NCBI GenBank assembly: GCA_963841435.1
Contig: CAWJCS010000001.1
Coordinates: 256,001-320,000, forward strand
Source: an uncultured delta proteobacterium
GTDB lineage: Bacteria; Myxococcota_A; Polyangia; Polyangiales; Polyangiaceae
Direction of reading: 5' to 3'
Length of the DNA: 64,000 nt
This document shows positions 1 through 64,000 of the stretch, one piece after another. The position numbers and the translations under genes were made by a program. Below the pieces are notes generated by a model that saw only the letters and a program-made list of their open reading frames with translations, did not search any database and had not been told where the DNA came from. Each line of letters starts with the position of its first letter. Within the stretch, counting starts at the first letter, position 1.

Positions 1-252
1 CGGCCCGTGCGCCCGTTCGCGCATCATCACGACCGCGTAGCCGACGAGCGTGCCGTCGATCTCCGCGAGCCAAACGCGCGCTGCCGGGCTCGCGAGGTGC
101 TGCCGGAGCCACGCTTCGACCTCGCCCGGCTCACCCGGCTTGAAGCGATCGGGGCGGCTGGCGACGTGCAGGGCGTGCACCTCGGCGTTGAGCACGACGA
201 GCGCCGCCACGTCCTCCTCGACGGCGAGGCGGATCGAAGCGGGGGCGAGCAC
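1..252 (-). CDS. GNAT family N-acetyltransferase (5' part, runs off window start)
   Basis: Manual translation from GTG at 252: MLAPASIRLAVEEDVAALVVLNAEVHALHVASRPDRFKP...VWLAEIDGTLVGYAVVM, a typical GNAT N-terminus. Not in the ORF track because no stop lies in the window. Confidence 0.75.
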   Translation of the reverse strand, partial: MLAPASIRLAVEEDVAALVVLNAEVHALHVASRPDRFKPGEPGEVEAWLRQHLASPAARVWLAEIDGTLVGYAVVMMRERAHGP

Positions 253-438
253 GCCGACAGCGTAGACCGCGGCAGGGCGAAAGTCGCGAAACGACCCGGA
301 AAGGGCTGCCCACCCCTCCGTCCGTGCTCGCCGCTTCGCGGCTGCGCGCGGGCGGCCCCTCCCCGACGCTCGCGGACTCGCGTGGGAGGGGAAAGAATGC
401 GCATTCACGCCCCTTCTTGCAGCTGCTACGGCCCGTGC

Positions 439-1743
439 ATGGGTTCCACGCCGCCGCAGGGGCCGAGGGGGCGCTTTTTCACGACGCTGGCCACCGCGCG
501 CGATCCGTACGGCTCGACAGAGCGCTGGCGCGCCGAATTCGGCCGGACATTTCGTTCCCACGTCATGACCGGCGAGTACGTCGTGACGGGCGAGCCCGAG
601 GTCGTGCGCGACGTGTTCCGCACCGATCCCGGCTTTCTCTTGCCGACCGGTGAGGTGCTCGAGCCGTTGCTCGGCACGCGCTCTCTGTTTTCGCTCGACC
701 CGGCGGAGCATGCCCGCGAGCGCAAGCTCTTGATGCCGCCGTTCCACGGCAGCCGCATGCGCGCGTACGCAGGCACGGTGCGCGCCACGGCCGAGCGCCG
801 CTCTTCGGGCTGGACGCCGGGCACTACGGTGCGGGCGCTCGACGAGTGCCGCAGCATCTCGGCCGAGGTGATCGTGCGCGCGGTGTTCGGCGTGCAGGAC
901 GAGGAGCGCGTTGGCCGCTACCTCGCGCTCATCGCTCGCTGGGTCAACGCCTGGAAGCCCGTCTTCATCCTGTTCCCCTTCACGCAGAAGAAGCTCTTCG
1001 GCCTCTCGCCGTGGGCGCGCTTCGTCGCCGCGGGCGCCGAGCTCGATCAGATGTTGGAGGAGGACATCACCGAGCGGCGCACGTCGGGCGAGCGCGGCGA
1101 GGACATCCTGAGCCTGTTGCTCGACAGCACGTACGAGGACGGCTCGCCCCTCACGAACACGTCGATCCGCTCGCACCTTCGCACGCTGCTCTTCGGCGGC
1201 CACGAAACGACGATGATCGCCATCGCCTGGACGCTCCATTTCCTGCACGCGGACCCGGCGGCCCTCGAGCGCACCCGCGCCGTCATCGACGCCCCCCTCG
1301 AGCAGCTCATGCAAGACGAGTGGCTCGACGCGGTGGTGCAGGAAGCCGTGCGACCCCGTCCGATCATCCTCGGCATCACGCGCGAGCTCGGCGAGGCGGC
1401 GACGCTCGGCGGTTACGACGTTCCCGCTGGGTCGCGCCTCTTCATCTCGATCGCCATGCTGCACACCGACCCGGAGCTCTACCCCGAGCCCCATCGGTTC
1501 CGTCCCGAGCGCTTCCTCGAGAAGAAGCCGAAGCCGTGGGAGTACCTGCCGTTCGGCGGCGGGCACCGGCGCTGCCTCGGCGCAGCGTTCGCGCAGTTCG
1601 AGGCCAAGATCGTGGTCGCCACGTTCCTCTCGCTGATGCGCTTCGAGCTCGTCGGCCCGAAAAGCCTCGCGACGGTGCGCCGCAATCTCTCGATGGCGCC
1701 CGCGAGCGGCGTGCCGCTGCGCGTGACCGAACGGCTAGCGTAG
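439..1743 (+). CDS. Cytochrome P450
   Basis: I-helix LFGGHETT, ExxR (EAVR), FRPERF and heme motif PFGGGHRRCLG. Start taken at ATG 439 within ORF 7..1743. Confidence 0.95.
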   Translation: MGSTPPQGPRGRFFTTLATARDPYGSTERWRAEFGRTFRSHVMTGEYVVTGEPEVVRDVFRTDPGFLLPTGEVLEPLLGTRSLFSLDPAEHARERKLLMPPFHGSRMRAYAGTVRATAERRSSGWTPGTTVRALDECRSISAEVIVRAVFGVQDEERVGRYLALIARWVNAWKPVFILFPFTQKKLFGLSPWARFVAAGAELDQMLEEDITERRTSGERGEDILSLLLDSTYEDGSPLTNTSIRSHLRTLLFGGHETTMIAIAWTLHFLHADPAALERTRAVIDAPLEQLMQDEWLDAVVQEAVRPRPIILGITRELGEAATLGGYDVPAGSRLFISIAMLHTDPELYPEPHRFRPERFLEKKPKPWEYLPFGGGHRRCLGAAFAQFEAKIVVATFLSLMRFELVGPKSLATVRRNLSMAPASGVPLRVTERLA

Positions 1744-1897
1744 CCGGGACGTTCCGCCGGCCCTTCGAGCCGGCTTTTTCGGCGGATCCGAGCTAAGCTT
1801 CAAAGTGACCATGGACGAGGGCCAACTCAGCGTCGCCGTTTCCTTAGCAGAGCGGGAGCAGCTGCTCATTCGCGCGGCATCGGGCTACTCTGGCGTG

Positions 1898-2380
1898 ATG
1901 AGCCCGCTGCCCGACAAGCTGAGTGCTTTGCGCGCAGCCGTGCGCGCTCTGGCGGCGGCGGGCGCGTCCCACGCGCTCATTGGCGGGCTAGCCGTTGGGA
2001 TCCGCAGCGGCATTCCGCGAGCCACGCTCGACGTGGACATTGCGGTGTCGACCGGTGCCGACCGCAGTGTGCTCATCGAGCGTCTGCGAGGCGAGGGCTT
2101 CTCGCTGGTCGGCGAATTCGCCCACAGCATCAACTTCCGGCACGCGAGCGGTGAGCCACTCCAGCTCGCGTTCGACGAGCCGTTCGACGCGATGATCGCT
2201 CGAGCGGAGCGTGTCACCGTGGGCGATTTCTCGATCCCCGTGGTCACCCGGGAGGACCTCATCGCCATGAAGCGGCGCGCCGCCGCGGATCCCGCGCGGC
2301 GGCGGAGCAAGGCTCTGCGCGATCAAGCCGACATCGCCCTCCTCGAGGGCGACGTGCCCGACGACGACGAAGGCTGGTAG
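1898..2380 (+). CDS. Nucleotidyltransferase (Pol beta-like, DUF6036/AbiEii-like)
   Basis: IGGLAV...PRATLDVD motif and C-terminal DLIAMK...DQADI. Start uncertain (1805 or 1898). Confidence 0.75.
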   Translation: MSPLPDKLSALRAAVRALAAAGASHALIGGLAVGIRSGIPRATLDVDIAVSTGADRSVLIERLRGEGFSLVGEFAHSINFRHASGEPLQLAFDEPFDAMIARAERVTVGDFSIPVVTREDLIAMKRRAAADPARRRSKALRDQADIALLEGDVPDDDEGW

Positions 2381-2402
2381 CTCACACCGAACGGAGGCGC
2401 TC

Positions 2403-3619
2403 ATGAAGCTGGTAGGGGTGGTCGGATGGGTCGGCATGTCGTGCTTGGTCATGCCCGGCGCGGCAAAAGCCTGCGGCGGCGGTGGCGTGGTGAGCTCGAC
2501 GGGGAGCGTCGGCGCGAACGCCCAGCGCGTCTTCCTCTCGTTGCACGGCGACGGCGTTGCCGGTGGGCCGGCGATGACGGACGTGGTCGTGCAAATTGCC
2601 GTACCCAGCACGACCTCCGACTATGGAGCCCTGCTGCCGCTTCCCCTGGAGCCGAAGCTCGATACCATCCCGGTGGCGGTCGAGGACTTCGATGCGCTCG
2701 ACGAGGCGACGGCCCCGCAGATCCTCACGGTCGAGGGGTCCGATGGCGGCTTCAGTTGCGGCTGCGTCGCGGGCAGCGCCGCGGACACGAAAAGCTCGAG
2801 CGCTCGCGTGAGCGCTCCGGTGGCCATCGGCCCCGTCACCGCGACCGTGCTCACGGGCACGACCGTCGCCGTCAACGACTGGCTGACCGAGAACGGGTTT
2901 GCCATCTCGGACGCGGATCGAGCGACCATCGAAGACTATGCTGGGTACTACTTCGTTGCGATCAAGCGGGGCGACACGACGGCTCCCGGCGGCCCGTCGA
3001 GCATCGGCATCCATTTCACGATGATGGACGACCACCGGAGCTGCCGCTTCACTTCGCGAGCATCGGGGCGGCGCCGACCGTCGCCTTCACGGTCTTTATC
3101 GCTTCCAGCGACCTCGTCGGCCCCTCGCCTCCCTTCGTGCCGCTCACGCTGAACGATCTCGACGGTGACGTGTTGCGGTCCGGCGGCTACGCGACGGCCG
3201 TTCGGCAGGCGGTGCATGCTCACGGAGAGCGAGCTTTCGTGCTCGAATCCCGGACGGAACGCGCCGATCTCCCGGAGGCCTCGCGGTTGGTTGCGATGAT
3301 CAACCCAGGAGCAACGCTCACACGCATGAGCACCATCGTGCCCGCCCAGGCGCTCACGGACGACGCGCACTTCGACACGCCCTACCCCGACTTCGTCCCG
3401 AACGAGCGCTACGCCTCGGCGACGCCCGTGGTCCGCTCGCGTGACGCAGGCATCGGTGCGCTCGCCGCGCTGCTGCTCGTCGGCGGCTTTCGGAGGCGGC
3501 AACGAGCCCGCGCTCGGCCAGCTCGAGCCGCCGATGGCTCGGTGAATCTCGAAGCGCTGCACGGGTTGGAGTACGATCGGGCGCTTGCTGAGGCTTCCGA
3601 CGTGGATTGCGACCGCTGA
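2403..3619 (+). pseudogene. Secreted DUF2330-like protein split by a 1-bp frameshift near 3036 (possibly an assembly error)
   Basis: Signal peptide ending AKAC; WLTENGF and YFVAIK. Protein-like sequence moves from ORF 2403..3152 (GIHFTMMDDH) to ORF 2426..3619 (ELPLHFASIGA...TRMSTIV...C-terminal TM plus RRR). Confidence 0.55.
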
Positions 3620-5120
3620 AGCGACGCTCGACGAGCGCGGGCTCGGGGCGGGTCGCATCGCGCTCGCGCTGGTCTTGCTCGTGGATCTGGCGAGGCGGCT
3701 GACGGCGGTCTCGCTCTGGTACTCGAACGACGGCCTCCTACCCAATCACACCGTGCTCTGGGCGCCCACGCTCGATCCGGTCTTTTCGCCCTTCTTCAAC
3801 GCGTCGCACACCCACGAAGCGGTGCTGCTCATGGTTGCCTGCTCGGTGCCGTACCTCGCCCTCCTGGTCGGGTACCGAACGCGCCTCGCGCAGCTGCTCT
3901 CCTTCGTCGCGGTGCTCAGCTTGCACGGCCGCGTCGTGTTTCTCGAAACCGGAGGCGACGCCGTGCTCGGCGACCTCGTCCTTTGGACCCTGTTCTTGCC
4001 GCTCGGTCAACGCTTCTCGCTGGACGCCCTCGCGTTGCGCCGCTCCGGTGCAGCGAGCCCGAGCATCGGGAGCGCCGACGTCACCGACTGGGCTTGCTTC
4101 GCGCTGAAGCTGCAGCTCGCCGTCATCTACTTCTTCAACGCAATGCAGAAGAATGGCCCGCTGTGGCAGAGTGGGCTCGCCGTTCACTACGCGCTGCAGC
4201 TCGATTCGACGGTCACGGGCCTCGGCGTCTTCTTGCGAAACCACATGACGCGCGGCCTTTCCGCCATCCTGACCCATGGAGCTCGGCTGGCCGAGGGGGT
4301 GGTGCCCGCCTTGCTGCTGTTGCCGTCGCGTCGCGGTGGCCCGCTTCTCATCGCTGTGGCTCTCGTCGTTCCGCTCCACGTCGGCTTCGCGCTTTTCATG
4401 AATCTCGGCCTGTTTTCGGCCGTCATGGTCGCGTACGCCGTGTTTCTCGTCCCGGGCCTGGCATGGGACTTCGTCGAGCGTCGGGTCGGCGCCTCTGCAC
4501 TCGCGCGGCACGTCAGATCGGTCGCCGAGCTCGTCGCCGCTCGACTACCCCGACCCACCTCCCCGCGGGCAGTCCTTGCGGAACGGCCGAGGAAAATCGC
4601 CAAACATGCCTTGCTGCTCGTTGTCGCCGCTCTCGCGTACACTGAGCTCGGTGTCGAAAACCCTGGCCTCCCGCGGTCCCTCAGGCTGCCGCAACCGGCT
4701 CTCGCGCGTGCGCTCGTCAGCTACCTGCAGCTCTTTCAGGGTTGGACCATGTTCGCTCCCGATCCACCCAGAATAGACTATGCGATCAGCGTGGATGCGC
4801 TGACCGCCGACGGGCGCCACATCGACCCGCTGAACGAAGCCTTTCGCCCTGGTCGCGCGCCGCCCACGACGCCGATCCCAGCGCAACTCGGCTACGACGA
4901 CTTTGCCAACCGCTACCTCAATCAGATCGAGGCGACGGCCGCCTACCACAGAGCTCTTGGCGAATGGATCCTGCGTTACCCCGAGCGCACCGGGCGGCGA
5001 GAAGATCGCATCGTGTCGTTTACCGTGCGCGCGCTCGAGGACGAGAGCCCACCGCCCGGGTTGCGCGCTTCGTCGAACCCGCGGAGCCGTCCCTTCCTCC
5101 GCTACCCGGACGACGGTTGA
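3585..5120 (+). CDS. HTTM domain membrane protein (vitamin K-dependent carboxylase-like)
   Basis: GRIALALVLLVDL, YSNDGLLP, GGD, FSLDA, QLAVIYFFNAMQK..W, FQGWTMFAPDP; multiple TM segments. Confidence 0.8.
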   Translation: MLRLPTWIATAEATLDERGLGAGRIALALVLLVDLARRLTAVSLWYSNDGLLPNHTVLWAPTLDPVFSPFFNASHTHEAVLLMVACSVPYLALLVGYRTRLAQLLSFVAVLSLHGRVVFLETGGDAVLGDLVLWTLFLPLGQRFSLDALALRRSGAASPSIGSADVTDWACFALKLQLAVIYFFNAMQKNGPLWQSGLAVHYALQLDSTVTGLGVFLRNHMTRGLSAILTHGARLAEGVVPALLLLPSRRGGPLLIAVALVVPLHVGFALFMNLGLFSAVMVAYAVFLVPGLAWDFVERRVGASALARHVRSVAELVAARLPRPTSPRAVLAERPRKIAKHALLLVVAALAYTELGVENPGLPRSLRLPQPALARALVSYLQLFQGWTMFAPDPPRIDYAISVDALTADGRHIDPLNEAFRPGRAPPTTPIPAQLGYDDFANRYLNQIEATAAYHRALGEWILRYPERTGRREDRIVSFTVRALEDESPPPGLRASSNPRSRPFLRYPDDG

Positions 5121-5168
5121 GGGGCGGGATACTGGCGGTACGCAGGCGGCGACGCAGGCAAATTCGAG

Positions 5169-6557
5169 CTACGGGCAGGTGCACGCCATGGGCGCGCTCC
5201 CCGTGTTGAAGGGCACGAGGGGGTTTGCAAGGTAGAAATCCGCCGAGTTGGCGTGGGTCCACGTGCAGCCTCTGCCGAGAGACCTGAGCGTCTGCGTGGG
5301 CTGGGTCGGCGCGGGCGCGGGCGTTCCCTCGAGCGAGAGTGATGTCGTCCCGTAGGACAGGCCGCTCACGATCTTCCACGGACCCGAGCCGCTGAGCGGC
5401 TGGGTGCCGACGGTGAGCGCGACGAGCCCACCCGCCGTCGGCAGATTGGCATTGCTGACCAAGTCCGCGCCGGGGAGCGCCGTGCCCGTCACCTGGTTGT
5501 CGCGCCCGAGGACGACGGCGTAGAAGCCGCTCGGCGGGATGGTGCCCGTGAGGGGAATCACCGTCCATGCGCCGGAAGCCGCGCCGTCGTTCAGCTGAAG
5601 CGCGACCCCGTCGAGCACGAGCGTGCTCGCCTCGCGGTTGTGGAGCTCCACGAAGTCGTTGTTCGGCTGGTACTGATTGAGCCCGCCCGCTGCGTAAAGG
5701 ACGCTAATGGTGAGCGGCGGGTCACACGATGCCTGGGCGAACTGCGCGGGCGTCAGCACCGAGAAGCGCGTGGTCATGAAGTGCAGGCTCGTCGCGTCGG
5801 CAACCGGCCAGGCGACGTTCTCCCAGCTCGTATCGGACTCGTCGTCGAGACGGAGCACGGCGGGGCGCGCGGGCTCCATCGCGCTCGTGTGGTGGAGCAC
5901 GACCTCCACCGGCTGCGCGAACGTGAGGCCATGCGGCAAGAGCGCGACCGTGGGACCGATGCCCTCGAACTCCGACGGCACGTCCGCCACCGTCGAAGGC
6001 TCGACAGTCGCAATGCGGATGGTCGTCGACACCGACACCGCTCCGGGCGGAACGATCACCGTCGTCGTGCCGTCGGTGATCATGCCGCCGCCCTCCGGCG
6101 TGACGACACCGCTCGTCTCGACCGCCGCGCCCCCCTCACCACCGGCCCCGGCGTCCATCCCACTGCTGCCCGCCTCCGTGCCACCGCTTCCGCCTCCCAA
6201 TCCACCGCGCCCAGCGCCCGAGCCCCCGAGCGCCCCGGACCCGCTCTCGCCCGCCGTCCCGGCCTCGCCAATCGTTCCGCCCGTTCCAGCGCGCCCGCCG
6301 CCCCCGCCGGTACCGGAACTGGCGCCACTGCTCCCGCCGGTGCTGCTCCCGCCGGTGCTGCTCCCGCCGGTACTGCTCCCGCCGGTACTGCTCCCGCCGG
6401 TACTGCTCCCGCCGCTTCCCGCGCGTCCCGCCATGCCAGCAGCCACGCCGCCAGCAGCCACGCCACCGGCGTCGTCGTCATCGGAGCACGACGCCAAAAG
6501 CGCGGCAGAGAGCGTGAACGCAATAAGACCGGTTCTAAGCATCGACGGTTCTCGCAT
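5169..6557 (-). CDS. Lipoprotein with Gly-rich linker, ZU5-like domain and lamin-tail-like domain
   Basis: Lipobox LLASC; VPPGAV...PHGLTFAQPV...HFMTTRFS (ZU5-like); ISVLYAAGG...NDFVELHN (LTD-like). Confidence 0.65.
   Translation of the reverse strand: MREPSMLRTGLIAFTLSAALLASCSDDDDAGGVAAGGVAAGMAGRAGSGGSSTGGSSTGGSSTGGSSTGGSSTGGSSGASSGTGGGGGRAGTGGTIGEAGTAGESGSGALGGSGAGRGGLGGGSGGTEAGSSGMDAGAGGEGGAAVETSGVVTPEGGGMITDGTTTVIVPPGAVSVSTTIRIATVEPSTVADVPSEFEGIGPTVALLPHGLTFAQPVEVVLHHTSAMEPARPAVLRLDDESDTSWENVAWPVADATSLHFMTTRFSVLTPAQFAQASCDPPLTISVLYAAGGLNQYQPNNDFVELHNREASTLVLDGVALQLNDGAASGAWTVIPLTGTIPPSGFYAVVLGRDNQVTGTALPGADLVSNANLPTAGGLVALTVGTQPLSGSGPWKIVSGLSYGTTSLSLEGTPAPAPTQPTQTLRSLGRGCTWTHANSADFYLANPLVPFNTGSAPMACTCP
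6328..6415. repeat. 15-bp coding tandem repeat (GGSST, about 5-6 units)
   Basis: Repeated ctgctcccgccggtr units in the linker. Confidence 0.85.
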
Positions 6558-6682
6558 CTTCGAACAATCCTTTCCGGCAGGGCTCTACGCCCTGTCCGCC
6601 CTGCTCCTCGTCCACCACACCCGTGATGCGGCGTCCATAGGTTGATCTTCCGGCTCCAGGCCACGAATCCCCATGCGCGGCG

Positions 6683-7265
6683 CTACGGCTGCACGAACCG
6701 CACGGCGAACGGCTGGCATTCCGTCGGCTCGACCGCTTCCCAGAGGTCGCTCGCAAGCTCGAACACGTTGTCGGGGACGACCATCGAGAACGTTTCGCCG
6801 TGCGCTCGATTGCGCTCTCGAACACGCTCCAGCCGAACCTCGCGCGGGGCGTCCAGCACGTGCAACTGCATCTCGAGCCGAGCCTGCCGCACGAGAGCAT
6901 AGAACGCCAGGCGCTCGCTCTGCCGGATGAGCCCGAGCTCCAGCACTGCTGCCACGCCGCGCTCGGCCACGCTCCTCGCCACCACCCAGATCTGTTCGAC
7001 GGCGCGGCGAGCACGCTCTCGGTACCACTCCATCACGCCGTCGTCCGGACGGTCCGCGCGGAAGAGGCGCGCCATCCACTCGTCGAGCGTGAACTGCACC
7101 GCCCCTCGCTCTCGGGCGAGCGCGAGCGCGTACGTTCAACTTCCCGGCCCCGACGGGGCCGAGAATCAGGTGCACCCGGGCGCGCTCTTGCAGGGCGCCC
7201 GCCCCATCGGGTACGATCGAGATCGATTTGGGGTGGGCAAGCGGGGTCTGGGTCGGCTTCGCCAT
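6683..7265 (-). pseudogene. AAA_33/predicted kinase family ATPase, frameshifted in the Walker A motif near 7137
   Basis: VHLILGPVGAGK in one frame; YALALARERGAVQFTLDEWM...VLELG continues in ORF 6683..7099. Confidence 0.75.
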
Positions 7266-7351
7266 GGGCGAACGTTCGCCGTTCCCTGCCGTAATTGGGA
7301 GCTAGCGCTTCGCCACGAGAGGCCAGCCGAATGCGGAGGCGTGCGTGGCGC

Positions 7352-7618
7352 TCAGTCGGTCGTGCGCCGCCCGCGGCCGACTCGCTTCGCCGGTCCGGCG
7401 CTCGCGCTCGGCCCGCGGCGTGGCACGAAGCTTCGGCGACCGCTGCCGTAGAGCTCGCGCAGCGCCTGAAAGGTGCGCGCGCCGGAGTTCTCGGCGATGA
7501 GAGCGTGACCACGGCAAAGCACGACGGTGCGCTCGTCGAGCGGCACCTCGACGAGCTTCCGCCCGGCGCGTGCCACCTCGGGCATGAAATTCTCGCAAAC
7601 TTCGCAACTGTGTCCCAT
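7352..7618 (-). CDS. Small hypothetical protein, putative Zn-binding (CxxC...CxxH)
   Basis: MGHSCEVCENF...VLCRGHALIAENSG; plausible codon usage. Confidence 0.5.
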   Translation of the reverse strand: MGHSCEVCENFMPEVARAGRKLVEVPLDERTVVLCRGHALIAENSGARTFQALRELYGSGRRSFVPRRGPSASAGPAKRVGRGRRTTD

Positions 7619-8085
7619 CTCGAAAGCGTGCGGCGCCTCCGGGCACCGGGCCAAGTTTCGATGGGGTGCGCGGGTCAGCTGGCTGTTTGCCGCCGACGCA
7701 CGAAGTGTGGCTGAACCATGTTGCGGCCGCAGCGGTCGTGCCCCGTGAGCTCGACCTGCCGCCGCTCCTTCACGCCCGCGAACCGCGATGTGCCGTCGAA
7801 ACGAACCAGGCGAGCACGAGCGCAGCTCCCCACCGGCCACGGCTCCGTGCCCACGCGATCACGGCTCGAGTCTAGTACGGTCGCGGTGCCGTGATTCGAG
7901 GTCAGTCGGATCAGGCTGCCTGGACCGCCAACGTCAGCGCTCGAAACCGGGCGGGATGAGCTCACAGGGGAGCCCCCCCTCCGGCGGGCGCGGCAGGGTT
8001 CCCGGCCCGTCGTCGCAGTCGCCCGTCGGCAAGCCGACCCCGGGCTTTGCGGTCGCCGCGCGCAACGGAGCTAGGCTTCAACCGG

Positions 8086-8448
8086 ATGCGCGCTCCCTGG
8101 CCCTGCTCGCTCGCATTCGTCGCGGGCTTTCTCGCCTTGGCCGGCTGCGGCGGCGACGATCAAGTGTCGCTCGAGTGCAAATTCACGGAACCCACGGAGT
8201 GCGTTCAGCCGGCGCCACGCTATTCCGACGTCGAGCCGATCTTCCAGGGTCGCTGCGTGCCGTGCCACGTTGGCGGAAGAGGTGAGCCCTGGGCGCTCAC
8301 CGACTACGAGCACATCGCGGACTGGTGGGATCTCGTCGAATACGATCTCGGCAACTGCTCGATGCCGCCCGCCGACGCCAAAGCCCCCCTGACGCGAGCC
8401 GAGCGCGAAAAGATCCTGATGTGGCTCCGCTGCGGCTTCCCCCCGTGA
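8086..8448 (+). CDS. Mono-heme cytochrome c-like lipoprotein, copy 1
   Basis: Lipobox LAGC, VEPIFQGRCVPCH, SMPP, LTRAEREKILMW. Confidence 0.75.
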   Translation: MRAPWPCSLAFVAGFLALAGCGGDDQVSLECKFTEPTECVQPAPRYSDVEPIFQGRCVPCHVGGRGEPWALTDYEHIADWWDLVEYDLGNCSMPPADAKAPLTRAEREKILMWLRCGFPP

Positions 8449-8490
8449 GCTTTCGGTCGCTGGCCCGCCGTGGTAGATTTCTTGCTCGGC

Positions 8491-8765
8491 ATGAAGCGCA
8501 AGGCTTGGGTTGGCGGCGTGGTCGGAACGCATGCGGAGCTCGACGCCGAGGACCGGCGCTTCTGGCAAGAAGCAGGACCCTCGGCCCGAGTGATGGCGTC
8601 GCTGTCCTTGTCCCTTCAGCTGTCCGCTCTAGGCAATCCAGATGGATCTCCCCGGGATTTGATCGAGCTGTTTTCGGCGTTCGGACGCGAAAAGGTCCGC
8701 TATCTGCTGGTCGGCGGCCACGCCGTCGCGGCGCACGGCCGGCCGCGCTCGACCAAAGACGTTGA
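8491..8765 (+). CDS. Small partner protein upstream of and overlapping the nucleotidyltransferase (frame broken at the C-run near 8650)
   Basis: MKRKAWVG...DRRFWQEAGPSARV...PGFDRAVFGVR; same architecture as 34493..34726. Confidence 0.5.
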
Positions 8766-9130
8766 CCTCTGGCTCGGTCCGGGGACGGCCAACGTCCTGC
8801 GAGCATGCCGGGCGCTTTCGAGCTTCGGCGCGCCGGCGGAAATCGTGGCCGCTCTGCGGGAGTCGGGTCCGGACGACATCGTCTGGATGGGCAGGGCGCC
8901 TACGCGCATCGATCTGCTTCGCTCCCTCCCGGCGGTCGAGTTCGACGCTGCCTGGCCGCGTCGGCTCAGGGTTGACATCGCAGGCGTTTCCGTGCCGGTC
9001 ATCGGCAAGGCGGATCTCATCACGAACAAGACGTTCGTCGGGAGACCGCAGGATCGGCGAGACGTTCCGGGCGCTCTCGGGAACGGCCGCGACGACGAAG
9101 CGAAAGATTCGCCGCCAGCGACGAAGCTGA
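8642..9130 (+). pseudogene. Nucleotidyltransferase (DUF6036-like) with apparent 1-bp indels near 8650 and 9067
   Basis: YLLVGGHAVAAHGRPRSTKDVDLW...LITNK..GRPQD..D. Adding a C at 8650 gives the start MDLPRDLIE; removing a base near 9067 gives a basic tail ending at 9130. The ORF extension to 10023 is antisense to the GGDEF gene. Confidence 0.75.
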
Positions 9131-9180
9131 GCTCGGGAGACGAGGCAGTCCACGCCGGCAGCGCGGTCGCATCCGCCACG

Positions 9181-10071
9181 TCACGTGACGACGCGATTGC
9201 GCCCGGCGCGCTTCGCTTCGTAGAGCTTCTCGTCGGCGCGCCGGAGGAGCGCCTCGAAATCCGCGTCGTCTTCGTGGAGCTCGGCGCACCCGACGCTGAC
9301 GGTGACGGCGATCGAACGGCTGCGGTACTCGGTGACGAGCGCCTCGACGGACGCGCGGACCCGCTCGGCGACGACGGCGGCTTCAGCGAGGTCGGACTGA
9401 GGCATGAGGATCGCCAGCTCCTCGCCACCGTACCTTGCGACGGTGTCGCCGGTCCGCGTGGCGTCCCGCACGGCATGGGCGACGCGGGCGAGCACGGCGT
9501 CCCCCGCTTGGTGGCCGTGGTCGTCGTTGACCTGCTTGAAGTGATCGATATCGACCATGAACAAGCTCGTCGGCAGCACATGGCGGCGCGCGCGAGAAAA
9601 TTCACGTGCGCACTCGGCGTCGAGCGCGCGGCGGTTCGGGAGCCCCGTGAGGTTATCGGTGATCGACTGCTTGTAGATCTCGTCGTGGTAGGCCGACTCG
9701 ACGTCGTCACCGGCCAAGAACTTGAAGATGTGCGTCCCCAGCTTGACGAGATCACCACGGCCGAGCTCCACGCAGCCGTCGACTTCCCGGTCGTTCAGGA
9801 ACGTGCGGTTGCGCGAGCCCACATCCATCAACACCCACTTCTTGCCTCGCGGCTCGATGCGCGCGTGCCGGCGCGACACTTCCTCGTCCTCGAGCACGAT
9901 GTCGTTCGAGGTATCTCGCCCCATGCGCATCACCCGATCGAGATCGACCCGCTGAGTGAGCGGCAGCGCGCCGCGCCGATAAATAAGTACCAAGCACGCA
10001 CGATCTTTCAGCTGCGGCAGTAACCCCGGGTCCTCGACCGACACCGCGGTATCTTCGTCGTGGAAGCCCAT
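9181..10071 (-). CDS. FHA-domain diguanylate cyclase
   Basis: FHA motifs GR, VSRRHA, GSRNRT; DNLTGLPNRR, DIDHFKQVND, RYGGEEL. Confidence 0.95.
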   Translation of the reverse strand: MGFHDEDTAVSVEDPGLLPQLKDRACLVLIYRRGALPLTQRVDLDRVMRMGRDTSNDIVLEDEEVSRRHARIEPRGKKWVLMDVGSRNRTFLNDREVDGCVELGRGDLVKLGTHIFKFLAGDDVESAYHDEIYKQSITDNLTGLPNRRALDAECAREFSRARRHVLPTSLFMVDIDHFKQVNDDHGHQAGDAVLARVAHAVRDATRTGDTVARYGGEELAILMPQSDLAEAAVVAERVRASVEALVTEYRSRSIAVTVSVGCAELHEDDADFEALLRRADEKLYEAKRAGRNRVVT

Positions 10072-10177
10072 CAGCCTGTGATCATGACACGATACGGGTG
10101 TGCAGCGAAGCGCGTCTCGCGCCGTGGCGCCGAGAGGTCATGCGATGTGCGATGACGTGCGACAAGGTGCGGCAGTC

Positions 10178-10675
10178 GTGAACGACCGGACGCTCTACCT
10201 CGTGTGTGGTCTTCCCGGCTCCGGCAAGACGACGCGCGCACGGCGGATCGTCGACACCGTGGGCGCCGTGCACGTCTCCGCCGACGAATGGATCGTGCGC
10301 CTCGGCATCAGCCTCGTGGACTTCGAGTTTCGCGTGAAGCTCCAGGGCTGTCTGCTCGAGCACGCCGGCGAGCTCTTGCGCCGCGGCATCGGCGTCGTCA
10401 TCGAATTCGGTTCCTGGCATCGCAACGAGCGCGAAACAATCCGCCGGGTTGGCGTCCAGTCCGGTGCCAAAACGGAGCTTCACTTCCTGGATGCCGGCGT
10501 CGAAGAGCTGGCACGCCGCGTCCGCGCACGAGGCGGCCCCGACGCAGAAGCCCTCGCCTCGACGGTGCTGGAGCGGCAGGCCCACCGCTTCGAGCGACCA
10601 ACGTCGGGCGAAATCGCGTCGTTCGATCGCTACGTCGGGCCGGGGGAGCAGTGGGATGCGGCGCGCCGGTATTGA
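10178..10675 (+). CDS. AAA_33/predicted kinase family ATPase
   Basis: LVCGLPGSGKTT, SADEW, VVIEFGSW..ER, FERP. Confidence 0.85.
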   Translation: MNDRTLYLVCGLPGSGKTTRARRIVDTVGAVHVSADEWIVRLGISLVDFEFRVKLQGCLLEHAGELLRRGIGVVIEFGSWHRNERETIRRVGVQSGAKTELHFLDAGVEELARRVRARGGPDAEALASTVLERQAHRFERPTSGEIASFDRYVGPGEQWDAARRY

Positions 10676-10805
10676 CCAACGTCGCCGGGCTACGGACGGG
10701 CGGAGGCTCGTGGTGCTCGGCCTCGTGGTGCTCGGGCTCTGCTCACCCGTGCGCGGGGCACACGCCGCCGCGAGCGCGCCGCGCTGCGGGGACGAACGCG
10801 CCGCC

Positions 10806-11951
10806 TCAGCCTTGGCGCCCGACGAAGTTGAGCGCGAGCATGCGCCGGTAGTGACCGAAGTAGAGCTTTACCATCGCGAGGAATGCCGTTGCGATGAGCG
10901 GTCCGTAGAGCAGCCCGAGCACGCCGAACGCCGCGAGGCCTCCGAGAATCGAGAGGAATGCCAGGAGATCCGGCATGGCCGCGCCCGCACCGATCAGCTT
11001 CGTCTTGACGACATTTTCGAAAATCCCAGCCTGCGCCAGACAGAAGGCCAGGAACAGAATCGCCTTCAGCGACGAGCCCGTCACGAACAGGTAGATCCCG
11101 AAAGGGATCACCACGATGGAGACGCCGGCGAGCGGTAGGAACGCGAGAATGCTCATCACGGCTCCCCAAAAAAGAGCCGAGGGCAGCCCCGCCGCCCACA
11201 TCGCGATGCCGCAGAGCGCACCCTGGCCGACGCTACCGATCCCGTTGCCGATCAGCGTGCCCTTGGCGACTCGACCGAAGGTCCGCACGAGCATTTCCTC
11301 CTGCTCATCGGGCAGCGGCGACAGCTTGAAGATGAAGCTTTGCAAGCGGTCGGCGTCGATCAGCAAGTAAAAGACGATCACGAGGATGACGGCGATGTGG
11401 ACCGCAAACGCGAACAAGTTCGAAAGGACGCTCCCGCCCACCTCGACGGCGTGCTCGTCCACCACTTGCCCAAATCGCAGCAACAAGGTGTTGACCTGCT
11501 CGGGGGAGATCCGAACCCCCACCGTGGCCAACAAGCGCTCCGCTTCCTCGATCACGCCGGCGGTCGGTCCGCCGCCGCTCGCGCTCGAGCTGAGCATGTT
11601 GGCAAAGGCTCCGTAAGCGGCACCCGCCTGCTGCATCAGCGCGCTCGCCAGGAAGGAGAGAGGCACGGCTACGAGCAGAAGCACGGCCACGGTGACCGTG
11701 CCCGAGGCAAGCCAGCTCTTGCCGCCGAGCCAGGCGCGCAGGCGCAGGTACCAGGGCCGGAACATCGCCACCAACACCATCGACAGCACGATGTCGTGCC
11801 CGAAGGCGGAAAGCGTGTAGGCCAGGGCCACGATCGACGAGACGAAGAGCAGTCCGAAGAACGCCGGCCCAAGTCGGTTCTGATCGAAGAGATCCAGCCC
11901 CTCCTGAGTCGTCAAAACGCGCTTTTGTGCTTCCTTTTCGCTATCGGTCAT
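10806..11951 (-). CDS. AI-2E family transporter
   Basis: Multi-TM; FYLLIDA, SPLP, AFLPLAG, LGGLAAFGVLGLLYGP. Confidence 0.9.
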   Translation of the reverse strand: MTDSEKEAQKRVLTTQEGLDLFDQNRLGPAFFGLLFVSSIVALAYTLSAFGHDIVLSMVLVAMFRPWYLRLRAWLGGKSWLASGTVTVAVLLLVAVPLSFLASALMQQAGAAYGAFANMLSSSASGGGPTAGVIEEAERLLATVGVRISPEQVNTLLLRFGQVVDEHAVEVGGSVLSNLFAFAVHIAVILVIVFYLLIDADRLQSFIFKLSPLPDEQEEMLVRTFGRVAKGTLIGNGIGSVGQGALCGIAMWAAGLPSALFWGAVMSILAFLPLAGVSIVVIPFGIYLFVTGSSLKAILFLAFCLAQAGIFENVVKTKLIGAGAAMPDLLAFLSILGGLAAFGVLGLLYGPLIATAFLAMVKLYFGHYRRMLALNFVGRQG

Positions 11952-12086
11952 GGCGCCTCGACCGCGAGCTTACACCAGCGCTCCGGCCCCCGAACGCCGG
12001 CACGCGCGGGCTGCGCGGTGGCGACTTTTGGCACGATCAGTGCTCGCGCCTCGCCGCTGCGCGCGAGAGAGCTACGCTCGAGCGGG

Positions 12087-12446
12087 ATGCGCGCTCCCTG
12101 GCTTCGCTCACTAGCACTCGTCGCGGGTTGCCTCGCCGCGACGAGCTGCGGCGGCGACGACCAGCCGCTAGCGTGCAAGTTCACGACGCCCACCGAGTGC
12201 GTTCAACCGGCGCCTCGCTACGCCGATGTCGAGCCGATCTTCCAAGGCAGCTGCATCGAGTGCCACAACGGCGTGAAGGGCGAGCAGTGGGCGCTGACCG
12301 ACTACGAGCACATCACGGACTGGTGGGATCTCGTCGAGTACGACTTGAGCAACTGCTCGATGCCACCCGCCGACGCCAAAGTTCCCCTGACGCGAGCCGA
12401 GCGCGAAAAGATCCTGATGTGGCTCCGCTGCGGCTTCCCGCAGTGA
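12087..12446 (+). CDS. Mono-heme cytochrome c-like lipoprotein, copy 2
   Basis: CIECH motif; close paralog of 8086..8448. Confidence 0.75.
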   Translation: MRAPWLRSLALVAGCLAATSCGGDDQPLACKFTTPTECVQPAPRYADVEPIFQGSCIECHNGVKGEQWALTDYEHITDWWDLVEYDLSNCSMPPADAKVPLTRAEREKILMWLRCGFPQ

Positions 12447-12535
12447 CGGTCGGCGAGGCGCGCGACGAGCGCATCGAGAAACCCCGCGCCGCCCGTTGGC
12501 GAGCTGCGCCGCCGGTTTGGCAAAGATATTGCTTG

Positions 12536-13606
12536 ATGCGGCGCGTGAACGATCTTGTGCCAGCGTGGGCCACGCAACGAAGCTTCGGGCTTCGCCTGGG
12601 CTCGCTCGTGTTGCTCGCGCTGGTCGCGAGCTGTGGCTCGAGCAGGAGCGATTCCGCCGTCGGAGGGCCCGAAGCGGGCGACGCCGGCACGGGCGCAGCA
12701 GGTGGTAGCGGAACGGGTAGCGGTGGCACCGCGGGTGGCGCGGGCTCGGCAGGAGGCTCGGGCCAAAGCGGCACGGGCGGCGCGAGTGGTGCGGGTTCGG
12801 GAGGGGGTGCGGGCGATGCCGGAAGCAGCTCGGGCGGAGCCGGCGTGGGTGGCAGCTCGGGTAGCGGCGGTTCGGGTGGGAGCGCCGGCCTCGACTCGAT
12901 GCGCGATCCAATCGAAAACCCGGACGCGTGCCCCGTCATGGACCCGAGCGAAGGCGAGCCGTGCCCCGAATACGGGCTCATCTGCAAATACGGCGACGAC
13001 CCGAACTGCCGGAGTCGCTGGGGCTGCGGCCAGGTCTGTGATCCGGTGTGCACCGAGGCCCTCGGGTGGCAACAGAACTACGGCAAAAGAGATTGTCCCG
13101 GGACGTGCCCAGCGAGCGAGCCCACGGCAGGCGACCCCTGCACTAGTGACTTCACCCTTTGCACGTACGGCGACGACCCCGCTTGCCGGAGCGAGTGGGA
13201 GTGCAAGGGCGGAGCGTGGCGTGTCCTCGTGAAGGCGCGCGACTGCGACGGCTCGGTGAGCTGCCCGGACGAGGCGCCGCTCGCGCTCACCACGTGCGAC
13301 GCCTCCGAAGTGACGCCGTCCGGCGGCCGCTGCGTCTACCAGTACGGCGCGATCTGTACGTGCGATTGCCTCTGGGACCTCGGCGGCGCGCAAGCCTCCG
13401 GCCTCCAGATCCACTGGGACTGCAGCATCCTCACGCCCTACAACGGAGTCCTCGACCCGAGCTGCCCCCTCGGTCTCCCCACGCCGGGCTCCCCCTGCAC
13501 CGGCGACAGCGAGTGCAGCTACCCCGCGGCCGACATCTGCGAGGTCCCGAACAACAATACAACCGTCGCCCGCTGCGTGTCGGGAGCGTGGGAGATCTTG
13601 CCCTGA
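12536..13606 (+). CDS. Cys-rich repeat lipoprotein with Gly-rich linker
   Basis: Lipobox VASC; repeated CP...G.PC...C.YG..C...W.C modules. Confidence 0.75.
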   Translation: MRRVNDLVPAWATQRSFGLRLGSLVLLALVASCGSSRSDSAVGGPEAGDAGTGAAGGSGTGSGGTAGGAGSAGGSGQSGTGGASGAGSGGGAGDAGSSSGGAGVGGSSGSGGSGGSAGLDSMRDPIENPDACPVMDPSEGEPCPEYGLICKYGDDPNCRSRWGCGQVCDPVCTEALGWQQNYGKRDCPGTCPASEPTAGDPCTSDFTLCTYGDDPACRSEWECKGGAWRVLVKARDCDGSVSCPDEAPLALTTCDASEVTPSGGRCVYQYGAICTCDCLWDLGGAQASGLQIHWDCSILTPYNGVLDPSCPLGLPTPGSPCTGDSECSYPAADICEVPNNNTTVARCVSGAWEILP

Positions 13607-13663
13607 GTAGGCCGCGCCGACGCCCGTTACGCTACGGATTCAACGTGCTAGCGTGCCGAGCGG

Positions 13664-14726
13664 ATGACCCGTGGGGCACGTCTTCTGCTGCTCGGGGCGT
13701 CGGTCGTCGGCTGCGCCGCGGCGTGCGGCTCGAGCAACGGGGCGCCGGGCGCGCCGGATGCCGGGGGCGGGCGCCAGGCCGGTGGAGAGGCAGGGCGCGG
13801 CGAGCTCGACGGGGGTGACAGCGGTGGCGGCGCCGGCGGCGCGTTCGGCGAGGCTGGCCTCTCCGGCGCCGGCGAAATCGGCGAAGCTGGGGCCACCGGA
13901 CATGTTCACGGCGTAGTCATCGACTTTGCAACGGCACGACCGTTGCCCGATCGCGAGGTGACGATTGACGGAGCCACCACGCTAACCGACGCGCTCGGTG
14001 GATTCGACCTCACCGTTCGGAATGCGCCGTTCGACGTCGTCATCGCGGAGCCTGACGGAGCGAGCGTGAGCGTGTACGAGGGCCTGCGAAGCTCCGAGCT
14101 GGCCTTGCCCCATGCCTCGTCGGCCACTTCGCCGCCCCCCGCGCACAGCGCCGATATCCAAGGTACCCTGTCGGGCGCCGGCGACTATCCGCTCGACAGC
14201 AGCGAGGGGGCGTCGCTTCACTTTCTCGCCGACCGGGCTGCCAACACACTGCTCGTGCCCTCGTCGTTCGGACCCGACTACGGGCCGATGAGCGTGTTTT
14301 GGGACGGGCCCGAGTCGATCACCGGCAAGCTCGTCGCGCTGCGCTTCTCCGTGGATGACGAAGGGACCATTCACTACCAGGGTGCCGCGGTGAGCGAGCT
14401 GACGCTTTCGGACGGCGAGGTCACCGAACGCGACATCGACCTGGCCGCACCGGTCGAGGGTCGGCTCACCGGCACCATACGGGTTCCCGACGGGCAGAGC
14501 GTTTCGTGTCCTCCAGGTCCCTCCGGAGCTGCTCGAGCCCGAGGATCACCGTGTGATCACGGAAGATACGGCGTTTTCGTTCTCGCCCTTCGAGCGCGGC
14601 GTGCACCGGGTCGCGTTCGAAGCGCCCTTGCCCTCGGCGTTGACGCCGAACGTCTACATTTTCACTGCCCGCTCGAGCGTGGCCTGGTTGACGAACGCTG
14701 GCGGCCCGATCACCACGGCGCCCTGA
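13664..14726 (+). pseudogene. Lipoprotein with carboxypeptidase-regulatory-like beta-sandwich; frame break or deletion near 14505
   Basis: AAAC lipobox; VHGVVID...TDALGGF. After DGQSVS the protein-like sequence continues in another frame (LQVPPELLEPED...NVYIFT...TGA 14726). Confidence 0.55.
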
Positions 14727-14733
14727 GGCGGCG

Positions 14734-15325
14734 TCAACAGTTGCGAACGACCTCGCACTCGCTCGGGAACACGCACCCCTTGTCGGGGACCAGCGCCTCC
14801 TCGCACGCCTCCCATTGTCCGACCGTCAGCCCGCAATCGGCGGGAAACTCGATGAGCTTACACTGCGTCTGATTGTCGTACGTCTTTACGGTGATGTTGC
14901 CGCCCGTAGGTGATGTTGCCGCCCGTACAAGCCGTCTCCTGCCCGTAGCCGCCGCGCAGCCCCTGCGACCAGTCACACAGCATCCCCTTCTCATCGTCGG
15001 TCAGGTCGCCAACGTCTCGGCTCGTGTTGACGTTCGGAGGGTCCGTGATCCCACCCCCCGTGCCGGCGCCTCCCCCGGTGCCGGCGCTTCCCCCGGTGCC
15101 GGCGCTTCCCCCGGTCGCCGAGCCGCCGCTCCCCGCGCCGGCGCCGCCGGTCCCGCCCCCCGTGCCGCTCCCTCCGCTCCCCGCATTGCCGCCCGCGGCC
15201 GACGAGCCACCGGCACCGCCTGAACCGCCAGCGCCGCCCGCCCCAGCCGCATCGTCGTCTCCCCCACCGCAGCCCGCTATCAACAGCGCCACCGACAAGG
15301 CGACGCTCGTCACGCGCACTCTCAT
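14734..15325 (-). pseudogene. Cys-rich lipoprotein disrupted by a 19-bp tandem duplication
   Basis: Lipobox IAGC; ggtgatgttgccgcccgta twice at 14890-14927. Removing one copy joins ORF 14858..15325 to ORF 14734..14994. Confidence 0.8.
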
Positions 15326-15357
15326 GTCCGCAGACCTATCCGCGCCGTCTCACTCCG

Positions 15358-15819
15358 TCAACGCGCTGACCCCCACAGCCGATTCGCGACGTGCAGCTCA
15401 ATCGCGTCGCCGGCGCGGTCGTCACCGAGGCGCGTGAGGAGCGCGCCGAGCTCCGCATGAGGTTCCCGCGGAGCTTCCAGGTGCAGTACCCGACGCATGG
15501 CAAGCTCGGTCTCGCCGCGCGCACCGGCAAGCGTCATTCCGAGCGCGGCCGACGCGCTGAGCGGGGAAAAAACCAGGTTGTCGCGCGCCGCGTGAGTGCG
15601 CGCGAGCGCAAGGTAGAGATCGAAGCCGAGCTGATTGCTCGAAATCGCCGCCCGCGTCGGTGGGGGCCGCTCCTCGGCGTCCCGACCCGTGGGCGCGGGA
15701 GGCGGCGCTACGGGCGGTGCCGGACCGGCAGCGCAAGCAACCGCGAGCTGGCAGGCGAACACCGTCGCGCCCAGCAAAACGACGCGTGGCGAGAGAAGCG
15801 CGGGGAGACGGGAGAGCAT
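15358..15819 (-). pseudogene. Serpin family lipoprotein, N-terminal fragment only
   Basis: SNQLGFDLY...NLVFSPLSASAALGMTLAGARGET..M..VLH...VANRLW, then stop; no C-terminal serpin part follows. Confidence 0.85.
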
Positions 15820-16022
15820 GTTGGTCGTCACGCCTTGCCGGCGGGGCGGGGGAGCGACCAACCCGTAGCGCAGTCGATGCGAGTCGTCAGCAGCCGTCAG
15901 GGCGCGGATCGTACGTGCGACCGCCCATGCCCGGCCTCTTCTCACTACGAGAGTGCTCGAAGCACCGCGGACAGCGCTCGACGCCCCGTCACGGGGGCAT
16001 CGAGCGCCTGGGTGATGCCAGA

Positions 16023-19000
16023 CTAGAAGCTGGCGGTCACGACGGGGACGCCGGGAAGCGATGCGTTGCCCGGCGGGCGGATGCCGCAGAAGCCCAGCGA
16101 GTAGGTGTGTCCGCCGGCTGGGATCTCCGCGCCCCAGGAATACTGGGGCGTGAGCGTCACCGTGCCGCTGAAGCCCGAAGTGTTCAGGTTCCAGTAGTTG
16201 TTCGGATCAATCGTGGTGCCGTTGAGGTTGACCACCGCCGACCAGTTGGTCGTCGCCATGGCCGTGGGGTTGGTGACCACCATCTCCACGCAGTAGCCCT
16301 CGGTCCAGGACGAGTACACGACGTAGCTGCCGTCCAGGCTGCCGCTGCCGCCGCCGCTACCGGAGCACGAGAGATTGGTGCTCTCGACGGACACGTCGTC
16401 GATGTAGAGCACGACGCCTGGGCGCGGCCCTTCCGCGTACAGGACGAGCTCACTGAGCTGACAGTTCGGGATCTCCACGCTGCCGGCGAGCTTGACCCAC
16501 TTGGTACTCGTGGCGGTGCGCTCGGCGACACGGGTGTACTCGGTCGCCGCACCCTGGCAGGTCGAGCGCAGCGTGAGGAGCACCGGCTCGTTCGGATCGC
16601 CCGTGATGCGCGCCCAGAGGCTCGCGGACAGTGTCTCCCCGGGCGTGGCAAGACCGGCCAGGTTGTACTGGGCACCGCTCCAGGCCTGAGTGCGATTGGC
16701 GATACGCAAGCTGCGCGCGCCGCCGTGCTTTTGCAGCGTGGAGGACGAAAGCGACGACCCGAGAGCGGTCCAGCCCGACGTGTTGGACTCGAAGCCCCGG
16801 TTCGTCACCAGCTCCTGCTCGGAAGTCGTGCAGGGGCAGGCCGTGGTCGGCTGCAAAGCGCCCAGCCAGTTGACGCGATACAGCGTGCCACCCAGGCACA
16901 ACCCCGGAAGCTCCGAGGACGTTCCCTGGTCCCAGTAGGGCAGGTTGCCGCTTTGCACGTACTGGTCCCAGCCGGTGAAGAGCGGCACACCCGGCACGCA
17001 GCCGGTGTCGTCCGGCTCCGTGGGACACTCGAGCCCGCTCACGAGAACGCCCGTTGCGTTGCCGGCACTGGTGCTCACGTTGCTCGTGTCGGTCGCCCAG
17101 TAGCTGCTGACGGCGTTGGCGTTGGTGAACCCAATCAGGCCGCCAACCTGGTCCGTCGTCCCGCTCACGGGGCCGATGGAGTAGCTCCCGGAAACCACGG
17201 CGGGGTCGTCGACGAGTCCCACCAGGCCGCCAACGGTCGACCCCGCCCCGCAGAGCTCGGAGGTGAAGCCGCTGGCAAAGCTCGCCGTGATCGTCGAATC
17301 GTGCTCGGCGATCCCGATGAGGCCACCGGTGTTACAGGTGCCGCTGTTGTTCCCCGCGACTTGCCCGATCGAGAAGGAGCCCGTGATCGTGATGCTTTCA
17401 CCGCGACCCACGAGCCCCCCGATGTTGCCGCCCGAAGTGACGACCCTGCCGGTGGAGTAGCAGTTCGTGATCGTCGCGCCCTTGGAATCGCCCACGAGCA
17501 CGCCGGTCATGGCGCCGTCGCCCCCCACTTCCCCCAGGTCGCCGACCACGCCGAGGTTGCGAATGTTCGCACCCCTGACGCCACCGAAGAGGCCGCTCTC
17601 CATCCCGCGGTTGACGTAGAGGTTCTTGATCGTGTGCCCGTTGCCCTCGAAGTTGGTCTGAAAGGCCATGCGCTTGTCGTCGCCCAGGTGACCGAGCGGT
17701 TGCCAGCCAAACCCTCCGTTCCAATAGTCGTCTCCCGCGTCGATGCCCCCGACACCGTCCGTGTTGAAGTCGAGATCAGCGAGGAGCTCGTAGCCGTTGC
17801 ACTCGCGCGCCAGAATGCCGCGCACGATCCGCGGCGGGCAGCCGGAAGCATCTTCGAGCGGGATACCGTCGCCGTAGAAGTCCTGGGTTCGCCGTGAGGC
17901 TCCGCTCGGATCGTAGTTGACGAACGCGAGATCCTCGAGCGTGTTGATGTCGATCAGGCCATCGGAGTCCAGGTCAACGTCGGGCTCGCTGTCGCCGTCG
18001 TCGTCTTGATCGACGAGATCGGCGATGCCATCGTTGTCGAGATCGTCGAGGCTCGGGTCGAGGCTGAGGCCCGAACCCGCCCGGCACGATGCGTTGCAGG
18101 TCGGATTCCAGGCATCGGGGAGACCGTCGAGATCCGTGTCGAGTGACGCGGCCACCTCGTAGGGGAATTGGTCGAGCACGAGCCCAGACCCCGAGCGGCA
18201 CTCTTCCTCACAGCCGTCGCGCCAGAAGTCGATGGCGCCGTCGCCGTCGGTGTCCAACGAAGCTGCCCAATTGTTGGGAAAATCGTCGTCCGCGTCGATG
18301 ACGCCGTCACCGTCGCTGTCGCGCACGATGACGCCCCGGATGCGAAGCGCCGGCACCTGCAAGGCGGTACCGAAGTCCCACGCCGGTTGGCCGTCGGAGT
18401 TGAGAGTGGCATCCCAACCCGCAAACAGCCCCGGCCGGCAGCCGGTGTCCCCCACCGAGGTTGGGCACTGGAGATCCGCGAGCGTAACGGCGGTCGCCTG
18501 GTCCCCACTAACGCTCGTCTTCTCGTAGCCCGTGGTGTCGGTCGCGTAGAAGCTCGAAACGAAGGTCCCCTGGCCGACGCCGAGCATGGCTGCCCCGGGA
18601 GCCGAGTCGCCGATCACCGCGCCCGAGATGTAGCTGTTGCGAATGAAGGGCGAGCCCACGCTCTCTCCAATCAGCCCTCCAAAGTGGGCCCCCTCGCCGA
18701 CGGAACCCGCCACGTAGCTATCTTCGATGCCGCCGTCGGTCATGTAGCCCACCAGGCCACCGATGTAGCCGTGATACCGAGACGAGACCGTCTTTCCGAG
18801 GACGAAGCTCCGCGCGACGAAGCAATCGTCCGCCTGCCCGATGAGGCCGCCTATCTCACCGCTCGGCTGCACCAGCAAGTCGGTGTAGCTCTCTTCGAGA
18901 TCGCTCCCGCTGCAGTTTCCGACGACCCCTCCGATCATTGATTCGCCGCCCGAATAGATTCTCCCTCGCTCCACGGACACTTGCGTGACGAAGCTCGCGC

Positions 19001-19613
19001 CGAGGGCAGCGCCGGCCAGCGTGCCGGTGTTCGGCCCCACGTCGTCCAGGTCAACGTCCACCAGATGCAAATTGAAGACGTCGGCTCCGTCGAGCACCGA
19101 AAAAAGGCCACCCGGAATGCCCCTGTCGAACTGCGGATAGTTCATAAGGCTTCCCCCGTAACCGACCTGCGTCAGGTGGCTGATCGTGCGGCCACCCCCG
19201 TCAAAGGTAGCTTGCAGCGTCGGAATCGGCTCCCAGCCGTCCCGCGAGATGTGGGTGAAGAAGTCGTCGTCGTCGTCAACGGTGCCGTTCCCGCTCGTAT
19301 CGAAATCCAGGTCATTTATCAGCACAAAACCGCTGCATCCCGCCGCGGGGCAGCCGCTGGTCATGCCGTAAATGTTGTCGCCGAGCGGCGCATTCCGGAT
19401 CGCATCGAGATCCTCGAGATCGTAAATCTCGATCAGCCCGTCCCCGTTCGCATCGGCCAGTGGCCGGGTGCTCGCCGCAAAGGTGCTCGTCGCGAAGCTT
19501 GCGACCAGCAAGAACGCCTTGACTGCGATCGCAACGCGGGAGCCCCCGCCACGACGCACACACGCCCGCACCCGAACCCCATTCATTTTTACCATGTCGT
19601 CTCCTGGCGGCAC
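16023..19613 (-). CDS. Large secreted protein: two GLUG-like beta-helix modules, TSP3-like Ca-binding repeats, CBM4/9-like and C-terminal CBM2-like domains
   Basis: DGLI(E/D)I..LEDL twice, GGLVG repeats, DxDGDG repeats, LVTNRGFES...YIDDVSV, and SSWTEGYC...NW...WN...GFCG. Start may be 19595. Confidence 0.8.
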   Translation of the reverse strand: MPPGDDMVKMNGVRVRACVRRGGGSRVAIAVKAFLLVASFATSTFAASTRPLADANGDGLIEIYDLEDLDAIRNAPLGDNIYGMTSGCPAAGCSGFVLINDLDFDTSGNGTVDDDDDFFTHISRDGWEPIPTLQATFDGGGRTISHLTQVGYGGSLMNYPQFDRGIPGGLFSVLDGADVFNLHLVDVDLDDVGPNTGTLAGAALGASFVTQVSVERGRIYSGGESMIGGVVGNCSGSDLEESYTDLLVQPSGEIGGLIGQADDCFVARSFVLGKTVSSRYHGYIGGLVGYMTDGGIEDSYVAGSVGEGAHFGGLIGESVGSPFIRNSYISGAVIGDSAPGAAMLGVGQGTFVSSFYATDTTGYEKTSVSGDQATAVTLADLQCPTSVGDTGCRPGLFAGWDATLNSDGQPAWDFGTALQVPALRIRGVIVRDSDGDGVIDADDDFPNNWAASLDTDGDGAIDFWRDGCEEECRSGSGLVLDQFPYEVAASLDTDLDGLPDAWNPTCNASCRAGSGLSLDPSLDDLDNDGIADLVDQDDDGDSEPDVDLDSDGLIDINTLEDLAFVNYDPSGASRRTQDFYGDGIPLEDASGCPPRIVRGILARECNGYELLADLDFNTDGVGGIDAGDDYWNGGFGWQPLGHLGDDKRMAFQTNFEGNGHTIKNLYVNRGMESGLFGGVRGANIRNLGVVGDLGEVGGDGAMTGVLVGDSKGATITNCYSTGRVVTSGGNIGGLVGRGESITITGSFSIGQVAGNNSGTCNTGGLIGIAEHDSTITASFASGFTSELCGAGSTVGGLVGLVDDPAVVSGSYSIGPVSGTTDQVGGLIGFTNANAVSSYWATDTSNVSTSAGNATGVLVSGLECPTEPDDTGCVPGVPLFTGWDQYVQSGNLPYWDQGTSSELPGLCLGGTLYRVNWLGALQPTTACPCTTSEQELVTNRGFESNTSGWTALGSSLSSSTLQKHGGARSLRIANRTQAWSGAQYNLAGLATPGETLSASLWARITGDPNEPVLLTLRSTCQGAATEYTRVAERTATSTKWVKLAGSVEIPNCQLSELVLYAEGPRPGVVLYIDDVSVESTNLSCSGSGGGSGSLDGSYVVYSSWTEGYCVEMVVTNPTAMATTNWSAVVNLNGTTIDPNNYWNLNTSGFSGTVTLTPQYSWGAEIPAGGHTYSLGFCGIRPPGNASLPGVPVVTASF

Positions 19614-19651
19614 GGGTAACCGAATTCATCTCCGGATGCAACACTCGATTG

Positions 19652-19669
19652 GGTGAGAGCGCTCACACC
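19652..19669. promoter_or_regulatory. LacI-family-like operator palindrome
   Basis: ggtgagagc|gctcacacc: 8 of 9 symmetric pairs, central AGCGCT, in an AT-richer intergenic stretch upstream of the CBM gene. Confidence 0.55.
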
Positions 19670-20025
19670 ATGCAACGATTCGTTGAAAATCAAACGACGT
19701 GCGCGCGCGGCCCAACGGCCTCGACTCGGCCGTCACCATGCGACGCGGCAACGCAACCAACCGCGTGAACGCCGCGTGCGATTTTCCGGCCGGCCCACCG
19801 AGGGACGCTCAGCGTCGTCGACGCTGACGCAGTTCGAGAAACGCGCGAGCCGTTTTCGACACAGCAGGTCAGCGTGTTGCTGGCCCACCGCCGTAGGGGC
19901 ATCAGCAGAGCGAACGGGAGCAAGAACGCAAACGCGCAAGTCCATCGCTTGAGTGCTGGTAGCGCTGCCCCGGGCGGTTTTTCCCGCTCCCCGGCGCGGC
20001 GCCGAGCTTGGGCTAAGCTCCAGCC

Positions 20026-20778
20026 GTGGCCGGGCGTGTCGCACCTCCGAGACGAGCTCGACGCACGGATGGCCGAAATCCGCACGCGGGCGCAGGCGCT
20101 GTCGCGTTTTTGCTCGCCGGTGCGCTCGGCTGCGCGCCGACTGCGCAGAGGGGCTCGGTCGAGATCCCGGGCCCGGAGCTGCCGCCCGCAGTGCTGGCCG
20201 GTGACGGGGCGCTCGACTGTTCGATCAGCAGCCGAGAGAACGGCCATCAAAAGCTTGCCCTGGCGGGTGGCCAGGGGCTCGAATTCAACGTCGAGGTCAG
20301 TCCGATTGTCGACGGCGTCGTGGAAACTCACGGGGCGGGCGCGGGCGGGTCGTACCGCTTCACCTCGCATCTCGCCAAGAGCGGCCCGGGAACGCTGAGC
20401 GGCGTCGGCCCCGTTACCATCGAGAAGCTCGAGACCAAGGTCAACGTGGCGATGCAGCGCTACGAACAGCCGAACGGCCCCGGAACCGAGCTCACCTTCC
20501 GCTCGGACGACATGTCGAACAAAGGCATGTACGTCGAGTTTGCCGGCGTCGCCGCCGCACGAAATGGCGATCACTACGCCTTTCGCATCACGCTCGGCAC
20601 CGCGGGCGCAGGCTCTGGCGGCCAGGTGACTCCGGCGAGCGATGCCGAGAGCGCGCCCATCGCGGCCAAGGTCGTGGAGATCCGGGCACCGACGACGACG
20701 GTCGTTACGGGGCCGACCCGCGTCGTCGTCGTCCCGAAGCCGACGACCATGGAGACTCGCATCAACAGGGTCCCGTGA
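20026..20778 (+). CDS. Hypothetical lipoprotein
   Basis: LAGALGC lipobox; beta-rich body; stop overlaps the next start (GTGA). Start uncertain. Confidence 0.6.
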   Translation: MAGRVAPPRRARRTDGRNPHAGAGAVAFLLAGALGCAPTAQRGSVEIPGPELPPAVLAGDGALDCSISSRENGHQKLALAGGQGLEFNVEVSPIVDGVVETHGAGAGGSYRFTSHLAKSGPGTLSGVGPVTIEKLETKVNVAMQRYEQPNGPGTELTFRSDDMSNKGMYVEFAGVAAARNGDHYAFRITLGTAGAGSGGQVTPASDAESAPIAAKVVEIRAPTTTVVTGPTRVVVVPKPTTMETRINRVP

Positions 20779-22103
20779 GCCTCGCCGTGCGCGCCGCTCG
20801 CGCGTGGGGGCTCGCCTTGGTTGCCCTCGTGCCTCTGGGTTGCGCGCGTGGAGCCCGCGTGCGCGGCGACGAGGCGGCGCCGCTCCCGCCCGGCGAAGCG
20901 CGAGACGCCCGGCGCGTGCCGCGGCCCCCGCTAGTTTGCACCATCGAGCCGCCGGCGCGCATGCCGGCTCGCTATCTGAGAACGCTGGAGTACGCACCGG
21001 ACGGTTATGCGCCCAGTGGTCGAGAACCGAGCTCGGACCTGTTGCTCGGTGATCTGCTGTTTCATTCGCCGCACACCCTCGGCCCCCGCGCGCTGTCACT
21101 CGGCATCTCCTGCAACACGTGTCACCCGAACGGGGCAACGCATCCGACCCTCGTCGTGCCGACGCTCAATGACGAGCCCGGCAATGTGGACGTGAGCACG
21201 GCGTTCTTTCGAGGCAGAAGCGACGATCGGATCGCGAACCCCATCAACATCCCGTCGCTCCGCGGCTGCCGCTACACGGCGCCCTATGGGCGCGACGGAC
21301 GCACTTTCTCGCTGGAAGAGTTCGTAGAGAACGTGGTGCAGACGGAATTCGACGGCCAGCCGCTCGACCACGAAGAGCTGTCGGCTCTGGCTCGCTACCT
21401 CTTGGACCTGGATTTTTTACCCAACCAAAACCTGAACACCAAAAGCGAGCTGACGGCTCGAGCCGGCGCCGAGGCCGCGCGCGGTGCAGAGGTGTTCGCG
21501 AGCCCGCGCGCGGGGTTCGGCGGAGCGAGCTGCGCGACCTGCCACCCGAGCTCGAGCTTCTTCACGGACGGGCGCGTCCACCGGTTGGGCACCGGCTCGC
21601 CGCCGTCACCGCATGCGCTCGACTCGGGCTACGAAACGCCGACCCTGCTCGGCTCGTCCGAGACGGCGCCCTACTTCCACGACGGCCGCTTCGCGACCCT
21701 GGGGGAGGTCATCGCGTGGTTCGATCGGAGCTTCTCGCTCGGCCTCACCTCGGACGAGCGCGCCGATCTTCTGAGCTATCTCGAAGCCATCGGCGCCGTG
21801 GACCGCCCGGCCGACGACCGCCCCCTCGCGCAGCGCCTCGATCAGACCTTTGCTTACCTCGATGTGTACGGCGCGACCCAACAGCGCGTGAACGTCGCGT
21901 CCGTCGACGCCGTCTCCTCCGCACTCGAGCACGCGCCGCGCCCGCTCATGACGCGCGTGGAGCAGGCGCGCTCGGAGCTCGAGCGGCTGCGCGCCGCGGC
22001 CGAGCACGGCGCGCCCTCGCCGCGAGACGTCGCGACCGCCCGCGCTCTGCGCCAGGAGCTTGCACGGCTGGCTGCGGACTGGGCCGGCCTCGGGAGGCGA
22101 TAG
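20775..22103 (+). CDS. Di-heme cytochrome c peroxidase/MauG superfamily lipoprotein
   Basis: CNTCH and CATCH; IPSLRG..TAPYGRDG; TPTLLG..TAPYFHDG. Confidence 0.85.
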   Translation: MSLAVRAARAWGLALVALVPLGCARGARVRGDEAAPLPPGEARDARRVPRPPLVCTIEPPARMPARYLRTLEYAPDGYAPSGREPSSDLLLGDLLFHSPHTLGPRALSLGISCNTCHPNGATHPTLVVPTLNDEPGNVDVSTAFFRGRSDDRIANPINIPSLRGCRYTAPYGRDGRTFSLEEFVENVVQTEFDGQPLDHEELSALARYLLDLDFLPNQNLNTKSELTARAGAEAARGAEVFASPRAGFGGASCATCHPSSSFFTDGRVHRLGTGSPPSPHALDSGYETPTLLGSSETAPYFHDGRFATLGEVIAWFDRSFSLGLTSDERADLLSYLEAIGAVDRPADDRPLAQRLDQTFAYLDVYGATQQRVNVASVDAVSSALEHAPRPLMTRVEQARSELERLRAAAEHGAPSPRDVATARALRQELARLAADWAGLGRR

Positions 22104-22159
22104 GCTCCCACCTACGGCTGTCTCCCTCGCAGGGCCAGAACGGGTAGACTGGCGAGCGC

Positions 22160-25100
22160 ATGGCTCAGGGTGCGTCGCCCCAGACTTCGTCGCTGGTCGG
22201 ACGCACGGAGGAGCTCGACACGCTCACGCAGGCCCTCGACGCGGCGGCGTCGGGGCGGGGGAGTCTCGCCCTCGTGTCGGGCGAGGCGGGCATCGGCAAG
22301 AGCGCGCTCGTGGAGGTGCTCCGAGAACGCGCCGAGCGGCGCGGGTTCAGGGTCGCCGCGGGCCGCGCCTGGGAGTTCGCCGACGCGCCGCCCTGGTTCG
22401 CCCTGCGCGCGGCACTGCGCTCGCTCGACATCGATCCCAAGACGTTCGAGGCGTCGGGAGAAGAAGGTGCGTTCCTGTTGTGGGAGCGCGTGCTCGAGGG
22501 GCTGGCCGCTCAGAGCCGCGAAGCGCCGGCGCTCTTCGTCGTCGAGGACGTGCACGCCGCCGATCTGCAGACTCTCGATCTGTTGGTCTTCCTCATCCAG
22601 CCACTCAAGGCGCTTCGCTGCCTGATCGTCGCCACCACGCGCCCCGAAGATCCGCGGCTCAACGATCGCACGAGCGACCGGCTGACCCGGCTTTTCCGCG
22701 ACGGTCTCGACGTGCGTCTTCAGCCGCTTTCCCCGAAGCTCGTCGAGGAGCTCGCCGCGCGCGTCGCCAAAACGCGCTTGCCCGAGGCGGCGATGACACG
22801 GCTCGAGGAGCTCACGGGGGGCAATCCACTCTTCGTCGTGGAGTACGCCCGCGCCCTCGCCGCCTCGACCGGTCACCTTGGCGCGCTCGGCAGCCTGCCC
22901 CCGACCGTGCGCCAGGTGGTGCTCGAGCGGGCGCGGTTTCTGCCCGAAGGAACGCAGCGGACGCTCAGGGCCTGCTCCGTTTTCGGGCGAGACTTCTCGG
23001 CGGCGCTGGTGGCCAAGGTCGTGGACGGCTTGCCTGCGAGCGCGATCGACGAGCTGATTCCGGCGTTGCGCGCCGGCATGGTGCTGGAGCTCGAGCCGGG
23101 GCAGTTTCGCTTCAGCCACGTCCTGGTCCGCGATGCGTTCTACGAAGCGATGGCACCGAGCGAGCGGGCCTCGCTTCACGCACGCGCGGCCACCGCCTTC
23201 GACACGACGGACGGCGGCGACGGGCTGATCACGGCGGCGCAGCATGCCCTCCGGGGTCTGCCGATTTCCGATCGCGAGCTCGCGCTGGGCCTCGTCGAGC
23301 GCGCCATCCGGGCGCTCGAAGCGCAGCGGGCCCACGACCGTGCGTTCGCGCTCTGCCGGCTCCGCGATCGAGCGCGCAGCGAAGGCACGCTGCCGGCCGC
23401 CACCCCCGAAGAGCTCCTGCATTCGGTGGCCCTCGCCCGCGCGGCGGGCCGTTTCGTCGAAGCCAGCGCCCTCTCGGAGCAGCTGCTCGCGCGGGCGCGC
23501 GCCGAGCACGATGCGCGCCTGCTCGCAAAGGCGGCGCTGGCGCTCGGGGCGGCGCTAAAACCCGGGATCGTCGACCGAACCCTGGTCGACGCGCTGACCG
23601 AGGCGCGCGCGGCGCTCGGCGAGGCGGAACCGAAGCTCGGCTGTCTGGTCCGCGCCCGGCTCGCGGCCGCCTTGCAGCCGGCGCCGGATCCGAGGGGACC
23701 CATCGCGATGGCCCACGCCGCCATCGCCGACGCGCGCGCGCTCGGCGACCCCGAGCTCTTGCGCGAGGTGCTCTTTTACGCAGGCTCCGCGCTCGTTGAT
23801 TCTTGCTCAGCCCGACGAACGGCTCGCCTGCGCCAGCGAGCTCCTCACGATCGCAGAGCAGACGGGCGACCACGCCCGCGCCCTTGCCGCCACCGTCAGG
23901 CTTGCCATGGAGCACGCCGGCAACGGCGACTTTTCGGCGCTCTCGGCCGACATCGAGCGCGCGCTCGGCCTCTCGGAGGAGCTCGGGCACGCCCCGCGTT
24001 ACCGCTGGCGTCCGCTCCTGCTCTCCTCCATGCAGGCGAGCGCCAGCGGCCGCTTCGACGACGCCGAGCGCGCCATCGTGGAGGTCAAACAGCTCGCCGC
24101 CCACTGCGACGATCCCGCCCTCGTCATGACGCTCCGCTCCCATCAGCTGCTCACCTTGCGCCTACAGCGTCGGGATCACGAGGTGGACGCCATGGTGCCG
24201 GAAATTCAGTCGCTCCTGGCGGGCTCGGCCCTCGCCGAGCCGATGACGGCCATGCTGCGCCTGACGATCAGCGCCCGCACCGAAGATCGAGAGTCCGCGC
24301 GGGCGGCCTTGACGAAGGTGGAGCCGTACATCGACAAATTCCAGGAAGACCCCGACTTCTGCGCGCTGCTCGCGGAAGGCGTGGCGCTAGTCGGCTCCGA
24401 CCCGCTCCGGCGCCGACTGCGCGCGCGCATCGAAGCGGGTTCCCCCGAGCTCAGCATGGGGCACGTCATCATGGTCTACGAGGGGCCCGCGGCGCGTGTG
24501 CTCGCCCTGCTCGATGCCGCGCTCGGAGAAGCGGACCGAGCGCTCGCGCGACTCGAACGGGCCCGAGAGATCTCCGCGGCGCGGGGTCACCGACCCTGGG
24601 TCGCGCAGATGGAATACGACACGGGCCGCGTGCTGATCGAGAGCGGCCGTGCTTCCGCTGCCCGGTCGCACCTCGAGCAAGCCGGAGCGCTCGCCGACGA
24701 GCTCGGCCTCGGGCCGCTCGCCGACATGGCGCGCGCGCGTCTCGGTGCGGCGCCGGCGGCGCGCGTCGACTCCGAAACGCCAGCCGAACGACCGAGCCTC
24801 ACGCTGACGCCAGAAGGAGACACCTGGGAGGTGCGTCACGGCCCGCGCTCGTTTTCGATCCGGGACACGCGCGGCGTGCAGCTCCTCGCGCGGCTCATCG
24901 AGCGACCCGGTGAAGAGATCCACGCCCTGGTGCTGAGCGGTGACGAGGGCCAAAGCCTCTTCGATGGCGACGCGGGTGAAGCGCTCGACCAGACGGCAGT
25001 GAACGCCTACCGCCGGCGGCTCGGCGAGCTCGAGTCGGCCATCGACGAAGCCGAGTCCGCCGCCGACCGCGGCCGGCTCGCGCGGCTCAGCGCCGAGCGC

Positions 25101-25304
25101 GAGGCACTCGTCGGCGAGCTTACGCGAGCCGTGGGCCTCGGTGGTCGTTCGCGCCGGGCGGGGTCGGCGACCGAGCGCGCGCGGGTCAACGTGCGAAAGC
25201 GCCTCAAGCAGGCCATTGCGAGCATCGAAGAAGTCGATGCGGGCCTTGGGCTCTACCTCACCCAGGCCGTGCGCACCGGAGCGTTCTGCTCTTTTCGTCC
25301 GTAG
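22160..25304 (+). CDS. AAA_16 (STAND-like) ATPase/TPR regulator with a 1-bp frameshift near 23800
   Basis: LVGRTEEL, GEAGIGKS, VEDVHAAD, TGGNPLFV, FSHVLVRD. Continues in ORF 23796..25304 ending ERARVNV...VRTGAFCSFRP. Confidence 0.8.
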
Positions 25305-25401
25305 CTAAGCGACTGAAATAAAAGGGAAATTGTCCGTGACCCCGGGCGAGTCACGATCGTGCCCGCGGCGGTCACGCCTCCCGTTCGAGAGGACAATTCC
25401 C

Positions 25402-26205
25402 ATGAACGAAAACACCGTCGCCCTGCTGATCCCCATCACCTACTTCGGCCTGATGCTGCTCGAGCGTCTCTGGCCGGCGCGCCCCCTACCCAAAGTGAAG
25501 CGCTGGTACCTGAAGGGCCTGATCTTCTTCGTGCTGGTGATGGTGGTGAGCGGCGTCGCGCCCGCGCTCGTCGCGACGGCCATCGGCGACTGGTCGCCGC
25601 TCGGCCTCGCCTCGCTCGGCACCTACGGCGGCGCGCTCGTGACGATCCTCGTCTCCGAGCTCCTGCAGTACGTCCTGCACCGCTCGTTTCACACCACGAG
25701 CGTCCTCTGGCGCTTCGTGCATCAGCTCCACCACAGCGCCGAGCGCCTCGACATTCCCGGCGCCGCCTTCACCCACCCGGCCGAGGTAGCCATCGGCGGC
25801 ATCGCGGCCACGCTCGTCACCATGGCGCTCGGCGTCACGCCCGAAGCCGCGGGCATTGCCGGCTTCTTCGGCGTCTTCAACGCCATCTTCCAGCACGCCA
25901 ACATCAAAACGCCGCGCCTGCTCGGCTACCTCATCCAGCGCCCCGAATCCCACTCCGTGCACCACGCGCGCGGCGTGCACGCCTACAACTACGCCAACCT
26001 CCCGCTCTGGGACATGCTGTTCGGCACCTTCCGCAATCCCGCCGACTTCGTCGAAACCCAGGGCTTCTGGCCCGGCGCCTCCAGCAAGCTCGGCTCCATG
26101 CTCCTCGGCCGCGACGTGAGCGAAGCCCCGACGACCGCCCCGACCTCGTCACGACGCGCCCCGGCGAGCCCCACCGAATCGACGCGAAGCCCAGTCGCCG
26201 CCTGA
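25402..26205 (+). CDS. Sterol desaturase/fatty acid hydroxylase family protein
   Basis: His boxes HRSFH, HQLHHS, FQHAN, HSVHH; NY..LWDMLFGTF. Confidence 0.92.
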   Translation: MNENTVALLIPITYFGLMLLERLWPARPLPKVKRWYLKGLIFFVLVMVVSGVAPALVATAIGDWSPLGLASLGTYGGALVTILVSELLQYVLHRSFHTTSVLWRFVHQLHHSAERLDIPGAAFTHPAEVAIGGIAATLVTMALGVTPEAAGIAGFFGVFNAIFQHANIKTPRLLGYLIQRPESHSVHHARGVHAYNYANLPLWDMLFGTFRNPADFVETQGFWPGASSKLGSMLLGRDVSEAPTTAPTSSRRAPASPTESTRSPVAA

Positions 26206-26316
26206 CCGCGTCGCACGGGCCCGCACCCGCCCCGGCCTCGAATGCTCCGCATCGCGCGGAGCGTCGAGTGCCGGGTCGAGGTCGTTCGGGGCTCCCTGAA
26301 ACACCTCCGCCGGGAG

Positions 26317-26892
26317 CTAGTCGGGCAGTCGTTCGTAAAGCTTTGCCAGATCGAGATGGGCACCCGAGGAGAGATCGAGGGCGCCAGCGGTAACGTCGCT
26401 ATATTCCCAAGCGCCGGATGGCAGGCGACGGTAGCGCTCGATACGAGGCTCGGACTGACTCACGAGCACGTACTCCTCGAGTGAAGGGATGAGTTGATAG
26501 TGTTGCCACTTGCTGCCGCGGTCCTCTTGTTCCGTGGATGGCGACAACACTTCGACGAGCACCGTCGGGTTCGTGATCGTCGCACCGAGCAGATCGGCGG
26601 GGTCGCCTTCGATGGCGCCGCACACGAGCGTTGCATCGGGGTACGTCGCCCTGCCGGTCGCGAGCACGCGGACCTTCTGATCGGACTGAAATGCGACGCA
26701 CTCGGAGCTCCGACCCTGCTCGAGCGCGGCGGAAACGCGCGACGCGAGGGCGTTGTGGCGACGCGAGCCGCCGGCCATCGCGAGGATTTCGCCGTTGTCG
26801 TATTCGTGCTTGAGCCCGCTGTCCTGCTCGTAGGCGAGGTACTCCGCGTAGGTGTACCGGTGCCGCGGGGGAGCAGCCCGAGCCATCGCCAT
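26317..26892 (-). CDS. Uma2 family PD-(D/E)XK endonuclease
   Basis: KHEYDNGEILAMAGGSRRH, YPDATLVC, NPTVLVEVLSPST, IPSLEEYVLVSQ. Confidence 0.93.
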   Translation of the reverse strand: MAMARAAPPRHRYTYAEYLAYEQDSGLKHEYDNGEILAMAGGSRRHNALASRVSAALEQGRSSECVAFQSDQKVRVLATGRATYPDATLVCGAIEGDPADLLGATITNPTVLVEVLSPSTEQEDRGSKWQHYQLIPSLEEYVLVSQSEPRIERYRRLPSGAWEYSDVTAGALDLSSGAHLDLAKLYERLPD

Positions 26893-26981
26893 TCATGATG
26901 GGGCGGGCGGTCGCCGAAGTCGAGCCGCTCGCGGAGGTGGCGCCTGGCATCGCGCCTGTCCTCCTTTGCCGCGCGGTACCC

Positions 26982-27326
26982 CTAGTCGGGCGGGGCCGCG
27001 ATACCGAAGCAAGCCTCCAAGCATGAGCGAAGCTCGGGGGCTCCGGGCGGCACCTCCGGGTCCGCGGAGCTGATCAGCACGTAATAGACCGCGGCACAGC
27101 TCGCCTTCGACAGGCACCGGCCCTGGCACTGGTCCAGATCGGTGCAGTCCTCGCTGATGTGAACGGGCAACTGAAGAAACCCGTGCGCCCGGATCCCTTC
27201 GCTGAGCCCTTCGTGGCACTCGTCGAGCTTCGCTTGGCCGCCGTCGCACTTCGACTTGCTATCGCCACCGCAACCGGCCAAGAGGGTGGCGGCTACGAGG
27301 ACGGGAGCAAGCCGAAACGGTCGCAT
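26982..27326 (-). CDS. Small Cys-rich lipoprotein
   Basis: LLAGC lipobox and paired Cys residues. Confidence 0.6.
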   Translation of the reverse strand: MRPFRLAPVLVAATLLAGCGGDSKSKCDGGQAKLDECHEGLSEGIRAHGFLQLPVHISEDCTDLDQCQGRCLSKASCAAVYYVLISSADPEVPPGAPELRSCLEACFGIAAPPD

Positions 27327-27448
27327 CGAGCTGAGGGTAACCTACCTTCCGGGCCACCCGGAGTGGGGGAACCGCCTGTGCTCGAGCTCGGCTTGCGCCC
27401 GCGTGTTCCCCTGCTGGGCTCGAGCGAGCCATGCTGGCCGTCGCTGCC

Positions 27449-28153
27449 ATGCCGAAGAAGCTCGACATCTATGCGGGAAAGAGCCCACGTGAGCTGCCAC
27501 TCTACTCCGTTCACGAGGCGGCGCGCATCGTGCGCGTGCGACCAACCACGGTTCGTGCTTGGGCGCTCGGCCGCACCTACCCGACAAGCCAGGGCGACAG
27601 GGCCTGGCCCCCGCTCATCCACGCCGCAGATCCCAAGGGTCGCAGGCTGTCTTTCGCGAACCTGGTCGAGCTTCACGTGCTGCGCTCGCTGCGCGACAAG
27701 CGCGTGCGCGTCGAGAGCATCCGGAGCGCCTCGCGGTTCATCAAGAATGCGCTCAGGGCCGAGCACCCGCTCGCGGACGTGGACGCCCACACCGACTGCG
27801 TCGATGTCTACGTGGAGTACCTGGGCCGGCTGATCAATGCGTCCACGTCCAACCTTGCGCTCCGCCCGGTCGTCGAAAAGTATCTCGAACGCATCGATCG
27901 CGACGAGCAGGGGCTTGCCAGTCGGCTGTTTCCCATCACCCGTGATGACGCCACCAACACCCGTGCCGTCGTCATCGACCCGGCGCGGCGCTTCGGCAGG
28001 CCCATCCTCGCGAACGCGAACATCGAGACATCCGTCATTGCGGATCGCTTCTTCGCAGGCGAGGTGCCAGAGTCCCTCGCTGCTGACTTCGACATCTCCG
28101 AGAGCGACGTGCACGAAGCCGTGAGGTTCGAGCATCAACTGCGCGCTGCCTGA
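27449..28153 (+). CDS. DUF433 antitoxin (VapB45-like)
   Basis: PLYSVHEAARIV HTH, LSFANLVELHVL, VVIDPARRFGRP, LAADF..V.EAVRFE. Confidence 0.88.
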   Translation: MPKKLDIYAGKSPRELPLYSVHEAARIVRVRPTTVRAWALGRTYPTSQGDRAWPPLIHAADPKGRRLSFANLVELHVLRSLRDKRVRVESIRSASRFIKNALRAEHPLADVDAHTDCVDVYVEYLGRLINASTSNLALRPVVEKYLERIDRDEQGLASRLFPITRDDATNTRAVVIDPARRFGRPILANANIETSVIADRFFAGEVPESLAADFDISESDVHEAVRFEHQLRAA

Positions 28154-28156
28154 GCC

Positions 28157-28578
28157 GTGACTTCCGGGCGCGTCTACTGGGTCGACCGCTCGCTCGGAAG
28201 CATCTACATCCCCAACACGCTGCGAGCCGCGGGCGTCGGCATCAAAGTCTAGGGCGACATCCATGCCGACCCGTCGGTGCCGGACCACGAGTGGATGCCG
28301 GAGGTCGCAGCCCGCGGCTGGGTGATTCTCACAAGGACAAGGCCATTCGGCGTCAACCGGTCGAAATCGCAGCGATCCGACGCGCGAGCGCATACTGCGT
28401 GTGCCTGTCCGCCAAGAACATGCGCGGTGATGAGCAGGCCGCATGCCTCATCGAAAAATGGCCGACTATCGACTCCTTGGTGGCGAGTAAGCGAGCGCCG
28501 CTGATTGTCATGGTGACCCGCACCGTCGTGCAATGGCTCGACGGTGCGCACTGGCGCTCGGCCAAACCCAGGCGATAG
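28157..28578 (+). pseudogene. PIN-like toxin (VapC45-like) with in-frame TAG at 28250 and frameshift near 28333
   Basis: YWVDRSLG...LRAAG..KV*...DHEWM..VAARGWVILT / KDKAIRR... Confidence 0.8.
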
Positions 28579-28841
28579 CGGCATGGATTGGCAGGCTGTG
28601 GATAGTTTGAGCTGTCGCAACATTCCCGTCACAAACGAACCCCTTCCGCCCGCGTGTGTTTTGGAGTTACTTTCGCCGATCCATGGGATCGAAGAAGCGG
28701 GCGGCGGCGACGCGAGACGTGTCGAATACGGAGCTGGAGGGAGTGGTATGCGCCGCAGCGCGACGCGCGCTGGACACGCCGTCGGTCGGGGTTGGTCAAC
28801 GACGCGAGACAGGGCGTCCCGGGGTCGGCGTCTAGGAGGAC

Positions 28842-30059
28842 GTGGGGGCTGCGATGGCAAATCCTCTCGTTGCGAGCTCCAGCGGTGCGGCAGTGCCCGC
28901 GACGGTCGAGACCCCCGCTTCCGAAGCGCTCAAGCGATCGGAGCCGGGGCGAGTGCAGAGCGTGTTCTGCCGCGACGTCGATCTCGCGCGACGTCGCTTG
29001 CGAGTGGCCGCAGAGGAAGAGAAGTCGATCCCCACGCTCGTCGCTCTTGAATGGGAGCGCGTGCCGTCCCTGGCGCGAGAGCTCGATGAGATCCGCGATG
29101 CTCTGGCAGAGGCCGCAGGCTCCATCTGGCCAAATTGGTACATCACCGCTGAGGAGCGCTTCGAGCGAACGCGACCGCGGGAACTGGACCTTTCGCCCCT
29201 GATCGCCGAAATCGCGCAGTCGGCCGGGAAAGTGTCGACGAGCTGGCTACGCGAGGCCTGGAAGCGTTGCCGCAACGGCAACCCGCCCGTCGTTGCGCAC
29301 ATGGCTGCTGGTGAGCAGGTCCGGCAGCTGTCGCGCGCGCTCGACCCAGGCCGACTGGTGTTCGTCCTTTCCGTCCTCTCAGACGATGCGCCACCAGCTC
29401 GTCTTCGAGGGCTCGCTGGGGCGGCGGAATGGCTGGCTTACGAGGCACAAGCGCGGACGCTACTGTTGTTGCCCGGGTCCTGGCAGGGGAACCCCGAGCT
29501 CGATCGCGTCGCGTACGGCGCCGTCACCCTCGACGAGGACGAGGTCGCGACCCCGAGGGTTCCCGCAATAGAGCCGCTTGAACCGCCTGGGAACGTCAAT
29601 CCGTCGGAGGAGGCCTCGCGTGAGAGCGAGTTGACCAAGCGCGTCGGCGAGGCCCCGGTTCACGTGTTGGTTGGCCCCGTCGTCGGCAAGCCGCACCCTG
29701 GGAGTGAGGTCGAGCAACTGCTCAACAAACGACTGTCGTCAGATCACGATCTCGGCGCGCTGTTCGAGTACAACCAGCGACTGGCGGCGTTCGGCGGCAA
29801 CCAGTACATCGTCAACTTGGTTTGGAAGCAGGGCGGTCTCGTCGTCGAGCTCGACGGACCCGAGCATCACGGTCACCTGACGTACGTCAAGGATCGCGAG
29901 CGCGACTACCGCCTCTACATGAGCGGCTACACGACGCTCCGGGTGACGAACGACGAGGTGTGCATCGACGTTGAGCGCGTCGTCACCAAGATCAAGAACA
30001 TGGTGGGGCGCTTGAAAGCACACCAAAAAGGGAAGGTGAGCGATGACCTACGAACCTAG
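28842..30059 (+). CDS. Protein with C-terminal DUF559/Vsr-like endonuclease domain
   Basis: SEVE..L...EYNQ...YIVNLVW...VVELDGPEHH...DRERD..L...GYTTLRVTNDEV; RBS aggagga before GTG. Confidence 0.85.
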   Translation: MGAAMANPLVASSSGAAVPATVETPASEALKRSEPGRVQSVFCRDVDLARRRLRVAAEEEKSIPTLVALEWERVPSLARELDEIRDALAEAAGSIWPNWYITAEERFERTRPRELDLSPLIAEIAQSAGKVSTSWLREAWKRCRNGNPPVVAHMAAGEQVRQLSRALDPGRLVFVLSVLSDDAPPARLRGLAGAAEWLAYEAQARTLLLLPGSWQGNPELDRVAYGAVTLDEDEVATPRVPAIEPLEPPGNVNPSEEASRESELTKRVGEAPVHVLVGPVVGKPHPGSEVEQLLNKRLSSDHDLGALFEYNQRLAAFGGNQYIVNLVWKQGGLVVELDGPEHHGHLTYVKDRERDYRLYMSGYTTLRVTNDEVCIDVERVVTKIKNMVGRLKAHQKGKVSDDLRT

Positions 30060-30738
30060 TCCCAAGCAGGCACTGCTTATTTGGAAGATGATCACTGGCG
30101 CGAGCCACGAGGAACGCGAGCCGCTGCAGAGCAAGACGCGACCCGAGCTGAGCGCCAAGGAACGGAAGGCTCTCGCGGACAACGGGTTCGTAACTCTGGA
30201 GCCGCCGGGCAAGAAGCAGGGCCTAAGGCTCGTTCTCACGGACAAGGCCTGGGCCTGGGCGGAAGCGGCCGGGGACGTCGACCTTTTCAAGTCCCGGTCG
30301 AGCGTGGGAGCCGAAGCACTGCAGGGATTGCTCCGTCGGCTGCTGCCGTTCCTGAGGCGTGAGGAAATTCCCCTGTCGAATCTGTTCGCGGAGGATTCCG
30401 CGCCCGCCGAGGGCAGAGAGGGCGCAACGCCCGCCGTCGAGTCAACTTCCAACGAAAACGGCTCGTCCGATTCGAAGTCATTGCCTGCCCGAATCGAAGC
30501 AGAGTGCCTGTCGCTATCGGGCGGTGCCAGACAGGAGCGCGTGCGCCTCAGCGCGCTCCGCCATCGCCTGAAGTCCGTGCAGCGCGGCGTGCTCGATGCG
30601 GCGCTGCTGAATCTTCAAGATCAGCGTCAACTCGTCCTTTACCGCGACGACAACACCGCCGCACTCACCGAAGACGATCGCGACGCAGCGCTGTTGGTCG
30701 GCGGTGAACCCCGGCACCTGGTCTATCTGGAGGCATGA
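30043..30738 (+). CDS. Hypothetical protein, probably two winged-helix-like domains
   Basis: Overlaps the upstream gene. N-terminal LADNGFV...LTDKAWAW; C-terminal VRLSALRHRL..V.R..LDAALL.L...LVLY. Confidence 0.7.
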   Translation: MTYEPSPKQALLIWKMITGASHEEREPLQSKTRPELSAKERKALADNGFVTLEPPGKKQGLRLVLTDKAWAWAEAAGDVDLFKSRSSVGAEALQGLLRRLLPFLRREEIPLSNLFAEDSAPAEGREGATPAVESTSNENGSSDSKSLPARIEAECLSLSGGARQERVRLSALRHRLKSVQRGVLDAALLNLQDQRQLVLYRDDNTAALTEDDRDAALLVGGEPRHLVYLEA

Positions 30739-30739
30739 C

Positions 30740-33700
30740 ATGGACCTCGCTCTCACGGCCTTGCGCAAAGTGAACTTCGATTGGGCTGCTCGGATCGACC
30801 AGATCTGGGTTGATCAGACCTACGAAACGACCCGGCTTCAGACGGACATCCGACAAGAGCTCCAGGAGCGGCTCGAAGATCTTGCCGACAGCGGGGAATC
30901 GGCGTCTCCGTTGGGGATCCCGCTCCTTGGGCCGGCAGGTTCGGGAAAGACGCACCTGCTCGGTGTCCTTCGGCGTCAAGCGCTGGCGCAACGGATGTAC
31001 TTCATCCTCGCGGACATGACGGACGTCGGGGACTTCTGGGAAACCGTCTCGCTCGGCTACCTCCGTTCGTTGCAGCAGCCGCTGTCGGCCGATCGGAGGC
31101 AGGTGGATCACTGGCTCGACAGGATGATCGCCCTGTTCGGTCAGAGCATGAAGAAGCCCGAAGATATCCCGAAGCAGCGGCCGCCGGGGCTGATCAACCG
31201 CACCGAGGAGCTGATGGCGCAGGTCCGCATCAAGCACCGCGCCGAGGTGCAGGAGCACTCGGATGTCCTGCGTGCGTTGATCCTGTTCGCTTGCGACCAC
31301 GTCGATGTCAATGATCTTGGCTACAAGTGGCTTCAGGGGCTGGTCATCGACGAAGACGAAGCCGGATTGTTTGGTTTTCGGCAACGTAGCCAGACGCCGT
31401 CGAGAATCGTGCGCGGCCTCGCTTGGCTTCTTTCGCTGACGGGGTCGAGCGTCCTCGCCCTCGATCAGCTGGACGCTATCGTAGCCGAACACGAACTGGC
31501 TCGTGGCGAGGCGGACGCCGAGTTCCCGTCGGAGCAGCAGCGCCGATCGCTCAGCATCATCCAGGGCATAGCGGGAGGGCTCCGTGAGCTTCGAGACGTA
31601 ACTCGGCGCACCCTGTCCGTCGTTTCCTCGCTCGAGGCGACCTGGGAAATTCTCGATCGTCAGGCAACGGTCAGCATGGCTGACCGCTTCGACAGCAAGC
31701 TCCTCTTGAAGCCGGGGTCGGGTCCCGAGGCTTCGCGCGAGCTCGTTGTCGGGCGCCTGCTCCCCGCGTACGAACAGCAGGGATTCAATCCGCCGTACCC
31801 GTCGTTTCCGTACGGTGATCAGTTCTTCGAGCTCTATCGGCGCAACACCCCCCGCGAGCTTCTCAAGGCCTGCGAAGCGCACAGGAAAGCCTGTCGCAAG
31901 GCAGAACGCGTTACGGAAGCAACCAGTCTCGAGCCTGGCACGCCCCCGCCCGTCCGATCGCCTGGTTGGAAGGAATCCATCGCCGCGCGTGTTGCCGAGC
32001 TGGTGCGCCGTGCCGATCTGGACACGGTGCTCGGCGATGAATCGGAAGCCTTGCAAGACCGAATTGTCGAGGCAGCGTGCGATGCGCTAGTCCTCGAAAA
32101 TCCAGTGCCTGAATCCGTTCTCGCCCAGGTCGACAAGGACTTCATGGGAACGGGGAGCTATGACCCGCTTCACGCGCGGGTGCGTCTGATCCTCACCCAA
32201 CAGTCCGAGCGGGAGCGGCACCACTCCTTTCGATTCTTGGAAAAATCTCACCATCGAGCGTTTCAGGCGCGCTTGAAGGCTGCGTTGACTGCCTCTGGCG
32301 TCGACCAGGATCTAAGCTTTCGTGGCCTCACGGTGCTTCGGGTGAGTGCCATTCCCTCCGGTGCGGCGACGCAGAAGCTCGTCGCTGATCTCCACGCGCG
32401 CGGCGGACGTATCGTGACGCCTTCCCGAGAGGATCTTTCGACGCTCCTTGCCATCAAGGAGCTCCTCGAAGCATCGAGTGACGCCCCGCGCTTCGAGGAT
32501 TGGCTTGCCGAGGAGCGCCCCGTGTCGAAGATGGGGTGCTTCAAGGACGCAGCGCAGGCGCTGTTCGGGGCGTTTGGTGCCGAACGGAGCGGTACTGAGG
32601 TTCCCAAGTCGCTGAACGGCACACATCCCACGCCGGCCGCGAGCGCTCGTCCGGTCGTCGCCCCCACGCAACCGACTCCGAACCCCGCGCACGCGGCGCC
32701 GGCCGTTCTCCCCATAGGGCGCCGACTGGCAGGCGGAGAACCTCAGGAGGAGGTCGGAATCACCCTCGATCGGCTCCCGTACCACACGTGCGTGTTCGCG
32801 GGCTCCGGCAGCGGCAAGACCGTGTTCCTCAAACGAGTCATCGAAGAGGCAGCACTGCTTGGCATCCCCAGCATCGTGCTCGACGGTGCCAACGATCTCT
32901 CGCGGCTCGGCGCAGCTTGGCCTGCGAAGCCGGATGCTTTCTCCGCCGATGACGAGCGGAAATCTCGACAGTACCTCGAGTGTTCCGAAGTCGTGGTGTG
33001 GACGCCGGGCGCGGCGAACGGCAACCCCATGCGCCTCAATCCGTTGCCTGATTTCGACACGCACTCCGGTTGCGCTGAGGAGCGAGAGGCCGAGCTTCAC
33101 GCCGCGATCGAAATCGCTACGTCGAGCATCGCAGACATGATCATCAAGGCGACCGGTAGCGCCGCGACGAAGCAGACCGCCATCCTCAAGTCCACGCTCC
33201 GCCACTTTGCCAAGCGCGGCGGCACAATCCGGGATCTCGCCGTGCTGCTCCGCGAGCCGCCGGAAGAAGTCATCGAGCCCTATGAAAAAGGTGACAAGCT
33301 GGCCCGCGAGCTCGCCGAGCTACTCCATGCAGAGCTCGAGAGCGACCCCCTCGTTGGTGGCGCGGGGGCTCCGCTCGATCCGAGCCTCCTTTTTCGGGCC
33401 AGCGTGCCCGGCAGGACTCGAATCTCGGTCCTGAGTCTGGTCGGCCTGGCGGGCTACGAACAGAAACGCCGGTTCGTCGACCAGCTGGCGAGCACGCTGT
33501 TCTCTTGGGCCAAGAAGACCCCGGCCCCGCCCGGCGGCATCCTGGGCTTGTTCGTGATGGACGAGGCCAAAGACTTCGTGCCCTCGGGAAAAAGCGTACC
33601 GGGCAAGGAGAACGTCAAGCGCCTTGCCGCTCAGGCGCGGAAGTACGGCCTTGGCTTGCTCTTCGCGACTCAGGAACCGAAGAGCATCGACCACGGCATC

Positions 33701-33952
33701 GTCTCGAACTGCTCGACACTGCTCGGCGGAAAAATGAACTCCCCAGCGGCAATCGCTGCGCTCCAGCAACTTCTCGCCGACAAGGGAACCCACGCCACCG
33801 ACGTTGGTTCACTCAAGCGGGGCACCTTCTATTTTGGCTCGGACTCGTACAAGCCCCGAAAGATCTCCACCTCGCTCTGCCTGAGCTATCACCCCTCCAC
33901 GCCGCCGAGCGAAGCAGAGGTTCTCGAGAGCGCGCGACGCTCCGCGCGCTGA
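30740..33952 (+). CDS. Double P-loop ATPase: N-terminal AAA-like domain plus C-terminal HerA/FtsK (DUF87-like) domain
   Basis: GPAGSGKT and LALDQLD; then HTCVFAGSGSGKT, FVMDEAKDF, QARKYGLGLLFATQEP. RBS ggagg, start 1 bp after the upstream stop. Confidence 0.88.
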   Translation: MDLALTALRKVNFDWAARIDQIWVDQTYETTRLQTDIRQELQERLEDLADSGESASPLGIPLLGPAGSGKTHLLGVLRRQALAQRMYFILADMTDVGDFWETVSLGYLRSLQQPLSADRRQVDHWLDRMIALFGQSMKKPEDIPKQRPPGLINRTEELMAQVRIKHRAEVQEHSDVLRALILFACDHVDVNDLGYKWLQGLVIDEDEAGLFGFRQRSQTPSRIVRGLAWLLSLTGSSVLALDQLDAIVAEHELARGEADAEFPSEQQRRSLSIIQGIAGGLRELRDVTRRTLSVVSSLEATWEILDRQATVSMADRFDSKLLLKPGSGPEASRELVVGRLLPAYEQQGFNPPYPSFPYGDQFFELYRRNTPRELLKACEAHRKACRKAERVTEATSLEPGTPPPVRSPGWKESIAARVAELVRRADLDTVLGDESEALQDRIVEAACDALVLENPVPESVLAQVDKDFMGTGSYDPLHARVRLILTQQSERERHHSFRFLEKSHHRAFQARLKAALTASGVDQDLSFRGLTVLRVSAIPSGAATQKLVADLHARGGRIVTPSREDLSTLLAIKELLEASSDAPRFEDWLAEERPVSKMGCFKDAAQALFGAFGAERSGTEVPKSLNGTHPTPAASARPVVAPTQPTPNPAHAAPAVLPIGRRLAGGEPQEEVGITLDRLPYHTCVFAGSGSGKTVFLKRVIEEAALLGIPSIVLDGANDLSRLGAAWPAKPDAFSADDERKSRQYLECSEVVVWTPGAANGNPMRLNPLPDFDTHSGCAEEREAELHAAIEIATSSIADMIIKATGSAATKQTAILKSTLRHFAKRGGTIRDLAVLLREPPEEVIEPYEKGDKLARELAELLHAELESDPLVGGAGAPLDPSLLFRASVPGRTRISVLSLVGLAGYEQKRRFVDQLASTLFSWAKKTPAPPGGILGLFVMDEAKDFVPSGKSVPGKENVKRLAAQARKYGLGLLFATQEPKSIDHGIVSNCSTLLGGKMNSPAAIAALQQLLADKGTHATDVGSLKRGTFYFGSDSYKPRKISTSLCLSYHPSTPPSEAEVLESARRSAR

Positions 33953-34044
33953 CGGCGCCCACCCGTGCGCGAGCGCGGCACCGACAGCCGATCCATCTCC
34001 GGCAGTTGGGGGCGCAGAGCTCGATGGAGGAGATCTTGCTGGCG

Positions 34045-34545
34045 TCACCGCCGCGACCGCGCTCGCGGCGTGCTCCGTGCGCGCTTCTTCCGGTGTCGCT
34101 GGGCTCGCTCGAGCGCTTCTAGATCCGCCAGGTCCTGAGCGCGCGCAAAGTGCCGCTTTTCCGCCACGAGATCGGACAGGCTCAGAAAGTTCGCTGGGGT
34201 CTTGCCGAAGCTCGCCTGCACGCGGCGCTTCCAGGCCTGGGCGAAGGTGGCCGTAAACAGGCGCGGCAGAAGATCGACACGGACCGGAGCGACGCCGAGC
34301 TGAACGATGACCTCGGGGTCGAGAAGGTTCTCCACGTTCACGTAGCTCGGCGCCGTGCCGCCGAAGAACGCCGTGAGGGCTTTGACGACGCGCTTGGCGT
34401 TCCGCGGACCGGGAGCCACGTAGAGATCGAGATCTTTGGTGGCTCGCGGCCGCGCGTGAAACGCAACGGCGTGGGCCCCTCCGATCAGGTACTCAGCGCC
34501 GGCCGAGTTCAACTCTGCGAGCAACTCTTCGAAGTCGGGGTACAT
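34045..34545 (-). CDS. Nucleotidyltransferase (DUF6036-like)
   Basis: YLIGGAHAVAFHARPRATKDLD...PVRVDLL...K...R.QDLADL. Confidence 0.85.
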   Translation of the reverse strand: MYPDFEELLAELNSAGAEYLIGGAHAVAFHARPRATKDLDLYVAPGPRNAKRVVKALTAFFGGTAPSYVNVENLLDPEVIVQLGVAPVRVDLLPRLFTATFAQAWKRRVQASFGKTPANFLSLSDLVAEKRHFARAQDLADLEALERAQRHRKKRARSTPRARSRR

Positions 34546-34726
34546 GAGACCTGCCCTGGGCCCTGAGCGCGCTCTGTGTGCAGTCGAACACCGCCCGGAC
34601 GCGGGCTTCCGGGGTCATGCGGCGCCAGAACTCCGCGTCCACCTGGGCGGCCTCCGCAAGCGGAACGAGCGAAACCTGCCAGCGGCGGCCATGCCCGTCC
34701 ACGTGCCGTTGCGTCCTCGTCTTCAC
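34493..34726 (-). CDS. Small partner protein overlapping the nucleotidyltransferase start
   Basis: ...DAEFWRRMTPEARVRAV...PRLRRVARRV; resembles the 8491 protein. Confidence 0.6.
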   Translation of the reverse strand: MKTRTQRHVDGHGRRWQVSLVPLAEAAQVDAEFWRRMTPEARVRAVFDCTQSALRAQGRSHVPRLRRVARRVELGRR

Positions 34727-34806
34727 CTTCAACACGCAGAGCCTACCATGGGGTTCCTCCAACCACCCGGCCTGGCGAGCCGTGCGCGGCTGCCCCGCGC
34801 TGCCGC

Positions 34807-37356
34807 TCACTGGAGCTGGAACCGCTGGTTGTCCTCGCGGAAGATCACGCGGCCGTCCTTGCTCGACTCCAGCACGAGGACCGCGGCGGTGCCGGTCATC
34901 GGTGCCGTCACGCTGAGCGGGGTCGTCATGTGCTGTCCGAGCGGTATGTCGAGATGCATGGACCCCTGGTCGGCGATGGGGCCGTCCGCAGCGGCTTCGT
35001 GCATCTCCCATGCAACGTCAATCGCCGTGCCGGCGAAGGTGTCGTTGAAGACGACGAGCTGCCGCGAGAGGGTCTGCCCTTGGCTCACGCTCGTGATGAC
35101 CGTCGGCCAGTCACCGGCGGCGTTGGACGTGTGGTTTGCTTCCCAGTACGCGACGTCGGCCACGAGCATCGGATTCATGGCGCGCTGGAGGCGCAGGATG
35201 ATGGGGTTCGACCAGGGATCGGGTAGATTGTCTTCGCCGTAGAGCGGCGGGCTGATCAGTTGCTCGGGGTACGTTGGCTCGAGCTTCATCATGGTGGTCT
35301 GAATGCCGGGAACGAAGCTTGCCCAGGCCGAGAGCAGCGTGTACGGCCTGAGATCGGCGGCGTCCTTCTGGCGCATCGTCACCGTGGACGTGGCAAACCA
35401 CATGAAGCCCTGAGGCGTCTGGTCCTTGGGCCAGATGAACTCGCCGACCCCGAACGGTCGCGTGGCGCTGACGGCGACCGTTTCGGTGTACGCGCCGATC
35501 CCATCCGGATAATGCGGGAAAACACTGAAATTGCTGGCCTGGATCGACGCGTAGCTTGCATCGAAGTTGGCGCCGCTGAGCGCGCTGTCGGCGCTAACCG
35601 GTCGCGTGTCGTCAGCGGTAGTGATCGCTTGGTAGAGCTTTAGCTCGAACTCGTTCGAGTTCGTGGCGTCGTATTCGGCCTCGTTCGCCTGGCTCCAGCG
35701 GATGACCGACGGGTGGTTCCGGTCGCGACGCACGAGCCCCGCTGCGTGCGAGAGCATGTTGTCCAGACCTTCCACGAAATCCTGGTCGTTGCTGGTGCCG
35801 CGGATGGCAGTCTCATCGATGATCATCATCCCCATCTCGTCCGCCACGTCGAGCATGTAGGGGCTGGCTGGCTCCTGATGGATGCGGCTGACGTTGTAGT
35901 TGAGGCGCTGGTAATTATCGACGGCCTTGGGCCAGCCGGGGTTCTCGTCCGAAGGCGGCAGGAACCCCGGGACGAGATCGTAAGCGTCGGACACGTCCTT
36001 CGCCGCCTTGATGCTGTCGTAGTTCGCGCCCTGCAGGTTGTCTCCACGGAAGTTGACGCGCACCCCGTTGAGCTCGTAGTGCGCCCCCACTTGCCGGATT
36101 TCACGGAACCCGAAGCGCACCGGGATCGCGTGAGCCGCATCGGCACCACCCGCAGACTCCGCGGGCGTGACCGCTACGCGCGCGACGTGCAGCTGGGCGC
36201 GGTACCCTTCGGTGTAGGGGACGTTGGGCCACCAGTACGAAGACGGCCCGAGCCCCCACGAAACGGGGCCGACGGTCACCTTCACCTCCATGCCCGCGGG
36301 AACCGAAACGGGCACGCCCGGCAACGTGGGATAGACGAGCGGGTCGCAGACAAAGCTAGATAGCTCGACGCTGACCGTGCCAGTCGCCGCCGCAGCACCG
36401 TCGTTCTTCACCCAGACATCGACGCTGAGCCGGTCGGAGGCGACCTCCGTGCGCACGAAGGCGTCGGACACGTGCAGCGCCGGCATGACCCGAAGCGCCG
36501 CCGACCGGAAGATCCCCTGCGGGATGTTGGCGGTCCACCCCGCGGCATCGGGCACCAGCTTCCGGTCGGTCGACGAATGGAGCGCGTCGCGCCCTTGCAC
36601 GTCGAGCGTGAGCTTCTGGCTCGTCCCAGGAGTCACCGCGCCCGTTGCATCGAACACGGACGGTGTGAAGGAAGTGGTATTGGTGCCCACCGCCGTTCCG
36701 TCGATGCTCAGCGTCGCCCGGTGATTGACCGCACCGAGCTCCAGGTACGTCGCCTGCGGACGGCCGAGGTCCGGAATCGAGACCGTCTTTTCGTAGCTGG
36801 CGGAGCTCACGTGAAACCCTTGCGCGAGCCACCCGCCCCCCGGCACTTCGATCGTGGTTGCCGCCGCGCCCGCCGGCGTGAACGCCCAGCTGCCGGCGAG
36901 CGACACCACCATTTCACCCGAGGGCAGAACGGTGCAGTTGCCTCCGGCGCCGCCCGTGGCCGTGCCGGCGGACCCGGCGCTACCAGCGACGCCTGCATCA
37001 CCGCCGAGGCCTGCATCGCCGCCGAGCCCTGCACCGCCGCCGAGCCCTGCATCGCCACCGAGCCCTGCACCGCCCCCCAGGCCCGCGCCGCCGCCAAGGC
37101 CAGCGTTGCCATCCGAACCCGCAGCGCCACCGAAGCCGGCGGCAGCACCTAGGCCAGCGCCTCCGCCGACTGCTTGGCCGCCCGTCCCTGACGTAGCTCC
37201 AGCCGCGCCGCCCGCGCCGCCCGCGGTACCGCCACCGCGCGCTTGGTCTTCACCGCAACCCGCCGCGGTCGCTGCTATCCAAATCCCGATTCCGACGGCG
37301 TGAATTCGGAATCGACGCGCTCCACGAGAGGTGAAAGAAGCGAAGAGCCCGCTCAT
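34807..37356 (-). CDS. Glycoside hydrolase family 2 lipoprotein
   Basis: AAGC lipobox, SLAGSW, RFGFREI, LNG, RIHQ, DVADEMGM, RDRNHPSVIRWSQANE, GVGEF. Confidence 0.9.
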   Translation of the reverse strand: MSGLFASFTSRGARRFRIHAVGIGIWIAATAAGCGEDQARGGGTAGGAGGAAGATSGTGGQAVGGGAGLGAAAGFGGAAGSDGNAGLGGGAGLGGGAGLGGDAGLGGGAGLGGDAGLGGDAGVAGSAGSAGTATGGAGGNCTVLPSGEMVVSLAGSWAFTPAGAAATTIEVPGGGWLAQGFHVSSASYEKTVSIPDLGRPQATYLELGAVNHRATLSIDGTAVGTNTTSFTPSVFDATGAVTPGTSQKLTLDVQGRDALHSSTDRKLVPDAAGWTANIPQGIFRSAALRVMPALHVSDAFVRTEVASDRLSVDVWVKNDGAAAATGTVSVELSSFVCDPLVYPTLPGVPVSVPAGMEVKVTVGPVSWGLGPSSYWWPNVPYTEGYRAQLHVARVAVTPAESAGGADAAHAIPVRFGFREIRQVGAHYELNGVRVNFRGDNLQGANYDSIKAAKDVSDAYDLVPGFLPPSDENPGWPKAVDNYQRLNYNVSRIHQEPASPYMLDVADEMGMMIIDETAIRGTSNDQDFVEGLDNMLSHAAGLVRRDRNHPSVIRWSQANEAEYDATNSNEFELKLYQAITTADDTRPVSADSALSGANFDASYASIQASNFSVFPHYPDGIGAYTETVAVSATRPFGVGEFIWPKDQTPQGFMWFATSTVTMRQKDAADLRPYTLLSAWASFVPGIQTTMMKLEPTYPEQLISPPLYGEDNLPDPWSNPIILRLQRAMNPMLVADVAYWEANHTSNAAGDWPTVITSVSQGQTLSRQLVVFNDTFAGTAIDVAWEMHEAAADGPIADQGSMHLDIPLGQHMTTPLSVTAPMTGTAAVLVLESSKDGRVIFREDNQRFQLQ

Positions 37357-37453
37357 ACGCGAAACGTAACACGCCCGCAGGATCCGGGGCGCCTCGCGCC
37401 GTACTCGGCAGCTCGTGGTCCGAGCACTCGAGCCGTGACGTCCGTGGCGCGCG

Positions 37454-39277
37454 TCAGTTGCAGACGGCGGTGTCGTCGTTGCCGAAGGAGGCGTAGTAGC
37501 CCATGAAGTTGACGAGCTGCTCGTGCAGGGCGTCGGCGGCGCACTGGGGCAGGAGCGGATTGACTCGCACGAAAAGGAACTCCTCCAGCGAGGTAAGACT
37601 CGCGAGACCCGCGATGCTCGACAGCGCATCGTTCCTCTCGATCGCCAGGTCTAGCCCGATGGACGTGAGGCTCTCGAGACCGTCGAGGTTCGGTAGGACC
37701 GCGTCGTCCTGAATGGACACGCTGCCCCCGACGCTGGTGAGCTGGTCGAGGCCCGCAAGGCTCCCCAGCGCGTCGGCTTGGGTGATGGAGAGATCGCCGC
37801 CGATGCTGGTCACGCCCAAGAGACCGGCGATGCTCTCGAGTGCGGGGTTGTCGGTGAGCAGGACGTCACCCGCGATCGACGCGGGGCCCTTTAGGCCATC
37901 GAGACTGACGAGCGCGGGGTTCTTGGACAGAGAGAGACCGCCGAGCTCGGTGAGGTTGGAAAAGGTCGTGAGGTCCGTGAGCGTGGGATGTTGGCGAATC
38001 GACAGCGACCCGACGGACCTGAGTTGGTGCAGTGGGCTCAAGTCATCGATCGGTGGAACGATCAGGGTCGTCCCGACCCTCGTGAGACTCTCGAGCCCCT
38101 GGATGCTGGTGAGAGCATCGCCCGTCACCAGCAGGTAGTCCCCGATCGACGTTAGGCTGTCGAGCCCAGCCAAGCTCGTGATCGGCGTGTCCTCGATGCG
38201 CACGAAACCGCCGACGGCGGCCAGCCCATCGAGGCCGGCGAGGCTCTCGAGACCGGCGTTCCCCACGAGCCACAAGTCGCCACCCACGTAGCTGACATTG
38301 CGGAGCGCACCGATGCTGGTGAGCGCCCTGGTGTCGCGCACTCGGAGGTCGCCTCCAATCGCGGTCAGGCTCTCGAGGCCGTGTAGACTCTCGAGAGGAC
38401 CGGTCCCCTGGATCAGCAGGGTCCCGGTGACCGTGGTCACGTGGTCCAGAGCGCTCAGGTCCAGGGTGCCGTTGTTCGCGAAGCCCAGGTCACCCGTGCA
38501 GGTCACGGCCTCGAGCGCGCTCATGTCCTCGAGAGCGCCGTTACCACCGACCCACAGACCGCCCGGGAAGGCAGTGAGCGTGAGGCCGTCGAGGCTCTGG
38601 AGCGCGTCGCTGCGCACCATGCTGAAAGACCCCCCGAGGTAAACGAGGTTCTTCAAACCGTCGAGGCTCTTCAACGCCGTCATGTCATTGAGCGAGAGGT
38701 TCCCGCCGATCGCGACGAGCGACTCGAGCCCCGCGAGACTCTCGATGGTCGGCGCTGCAAGCTCAACGTCAGTCTTGACGGAAGTACAGCCCGCCAGTTC
38801 CGCGAGCCCTGCTTCCGACGTGACCACGAACGGGCCGTCGCACGGATTCGCGTCCGCGGCCGCACACTGACCGATGATGCACGGGTCTTGAATCTCGCAA
38901 GTGAGCTCCGGCACGGGAGGCCCGCCATCGTCTCCGCCGCTGCCCCCCATGCCCGCGCCCGCGCCCGCGCCCGACGAGCCCGCGCCGCCCCCCGTTCCCC
39001 CAGCGCCCGACTGAGCCCCACCGCTACCCCCCGCCGCCAAGCCACCGCCACCGCCTGACACGCCGCCCGAAGCCCCACCGCCCGAAACCCCGCTGCCGGC
39101 ACTCCCACCCGCACCGCCACCCCCCACAGCCGAGCTCCCGGCAGCGGCACCCGCACCGCCTCCACTCACGGGCGCCGGCGCACCCGAATCGCTAGACGCC
39201 TGCCCGCACGAAACACCGAGCACGGCGCACACCCCCAAAAGCGCACGGCCCGCCACGAGCCCGCGCCCCGCCGTCAC
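37454..39277 (-). CDS. Receptor-L-domain/leucine-rich repeat lipoprotein
   Basis: GVSC lipobox; many L.SL.GL..LT.IGGDL.I..N repeats. Confidence 0.85.
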   Translation of the reverse strand: MTAGRGLVAGRALLGVCAVLGVSCGQASSDSGAPAPVSGGGAGAAAGSSAVGGGGAGGSAGSGVSGGGASGGVSGGGGGLAAGGSGGAQSGAGGTGGGAGSSGAGAGAGMGGSGGDDGGPPVPELTCEIQDPCIIGQCAAADANPCDGPFVVTSEAGLAELAGCTSVKTDVELAAPTIESLAGLESLVAIGGNLSLNDMTALKSLDGLKNLVYLGGSFSMVRSDALQSLDGLTLTAFPGGLWVGGNGALEDMSALEAVTCTGDLGFANNGTLDLSALDHVTTVTGTLLIQGTGPLESLHGLESLTAIGGDLRVRDTRALTSIGALRNVSYVGGDLWLVGNAGLESLAGLDGLAAVGGFVRIEDTPITSLAGLDSLTSIGDYLLVTGDALTSIQGLESLTRVGTTLIVPPIDDLSPLHQLRSVGSLSIRQHPTLTDLTTFSNLTELGGLSLSKNPALVSLDGLKGPASIAGDVLLTDNPALESIAGLLGVTSIGGDLSITQADALGSLAGLDQLTSVGGSVSIQDDAVLPNLDGLESLTSIGLDLAIERNDALSSIAGLASLTSLEEFLFVRVNPLLPQCAADALHEQLVNFMGYYASFGNDDTAVCN

Positions 39278-39366
39278 TCCGCACTCCTCCGCACCATTTT
39301 CGAATCCTAGCGCACGGAATCAGAGCGGCAACGAGCGAATCGAAGCGAGATTCGCCGGGACAATGC

Positions 39367-39537
39367 TCAAGCTGGTGGGTGGCAACGCGTGACGGCATCC
39401 GGCGCTTCAAGGATGATATCGAATCCGCCCTGAAGATCGGCGAGCAGCTCGTCGCCCAGTCCGTCGCGCCGGTCGTCGTACCAGGCGGCAGCGTCGTCGA
39501 TCTCCGTCTCGGCTTCAGCGAGGAAGACGACCTTCAC
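39367..39537 (-). pseudogene. ParE/RelE toxin, truncated (56 aa)
   Basis: MKVVFLAEAETEIDDAAAWYDDRRDGLGDELL..., then premature TGA. Confidence 0.8.
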
Positions 39538-39766
39538 GACGAGCCTTCAACCGGGCGGCGATGCGTTCGCGAGCAGCTTCCCAATCCACCAGGTTCGCCG
39601 TCCCATCCGCAACGGCCTGGGCGCGGCGGTCGAGCTCGGTGATCCACGCGCTTTCGGCGTCCGGCTCGGCCGCCTCGTGCAAGCTCTCCAGCAGCGCGTG
39701 GGCGGGGTCGGCTCGCTCGTCGGACGGCAGGGCCAGGACTTCCTTGCGAAGCTTGTCAGCGTCCAC
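39515..39766 (-). CDS. Addiction-module antitoxin (TIGR02574-like)
   Basis: EVLALPSDERA..AHALLESL...AW..ELDRR...DWE; overlaps the toxin start. Confidence 0.85.
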   Translation of the reverse strand: MDADKLRKEVLALPSDERADPAHALLESLHEAAEPDAESAWITELDRRAQAVADGTANLVDWEAARERIAARLKARREGRLPR

Positions 39767-39833
39767 GCGGTGAGCATAGCGCGGTACGCGCCTCCGGACG
39801 ACCCCCACCTGCAGCATCCGGGGCGCGCGCACG

Positions 39834-39971
39834 GACGAGCGCGCGTTTTGGTTCCTGGTGCCGGCCACGTACGTGCGCCACGAGTCGGAGGTGCCGATGG
39901 CCGTGACGTGGCGGCTCGAACGTGCGTTGCCGGGGGATTTGTTTGTCGGGTTTGCGGCGGCGGTGGCGTAG
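39834..39971 (+). pseudogene. Orphan 3' end of a paralog of the helicase gene 41363..44524
   Basis: 138 bp colinear with 44387..44524; translates DERAFWFLVPATYVRHESEVPMAVTWRLERALPGDLFVGFAAAVA*. Confidence 0.9.
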
Positions 39972-39976
39972 GGGGT

Positions 39977-40411
39977 TCAGGGCACCGGACAGTAAGAGCT
40001 CGACAGGTCTTCCGCGAGGAACCAATCCCACCCTTTGATGCTGTCGACCAAGTGCCGAGCGGACAATATGTCGAAGCGCAGCTCCGGCGGGGCGTCGAAC
40101 GGTTCCGGCCATGATGCATCGATGTAGCCGTCACCCAAGACATACACGCCGCGCTCCTGGATGTCGGTGACGATGATGATCGCACTGCCGTCGGGGCAGA
40201 AGTTGACTTCCTGATAGCAATTGAGGAAGGACTCTGGGTCTTGGGCGGCCAGGCAATCCTCATAACTCTCGAATGGCTCGGTGACGTGCTGATACAGTCG
40301 ATGTTGGGAGAAATCGAGGGTCGTGGGTGCGGTGCCGTCGTCACTCCCGCATGCCGTACAAGCAATCAGCGCGCCGAGCGGCCATGCGGATCTGAGCAAA
40401 CTTCGGAGCAT
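39977..40411 (-). CDS. Hypothetical lipoprotein
   Basis: ALIACTAC lipobox; lower GC than the flanks. Confidence 0.6.
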   Translation of the reverse strand: MLRSLLRSAWPLGALIACTACGSDDGTAPTTLDFSQHRLYQHVTEPFESYEDCLAAQDPESFLNCYQEVNFCPDGSAIIIVTDIQERGVYVLGDGYIDASWPEPFDAPPELRFDILSARHLVDSIKGWDWFLAEDLSSSYCPVP

Positions 40412-40579
40412 GTCGCAGAGCCAAGCAAGCGCCATGCCGCACATTCCTCGCAACTCCACCGAGCGCCCGCGCCCCCGCGTGGCTCGACTTGTGCCACATC
40501 CGGACAACCGAGTCGTGCGGGCGCCACGGTCCGGCGCGATCGGAAGCTCGTCTCAAGTGCGGCCCGTCGCGCAACGCCG

Positions 40580-40847
40580 GAAGCGCTGGCGCTTGCGGCG
40601 AGCGAGCGAGCGCGCGCGCATAGCGCATGAGCTGATCCAGAGCCTCGAGCCGGAGGACTCCGACGCCGCCGCAGCCTGGAGCGACGAGATCCGACGACGC
40701 GTGGACGAGATCGAGGCGGGGACCGCCGAGCTCGAAGATTGGGAGACCGTTCGAGCCCGGCTCGAAGCCGCCGGTCGAACGTGACGCGGCTGCGGTTCCA
40801 CCGCGCCGCAAGCGCGGAAGCGGAGGCCGCGGTGCGTTGGTACAACG
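40580..40847 (+). pseudogene. Addiction-module antitoxin plus ParE start, remnant copy 1
   Basis: 268 bp nearly identical to 49004..49271; ..HELIQSLE..AWSDEIRRRV..DWE, then MTRLRFHRAASAEAEAAVRWYN. Confidence 0.85.
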
Positions 40848-41045
40848 CGACGGATTTTTCCCGTTGCGCGTCTCGTAACGCGGGAGGCCGGAGCCGGCCA
40901 TGAGTTCGCGTACATCGCAGCCGCGAGCGATGCACAGAAGTTCGGGTTTGCTCCGTTCCAGGCGTTCCCGAGTCTGACGGAAGTGTACGAAACGACGGAG
41001 CTACCCGCGTTCTTCAAGAATCGCCTCTTGCGTAGCGGGCGCCGT
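40848..41045 (+). pseudogene. Fragment resembling the N-terminal domain of HipA-associated HIRAN proteins
   Basis: Manual translation: RRIFPVARL...HEFAY...FGFAPFQAFPSLTEVYETTELPAFFKNRLL. Confidence 0.55.
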
Positions 41046-41362
41046 GGGTCCCCACTCAGGCCACGATGGCAGGGAACGCGGCCGCGTAGAGCGCGCCGGC
41101 TGCGTTGCGTCCGGCGCGATCGAATCTCGTCTCAAGTCTGACGCAGCCGGAAGCTCATCAGCGGCCGTCAAAGCGCGGATCGCTCGGCGCGCCACGAATC
41201 GTCCCCCGACCCCTCGAGCCACCGCACGAACGGTTCTGAAGCTTTCGGCGAGAGCAGATCGCCGTTGTTGGCGGCTTCCATCGCTTCGGCAACGACTCCG
41301 AAGCACGCCGGCCACCAGGGTTTCGCCCCCGACCCACCCCGCAGTACCCTCCCCGATCTCCC

Positions 41363-44300
41363 ATGTCCCTCCCCCGCGGCCTCTACGAGCTCCTCATCAC
41401 GAGAGACCTCGAAGCCCGCCTGCGCGACCACGCCGAACGCACCGACGTCGAACACACCGCCGCCGAACGTACCCACGCCGAACGCACCGACACCGAACGC
41501 ACCGACACCGAACGCACCCACGCCGAACGCACCGAGCTCCGCCACGCTGACGCCGCCGATCGGATTGCCGTGCACCTCGCGCGCGTCATCGAGCGCGCCG
41601 TCGAATCATTCGGCGACAGGGAGCGCGTCGAAAAGGGCATCGAGCTCGCGCGAAAGCTCATCGAAGACATCGACGCCGTCGTCACGGGCGACCTCGGCCG
41701 CGAGTCGCCGGTCACGCCGGGCGCCGTCCTCCGCGCTGTGGTCGCGCGCCTGCCGGGCGGCGGCACCGAAAGCATCCCCGAGCCGCTGATCCCCCTGCTC
41801 GACACGGCCCTGCTCACCAACGCCCCAGGCGAGCCGCGCGTCGGCCACCAGCTGGAGGCCGAGATCCACTCCGCCGATCGCATCGACCTCGTCATGGCGT
41901 TCATCCGCAGAAGCGGCGTCGCCCCGCTCCTCGCCGCCCTGCGCGCCCACTGCGAAGCAGGCCGCCCGCTCCGCGTCCTCACGACCACGTACACCGGTTC
42001 GACGGAACCGGCCGCGCTCGACCAGCTCCGCGCCTTCGGTGCCGACCTCCGCGTCTCCTACGACACCACCACCACGCGCCTGCACGCCAAAGCCTGGCTC
42101 TTCCACCGCCGCTCGGGCTTCTCCACCGCCTACATCGGCTCATCGAACCTCACCCACTCAGCGCAGGTGACCGGCCTCGAATGGAACGTCCGCGCCTCCG
42201 CCGCGCGCAACGCCCCCGTCATCGACAAAGTCGCCGCCGTCTTCGAAAGCTACTGGCAGAGCGGCGACTTCAAACCCTACGACGCTGCCGAATTCCTCGA
42301 ACGCACGAAGAGCACCGCGTCGGGCCCCGAAGTCTTCCTGAGCCCCATCGAGCTCCGCCCCGAGCCCTTCCAGGAGCGCCTGCTCGAACAGATCGCGCTC
42401 GCCCGCGAGCTCGGCCACCACAAAAACCTCCTCGTCTCCGCCACCGGCACCGGCAAAACCGTCATGGCCGCCGTTGACTACGCGCGCCTGCGCACAGCGC
42501 TCCCCCGCGCGCGCCTCCTCTTCGTCGCCCACCGCGAAGAAATCCTCACGCAGAGCCGCGCCACCTTCCGCCACGGCCTGCGCGACCACAGCTTCGGCGA
42601 GCTGTGGGTAGGCGGCCGCAAACCCGAACACTTCGAGCACGTCTTCGCCTCCATCCAGAGCCTCAACGCCGCAGGCTTCACCGACCTCGACCCCGAGCAC
42701 TTCGACGTCGTCATCGTCGACGAATTCCACCACGCCGCCGCGCCCTCCTACCGCGCCCTGCTCGACCACGTGCGCCCCCGCGAGCTGCTCGGCCTGACCG
42801 CCACCCCCGAACGCAGCGACGGCCTCCCGCTGCTCGAATGGTTCGAGCACCGCATCGCCGCCGAGCTCCGCCTCTGGGACGCGATCGACCAACACCGCCT
42901 CTCCCCGTTCACCTACTACGGCATCCACGACGGCCTGGATCTCCGCGACGTCCCCTGGCGCCGCGGCCGCGGCTACGACGTGGAGGGCCTCACCAACGTC
43001 CTTACCGCAAACGACGCCTGGGCAAGACTCGTCCTCAAAGAGCTCCTCCAACGTGTGGACGACCCGCACCGCATGCGCGCCCTCGGCTTCTGCGTCAGCG
43101 TCGAGCACGCGCGCTTCATGGCCCGCGTCTTTGCCGAGGCGTCCCTCGCCGCGACCGCCATCTGGGCCGACAGCCCCGACGACGAACGCAAAGCCGCCCT
43201 CAAAAACCTCGCCGCCGGCACCCTCAACGTCGTCTTCTCCGTCAACCTCTTCAACGAAGGCGTCAACCTCCCCGTCGTCGACACCGTCCTCTTCCTCCGC
43301 CCGACGGACAGCCCCACGCTCTTCCTCCAGCAGCTCGGCCGCGGCCTGCGCCGGAGCCCCGGCAAAACCAACTGCCTCGTCCTCGACTTCGTCGGCCAGC
43401 ACCGAAAAGAATTCCGCTTCGACCGCCGCTTCGGCGCCCTGCTCGGCGGCACCCGCACCGACGTCGCCGACCAAGTCAAACAAGGCTTCCCCTTCCTCCC
43501 CGCGGGCTGCCACATGGAGCTCGACCGCGTCGCCACCGACATCGTCCTCCGCAGCCTCCGCGAATCCGTCCCCACCCGCTGGCAAGCCAAAGTCGACGAG
43601 CTCCGCGCCCTCCACGCCACCCACCCCGACCTCCGCCTCGCCGACTACCTGGAACAGACAGGCCTCGACCTCGCCGACCTCTACGACGGCGGCCGCTCCT
43701 TTACCGACCTCCGCTCCGCCGCCGGCGTCACCCTGCCGCCCGCCGGCCCCAGCGAAGAAACCCTGCGCCGCGCCTGCGGCCGCCTCCTCCACGTCAACGA
43801 CCTCCCGCGCATCGACGCCTGGGCGCGCCTCCTATCGAGCGAAGCGCCGCCCGACGCCGCGAGTCTCGACCCGAAAGAGCAGCGACTGCTCCGCATGCTG
43901 GTCGCATCAGTCGCCGACAAGGCGGTGACGAAATCCACGCCGCTCGGCGAGGGCGTGAGCCTGCTCTGGGCGCATCCCGCAGTGCGCCTGGAGCTGCTCG
44001 AGCTCCTGGACGTGCTCCGCTCGCGCGTCTCGCACGTGCATCCACCGCTCGATTCCCATCCGCTCGTGCCGCTGCGTGTGCACGCGCGCTACTCGCGCCT
44101 GGAGATCCTGGCCGCCTTCGGCATCGGAGAGGGGGCCAAGGTGGCGCCGTGGCAAACGGGCGTCTACTTCGCCGACCAGGCCCGCGCGGACCTCCTGGCC
44201 TTCACACTCGACAAAACGAGCGGCAAGTTCTCACCAACCACGCGCTACCGCGACTACGCGATCAGTCGGGAGCTCATCCACTGGGAGAGCCAGTCGGTGA

Positions 44301-44524
44301 CGCGCGCCGACGGGGAGACCGGCCAGCGCTACCAGCGCCACGTGGAGCTCGGCACGAGCGTGCAGCTCTTCGCGCGGCAGCGCCAAGACGACCGCGCGTT
44401 CTGGTTCTTGGGGCCGGCGACCTACGTGAGCCACGAATCGGAGATGCCGATGGCCGTCACTTGGAGGCTGGAGCATGCTTTGCCGGGGGACTTGTTCGTC
44501 GGGTTTGCGGCGGCGGTGGCGTAG
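41363..44524 (+). CDS. PLD nuclease-SF2 helicase-DUF3427 protein (SauUSI-like type IV restriction architecture)
   Basis: LHAKAW...GSSNLT..EWN; ATGTGKT, DEFHH, GLTATP, QQLGRGLR; C-terminal YRDYAIS..LIHWESQS. Confidence 0.9.
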   Translation: MSLPRGLYELLITRDLEARLRDHAERTDVEHTAAERTHAERTDTERTDTERTHAERTELRHADAADRIAVHLARVIERAVESFGDRERVEKGIELARKLIEDIDAVVTGDLGRESPVTPGAVLRAVVARLPGGGTESIPEPLIPLLDTALLTNAPGEPRVGHQLEAEIHSADRIDLVMAFIRRSGVAPLLAALRAHCEAGRPLRVLTTTYTGSTEPAALDQLRAFGADLRVSYDTTTTRLHAKAWLFHRRSGFSTAYIGSSNLTHSAQVTGLEWNVRASAARNAPVIDKVAAVFESYWQSGDFKPYDAAEFLERTKSTASGPEVFLSPIELRPEPFQERLLEQIALARELGHHKNLLVSATGTGKTVMAAVDYARLRTALPRARLLFVAHREEILTQSRATFRHGLRDHSFGELWVGGRKPEHFEHVFASIQSLNAAGFTDLDPEHFDVVIVDEFHHAAAPSYRALLDHVRPRELLGLTATPERSDGLPLLEWFEHRIAAELRLWDAIDQHRLSPFTYYGIHDGLDLRDVPWRRGRGYDVEGLTNVLTANDAWARLVLKELLQRVDDPHRMRALGFCVSVEHARFMARVFAEASLAATAIWADSPDDERKAALKNLAAGTLNVVFSVNLFNEGVNLPVVDTVLFLRPTDSPTLFLQQLGRGLRRSPGKTNCLVLDFVGQHRKEFRFDRRFGALLGGTRTDVADQVKQGFPFLPAGCHMELDRVATDIVLRSLRESVPTRWQAKVDELRALHATHPDLRLADYLEQTGLDLADLYDGGRSFTDLRSAAGVTLPPAGPSEETLRRACGRLLHVNDLPRIDAWARLLSSEAPPDAASLDPKEQRLLRMLVASVADKAVTKSTPLGEGVSLLWAHPAVRLELLELLDVLRSRVSHVHPPLDSHPLVPLRVHARYSRLEILAAFGIGEGAKVAPWQTGVYFADQARADLLAFTLDKTSGKFSPTTRYRDYAISRELIHWESQSVTRADGETGQRYQRHVELGTSVQLFARQRQDDRAFWFLGPATYVSHESEMPMAVTWRLEHALPGDLFVGFAAAVA
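41429..41533 (+). repeat. In-frame 15-bp tandem repeat, 7 units (xxERT)
   Basis: Variants of cacgccgaacgcacc encoding HAERT DVEHT AAERT HAERT DTERT DTERT HAERT. Confidence 0.9.
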
Positions 44525-44656
44525 GGGGGCACGCGCGGCACCAAGGTAGATCGGCCCGAGAAGGCGCGCATAGCCGTCTTCCTCCAAAGGGTGGTTCGCA
44601 CTCTGTGATCTGATCGCAAACGAGGACGGAGGATGAGCAAGCGACTGCCGATCTAC

Positions 44657-45976
44657 TCACTCGAGATCGTCCGCCCGCCACCAGAGCTTCCGCTTGGCCT
44701 CCTCGAAATGCTCCTCGGGCGTGTGCCATTCCGAGAAGTGATCCATGGCGTTGCCGCCACCGAAAAGCCGGCGTGCGCTCTCAAGCCGCTGCTCGACGGC
44801 AGCTCGCCCATTCTCGTCCAGCTTCTCCCACCCCTCGGCAAGCCCGGTGAAGAACTTCTCGATATTGGTCGCCGTCACCCAGCGCTCAATCACTTTTAGC
44901 AGCTCATGACGGCTCTCCTCGTCAGCCTTCGCGCGGATCTCCTCGAGCTCTTTGCGGTGCCGCTCGCGCTCAGCCGCAACGTATCGCTCGTGCTCCTCTT
45001 TCCGCTTCCGCTCGGATTCCTGTGCCTGCGAGGCGAGCTGCGGGGCCGTCGCCTCGAGTTCGTCACCGATGCCTTCAAGCAGCCGCTTCAGTTCGCCGGG
45101 TTTGGCTTCACGCCAGTAGTGTTCCCACGGCGCACCCAAGTACGGCGAATACGCCTGCACTCCGAGTCTGCCGCTCGGGAGGGAATGCTTTGAGAAGCCC
45201 CAGCTCCTCTCCGCGCGAAGCCGCTCCATGGCCTTGCTCTGCGGCACGCGGACATAGTCGCCGTCGCTGTACATGACCTCGACCTCTTCCGCGATCTCGA
45301 AAACGACCAGCCCGACGGCGACGCCACCGATATAGACGAGCGTGGGACGCGCCGACGACCAGACGCGAGATGAGTCGTAGTGGCGATGGCGCGACGGTTT
45401 GCCGCCCGGATGCTCCTCATGCTCGAGCTCGGGTCGCCTATAGCCTTGGGCCCCCGCCTGGCGCACCCAATGGCCGCGATCCTCGAGCGCCAGATACAGG
45501 CGGTTCGGTAGGTTCAGCGCATCGTCGAGAGCGTCCTTGGAAACGAAGATGTCCGGCAGAGCGCCGCGCTTGGGGACGAGATACCCGTGCCGCTCGTACT
45601 TCCTGGGCTTCGAATCGAGGAAGTCTTCACGGACGCCCGCGAGCACTGGGTGCGTCTTGGGGCGCTCTCCCCTCCGCGTCTTCCGCTCGCCGAGGCCCAC
45701 GAACACCGGCGTCGGGATTTCACGCACCTCGTAGCCACCGTCGGTGCCGCGCTTCCACGCCGTCACGTCCCCGGGGTCTGGGGCGGGCAAGGGATCGCGC
45801 TTGGGGTCTTTGCCCGCGCCAAGTTGCTGCCAATAGCCGCGCCCGGGACGCGGGATCTTCAGCTGCTCGCAGATGCGGGCGAGATAGTTCGACGAGACGG
45901 CGTACCGCTCGGCGACGGTGGTCATGGGTTCCTTCCAGACCTCGTCATAGAGGGTTTCCCGAGTGATCGTGGTCAC
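44657..45976 (-). CDS. Conserved hypothetical protein with N-terminal HTH, of a type often found in mobile elements
   Basis: ITRETLYDEVWKEPM..VA..Y.VS...LARIC..LKIPRPGRGYW; C-terminal coiled coil. Confidence 0.75.
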   Translation of the reverse strand: MTTITRETLYDEVWKEPMTTVAERYAVSSNYLARICEQLKIPRPGRGYWQQLGAGKDPKRDPLPAPDPGDVTAWKRGTDGGYEVREIPTPVFVGLGERKTRRGERPKTHPVLAGVREDFLDSKPRKYERHGYLVPKRGALPDIFVSKDALDDALNLPNRLYLALEDRGHWVRQAGAQGYRRPELEHEEHPGGKPSRHRHYDSSRVWSSARPTLVYIGGVAVGLVVFEIAEEVEVMYSDGDYVRVPQSKAMERLRAERSWGFSKHSLPSGRLGVQAYSPYLGAPWEHYWREAKPGELKRLLEGIGDELEATAPQLASQAQESERKRKEEHERYVAAERERHRKELEEIRAKADEESRHELLKVIERWVTATNIEKFFTGLAEGWEKLDENGRAAVEQRLESARRLFGGGNAMDHFSEWHTPEEHFEEAKRKLWWRADDLE

Positions 45977-46134
45977 GTTCGGGAAGATACTATCGTCGCC
46001 CCCGCCCACCCGCACCGACCCGCTGCTCAGGTCGGGCGGACGCTTGCGTGTGAGGGTGAACGCCCAATTCCGGCCCTAGAACCCGCCTAGTCCATCGAGG
46101 GAACACGCGGTAGGTTACGGTTGTTCAAGTCGGC

Positions 46135-47277
46135 ATGCCCCGCTCTCCATTTGCCACGCTCATCTTTCGAGGCAAGCGCTTCGACGATGCAGCAATGCCA
46201 GTCGAGGCGCTGCCCGAGCTCGCCGCGTATCGAGACCTCGTCGCCGCCGTGGCGAAGGAGTTGTTCTTCGCCGAGAACCCTGGACGTCTGCGGCTGCCCA
46301 AGGGGTTCGATGCTTCGTTCCGGCTGACGCTTTCTCGTGTCGAGGACGGAAGCGCCGTGCCCATCGTGGAGCGCACACTGCCCGCGAACGAGCTATTTCC
46401 GGGCACCGATCTATTTGACAGCGCGCGCGACGAAGTGGAAGCGGCCATCAACGCACTTCGCTCGAACGCCGCGCTGCCGTCGTGGCTCAACCCCGCCGTG
46501 TCCGCTCGCTTTAGCTCCTTCGGTCGCACGCTGCGCGATGACGAGGCAGTGGTGGTCGCGGCCGCTGGGAAGCGCGACGGCGCGCTCTACGACCGCCAAG
46601 TTCGGCGGGCTATCCTCGTGCGCTCCCAGGGAACGTACGAGGAAGAGGTTGATCTGATTGGTGTCGTCCGCGAGACGGACGTCGACCAGGATTCCTTTGA
46701 GATCCGGCTCGCCGATGATCGCCGGATCCCCATTCGAGCGTCGCGGCCCTTCCTGAAGCAGATCGTGGATTCGCTTCAGCGTGACACCGCCGTTCGTGTC
46801 TCCGGTACGGGCGTCCACGATGCTGAAGGCAAACTGCTGCGCGTGGCCCAAGCGACTGACGTGAGCGCAGCCGAAGAGGGCGACGTGGCCAGCGGGCGCC
46901 CCGGCTGCAGAATCCCCGTCGACGAACAGGTCGCTTCGCTCAGCGGCTTGGCCGACGGATGGCTCGACGGCGAGGGCCGGGCCTACGATGCCGACGTCCT
47001 TGCCTGGTCCGCGAAGCTGTTGCGCGGAATCGTGGACGGCTTCGAACTCGCGATCCCGCACATCTACCCGACGCCCGAGGGCTGCGTGCGGGCCGAGTGG
47101 TCGCGTCCGAGATGGGAGATCTCGGCGGAACTCGACTCCTCCCGGAAGGTGTCCGAGGTTCGGGCTGTTCGGCTCGACGCCGATGAGATGCACGAACGGA
47201 CTTTTTCGCTGGTCGAGCCGGGGCAGGAGATCCTGTTCGGGAGCTTTCTGGCGAATCAGCTGCATGGGGATGAATGA
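46135..47277 (+). CDS. Hypothetical protein (unknown N-terminal region, possible OB-like segment, C-terminal GWxDG...IYPTPEG...EW domain)
   Basis: 380-aa ORF with normal composition; ATGA overlap with the next gene. Confidence 0.75.
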   Translation: MPRSPFATLIFRGKRFDDAAMPVEALPELAAYRDLVAAVAKELFFAENPGRLRLPKGFDASFRLTLSRVEDGSAVPIVERTLPANELFPGTDLFDSARDEVEAAINALRSNAALPSWLNPAVSARFSSFGRTLRDDEAVVVAAAGKRDGALYDRQVRRAILVRSQGTYEEEVDLIGVVRETDVDQDSFEIRLADDRRIPIRASRPFLKQIVDSLQRDTAVRVSGTGVHDAEGKLLRVAQATDVSAAEEGDVASGRPGCRIPVDEQVASLSGLADGWLDGEGRAYDADVLAWSAKLLRGIVDGFELAIPHIYPTPEGCVRAEWSRPRWEISAELDSSRKVSEVRAVRLDADEMHERTFSLVEPGQEILFGSFLANQLHGDE

Positions 47278-47687
47278 CGGCGACTGCGCTAGACGAGGAC
47301 GCCGAGCTCTTGTTCCGCCAGGTGCACCCGGCTTTTGTTCGCGACGGTCGCGTCGGGAGCCAGGCTTTCCGCCCGACTCCGAAGGACGAGCGACTTCTGT
47401 CGGTGGCACGCGGAGCCATCACGACGGCGCGCGCCGCATACGAGCTCCACACCGGATGCCTCAAGCTTTCGTCCGCCGGGGCGTGGGCTGTTACCGTCGC
47501 GGAGTCCACGGCGCTCGGTTTGCCGTCCCGACCTGACGAGATTACCGAGGGGCCCTGCCCCGATCCGGCGCATGCTGTGGTCGACTTCACCGCACTCACC
47601 AACAGCAAGGTGGAGGCGCACGGCGCTCGCCTTGCGCGCCTCGCGAACGAGCGTGGGCGGCAATACGCGCCCGACGACGGCGCGTAA
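47274..47687 (+). CDS. Small hypothetical protein with ADP-ribosyltransferase/RES-like motif pattern
   Basis: LLFRQVHP...AFRP...LSV...AHAVV; the fold call is inference only. Confidence 0.6.
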   Translation: MTATALDEDAELLFRQVHPAFVRDGRVGSQAFRPTPKDERLLSVARGAITTARAAYELHTGCLKLSSAGAWAVTVAESTALGLPSRPDEITEGPCPDPAHAVVDFTALTNSKVEAHGARLARLANERGRQYAPDDGA

Positions 47688-47826
47688 GAGCGGATGGGCG
47701 TAGTGGGCGCCCGCGGCCCGAGGGTCACCGCGTTGCCGAAGCCGACTTCTTCCCGCTCGTTGCGCTGACGCCAGAAGCCACGAACCCACCAGCGGAGGCT
47801 GGAGGGTCATCGCGTCGTACAACGGT

Positions 47827-48838
47827 TACAGCAGTTTTCAATGAGATGGATCACGGAGAGGGGTATCCGCAGTGGCCGAACCATCCGGCGGAGTCGGCCG
47901 GCGTGATCGCGTGAAGCGCATCGGCGACGGCGCAGACCAGTCGTCGCCACGTGCGGGCACCAAGGCGACGCAGGAGCGCTTTCGCCTTCGACCAGGCCAG
48001 TTCGATCGGGTTGAGGTCGGGAGAGTAGGGTGGCAGGAACTCGAGCCGCGCGCCGGTGCACTCGACAGCGAGGCGCACCTCGAAGTCGGTGTGAATGCCC
48101 AGGTTGTCCCAGATGACGATGTCTCCCGGCTTCAGGAGCGGGACAAGGAACTCCCGAGCCCAGACGCGCATCGCCTCGGTGTTCATCGCGCCGGGCAACA
48201 ACAACGGTGCATGCACGCCGTCGAGCGACAGCGCGGCGATCAGCGAGAAGTTCTCCCAGCGCCTGCCCGGAACGTGGTTGACGAGCCGCTCGCCGCGCGG
48301 AGCCCAACCGTTTGCCCGCGTGAGCGCGAGGTTGACCCCACTCTCGTCCACGAACCAAAGGCGTCTCTTGCGCCAGCGCTGCCGACGCTTGCAGAATACC
48401 TCCCGGGCGCAGACTACGTCCGGCCGCTCGCGCTCCGAGGCCTGGAGGGACTTTTTTTTCGAGTCAGGCCGAGCCGGCGCAGGCTCCGCCACATCGTCGT
48501 CTCGCTGACCGCGACGGCGGTCTGCTTCGCCAGCAACTCCGACAGCTCCACGAGGGAAGCGTCCGGCCGCTTCGCAGCGAGCTTTCGTAGCCGTCGCTCC
48601 GTCGCCCCCTTCACCAAGCGCTCCTTGCCCGGGGCCTTTCCCGGTGCCGGATCCCCCGTTTCCCGAACCTGGATCCGAAGCTTCCGAACGAAGCTCGCGC
48701 TCACCGCGAACCTCCGTCCCACCCGCAATGACGAACTGTCTTCTGACAGCGCGTCCAAGATCCGCTTGCGCAAGTCCAACGAGAGCGCGGCCATGAAGAC
48801 CGCGTATCACGTGTCATGAATCATGGAAAGGGGCTGTA
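47827..48838 (-). mobile_element. IS630 family insertion sequence
   Basis: TA at both ends; imperfect TIRs tacagcagttttcaatga and tacagcccctttccatga (14/18). Confidence 0.9.
47851..48794 (-). CDS. IS630 transposase, two ORFs joined by a probable programmed -1 frameshift
   Basis: HTH ORF starting MAALSLDLRKRI; A8 run at 48452-48459; DDE part FVDES, WDNL, LPPYSPDLNPIE. Confidence 0.92.
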
Positions 48839-48976
48839 GTTGCGCCGGGCCGATCCGCTCGCTGTGTTGCTCTTGCGAGCCAAAAAGGTGCGGCGAGTGA
48901 CGTTCCGGACCAAGTCTTCGACGAACAGGACTGAACGCGACTGGTCGGATCGGCGGGGCGGTTGTAGGACAGCTTC

Positions 48977-49342
48977 ATGGCCGACGCGGCTCGAGTTCTG
49001 GAAGAAGCGCTGGCGCTTGCGGCGAGCGAGCGAGCGCGCGCGCATACCGCATGAACTCATCCAGAGCCTCGAGCCGGAGGACTCCGACGCCGCCGCGGCC
49101 TGGAGCGACGAGATCCGACGACGCGTGGACGAGATCGACGCGGGGACCGCCGAGCTCGAAGACTGGGAGACCGTTCGAGCCCGGCTCGAAGCCGCCGGTC
49201 GGACGTGACGCGCCTGCGGTTCCACCGCGCCGCAAGCGCGGAAGCGGAGGCCTGGGTGCGTTGGTACAACGAGCGGGTGGCCGTGTATCCAGCTCGCGCT
49301 CGAGGCTACGGCCCCTCTTCTGGGACGAGCAAGCCCTCATAA
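48977..49342 (+). pseudogene. Addiction-module antitoxin (+4 frameshift) plus truncated ParE, copy 2
   Basis: MADAARVLEEALALAASER, extra gcga, then HELIQSLE...; toxin GTG at 49205 diverges after WYNER. Confidence 0.85.
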
Positions 49343-49436
49343 CCCTGTCGCGATTGCGCTGAGCCCTTCCGGCCAATTTCGGCTCTGTTGAGCTTTGCTC
49401 TCTCATATCGCGCTCATTCCAGGCCCCATACCACGG

Positions 49437-50075
49437 TCACTTTGGGGGCCAGGCCGGGCCTGCGACGTAGTGGGCACCGCGGCGCTCGCCTCGGAGCTCG
49501 ACCACCCCGGCGCGGACCCACGCAGCAAGCGCGGCTCGAGCGCGCTCCCGCTCGACGCCAAACGCTTCACGGTAGTCCGAGTTCGTGATGCGACCCGTGA
49601 GCGCCATGTGCTGCACGAGTTGCTCCGCCGGGGTGCGCTGCACCGTTGCGCCGCCTTGGTGCGCCTTCACCACGGCGTACTGTCGGCCACGAGTGGCACC
49701 CGATGTCCGAACCAGACCTCGCGTTTCGAGCTCCTGAAGCTCCCGGTATGCCACGTCCCGGTCGACCCGGTTGAGTTCTTGGTAGTCGCTGCTCTGAAAT
49801 CCCGAGCGGTCGGCAAACGCGGCGAGGGCGCGCTTCTGCCGAACTTCGAGCGGCAAGCCCCGAACGTGCTTGGCCCAACTTTCATCCATCGTTCCGAAGA
49901 TCGGCTCGTTGCGCAACGTAACGGTCACGTCGTGTCCGCTCGCGACGATGTCGGGAGGTGGCAACCACGAGAGCTCCATCTCCTCGATCATGCGTGGGAT
50001 CCCTTCACCTTGCTGCCGCATGACTCCGAGCTCGGTCAGAACGCGAGCAACGCGATGCGACGGGCCATCGCCACG
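49437..50075 (-). pseudogene. C-terminal fragment of a RecG_C/HATPase_c_4 plus HTH protein (AlbA_2-type)
   Basis: VARVLTELGVMRQQGEGIPRM...VTVTL, two wHTH (ITNSDYRE...G.RRGAHY); the N-terminal part is missing. Confidence 0.7.
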
Positions 50076-50274
50076 TGACGTTCTACCTCAGAGCTCCCGC
50101 GGCCGGAAGAATCACGCGCTCAGTGCGAGCCCGGAGCGCGCATCCCGACTCGGCTGCACCTGCGCAGCGTCCGGCACATGCACCCGCTGGAGACCCGGTG
50201 TGGCGGTTGCCGCCGTGGCGCGACGGGATGGACCGGCAGAACGCTCTCCGCATGACATGCGGCGTTGGGAAGAC

Positions 50275-51600
50275 TTACGGCGATCGCGCCGGTTCGATCG
50301 CCACGGCCATGTGCGTCAAGCGCCCCGAATAGGGAACGCTCCAGGTCGGTGTGTAGTTGCCGGGGCCCGGCGAGTACGCGGACGAGCCGGCGGCGTATAG
50401 CCCGAACCCTCGGGTCGCGGGACCGCCGGCTGACGCCACCACCGGCGTGCTGAGCGTCTCGGTCATGCTCAAGCCGCTGGAGGGGCTGATCGACCACGTC
50501 GGACATCCCGCGGTCGTGACGTTCTTCGGGCAGCTCATGTTCGTCATGTAGTCCACCGTGATGAAACTGAGGATGCGCGAGCCAGTCGTCGCGACCCGAA
50601 CTGTTGAACCAGCGACACTGGGGTCGGGTGGGTCCGGGGACGATGTTGTGCCGAGATACGACCCTGCATAGCCGCCGATGGGCGCGGTGGGCTGTACCCC
50701 GTTCAACTGGAGGACCTGAGCGATGATTGCTTGCGGCGCGGGGGCCGTGCTGCCGTCGATGATCACGGCTTGCTCACCCGAGAGCCCGCTGAGGTCCGGT
50801 TCCGTGAGGTAGTAGGCAAACAGAGACGGCGACCACCAGTCTTCGACGCCGGGCTGCTCCGGGCCCGCCGTCAGGGTGGCGCCTCCGTAGGTCACGCGGT
50901 CCGGCCGTGCGCCGGCAATCCCGTTGTTTCCGCTTTGCGATTCGACGATTACCACGACGGCTCGATCACTGCCCGCCTGCAGAGCATGCATCAGACTCAG
51001 CGTGTCCCCCGCGACGCTCCCCTCCGCCGTGTTCACCAGCGTGATCTGCGCCTGACACTGGTACACGTCCGCCGTCCCCACGCAGTATGGCGTGCCACCC
51101 GCGCACGCGTTCTTGCAGCGACCGCAGGTCTCGGTCGCGGTGAGGTCTGCCTCGCAGCCGTTGTCGGGGTTGCCGTCGCAGTCGGCGTGAAGGGCGTCGT
51201 CGCACTGGGTCGTCGTTCCGGTGCCGCCCTCCGCCGGAACGCCGGCGTCACCGAGGACACCTGCGTTGCCCCCGCGCCCCGCCGTTCCGCCAGCCCCACC
51301 CTTGCCCGCTGTCCCTCCCGTCTGGCTGCCGCTCGTTCCCGAACCGCCCCCGCCCCCGCTCCCGGTGGTGCCACCGCGGCCGCCGCTCACGCCGGAGCCG
51401 CTGGTTCCACCGCCGCCGAGCATGCCCGCCTCGCCACCCGGCTCGTTGTTGCCGCCAGCGCCACCGCGACCCCCAAGCCCACCTGCGCCCGCGCTCGGTC
51501 GCCGTTCGAGCGGATAGTCCTTCGGGCTGATGAGGCAGCCCACGAAGCACAGCGCGGGCACTGCCGCGACGAGCAATTTGTTCACCATGCCCCCCGCCAT
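50275..51600 (-). CDS. Lipoprotein with Gly-rich linker and Cys-rich module
   Basis: LCFVGC lipobox; DCDGNPDNGCE...CGRC...C; overlaps the upstream gene end. Confidence 0.75.
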   Translation of the reverse strand: MAGGMVNKLLVAAVPALCFVGCLISPKDYPLERRPSAGAGGLGGRGGAGGNNEPGGEAGMLGGGGTSGSGVSGGRGGTTGSGGGGGSGTSGSQTGGTAGKGGAGGTAGRGGNAGVLGDAGVPAEGGTGTTTQCDDALHADCDGNPDNGCEADLTATETCGRCKNACAGGTPYCVGTADVYQCQAQITLVNTAEGSVAGDTLSLMHALQAGSDRAVVVIVESQSGNNGIAGARPDRVTYGGATLTAGPEQPGVEDWWSPSLFAYYLTEPDLSGLSGEQAVIIDGSTAPAPQAIIAQVLQLNGVQPTAPIGGYAGSYLGTTSSPDPPDPSVAGSTVRVATTGSRILSFITVDYMTNMSCPKNVTTAGCPTWSISPSSGLSMTETLSTPVVASAGGPATRGFGLYAAGSSAYSPGPGNYTPTWSVPYSGRLTHMAVAIEPARSP

Positions 51601-52650
51601 CCCATCAGGAACCCTGCGGGACCGTGGTTGCTCGCCTGTGCGGACGGCGCCGGCGCGTCAGCAGTGAAGTAAAGAAAGGTTCCCCCTGCCACGCCGACGA
51701 GACCGACCGCGAAGCCAACCGTGCTGATCGTCGCAAAGGTGTGGGCGGACTTGTTCGCGTCGAAGCCGGTCTGGTTGCACACCCTGCGATCGTCGAAGCA
51801 ATTCCTGTTACCGATTGCTTCCTTGTTCAGGCCGAGGATGCCGGTCACCGTTCCCACGACGAGTCCCGCGGCGCCGACCCCACCAACGACCAGCGCCAGG
51901 GTGCGTTGCTCGACCCCGAGCAACCGCTTCTCGCGGTCCGTCCGCGCGGGTGCCGGGGCCACGGGCTGCACCGGCGCCGCGTCGGGGCGCTTTCCGCTCG
52001 CGGGTGGGAGCCCGAGCGGCACTGTCAGCTCGACCGTCTTGCCCTCGACGAGCTCGACGACCGTCGTTTCGTCGGGACGGCCCGGCGACGTAACGACCGC
52101 CTCACGGCTTCCGGGGTCCAGCGGGATGGCGCTACCGAAGCTCGGGCTCGTGAAGCTCAGGTCGCCCACGCGGACGCGCGTCTTCAGCGAAGCGCCGGAG
52201 CGCAAGTGGAGGCGCAGGTACGGAAGCCGCGCGGCGAGCTCGTCGATGCGTTGCTTCGCGACGGGGATGCGCGTGTCGCCCGGGTCGAGCTTTCGTAACG
52301 ATTCGTGAAACAACTGCCAGGCCGTCGCGACGCGACCGCGCTGCTCCTCACAGTTCGCGAGGTTGAGCACCGTTCCGACGGCGGGGTCGAGGCGCTGGCT
52401 CTCACGGAATTTCGCGCACGCGGTGTCGAAATCCTGCTGGGCCATGGCCGCGCGCCCCTCGTCGAAGAGTGCCTCCGCCGCTGGCGCGCCGGACTGCGCC
52501 GAGGCACTCCGCGTCATCATGAGCACCACGCACGCGGTCGCTACGGCGACGCCACGCACCGAGATGCCTTGTGGTATCCGGAGCGCGGACCCCGTACTTG
52601 AAGGGGTAGCGGCCTGACGCGATAGTCGCGTGGTGACGGAGCGTGCGACT

Positions 52651-54450
52651 TCAGCTCGGCGGCGGCTGCTCGGTCGTGTCCAGAGGCGAGGACGGGACGG
52701 TGACGTGGCCAAGCTCGGCGGCGAGCTCGGTCTGGTCGAGTCGCTCGCGCGTTCGCGCCCAGTAGGCGGGAGCGAGCTCGAGGTAACGGTCGCGAGGCCA
52801 GTAGGGCATGACGCGGATCACCTCGGCGAGGTAGCACTCGGGGTCGAGGTCGTGGAGCTTGCAGCTAGCGATGAGGGAGTAGAGGTTGGCGGCGGCCTCG
52901 GCGTGGTCGTCGGAGCCGAAGAAGAGCCAGGCTTTTCTGCCGGTGGCGACGATTCGGAGGGCATTTTCGCTCGGGTTGTTGTCCATGCGCAGCCTGCCGT
53001 CGTCGAGGAAGCGGCGCAGGGCAAGCTCTTGGCGCATGGCGTAGCCGAGGGCCTTGTTGACGAGCCCGCGTTGTTGGCTCGTCAGGTCGTCTTGGGCGCG
53101 CACGCAGGCGAAGAACTCGTTGACGAAGGGCCTGAGGATGGTCTGCCGCTTCTGGAGTCGAGCGGCGGGAGGCAAGTCGTTCCACGCCTGATCGAGCTCG
53201 TAGAGCCTTCTGATCCGCAGCAGACCTTCGCGACCGACGGCGAAGCCGGAGACTGCGGCTTCCCAGAAGCGCCGGCGGCAGTGACTCCAGCAGGCGACCT
53301 CGGTGGGCGCGTCGCTCGCGTCATCGACGGCATCGCCACGGAACAGGGCGTCGTAGATGGCGTGAGCGTCGGCTTGGATGTAGCCGGAGAAGCCGCGGAA
53401 CATGTCGCAGACGGCGGCGCTGGTGTGCTTGGGCTGGTACTCGAAGAAGACGTGCTTCCGGTCGGCCAAAACGACGAAGAAGTGGCCCTTTTTGCAGGGT
53501 TGCCGCCTTCCGTCTGGAAGTGGCTCCGGGCGGATCGCGACTCCGGTGGCATCGGTCGAAAGGCAGAAGGCGTGTTTGCGGGCGTCGTCGGCGCAAGCGA
53601 GCACGATGGGGCCGAGCGAGGCGCCCACGTCCTCGACCGAGCGGGCCATGGTGCCGCGATCGAGCTCGATGCCGTCGGCTGTGAGCTGCTCTTCCTGCCG
53701 GAAGTAGGGCAAGCCGAAGCGAAACTTCTGCACGATGATGCGAGCGAGCATGCTCGGAGCGCAGAGGCCGCGGCGCACGAGCAGGCGCGGCAGCGGCGCC
53801 GTGAGGATGGTGAAGCGCGCGCCGTCCTGCTCGAGCACGGTGGCGTCCTCGGGCAGAGCGGCGGGAGAATTGGGGTCGGTGGCGGTCCTGTACTTGGCCC
53901 GCGCGATGACGACGCGGACGGCCTCGGGCCGTTGGTAGCCGAGCTTGTAGCTCGTTTCCCAGCCGATGAAGGTGCCCTTGCTTGCGAGCTCGGCATCGCG
54001 GATCTCGATGCGGCGCTCGGGCAGGTGGTCGGCGTCCGCCAGATTTCTGCGACCTCTGGGCTTGGTTTTGGCCCTTGCCGGTGGTTTACCAGCGGGCCGA
54101 GCACCGGGGCCATCGCCGGCCGCGCCTGACTCGGCCTCTGCGTCGAGCTTCCGAGCAAGCTCGTCAAGCTTCTGCTTGGTGCTCGCGAATTCGAGCTCGA
54201 GCTGGGTCGCGTTGACGCGCTCGGCCTTGGCGATGAAGATGCGCCGGCGGAGCAGCTCGAACTGCTCCATGAGCTGCCGGTAAGCGCGGCGGAGGTTGTC
54301 GCGCTCGCTGATGACACCGGCGAGCCGATCGCTGGTTAACGCGAGCTGGTCGCTGGTTGACGCGAGCTCGCGCTGCATGTGAGCGACGAGAGCTTCGAGC
54401 GCTTGAACACGCGACGACGATTCTGCTTCAGCGACGCTCACGGCAGGCAT
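52651..54450 (-). CDS. tnpC: IS66 transposase TnpC
   Basis: LPYFRQE, STDATG, QADA, CWSHCRRRF, DNNPSENALR, SLIASCKLH. Confidence 0.95.
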   Translation of the reverse strand: MPAVSVAEAESSSRVQALEALVAHMQRELASTSDQLALTSDRLAGVISERDNLRRAYRQLMEQFELLRRRIFIAKAERVNATQLELEFASTKQKLDELARKLDAEAESGAAGDGPGARPAGKPPARAKTKPRGRRNLADADHLPERRIEIRDAELASKGTFIGWETSYKLGYQRPEAVRVVIARAKYRTATDPNSPAALPEDATVLEQDGARFTILTAPLPRLLVRRGLCAPSMLARIIVQKFRFGLPYFRQEEQLTADGIELDRGTMARSVEDVGASLGPIVLACADDARKHAFCLSTDATGVAIRPEPLPDGRRQPCKKGHFFVVLADRKHVFFEYQPKHTSAAVCDMFRGFSGYIQADAHAIYDALFRGDAVDDASDAPTEVACWSHCRRRFWEAAVSGFAVGREGLLRIRRLYELDQAWNDLPPAARLQKRQTILRPFVNEFFACVRAQDDLTSQQRGLVNKALGYAMRQELALRRFLDDGRLRMDNNPSENALRIVATGRKAWLFFGSDDHAEAAANLYSLIASCKLHDLDPECYLAEVIRVMPYWPRDRYLELAPAYWARTRERLDQTELAAELGHVTVPSSPLDTTEQPPPS

Positions 54451-54529
54451 GGCTCTACCTGAAGCGAGTCGAATTTGTCGAGCACAAACGCCACTTCGAG
54501 CGTCGCCCGAGGGCGTGACCGCCGCGAGG

Positions 54530-54886
54530 TCAGTGAACGCGAACGCGCGATCGCGGCGCAGGCCTCGACGCTCGAGCGAGGTTGACTCCGTCGAGCAACG
54601 CGTCGAGCAGGCTTTCGTCGAGCTCGACGTGGCGCGCCCCCGGCGTGCCCGCCTCCGGCACGCGAAACACCCCACGATCCAAGCGCTTGTAAAAGAGACA
54701 CATTCCTGAGCCGTCGAAGAACAGCACCTTCACCGCGGTCTTTCGCTTTCCGAAGTAGATGAAGAGCGCCCCGCTCCGTGCGTCGTAGCCGATGCGCTCG
54801 AGCGCCGCCCCGGCGAGTCTGTCGAACGACCAGCGCATGTCAACCGGCTCGAGCGCCACGAAAATCTGAACGCCGCTCGGGATCAT
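54530..54886 (-). CDS. tnpB: IS66 accessory protein TnpB
   Basis: PVDMRWSFDRL...LFIYF...KVLFFDGSG..L.YKRLD.G.F. Confidence 0.93.
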   Translation of the reverse strand: MIPSGVQIFVALEPVDMRWSFDRLAGAALERIGYDARSGALFIYFGKRKTAVKVLFFDGSGMCLFYKRLDRGVFRVPEAGTPGARHVELDESLLDALLDGVNLARASRPAPRSRVRVH

Positions 54887-55233
54887 CGCGCCCCCCGCAG
54901 AGCCTGAACGACGTCTCGCAGCAGCGCCGCGTCGAATCCGCGGCGCACCGCGATGCGTGCCCCTGCGACCTCGAGCACCATGTCCTCGGCGACTGCTCCT
55001 CGCCCCGGGCGCCGAACGACCTCCGTCAACTCGATGCCGGCCGCCGGGTGCCGACTCGCCCCCGCGACTCGTCGTTTCCGACCCCCGCCGCCCGACCGCC
55101 GCAGTCGCGATGCCGCCCACTGCAACGTCGAGCCTGCGTATGGCTTGTCCGCCGCGAACTCAGGAGCGGTCTTCCCGCTCCCCCGCCATGCCTCGACCCG
55201 CTCCGCCCAAACGGCTTGTGTCTCCGCTTTCAT
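54883..55233 (-). CDS. tnpA: IS66 TnpA-like HTH protein
   Basis: WAERVEAWRGSG...FA...TLQW...I.V..GFD..LL..VV.AL; first ORF in the element. Confidence 0.85.
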   Translation of the reverse strand: MKAETQAVWAERVEAWRGSGKTAPEFAADKPYAGSTLQWAASRLRRSGGGGRKRRVAGASRHPAAGIELTEVVRRPGRGAVAEDMVLEVAGARIAVRRGFDAALLRDVVQALRGAR

Positions 55234-55325
55234 TCGCGCGAGCCTGCACGCTCGTCACGAACTCGTGAAGTACGGGGTCTGCGCTCCGGATACGCCTTGT
55301 GGACGGGTCCGTAACAGTGAGGAGG

Positions 55326-56771
55326 TCATCGGCGTGATGCGAAAGGATCAGCCGGCAGGGCCACAGCCGGAAGACTCTTTCTCGCAGGGTTCGGCGGCGC
55401 GGAAACCGGAGCGGACACACAGGCGGCGGGGGCCGGGACTCGCACCGAATGAGCAGGGGCAGGTGAGGCCTCCGCGGGGAGCTCGTCCAGCGTCACGGCG
55501 GGAGGCTCGGAGTGTTCTCCCCCTTCCATCGAGGGTTCAGGGGATGGCTTCGCCGGGGCGCTCTCGGCTTCCACCGCGACGGGAGTCCCGGCATCGACGT
55601 GCTCGGGAGCGGGCGCATCGTTCTGCAAAGCCATCCAGGTTCCGACCGCGGCGGCGAGCAACACCACGCCACCACCCAGCGCGTAAGTCGTCACCGTTCG
55701 GCTCCCGAACGCGCGTGCACCGCTATGCGCCACACCCCGCCCGGTGGTGAGATTCGGCCCCTTCGGCAAAGGCGCCGACGCGGCCGGGATCTCCGAGTCG
55801 ATTCGAGGAGGCGCGACACCCTTCTGATCCTCGAACGTATCAACCGTGATCGGCCGCGCAAGAGCCTCCTCGACCGACTCCGAGCTCGTCTGAAGGCCTG
55901 CATACGCCCGCCGGAGCGCTGTCTGCATCGTCGTCGCACTCGACCAGCGTTCGGCCTTGTCATACGCGAGCGCCCGATCGACGAGCTCCACGATGGGGAA
56001 GGGAAGGTCCGGCCTGAGGTCGGCCACGGACCGCGCCCTCGCCGTCACCGCCTGCACGAGCGCCTCGTTCGTCGTCTCCGCCTCGTGCACGTAACGCCCC
56101 GTGAGCAGCGTGAACATCGTCGCGCCGAGCGCCCACACATCACTCCGTCCGTCAACCTCTTCCCACCGCCCGCGCGCCTGCTCCGGCGGCATGAACGCCG
56201 GGGTGCCCATCGTGCTCCCCGTCTGGGTCTTCGAGGCGGTCGAGCCAAGCTCCCGGAGCCGGGCGATGCCGAAATCGAGCACCTTCACGACGCCCGAGCG
56301 CGTGAGGAACAGGTTCTCGGGTTTCAGATCGCGGTGGACGATGCCCTTGTCGTGCGCCGCGCTCAGCGTCCCGAGCACTTGATCGACGAGTGAGAGGACT
56401 TCGTCGGGCGGCAGCTGCTTCTGTTTACGCTCCCAGCGTGCCTCGAGCGTTTCGCCCTCGAGCAGCTCCATCACGAGGAAAGCGCAGCCGTCCTCGGCCA
56501 CGTCGTCGTCGTCCACCGCGACGGCCCCGGGGTGCCCCACGGAGTTCGCGGCGTACCCCTCGCGCAGGAAGCGCTCCCGCACGGAAGTGTTCATGGAGAG
56601 CTCGGAATGGAGCACCTTGACCGCCGCGCGCTTCCGGTTTCGGTGCGTCGCCGCATAGACCGCCGCCATGCCGCCCACGCCGAGCAGGCGGTCGAGCATC
56701 CATTTCCCCTTCAGGGTCTGTCCCACCCGGCCTTCCGCCCGCCGTGCGATGTCCGCGAAGCCGTCGGTCAC
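55326..56771 (-). CDS. Hanks-type Ser/Thr protein kinase, membrane anchored
   Basis: GVGGMAAVY, AVK, HRDLKPEN, DFG, GTPAFMPPEQ, one TM segment. Confidence 0.96.
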   Translation of the reverse strand: MTDGFADIARRAEGRVGQTLKGKWMLDRLLGVGGMAAVYAATHRNRKRAAVKVLHSELSMNTSVRERFLREGYAANSVGHPGAVAVDDDDVAEDGCAFLVMELLEGETLEARWERKQKQLPPDEVLSLVDQVLGTLSAAHDKGIVHRDLKPENLFLTRSGVVKVLDFGIARLRELGSTASKTQTGSTMGTPAFMPPEQARGRWEEVDGRSDVWALGATMFTLLTGRYVHEAETTNEALVQAVTARARSVADLRPDLPFPIVELVDRALAYDKAERWSSATTMQTALRRAYAGLQTSSESVEEALARPITVDTFEDQKGVAPPRIDSEIPAASAPLPKGPNLTTGRGVAHSGARAFGSRTVTTYALGGGVVLLAAAVGTWMALQNDAPAPEHVDAGTPVAVEAESAPAKPSPEPSMEGGEHSEPPAVTLDELPAEASPAPAHSVRVPAPAACVSAPVSAPPNPARKSLPAVALPADPFASRR

Positions 56772-57001
56772 GTTGCCCCCTCAGCCGCCGGGGCGAGAAC
56801 TGACGCCGGTTGACGCGCGACCGTGGTCAGGTCGCTCGGTTCGAAGGGCGGGCGCTCGCATTGGGGCCCGATGGTAAACCCGTGTCCAGCGGGGCGCTAG
56901 ACCCCTCAGGGATAAGGTGGCGAGTGGGTGTTTGTCGTCTGGGTTGCGGGCGGGGTAGGGGTTATTGGGAGCTCGAACCAAGGCGGAGATGGAGGAGTGA
57001 G

Positions 57002-57758
57002 ATGAGGGTCGTTTCCTGGAACATGAACCACTGCATGCGATCTCCTCAGAGTCGCGCGGGCGCGTGGGCTTACTTGCGGGAGGAGCTCCGGGCGGATATC
57101 GCCCTTGTGCAGGAGGCGGTGCCACCCGAAGAGTTGCCTGCCGTCTACAAGCCGATCGACGGCACTCTGCCCAATACAATTGGGGCTCCGGCGTCGTCGC
57201 CCTGTCGCCGAGGTTCACCCTACGGCCGTGGCTCAGGGCGAGACCTGTTTCATCGCGGCAAGCGTCTACGGAAAGTGGGACTACCTGCCGAACGAGCAGA
57301 TCTACGCTCTCTCCACCGTTCACAGAATACTCTCTGATTTGACGCCTCTCCTAGTGGGCCCCGGAAAGAGGCAGCATGCGACCCCGGTGCTGGTTGCCGG
57401 CGATCTCAATGCGACGACCCAGGTCGCCGCGGGGAACCAGTGGAGGTGCGAGGGTGAGGAGGCGGATGTTCTCTTCGGCCGTTTTCGAGCGCTGGGGTTG
57501 CGCGACGTGATCGCCCACACTGCACGAAGCCGTCCGCGTCTCGACCCCTGCAGCTGTCCCGAGGCAACCACTTGCTCGCACGCGCGGACCTACCGGAACG
57601 CGAACCGAGCGGATAGCCGACCGACGCAGCTCGACTACGTGTTCGTGTCAGATGCGCTGCTTCCGACGGTGACGGCGTGCACCGTTCATGACGTTGAGGG
57701 CGCCTGGCAGCTCTCGGATCACTGTCCCGTCGTCGTGGACCTGAGCGAGCGTGCGTAG
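57002..57758 (+). pseudogene. Endonuclease/exonuclease/phosphatase (EEP) family protein with two frame breaks (near 57165 and 57225)
   Basis: MRVVSWN, LVQE; YNWGSGV in a second frame; AGDLN, LDYVF, SDHCPV in a third. Confidence 0.8.
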
Positions 57759-57904
57759 AGTCCCTGGCTCGGCGCGGCGGACCTACTCACGACGGAAGCC
57801 GCGGCGGCGCTCGGCCCGGCGTTACTCCAGAAGGACCTTGATCTTCAGGGCCGTCGACTTCAGTTCCGCAGAGTCGAGGCCTTTCCCGGGATTGGATCGC
57901 GAGT

Positions 57905-59266
57905 TCAGCGAAGGAGACTCGCTTCCGTACGGACTCGGTGACTCGACCCGCTCTGGCCGCGACCGGCTTCCTCAGCCTCGCGCCCGAAAACCAGACGCCG
58001 AGCGAGCTGCTCCTGCTGTCTCCCATGGTGTGCGCCGTCGCGGACAAGGTCGAGTAGTTCCTCAACAATCACGGGCCGCAGCGCCACGTAGGCCCTGATC
58101 GCGCTGGACGCGGGCTCGCGGATTTCGAGGATGCTTTCGCGCGCCGCGCTCGCCTCCGTTGGGTACAGGATCGCGGCGGTGGCACCCTGCGGCTGACTCA
58201 TCGCATACACGGCGAGCTGGTAGAGCATTTCGCGCGGCAGATCGTTTTCCCAGATGTCACGGTACTTGGCGTCCAGAAGGTGACGAGGACCGCGGCGGTG
58301 GCGAACCGCGAAGTCCGGACGGGGCAAGGGAGAACGGCGCTTCCGAGGGTTGAAACCGTCGCGATAGGCCATCATGCCCCGAAGCGGCACCTCATCCTCC
58401 ACGTCGCAGTCGGGCAGCGATTCGCGGAGGAAGCGGCCGAGAAGCGCCTGGAAGAAGCGGTTCATGTCGAATAGGAATCCCTTGAGCCCGAGGGTCGTGC
58501 CGTCTTCGAGACCCAGTCGGCTACCGTCGTACAGCGCCCTGACAAGGCGCAGCGCCGGTTCGTACACCGACACTTGTCGATTCAGCGCTCGGTTCGCAGC
58601 ACGAAGCGTTTCGTCGCTGAGACGTACGGGCGTTGCGAGGTCCGCGTACAGCTGAACGGTCCGCCCGACTTCTCGTTTGAGCTCCCGTGAACATGCGAGG
58701 CGGCTGCCGAGCTGAAGTCCGGAAAGCAGCACCTGGTTGAGCAGAAAATCACTCGAGCGCGGGTGGTGGGTACAGGGCAACGTGACCAGGGACGGATTCG
58801 ACGCGCGCGCCAGGCGTTCAACGTCGACGCGCCCTCGCGGGCTGTGGAGATCGTCGCTGCGGCGAACATACCGCCGGGCGACGCCCCTGCTGATGATCTC
58901 CCGGGCCTCTGCGCGCAGCTGGGCAATGATCAGGTCCTGGAACCCGCCGTGACCCGATGTAAACGTCGCGTCGCCGAACAACTGGAAATTTCTCAACGAG
59001 TACGCATACCGGACGAGTTCGAGCAGCATCAGCGGAGCGAGCTTGGGGCGGATGGTGACCCGCAGCTCACCGATTTCGATGCGGCCCACATGCGCGAAAG
59101 ACCGAACGGCGAGCCCATCCTCGCGGGGCGTGATCTCGAGCGCCCGGCAGCGTTCCAGGCCCTTCGCCACGTCCCGGGAATGGGCGTCTGGAAGTCGCAG
59201 TCCCCGGAGGCGTTTGTCGTTCTCAGGTGCAGCCCAACTCCACTCGGAGAGATCGACGTCGATCAA
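57905..59266 (-). CDS. mcrC: McrC family restriction subunit
   Basis: VGRI...IRPK, RGR, LNQ, FLFDMNRFFQ, RPDF...LDAKYR...YQLAVYA; directly downstream of McrB. Confidence 0.9.
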   Translation of the reverse strand: MIDVDLSEWSWAAPENDKRLRGLRLPDAHSRDVAKGLERCRALEITPREDGLAVRSFAHVGRIEIGELRVTIRPKLAPLMLLELVRYAYSLRNFQLFGDATFTSGHGGFQDLIIAQLRAEAREIISRGVARRYVRRSDDLHSPRGRVDVERLARASNPSLVTLPCTHHPRSSDFLLNQVLLSGLQLGSRLACSRELKREVGRTVQLYADLATPVRLSDETLRAANRALNRQVSVYEPALRLVRALYDGSRLGLEDGTTLGLKGFLFDMNRFFQALLGRFLRESLPDCDVEDEVPLRGMMAYRDGFNPRKRRSPLPRPDFAVRHRRGPRHLLDAKYRDIWENDLPREMLYQLAVYAMSQPQGATAAILYPTEASAARESILEIREPASSAIRAYVALRPVIVEELLDLVRDGAHHGRQQEQLARRLVFGREAEEAGRGQSGSSHRVRTEASLLR

Positions 59267-61929
59267 GCGCCCTCCTCGCCGTCCGATTCGTCCGGCTCGT
59301 CCTCAGCTTCGAGGCCCGCGCTCTCTGTCACCACCGCCTCGGGATCCGTTGCTAGGTTTTCGAAGCTCTGCAAAAGGGCATCGATGAGCGCTTTTGGGTC
59401 GGGGAAGTCCACGAGGGTCCCCACAGTGTCCTGGCCCTCGCGGCGCACGAACCCGGCGCCGAGGATCTTCCCGAGCGCCTCGAAATCTTCGTAGCAGTAC
59501 TCCTCGAGGAGGGGGACGAGATCATCTCGAAACACGTCGAGGAAGCGTGAAGGGTCGGCGATGGGCCGGCCGGCATGCATGAGGTACGCGTGTCCGACTT
59601 GGAGATTTCGAGCGTCTCTCCCAACGTGGCTGACGATGCGTCGGTTGAGTTCGCGAAGCCACGCTCCCAGAGGCAAGTCGCCGACGACGGCGGAGCCCAG
59701 CGTGGCAGGGTCCGGCATCAGCTCCACGAACGCGAAGCGCCGACGCAGGGCCGTGTCGAGTAGAGCGATGGACCGGTCGGCCGTGTTCATCGTTCCCACG
59801 ACGAACACGTTCTTCGGTACCGAAAAGGTCTCCGTCGAGAGCGGGAGCGAACATTCTTTCCCACGCTTGTCGTGCTCGAGAAGGGTTAAGAGCTCGCCAA
59901 AAATCCGCGGCACGTCCCCGCGGTTGATCTCGTCGATCAAGAGGAAATACTCGTGGTTGGGATCTTCGCGTGCTCGGTCGCATAGGGAACGGAACGCACC
60001 CGGCTTCAGCTCAAACGCGACGCCGCCATCGGTTTTCACAGGGCGGTACCCTTCGATGAAGTCCTCGTAGCCGTACGCTGGGTGGAAAGTACACGTTGCC
60101 GAGGCCCCCGCCCGCTTTGCCTGCTCCGACTCCGCGGCGCTGACATCAGCGTGCGCCTTACCAAACCACGAGCGAGCAACCAGCTCCTGGATGGCCTCGG
60201 TGGCCCAATGCGTTTTGCCCGTTCCAGGCGGGCCATACAGAATGACTTGCCGCTTGCGCTGGAGAGCAGACTGGATGCGAGCGGGGATTCCGGAGAGCGC
60301 TGCTGGTGGACCGCTCCCAGCCTGTTCGAACGACGCAGGGACAGAGCGGGAAATGCGCGGCGCAGAGCCGCCGAGAAGCATCCGTTCGACGGCAACAAGG
60401 TTTGTCTGATGCTTGCCGAGCGGCCTGAACGTCGTGCGCAGGGCCTCCGCCGCTGGAAGGCGCCATTCAGACACGTTGCGCCACTCGACGGGGCGGCGGT
60501 GTGGGAAAGGTCCATCGCCGTCCTGAAAATGGTATCCCCCCGTGACGACCCCAATTCCGCGCACGGTCTGGCCGTTCATTGCGACGAAGACGTCGCGTTC
60601 GTGCGTGTTGACGACGAAATTGAAGACTTGCTGGTTGGTGCGGGTCACGACTCCCGCATCTCTTGGATAGAGTTCGGCCATGCGCGTTCGGAGCGCATCC
60701 TTTCCCTCCCTACTGGCGGGCACTTCTGACAGGTCTCCGAGCAACGGCCATCCGATCGCGCCAAACCCCCCGTCCCGCATTCGAGGCCACTCGTCCAGGT
60801 CATCGGACTTCGTGCCGATTCGCCAATATTCGTGCGGAGAGCCGTCGCGCTGGTTGAGAACGGCAGCCAGCTGATTCGGCGTTACGCCGAGCTCTCGCGC
60901 TGCCGTCACGAAGAAGGCGGCATTCGCGTAACGTCCGTCGGTCGGTACCTTCAGCAGCTTCCTCAGGTGGTAACGCTGGTAGGTCAACGCGTGGTAGTCG
61001 TCGAGGTAGCTCGGGTAGAGCAGTGAGAAGTACTTGTGCCCCCACGCCGTCTCGGCAACCGAGGGAGCGGCTTGGACCATGTGCTTCTGTAGTAGGTCGT
61101 ACGCGCGCGCCCCTGCACTCACAAAATCAGCCAGCACCGACGCTCCGCGAACGAGCTCGTCCCGCTGTTCCCGCACCTTGGCGACGGCGCCCGCCACGTC
61201 TAGCGGGACCTGCTTCAGCGAGCTACCCGTCCACCAGTCGCCCGTGTCAGAGGATTGGTAAATGCCGAACTTCAACGCGCTGCCGCCCGCGATACTCCCG
61301 AAGCGCGCAGGGAACTCTTCATCATCCTTGAACTCGAGCCAGTAAACCAAGCTGTCGCGGTTCGGCCTACCGTGCATCGTGGAGAGCAAGCGCTCGCCAT
61401 CCAACGACGCGAGCACCTCCGGACCAAACCGATCCCGAAAGCGGCGGTAGCACTCCGTCGCTTGCTCCGCGCGGAGCACGTTGCCATGAGCGCGCATGGT
61501 CTCGTAGCGTTCGAGAATGTCGTCGGCGACGCGAGGGTCAAGCGTGCCGGCCGCCTCGGGTTCGTCCTCGGAAGTATGCGCTTCGCCAAGCTCCGCGCGC
61601 GCCTTCGCGTGTTCCGCGAACACCGCACGCGCGTCGACGCTGGAGGTGGCTTTGCCTTTCTCCGTGAATGCCCAAACGCCGCGTGACGGATTTGTTAAAA
61701 GGTCGGCATATTTCAGGTACGTGCGAGCCCACGCAGCGCGGTAGGACGCCTCGCTCCGATCCGGGCGATCCATTTTGTGGGGGATCGCCAACACTTCGGG
61801 CGGCAGTTGCATCTCTGCCAGCGTGCGTTCATCGAGAGCCTGGAGATCGGCTTGGCCCCCGAGCGCCCGCAACGCTGCCAGAATCGGGTTCATGAAGTCC
61901 TGGATGACTGGGACTCGCTTGTTGATCAT
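59263..61929 (-). CDS. mcrB: McrB family GTPase with N-terminal Mrr_N domain and EVE/PUA-like central domain
   Basis: YGPPGTGKT, FHPAYGYEDFIEG, IDEINRG, GTMNTADRSI..D.ALRRRF; N-terminus PIL.AL..LGG...R.AWARTYLK...RGVW..TEKG. Confidence 0.93.
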   Translation of the reverse strand: MINKRVPVIQDFMNPILAALRALGGQADLQALDERTLAEMQLPPEVLAIPHKMDRPDRSEASYRAAWARTYLKYADLLTNPSRGVWAFTEKGKATSSVDARAVFAEHAKARAELGEAHTSEDEPEAAGTLDPRVADDILERYETMRAHGNVLRAEQATECYRRFRDRFGPEVLASLDGERLLSTMHGRPNRDSLVYWLEFKDDEEFPARFGSIAGGSALKFGIYQSSDTGDWWTGSSLKQVPLDVAGAVAKVREQRDELVRGASVLADFVSAGARAYDLLQKHMVQAAPSVAETAWGHKYFSLLYPSYLDDYHALTYQRYHLRKLLKVPTDGRYANAAFFVTAARELGVTPNQLAAVLNQRDGSPHEYWRIGTKSDDLDEWPRMRDGGFGAIGWPLLGDLSEVPASREGKDALRTRMAELYPRDAGVVTRTNQQVFNFVVNTHERDVFVAMNGQTVRGIGVVTGGYHFQDGDGPFPHRRPVEWRNVSEWRLPAAEALRTTFRPLGKHQTNLVAVERMLLGGSAPRISRSVPASFEQAGSGPPAALSGIPARIQSALQRKRQVILYGPPGTGKTHWATEAIQELVARSWFGKAHADVSAAESEQAKRAGASATCTFHPAYGYEDFIEGYRPVKTDGGVAFELKPGAFRSLCDRAREDPNHEYFLLIDEINRGDVPRIFGELLTLLEHDKRGKECSLPLSTETFSVPKNVFVVGTMNTADRSIALLDTALRRRFAFVELMPDPATLGSAVVGDLPLGAWLRELNRRIVSHVGRDARNLQVGHAYLMHAGRPIADPSRFLDVFRDDLVPLLEEYCYEDFEALGKILGAGFVRREGQDTVGTLVDFPDPKALIDALLQSFENLATDPEAVVTESAGLEAEDEPDESDGEEGA

Positions 61930-62279
61930 GGCCTTCCCCTAGGTAGCGCGGCGAGCGGTGCGCGGACGGATGCCGAATGCGCGAACCGCACACGGTAGCT
62001 CGCTTCCAGAAGCGTGATCAAGCGCGGGCCTCGGAGCGCTAGGGCCGTGACGCCCCCCATGAGCCCCTCGGTTTCATGCTGGACGCAGACGACGTGCGCG
62101 CTCGCGACGCGGTGTAGGTTCGTCATCATCTCAATCCCTGCCGCCACCTCCTCGAACTTCATACGCAGCCCCCCTGCCCGGGCGGCAAAATGTGCCCAGA
62201 CTCGTCTGAGGTTCGAATAGTCGCGCCCGGTGAGGGGTACGCTCAAGAGGTTTTTGGCCAACGCGCGGGGGTCGGTCAT
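61926..62279 (-). CDS. Small hypothetical protein translationally coupled to mcrB
   Basis: 117-aa ORF whose TGA overlaps the mcrB ATG. Confidence 0.45.
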   Translation of the reverse strand: MTDPRALAKNLLSVPLTGRDYSNLRRVWAHFAARAGGLRMKFEEVAAGIEMMTNLHRVASAHVVCVQHETEGLMGGVTALALRGPRLITLLEASYRVRFAHSASVRAPLAALPRGRP

Positions 62280-62326
62280 GCCGAGGCCCTTGCCTTGCGT
62301 GTCCGTTGCAGGTCAAAACCTCTGCG

Positions 62327-63472
62327 ATGGGCAAAAGCGTGCTCTTCGCCGTGGTGCTCGGCGCAGCCTGGCTCGCCTCATGCGAAACCCAGAGCGGCAG
62401 TGCGGCGGCCTCAAGCGATCAGGCGGGCGGCCGCGCCCGCGGCGGAACTACCGGCAGTGGCGCAACTGCGGGGCGCGGCGTCAATGTCGCGGGCGGTGGT
62501 GGCTCGGCGGACTCAGGCCCGCATTCGGGTGGCGCCGACGCAGGCGCCACGCTCGGTGACGACGGGGGTGAGCCCATCGGCGGCGCCGGGGCCACGACTC
62601 ACCAGGGCGGTAACGGTCCGACCGCGAACGGCGGCGAAGCCGGGGCACATCCAGCCGGTGACGCAGGAGCGGCGGGGGAGGCAGGAGCCGGCGCTGGCAG
62701 CCAGACGGTACGCATCGCCAGCTTCAACATCAGGGACTTCGGGCCAACGAAGGCGGGCAAGCCCGAGGTGATGCATCAGCTGGCCGAGATTATCCGCTCC
62801 TACCCCCTCGTGGCCGTGCAGGAGATCAGCGACGCGAGCCAGACCGTGCCGTACACGTTCCTTCAGGAGATCAACGCGACCGGCCGGCTCTATGACCTCC
62901 TGCTCAGCCCTCGAAGTGGCCAGCAGGCAGACGATCGGACGTACCAGGAGCAGTACGCGTTCTATTACGATACGCGTGCGATCGACGCGCTGTCATCTGG
63001 CGTCCTTTTCGACGACTCCGCGAACGACTGGTTCGTCCGTGAGCCGTACCTTGCGCGCTTTCGGGTCCGCGGCGGTGGATTGACGTTCGCCGCGCTGACG
63101 TTCCATGCCCAGCCCGACACCGCGGTCGCGGAGATCGGTCATCTTGACGAGGTGATGCGCTGGGCGTCGCAGACGTTCCCGGAGGAGGACGACTTGATCT
63201 TGCTCGGGGACCTCGACGCAGGGTGCACGTACGCCTCTCCGGCCGAGCTGGACGCGCTTCCCATCCGTGGTGAGGACTACGTCTGGGTGGTGCCGGATAG
63301 CGCGGACACGAACGTGGCAGCGTCGGTGTGCGCTTACGATCGCATCGTCGTGACCCGCAGGACGATCTCGAACCTGACGGGAGCGTGGGGCGTGGAGGAG
63401 GCGTTCACGGACAATGGCGTATCGGATCACTGGCCCGTTTGGGCAGAGCTGTGGGGTGACGAGCGAGACTGA
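62327..63472 (+). CDS. DNase I-like EEP lipoprotein
   Basis: LASC lipobox; IASFNIRDFG.TK, VQEI.D, EQYAFYY, F.REP, CAYDRIV, SDHWPV. Confidence 0.9.
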   Translation: MGKSVLFAVVLGAAWLASCETQSGSAAASSDQAGGRARGGTTGSGATAGRGVNVAGGGGSADSGPHSGGADAGATLGDDGGEPIGGAGATTHQGGNGPTANGGEAGAHPAGDAGAAGEAGAGAGSQTVRIASFNIRDFGPTKAGKPEVMHQLAEIIRSYPLVAVQEISDASQTVPYTFLQEINATGRLYDLLLSPRSGQQADDRTYQEQYAFYYDTRAIDALSSGVLFDDSANDWFVREPYLARFRVRGGGLTFAALTFHAQPDTAVAEIGHLDEVMRWASQTFPEEDDLILLGDLDAGCTYASPAELDALPIRGEDYVWVVPDSADTNVAASVCAYDRIVVTRRTISNLTGAWGVEEAFTDNGVSDHWPVWAELWGDERD

Positions 63473-63655
63473 TAGACTGATACACCTTGTCCAGGTCTCT
63501 CTAGTCGTGCGGTCCGAAATCCGGGGGGTCAGATGAGCTGCGTCCATCTGCACCGTTTCGTCGTCTGTCCCGTGCCAGCGGGAGCTCGCAGATGCCATTT
63601 CCTATCGTGCCCGCAGTGCACGCACGAGCCTGCGTCCGGTTGGCTGGTCATTGCA

Positions 63656-64000
63656 TCATCCTCCCGGTTTCGGTGCTCCCGAGCTCTTCGCCAATTGTTC
63701 TCGCGGAGCGTGCCTCGCCCCCTCCACATCCAGCACCCCCTCCACAATCAGCCTCCCCAACAAATCCTCCGGCAAACACCGGTCAAACTTCGACAACCGC
63801 CCTTTCGACGCGCCCACCGCGAACCGCGCAGCGTCTTCCTTCGTCGGCCCCTGCCGCTCCGCGATCGTTTCGATCGCCTGCCGCACCGCCACGACGCTCT
63901 CTCCCGCCTTCTCCTTGAACCGGATCGAGGTGTTCCCGCTCGTCACTTTTTCGCCGAGCTCCGCACCGAGCATCCGAGCGAGTAGCAGGTTCGCGCCGCC
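63656..64000 (-). CDS. C-terminal end of a probable Lhr-like (BrxHI-like) helicase, starting outside the window
   Basis: GGANLLLA...SKFDRCLPEDLL..L....LDVEGA resembles the C-terminus of that family, from memory; no core helicase motifs are visible. Confidence 0.45.
   Translation of the reverse strand, partial: GGANLLLARMLGAELGEKVTSGNTSIRFKEKAGESVVAVRQAIETIAERQGPTKEDAARFAVGASKGRLSKFDRCLPEDLLGRLIVEGVLDVEGARHAPREQLAKSSGAPKPGG

Follow-up and report, generated by a model that had tools for sequence, protein, structure and literature searches.

Within the window (the whole 64,000-nt stretch of DNA that was analysed), three co-oriented genes, here termed A, B and C, form a compact cassette (Table 1). 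A and B overlap by 17 nt, while the TGA of B ends at 30738, leaving a 1-nt gap before the ATG of C at 30740, which has a GGAGG motif 6 nt upstream. The longest open reading frame listed for C spans 30704..33952 on the forward strand (1082 aa, GTG start), and the protein on record, P0004, corresponds to the 1070-aa form with 100% identity. It is uncertain where A starts, since alignments with homologues begin only around residue 25-36 of the 405-aa ORF and an alternative ATG lies at 28854. All three are translationally coupled coding genes, with coding-like GC at the codon positions (0.71/0.46/0.77 for A, 0.70/0.47/0.75 for B and 0.68/0.47/0.76 for C). The cassette is present as a single copy in its own genome, in a region with a local GC of 0.63-0.65 compared with 0.67-0.72 in the flanks.

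Table 1. Positions of the cassette genes, their domains and motifs, and neighbouring genes in the window
Feature	Position	Strand	Description
Uma2/PDC-S03	26317-26892		
HTH_66+DUF433 protein	27431-28153		
Gene A	28842..30059	+	405-aa ORF, GTG start; pseudo-AAA+ domain then Vsr/DUF559 endonuclease
A N-terminal domain	28902..29576	+	residues ~21-245; alpha/beta, fold of AAA+/STAND P-loop NTPases
A endonuclease domain	29649..30041	+	residues ~270-400; Vsr/DUF559-type
A ELDG motif	29847-29858	+	E336-G339, within the endonuclease domain
Gene B	30043..30738	+	231 aa, ATG start; putative adaptor
B parts			winged-helix (WH) domain 1, residues 1-80; helix 88-115; disordered linker ~120-145; WH domain 2, 147-231
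Gene C	30740..33952	+	1070-aa double ATPase, ATG start
C AAA+ module	30740..31951	+	residues 1-404; ORC/BrxC/STAND-like
C first Walker A	30929-30955	+	GxxGxGKTH, residues 64-72
C first Walker B			LDQLD, around residues 241-245
C middle domain	31952..32704	+	residues 405-655; family-specific, conserved, ~250 residues
C HerA/FtsK-type ATPase	32717..33949	+	residues 660-1070
C second Walker A	32801-32824	+	residues 688-695
C second Walker B	33560-33568	+	DEA, residues 941-943
C ARKYG	33635-33649	+	residues 966-970
C sensor	33671-33673	+	Q978
Type IV methyl-directed restriction enzyme	41363-44524		
PDC-M32A	46135-47277		

In A, for which an AlphaFold2 model was obtained with pLDDT 88 and pTM 0.83, Pfam identifies DUF559 at residues 320-387 (E 4.5e-12), a region with the Vsr/DUF559 fold whose translation contains VVELDGPEHH and in which E336, D338 and H342 are invariant across a 42-sequence alignment. 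A is thereby predicted to be an active REase-fold endonuclease, its catalytic-type residues being intact. Its N-terminal domain lacks any Walker A or Walker B motif (residues ~21-245) and is therefore presumably catalytically inactive; this AAA+-like domain had been overlooked in the preliminary description.

No Pfam family was found in B, whose predicted structure contains two winged-helix domains. At the same loci B diverges faster than C (for instance, 32% versus 41% identity at L018; 51% versus 68% at L001). When the model of B was used in Foldseek searches, SspB (6lb9) appeared among the weak rows (rank 8, probability 0.11), and the PADLOC match of B to JetA is similarly weak (E 0.0021).

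C has 353 homologues, and 116 of the 120 matches listed are 1040-1140 aa long. Its translation contains two P-loop sets, GPAGSGKTH with VLALDQLD and, further on, a HerA-type set of AGSGSGKTV, VMDEAKDF and ARKYG...FATQ, and Pfam assigns AAA_16 to residues 50-156 (4.7e-8) and DUF87/HerA to residues 682-795 (5.8e-7; 1082-aa ORF numbering). Across 16 aligned homologues with 40-75% identity to the window's C, both sets are invariant: G64, G67, G69, K70, T71, H72, D242, Q243 and D245 in the first, and the Walker A, DEA, the R of ARKYG and Q978 in the second. DUF87 and HerA_C were found in 16/16 of these members, as was AAA_16/AAA_22 within residues 1-400, where BrxC_BrxD was also matched in 6/16 (best 4.8e-6); the Atlas clusters nearest to the N-terminal half were AAA_22, AAA_16, STAND, KAP and BrxC_BrxD. 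In the PDB, profiles matched C to HerA chains at 4e-13 to 3.5e-8, including solved chains of the anti-phage SIR2-HerA and DUF4297-HerA systems (8xau, 4e-13; 8wiv, 6.5e-11) as well as Sulfolobus HerA (4d2i, 1.4e-10). To judge from its sequence, C is an ORC/BrxC-like AAA+ module joined to a HerA/FtsK ATPase.

Between these ATPases lies the family-specific middle domain. A profile of 44 such sequences matched 597 cluster representatives, 253 of them at E <= 1e-30; among the best 150 of the 597, 83 were at least 1000 aa long, and in the long proteins listed the match began around residue 390-480. For this domain a PDB profile search gave no meaningful match at E <= 10, an Atlas feature search gave no lead, and hhalign against the nuclease family of A found nothing. 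Taken together, the ORF coordinates agree with the co-oriented trio, overlap and gap reported in the preliminary description, every motif that it named is present in the translations of A and C, and its calls of a DUF559 nuclease, a wHTH-like protein and a protein with two Walker A/B sets, the second of HerA/FtsK type, all hold.

To determine how far the genes travel together, we used relatives of C identified by a pattern scan with one genome per species (184 relatives, 67 loci kept). B lies directly upstream of C in 56/56 loci holding the C N-terminus (gap 0-147 nt, median 13.5), and A is present in 44/51 loci with at least 1900 nt upstream, confirming the trio as a conserved gene unit. A is nevertheless not obligatory, because six B-C loci (L017, L023, L034, L052, L057 and L066) lack any A-like gene inside the locus. 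Judged by their record titles, the loci belong to Myxococcota, Cyanobacteria, Planctomycetota, Chloroflexota and Desulfobacterota, with Tsukamurella and Methylobacterium records adding Actinomycetota and Alphaproteobacteria; the lineages holding relatives of C include myxobacteria, filamentous cyanobacteria, Planctomycetota and Caldilineae. The cassette is rare and patchy even inside its own genus, in which full-length C was found in 4/36 other genomes (three at 69-70% identity, one at 39%), in all four with A and B beside it, and a B profile run over 301 genomes from the phylum matched only the window's own genome. Some copies are broken, with C frameshifted in L012 and L029 and in-frame stops in A of G026. 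A search of 50,697 phage records found no copies, nor did a pattern scan of IMG/VR, and only 3 of 72,556 plasmid records contained a match. The cassette is probably accessory and horizontally transferred, which forms part of the anti-foreign-DNA reading developed below.

The preliminary description placed the cassette among TA and restriction genes. The Uma2/PDC-S03, HTH_66+DUF433, type IV restriction and PDC-M32A genes agree with this in part, but glycoside-hydrolase-type genes intervene before the last two. No tRNA was found in the window, and the cassette itself was found to contain no methyltransferase or other obvious self/non-self marker. At 42 other loci, we scanned up to two ORFs per side, giving 134 flanking ORFs (133 once a piece of C is set aside). 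Most have Pfam matches to housekeeping or metabolic families, such as MnmG/GidA, LpxD, ribosomal protein S2, PEP carboxykinase, short-chain dehydrogenases and LysR regulators, and about 10 are defence or mobile-element-like, while PADLOC at E <= 1e-10 matched 9/133, two of which are generic Ser/Thr kinases (both counts being made without a matched control set). The defence-island signal in other genomes is weak. At E <= 1e-6 the 134 ORFs gave no match to integrase, recombinase or relaxase families, and the mobile-type genes comprised one terminase, one ParA-like protein and one HTH_23. The same housekeeping context is kept between close relatives (L018/L020 and L035/L037), and the Tsukamurella cassette lies between the ribosomal genes rpsQ and rplN, together with a VapBC pair and a DEAD-box helicase.

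PADLOC and NCBIfam searches matched A, B and C to no named system, as the preliminary description had anticipated. Like SIR2-HerA and DUF4297-HerA, the cassette pairs a HerA-type ATPase with a separately encoded, adjacent effector. However, the alignment of C with their HerA chains covers only ~85-130 residues around the Walker B and arginine finger, PADLOC HerA models match only residues ~920-1050, and C was rejected as a full-length anti-phage HerA since its NCBIfam scores fall far under the cut-offs (HerA_antiphage_2, 36.7 bits versus 850; HerA_antiphage, 26.1 versus 800). In classical HerA a barrel domain is N-terminal to the ATPase core; the HerA part of C instead follows a 650-residue AAA+ module and middle domain, which sets it apart from the SIR2 and DUF4297 forms. 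Furthermore, in place of SIR2 or DUF4297 the effector combines a Vsr-type nuclease and a pseudo-AAA+ domain, B is an additional third gene, and these systems (Gao_Her) were rejected as neither SIR2 nor DUF4297 was found in A, B or 18 neighbouring ORFs.

The best PADLOC match of C is mad8 of the Pseudomonas aeruginosa MADS system (E 3.1e-20, profile positions 20-289 of 314), which also matches three C homologues at 1e-25 to 5e-29, yet it is confined to the HerA part, which makes up roughly one third of C. Whereas the cassette has three genes, the MADS operon has eight, among them those for a methyltransferase, a kinase and the OLD-like pair MAD3/MAD4, and identity was rejected as mad1-7 went unmatched by A, B and the 18 neighbouring ORFs. 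MAD7/MAD8 is described, in a passage of PMC13662399, as an ATPase-nuclease module required for MADS defence. DndFGH and SspFGH share a HerA/FtsK pump, a REase-fold nuclease and a multi-wHTH protein with the cassette (sections of PMC10853773), but differ in architecture and size, DndH uniting REase and HerA/FtsK domains and DndG and SspB carrying wHTH arrays; aside from a weak DpdF match on the DUF559 part (E 4.8e-4), A, B and C had no Dnd, Ssp or Pbe matches in PADLOC, and no phosphorothioation genes were found in the window. HerA-NurA (with Mre11-Rad50) also has a HerA-type motor encoded beside a nuclease, but the cassette differs in its patchy, accessory distribution, and an end-resection pair of this type was rejected as no NurA family was found in A, B or their neighbours. 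Wadjet/Lamassu was likewise rejected, given the weak JetA match of B and the absence of an SMC-like gene beside the window's cassette.

Using comparative genomics, PMC10853773 (Nucleic Acids Res 2024) predicts 'HerA/FtsK capture' systems coupled to Orc/CDC6-family AAA+ ATPases, which also include active REase and wHTH proteins; the class is known from prediction alone and is referred to again in a passage of PMC12839542. The cassette appears to fit this predicted class when its domains are compared with sections of PMC10853773: C carries the HerA/FtsK ATPase and a putatively ORC/Cdc6-like AAA+ module, A the REase-fold endonuclease (activity predicted) and the two-winged-helix B the wHTH, although its likeness to SspB is a weak Foldseek row only. 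Mobile neighbourhoods are common to both, those of the class being said in these sections to show features of mobile elements and of defence systems. Every Orc/CDC6 protein of the published class is said to carry an inactive REase inserted between its AAA+ core and C-terminal wHTH, and the middle domain of C could be this 'inactive REase + wHTH'. In the text of these sections DUF559 and Vsr have 0 occurrences, and a nuclease-borne pseudo-AAA+ domain is likewise unmentioned. The proposal made there, in which AAA+ and HTH proteins localise, HerA pumps and the REase cuts, has the same loader, translocase and nuclease logic as the preliminary description, whose word 'undescribed' was too strong.

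Variants of the cassette raise the possibility that its effector can be exchanged. In loci L043 and L044, an SMC/Rad50-like ATPase and a WD40 protein flank B-C in place of A; the ATPase matches PADLOC LmuB (Lamassu) at 1e-19 to 4e-14, and L043 also holds a Mre11-like Metallophos phosphoesterase, bringing this variant nearer to HerA-NurA (with Mre11-Rad50). In four Sorangium loci (L046, L048, L051 and L053) A was not found, and B lies ~2.1 kb upstream of the HerA match. B and C would thus probably be a constant core with an exchangeable effector, which again forms part of the anti-foreign-DNA reading.

In our view, with a probability of roughly 0.6, A-B-C is a horizontally spread three-gene system that acts against foreign DNA (phage or plasmid) and is of the predicted HerA/FtsK capture kind. 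From the domains and their conservation, which are observed directly, we infer each step of its mechanism. The HerA/FtsK domain of C would oligomerise into a ring that pumps double-stranded DNA, and the ORC/BrxC-like module of C, together with the winged-helix domains of B, would find the DNA substrate and load the machine. As the cassette has no methyltransferase to mark self, the substrate would probably be characteristic of invaders in structure or process, for example free ends or intermediates of replication, packaging or transfer. A, tethered and gated via the AAA+-like domain without Walker motifs, would cut the DNA fed to it; this domain may dock as a pseudo-subunit on the AAA+ module of C. 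We counted for defence the window's own neighbourhood (Uma2/PDC-S03, the type IV restriction enzyme and PDC-M32A), the matches of the HerA part to mad8 (four C proteins, 3e-20 to 5e-29) and to solved anti-phage HerAs, and the same logic proposed in sections of PMC10853773; against it we counted the weak flank signal, the lack of a methyltransferase, the few plasmid and no phage copies and the dispensability of A. Since flanking genes in the other genomes are mostly housekeeping, the defence role advanced in the preliminary description is not borne out as written, and remains something that we infer.

The same observations bear on other readings. It seems quite unlikely that the genes form a selfish or mobile-element module, whether one that pumps or partitions DNA for an integrated element or a homing or addiction cassette that relies on its Vsr-type nuclease to spread or be retained. 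Such a module would be consistent with weak FtsK-, TrwB-, VirB4- and TraD-type matches to the second P-loop of C, with insertion sites that vary by lineage (including the ribosomal-protein gene cluster beside a VapBC pair) and with the mobile-element as well as defence features ascribed to such neighbourhoods in sections of PMC10853773, but would sit poorly with flanks devoid of integrase, recombinase and relaxase families, a window without tRNA, the lack of copies in phage records or IMG/VR, the single copy in its own genome and the chromosomal context shared between close relatives.

Less likely still is a DNA-repair or recombination module analogous to HerA-NurA (with Mre11-Rad50), in which C would unwind or translocate ends and A would nick or resect them for host genome maintenance. 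While the Sulfolobus repair HerA is matched about as well (1.4e-10) as the defence HerA 8xau (4e-13), flanking genes are mostly housekeeping and, in the L043 and L044 variant, B-C is linked to a Rad50/SMC-like gene and, in L043, an Mre11-like one, the SMC-like partner itself most resembles LmuB, the defence ATPase of Lamassu, and NCBIfam repair-HerA equivalogs reach only 16-20 bits on C against cut-offs of 800-970. The very patchy distribution within genus and phylum sample, the reduced local GC, the broken copies and the lack of NurA also argue against repair. The least likely reading, in our estimate, is regulated cell suicide (abortive infection or stress), with ATP-dependent sensing by C releasing A against the host chromosome; this reading is one form of the defence explanation, the two are not mutually exclusive, and sequence does not separate them. 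It would accord with the lack of a self-marking modification enzyme, with the nearness of the N-terminal half of C to STAND, KAP and BrxC-type ATPases and with a lineage spectrum that is reportedly the one richest in the NTPase-based conflict systems of multicellular prokaryotes (a passage of PMC7159879), whereas HerA/FtsK pumps suggest action on a specific DNA substrate.

A bolder form of the anti-foreign-DNA reading, which we regard as unlikely as a whole, makes B-C a 'DNA-capture core' with interchangeable effectors, of which A would serve most lineages. The pseudo-AAA+ domain of A would insert into or cap the ORC-like assembly of C, and the core would also have an SMC-wired variant. Only once both ATPases of C engage DNA would the Vsr-type nuclease be licensed, and, if true, this would amount to ATP-gated, methylation-independent discrimination of invader DNA from self. 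In the L043/L044 variant, a kleisin-like B, with its two WH domains and disordered linker, would bridge the HerA pump and the SMC motor, two classes for which we know of no cooperation in immunity.

HerA-type pumps with effectors are an emerging theme of bacterial immunity, for which, to our knowledge, the structures solved so far are the two-gene SIR2 and DUF4297 HerA forms only; the ORC/Cdc6-coupled 'capture' class has so far been a comparative-genomics prediction alone. The cassette is a compact, intact three-gene representative in which all predicted catalytic residues are conserved, with homologues in at least seven phyla, including culturable Synechococcus, Sphaerothrix, Paludisphaera, Tautonia and Methylobacterium, and it is therefore a tractable test case. 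An extra handle on modularity comes from L043 and L044, where an SMC/Rad50-like set replaces the effector. The cassette may thus help to address whether systems of the predicted capture class truly protect against foreign DNA, how a single polypeptide coordinates two different ATPases, and how a Vsr-type nuclease would spare the host chromosome without a methylase.

Three co-oriented genes, here called A, B and C, make up the cassette, and the open reading frames and their junctions bear out the arrangement seen in the preliminary description, with a 17-nt overlap between A and B and a single base separating the stop codon of B from the ATG of C. A GGAGG lies 6 nt 5' of this ATG. The codon-position GC of all three frames has the pattern expected of real genes in a genome of 67-70% GC, and the GC of the cassette region itself is 63-65%. 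The sole doubt about the layout concerns the start position of A, since alignments to its homologues begin at about residue 25-36, and position 28854 offers an alternative ATG. Between 28000 and 34800 we found no promoter-like sites and no excess of terminator-like sites (7, against 4.9 +/- 2.4 in shuffled sequences), and no tRNAs, searched for as a mark of mobile elements, were found in the window.

Genes of the cassette and features of its surroundings (window positions)
Feature	Position	Strand	Remarks
Gene A	28842-30059	+	405-aa ORF, GTG start
Gene B	30043-30738	+	231-aa ORF, ATG start
Gene C	ATG at 30740, inside ORF 30704-33952	+	1070-aa protein, as on the record (P0004)
AAA_16/BrxD-like ATPase ORF	22160-24913	+	Overlapped in another frame by TPR ORF
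TPR ORF	23796-25304	+	Better coding GC pattern than the overlapping ATPase ORF
Uma2-family putative endonuclease	26317-26892	-	PADLOC PDC-S03, E 3.5e-20; just upstream of cassette
HTH_66 + DUF433 protein	27431-28153	+	Just upstream of cassette
PLD-nuclease + ResIII helicase + DUF3427 protein	41363-44524	+	PADLOC type IV methyl-directed restriction enzyme (mREase_IV), E 1.2e-256
452-aa ORF without family	44657-46015	-	Adjoins PDC-M32A gene
380-aa protein, candidate component	46135-47277	+	PADLOC PDC-M32A, E 7e-84

Comparison across genomes shows that the three genes of the cassette form a genuine unit, which is both conserved and intact. Among 7996 candidates scored, 353 homologues of C were found at E <= 1e-3, and 116 of the 120 listed are 1040-1140 aa long. 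A pattern scan covering one genome per species yielded 184 relatives of C, from which 67 loci were kept (L001-L067). Conservation of the three-gene order, proposed as a check in the preliminary description, was evident in these loci. Of the 56 that contain the N-terminus of C, every one has a B homologue, whose end is -4 to 147 nt (median 13.5 nt) away from C. In 51 loci 1900 nt or more of upstream sequence is available, and in 44 of these B is preceded by an A homologue; A is missing from L017, L023, L034, L043, L052, L057 and L066. Both counts leave out L044, L046, L048, L051 and L053, five Sorangium loci in which tblastn aligns only the HerA part of C; a B homologue is present in all five, and that of L044 is immediately followed by a C-like ORF of 1116 aa. 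Judged by record titles, the carriers include Polyangiaceae and other Myxococcota, Leptolyngbya/Synechococcus-type cyanobacteria, Planctomycetota, Caldilineae and Desulfobacterota, and Tsukamurella and Methylobacterium records in a plasmid collection have the same A-B-C order as the window. Within a locus, C has changed more slowly than A or B (51%, 51% and 68% identity for A, B and C in L001; 32%, 32% and 41% in L018). Some copies look decayed: C lies in four frame-shifted pieces at L012:8001-11181 and is split into two ORFs, the second from 9755, at L029:8001-11212, and A contains two in-frame TGA codons in a same-genus genome (G026:C21:76224-76930).

Pfam places a DUF559 domain at residues 320-387 of A (E 4.5e-12), and a structure predicted from 42 homologues has two domains (pLDDT 88, pTM 0.83). 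The nuclease is probably active, because E336, D338, H342, D351, R352, R354, D355 and R367 are invariant in the alignment of these homologues, in which D325 is nearly invariant. In the same alignment the N-terminal AAA+-like domain of A conserves neither Walker A nor Walker B residues, and we read it as predicted to be inactive; it had been overlooked in the preliminary description. Comparison of the A and C families with hhalign gave no kinship (probability 0.09), and A is therefore no detectable paralogue of the N-terminal part of C. A complex prediction for C(1-660) with A(20-250) scored 0.00, a value that, obtained without control pairs, says nothing for or against binding.

The predicted structure of B (pLDDT 88) comprises two winged-helix domains, at residues 1-80 and 147-231, with a helix and a disordered stretch linking them. 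B matched no family in Pfam or NCBIfam, a PDB profile search returned nothing meaningful (best E 0.21), and Foldseek gave no match to the model at E <= 0.001; part of the protein has a weak match to PADLOC JetA (E 0.0021).

In C, an N-terminal module of the AAA_16/AAA_22 type, with invariant GxxGxGKTH (residues 64-72) and LDQLD, is combined with a C-terminal HerA/FtsK ATPase in which the second Walker A, DEA, ARKYG and Q978 are invariant; every motif named in the preliminary description was found in the translations of the cassette proteins. BrxC_BrxD was matched in 6 of 16 members of the C family, and solved HerA chains align to the C-terminal ATPase (8xau, 4e-13; 8wiv, 6.5e-11; Sulfolobus 4d2i, 1.4e-10). 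Between the two modules sits a conserved domain of 250 residues (alignment A4), for which a PDB profile search detected no relative by sequence and an Atlas feature search gave no lead (best 0.81, unnamed). Searched against 1.84 billion cluster representatives, its profile matched 597, with 253 at E <= 1e-30. The best 150 matches include 83 proteins of 1000 aa or more, and among the long ones listed the matched region begins near residue 390-480; a further 44 measure 560-999 aa and 23 are smaller still, and both of these groups may be fragments. On this evidence the domain is essentially private to the C architecture.

No named system in PADLOC (2023), one of the tools proposed in the preliminary description, fits the cassette, and no NCBIfam system does either. 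Membership of SIR2-HerA/DUF4297-HerA, MADS, HerA-NurA and Wadjet/Lamassu was considered and rejected after comparison feature by feature. We found no paper that names or tests the cassette; the nearest, PMC10853773, may list these proteins in its supplement. The part of that paper used here describes mobile neighbourhoods that link HerA/FtsK domains to one specific AAA+ ATPase of the Orc/CDC6 family. [quoted passage not shown] The cassette shares three of these five features, namely the HerA/FtsK domain, a predicted active nuclease of REase fold and a wHTH protein, and assignment of the AAA+ module of C to Orc/CDC6 is plausible. The DUF559/Vsr nuclease and its pseudo-AAA+ domain go unmentioned in that part of the description. 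The cassette is unnamed and uncharacterised, but not strictly 'undescribed', as had been claimed, since the closest class appears there.

Full-length C occurs in four of the 36 other same-genus genomes, three times at 69-70% identity and once at 39%, with A and B adjoining it in all four; A has in-frame stops in G026 and runs into the contig end in G011. Another of these genomes (G029), with a distant C-like protein of 27% identity, has neither A nor B. A profile of B searched against 301 genomes drawn evenly from the phylum matched only the window's own. By its pattern the cassette appears rare and horizontally moving, because its distribution in genus and phylum is patchy and its local GC is lower. 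In Tsukamurella tyrosinosolvens (L068; NZ_LR134464.1, 4520-13558) the ribosomal genes rpsQ and rplN enclose A-B-C along with a VapBC pair, two hypothetical genes, a BTAD-domain fragment and a DEAD/DEAH helicase; this record is labelled a 224-kb plasmid yet carries ribosomal protein operons. WP_068741542.1, WP_068741541.1 and WP_068741540.1 are Tsukamurella proteins of the family. In the window, the overlapping ORFs at 22160-25304 may be a single large gene for an ATPase-TPR protein that either carries a frameshift or had its frame called wrongly.

B and C are also found with other partners. In a Polyangiaceae MAG (L043:2055-15266) and in Sorangium (L044:985-13143) the order is SMC/Rad50-like ATPase (1242-1283 aa), B, C homologue (1116-1164 aa) and WD40 protein (1246-1290 aa), with no DUF559 gene in either operon. 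The SMC/Rad50-like ATPase matches Pfam AAA_23 and SMC_N and PADLOC LmuB (4e-14 and 1e-19), and L043 alone has a Metallophos phosphoesterase in front. By this set of partners around B-C, the effector is exchangeable. In three cyanobacterial loci C is followed immediately, and in the same orientation, by a leucine-rich-repeat gene (L017:11257-13596, L035:11260-12156, L037:11226-12290); in L017, which lacks A, its product is of the ROCO type (LRR-Roc-COR).

Taken together, we consider that the cassette is most likely an anti-foreign-DNA system (probability roughly 0.6). It would represent the predicted 'capture' kind of ORC/Cdc6-HerA machinery, specifically fused and equipped with a pseudo-AAA+-Vsr nuclease. 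Defence is favoured by the composition of the cassette, which combines a nuclease with a pump, an ATPase of loader type and domains of DNA-binding type, by the exchangeable effector of L043 and L044, and by the presence around it in the window of Uma2/PDC-S03, PDC-M32A and the type IV restriction enzyme. Its HerA part closely resembles anti-phage HerAs and, in all four C proteins tested, mad8 of MADS (E 3e-20 to 5e-29), a system shown experimentally, whose MAD7/MAD8 module is reported, in the part of PMC13662399 used here, as required for its defence.

Other observations point away from defence. For 42 other loci we scanned the closest predicted ORFs, two to either side; after 23 ORFs below 105 aa, 8 from L066/L067 and 16 from L059-L065 were left out of 181, 134 remained, one of them a C fragment, leaving 133 true ones. 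By Pfam the 134 are mostly ordinary metabolic or housekeeping genes, with about 10 defence- or mobile-element-like; DUF433 is absent among them, and the upstream HTH_66+DUF433 gene was therefore rejected as a cassette member. PADLOC at E <= 1e-10 matched 9 of the 133, two being generic kinases; this is a raw count and no measure of an excess. The cassette contains no modification enzyme, six loci have B-C but no A (L017, L023, L034, L052, L057 and L066), and copies are absent from phage records (tblastn) and from IMG/VR (24 pattern matches, 0 relatives). The rival readings of the cassette, as a selfish element, a repair module or a suicide module, are each less likely. Whichever role it has, the candidate anti-foreign-DNA cassette is compact enough for direct testing.
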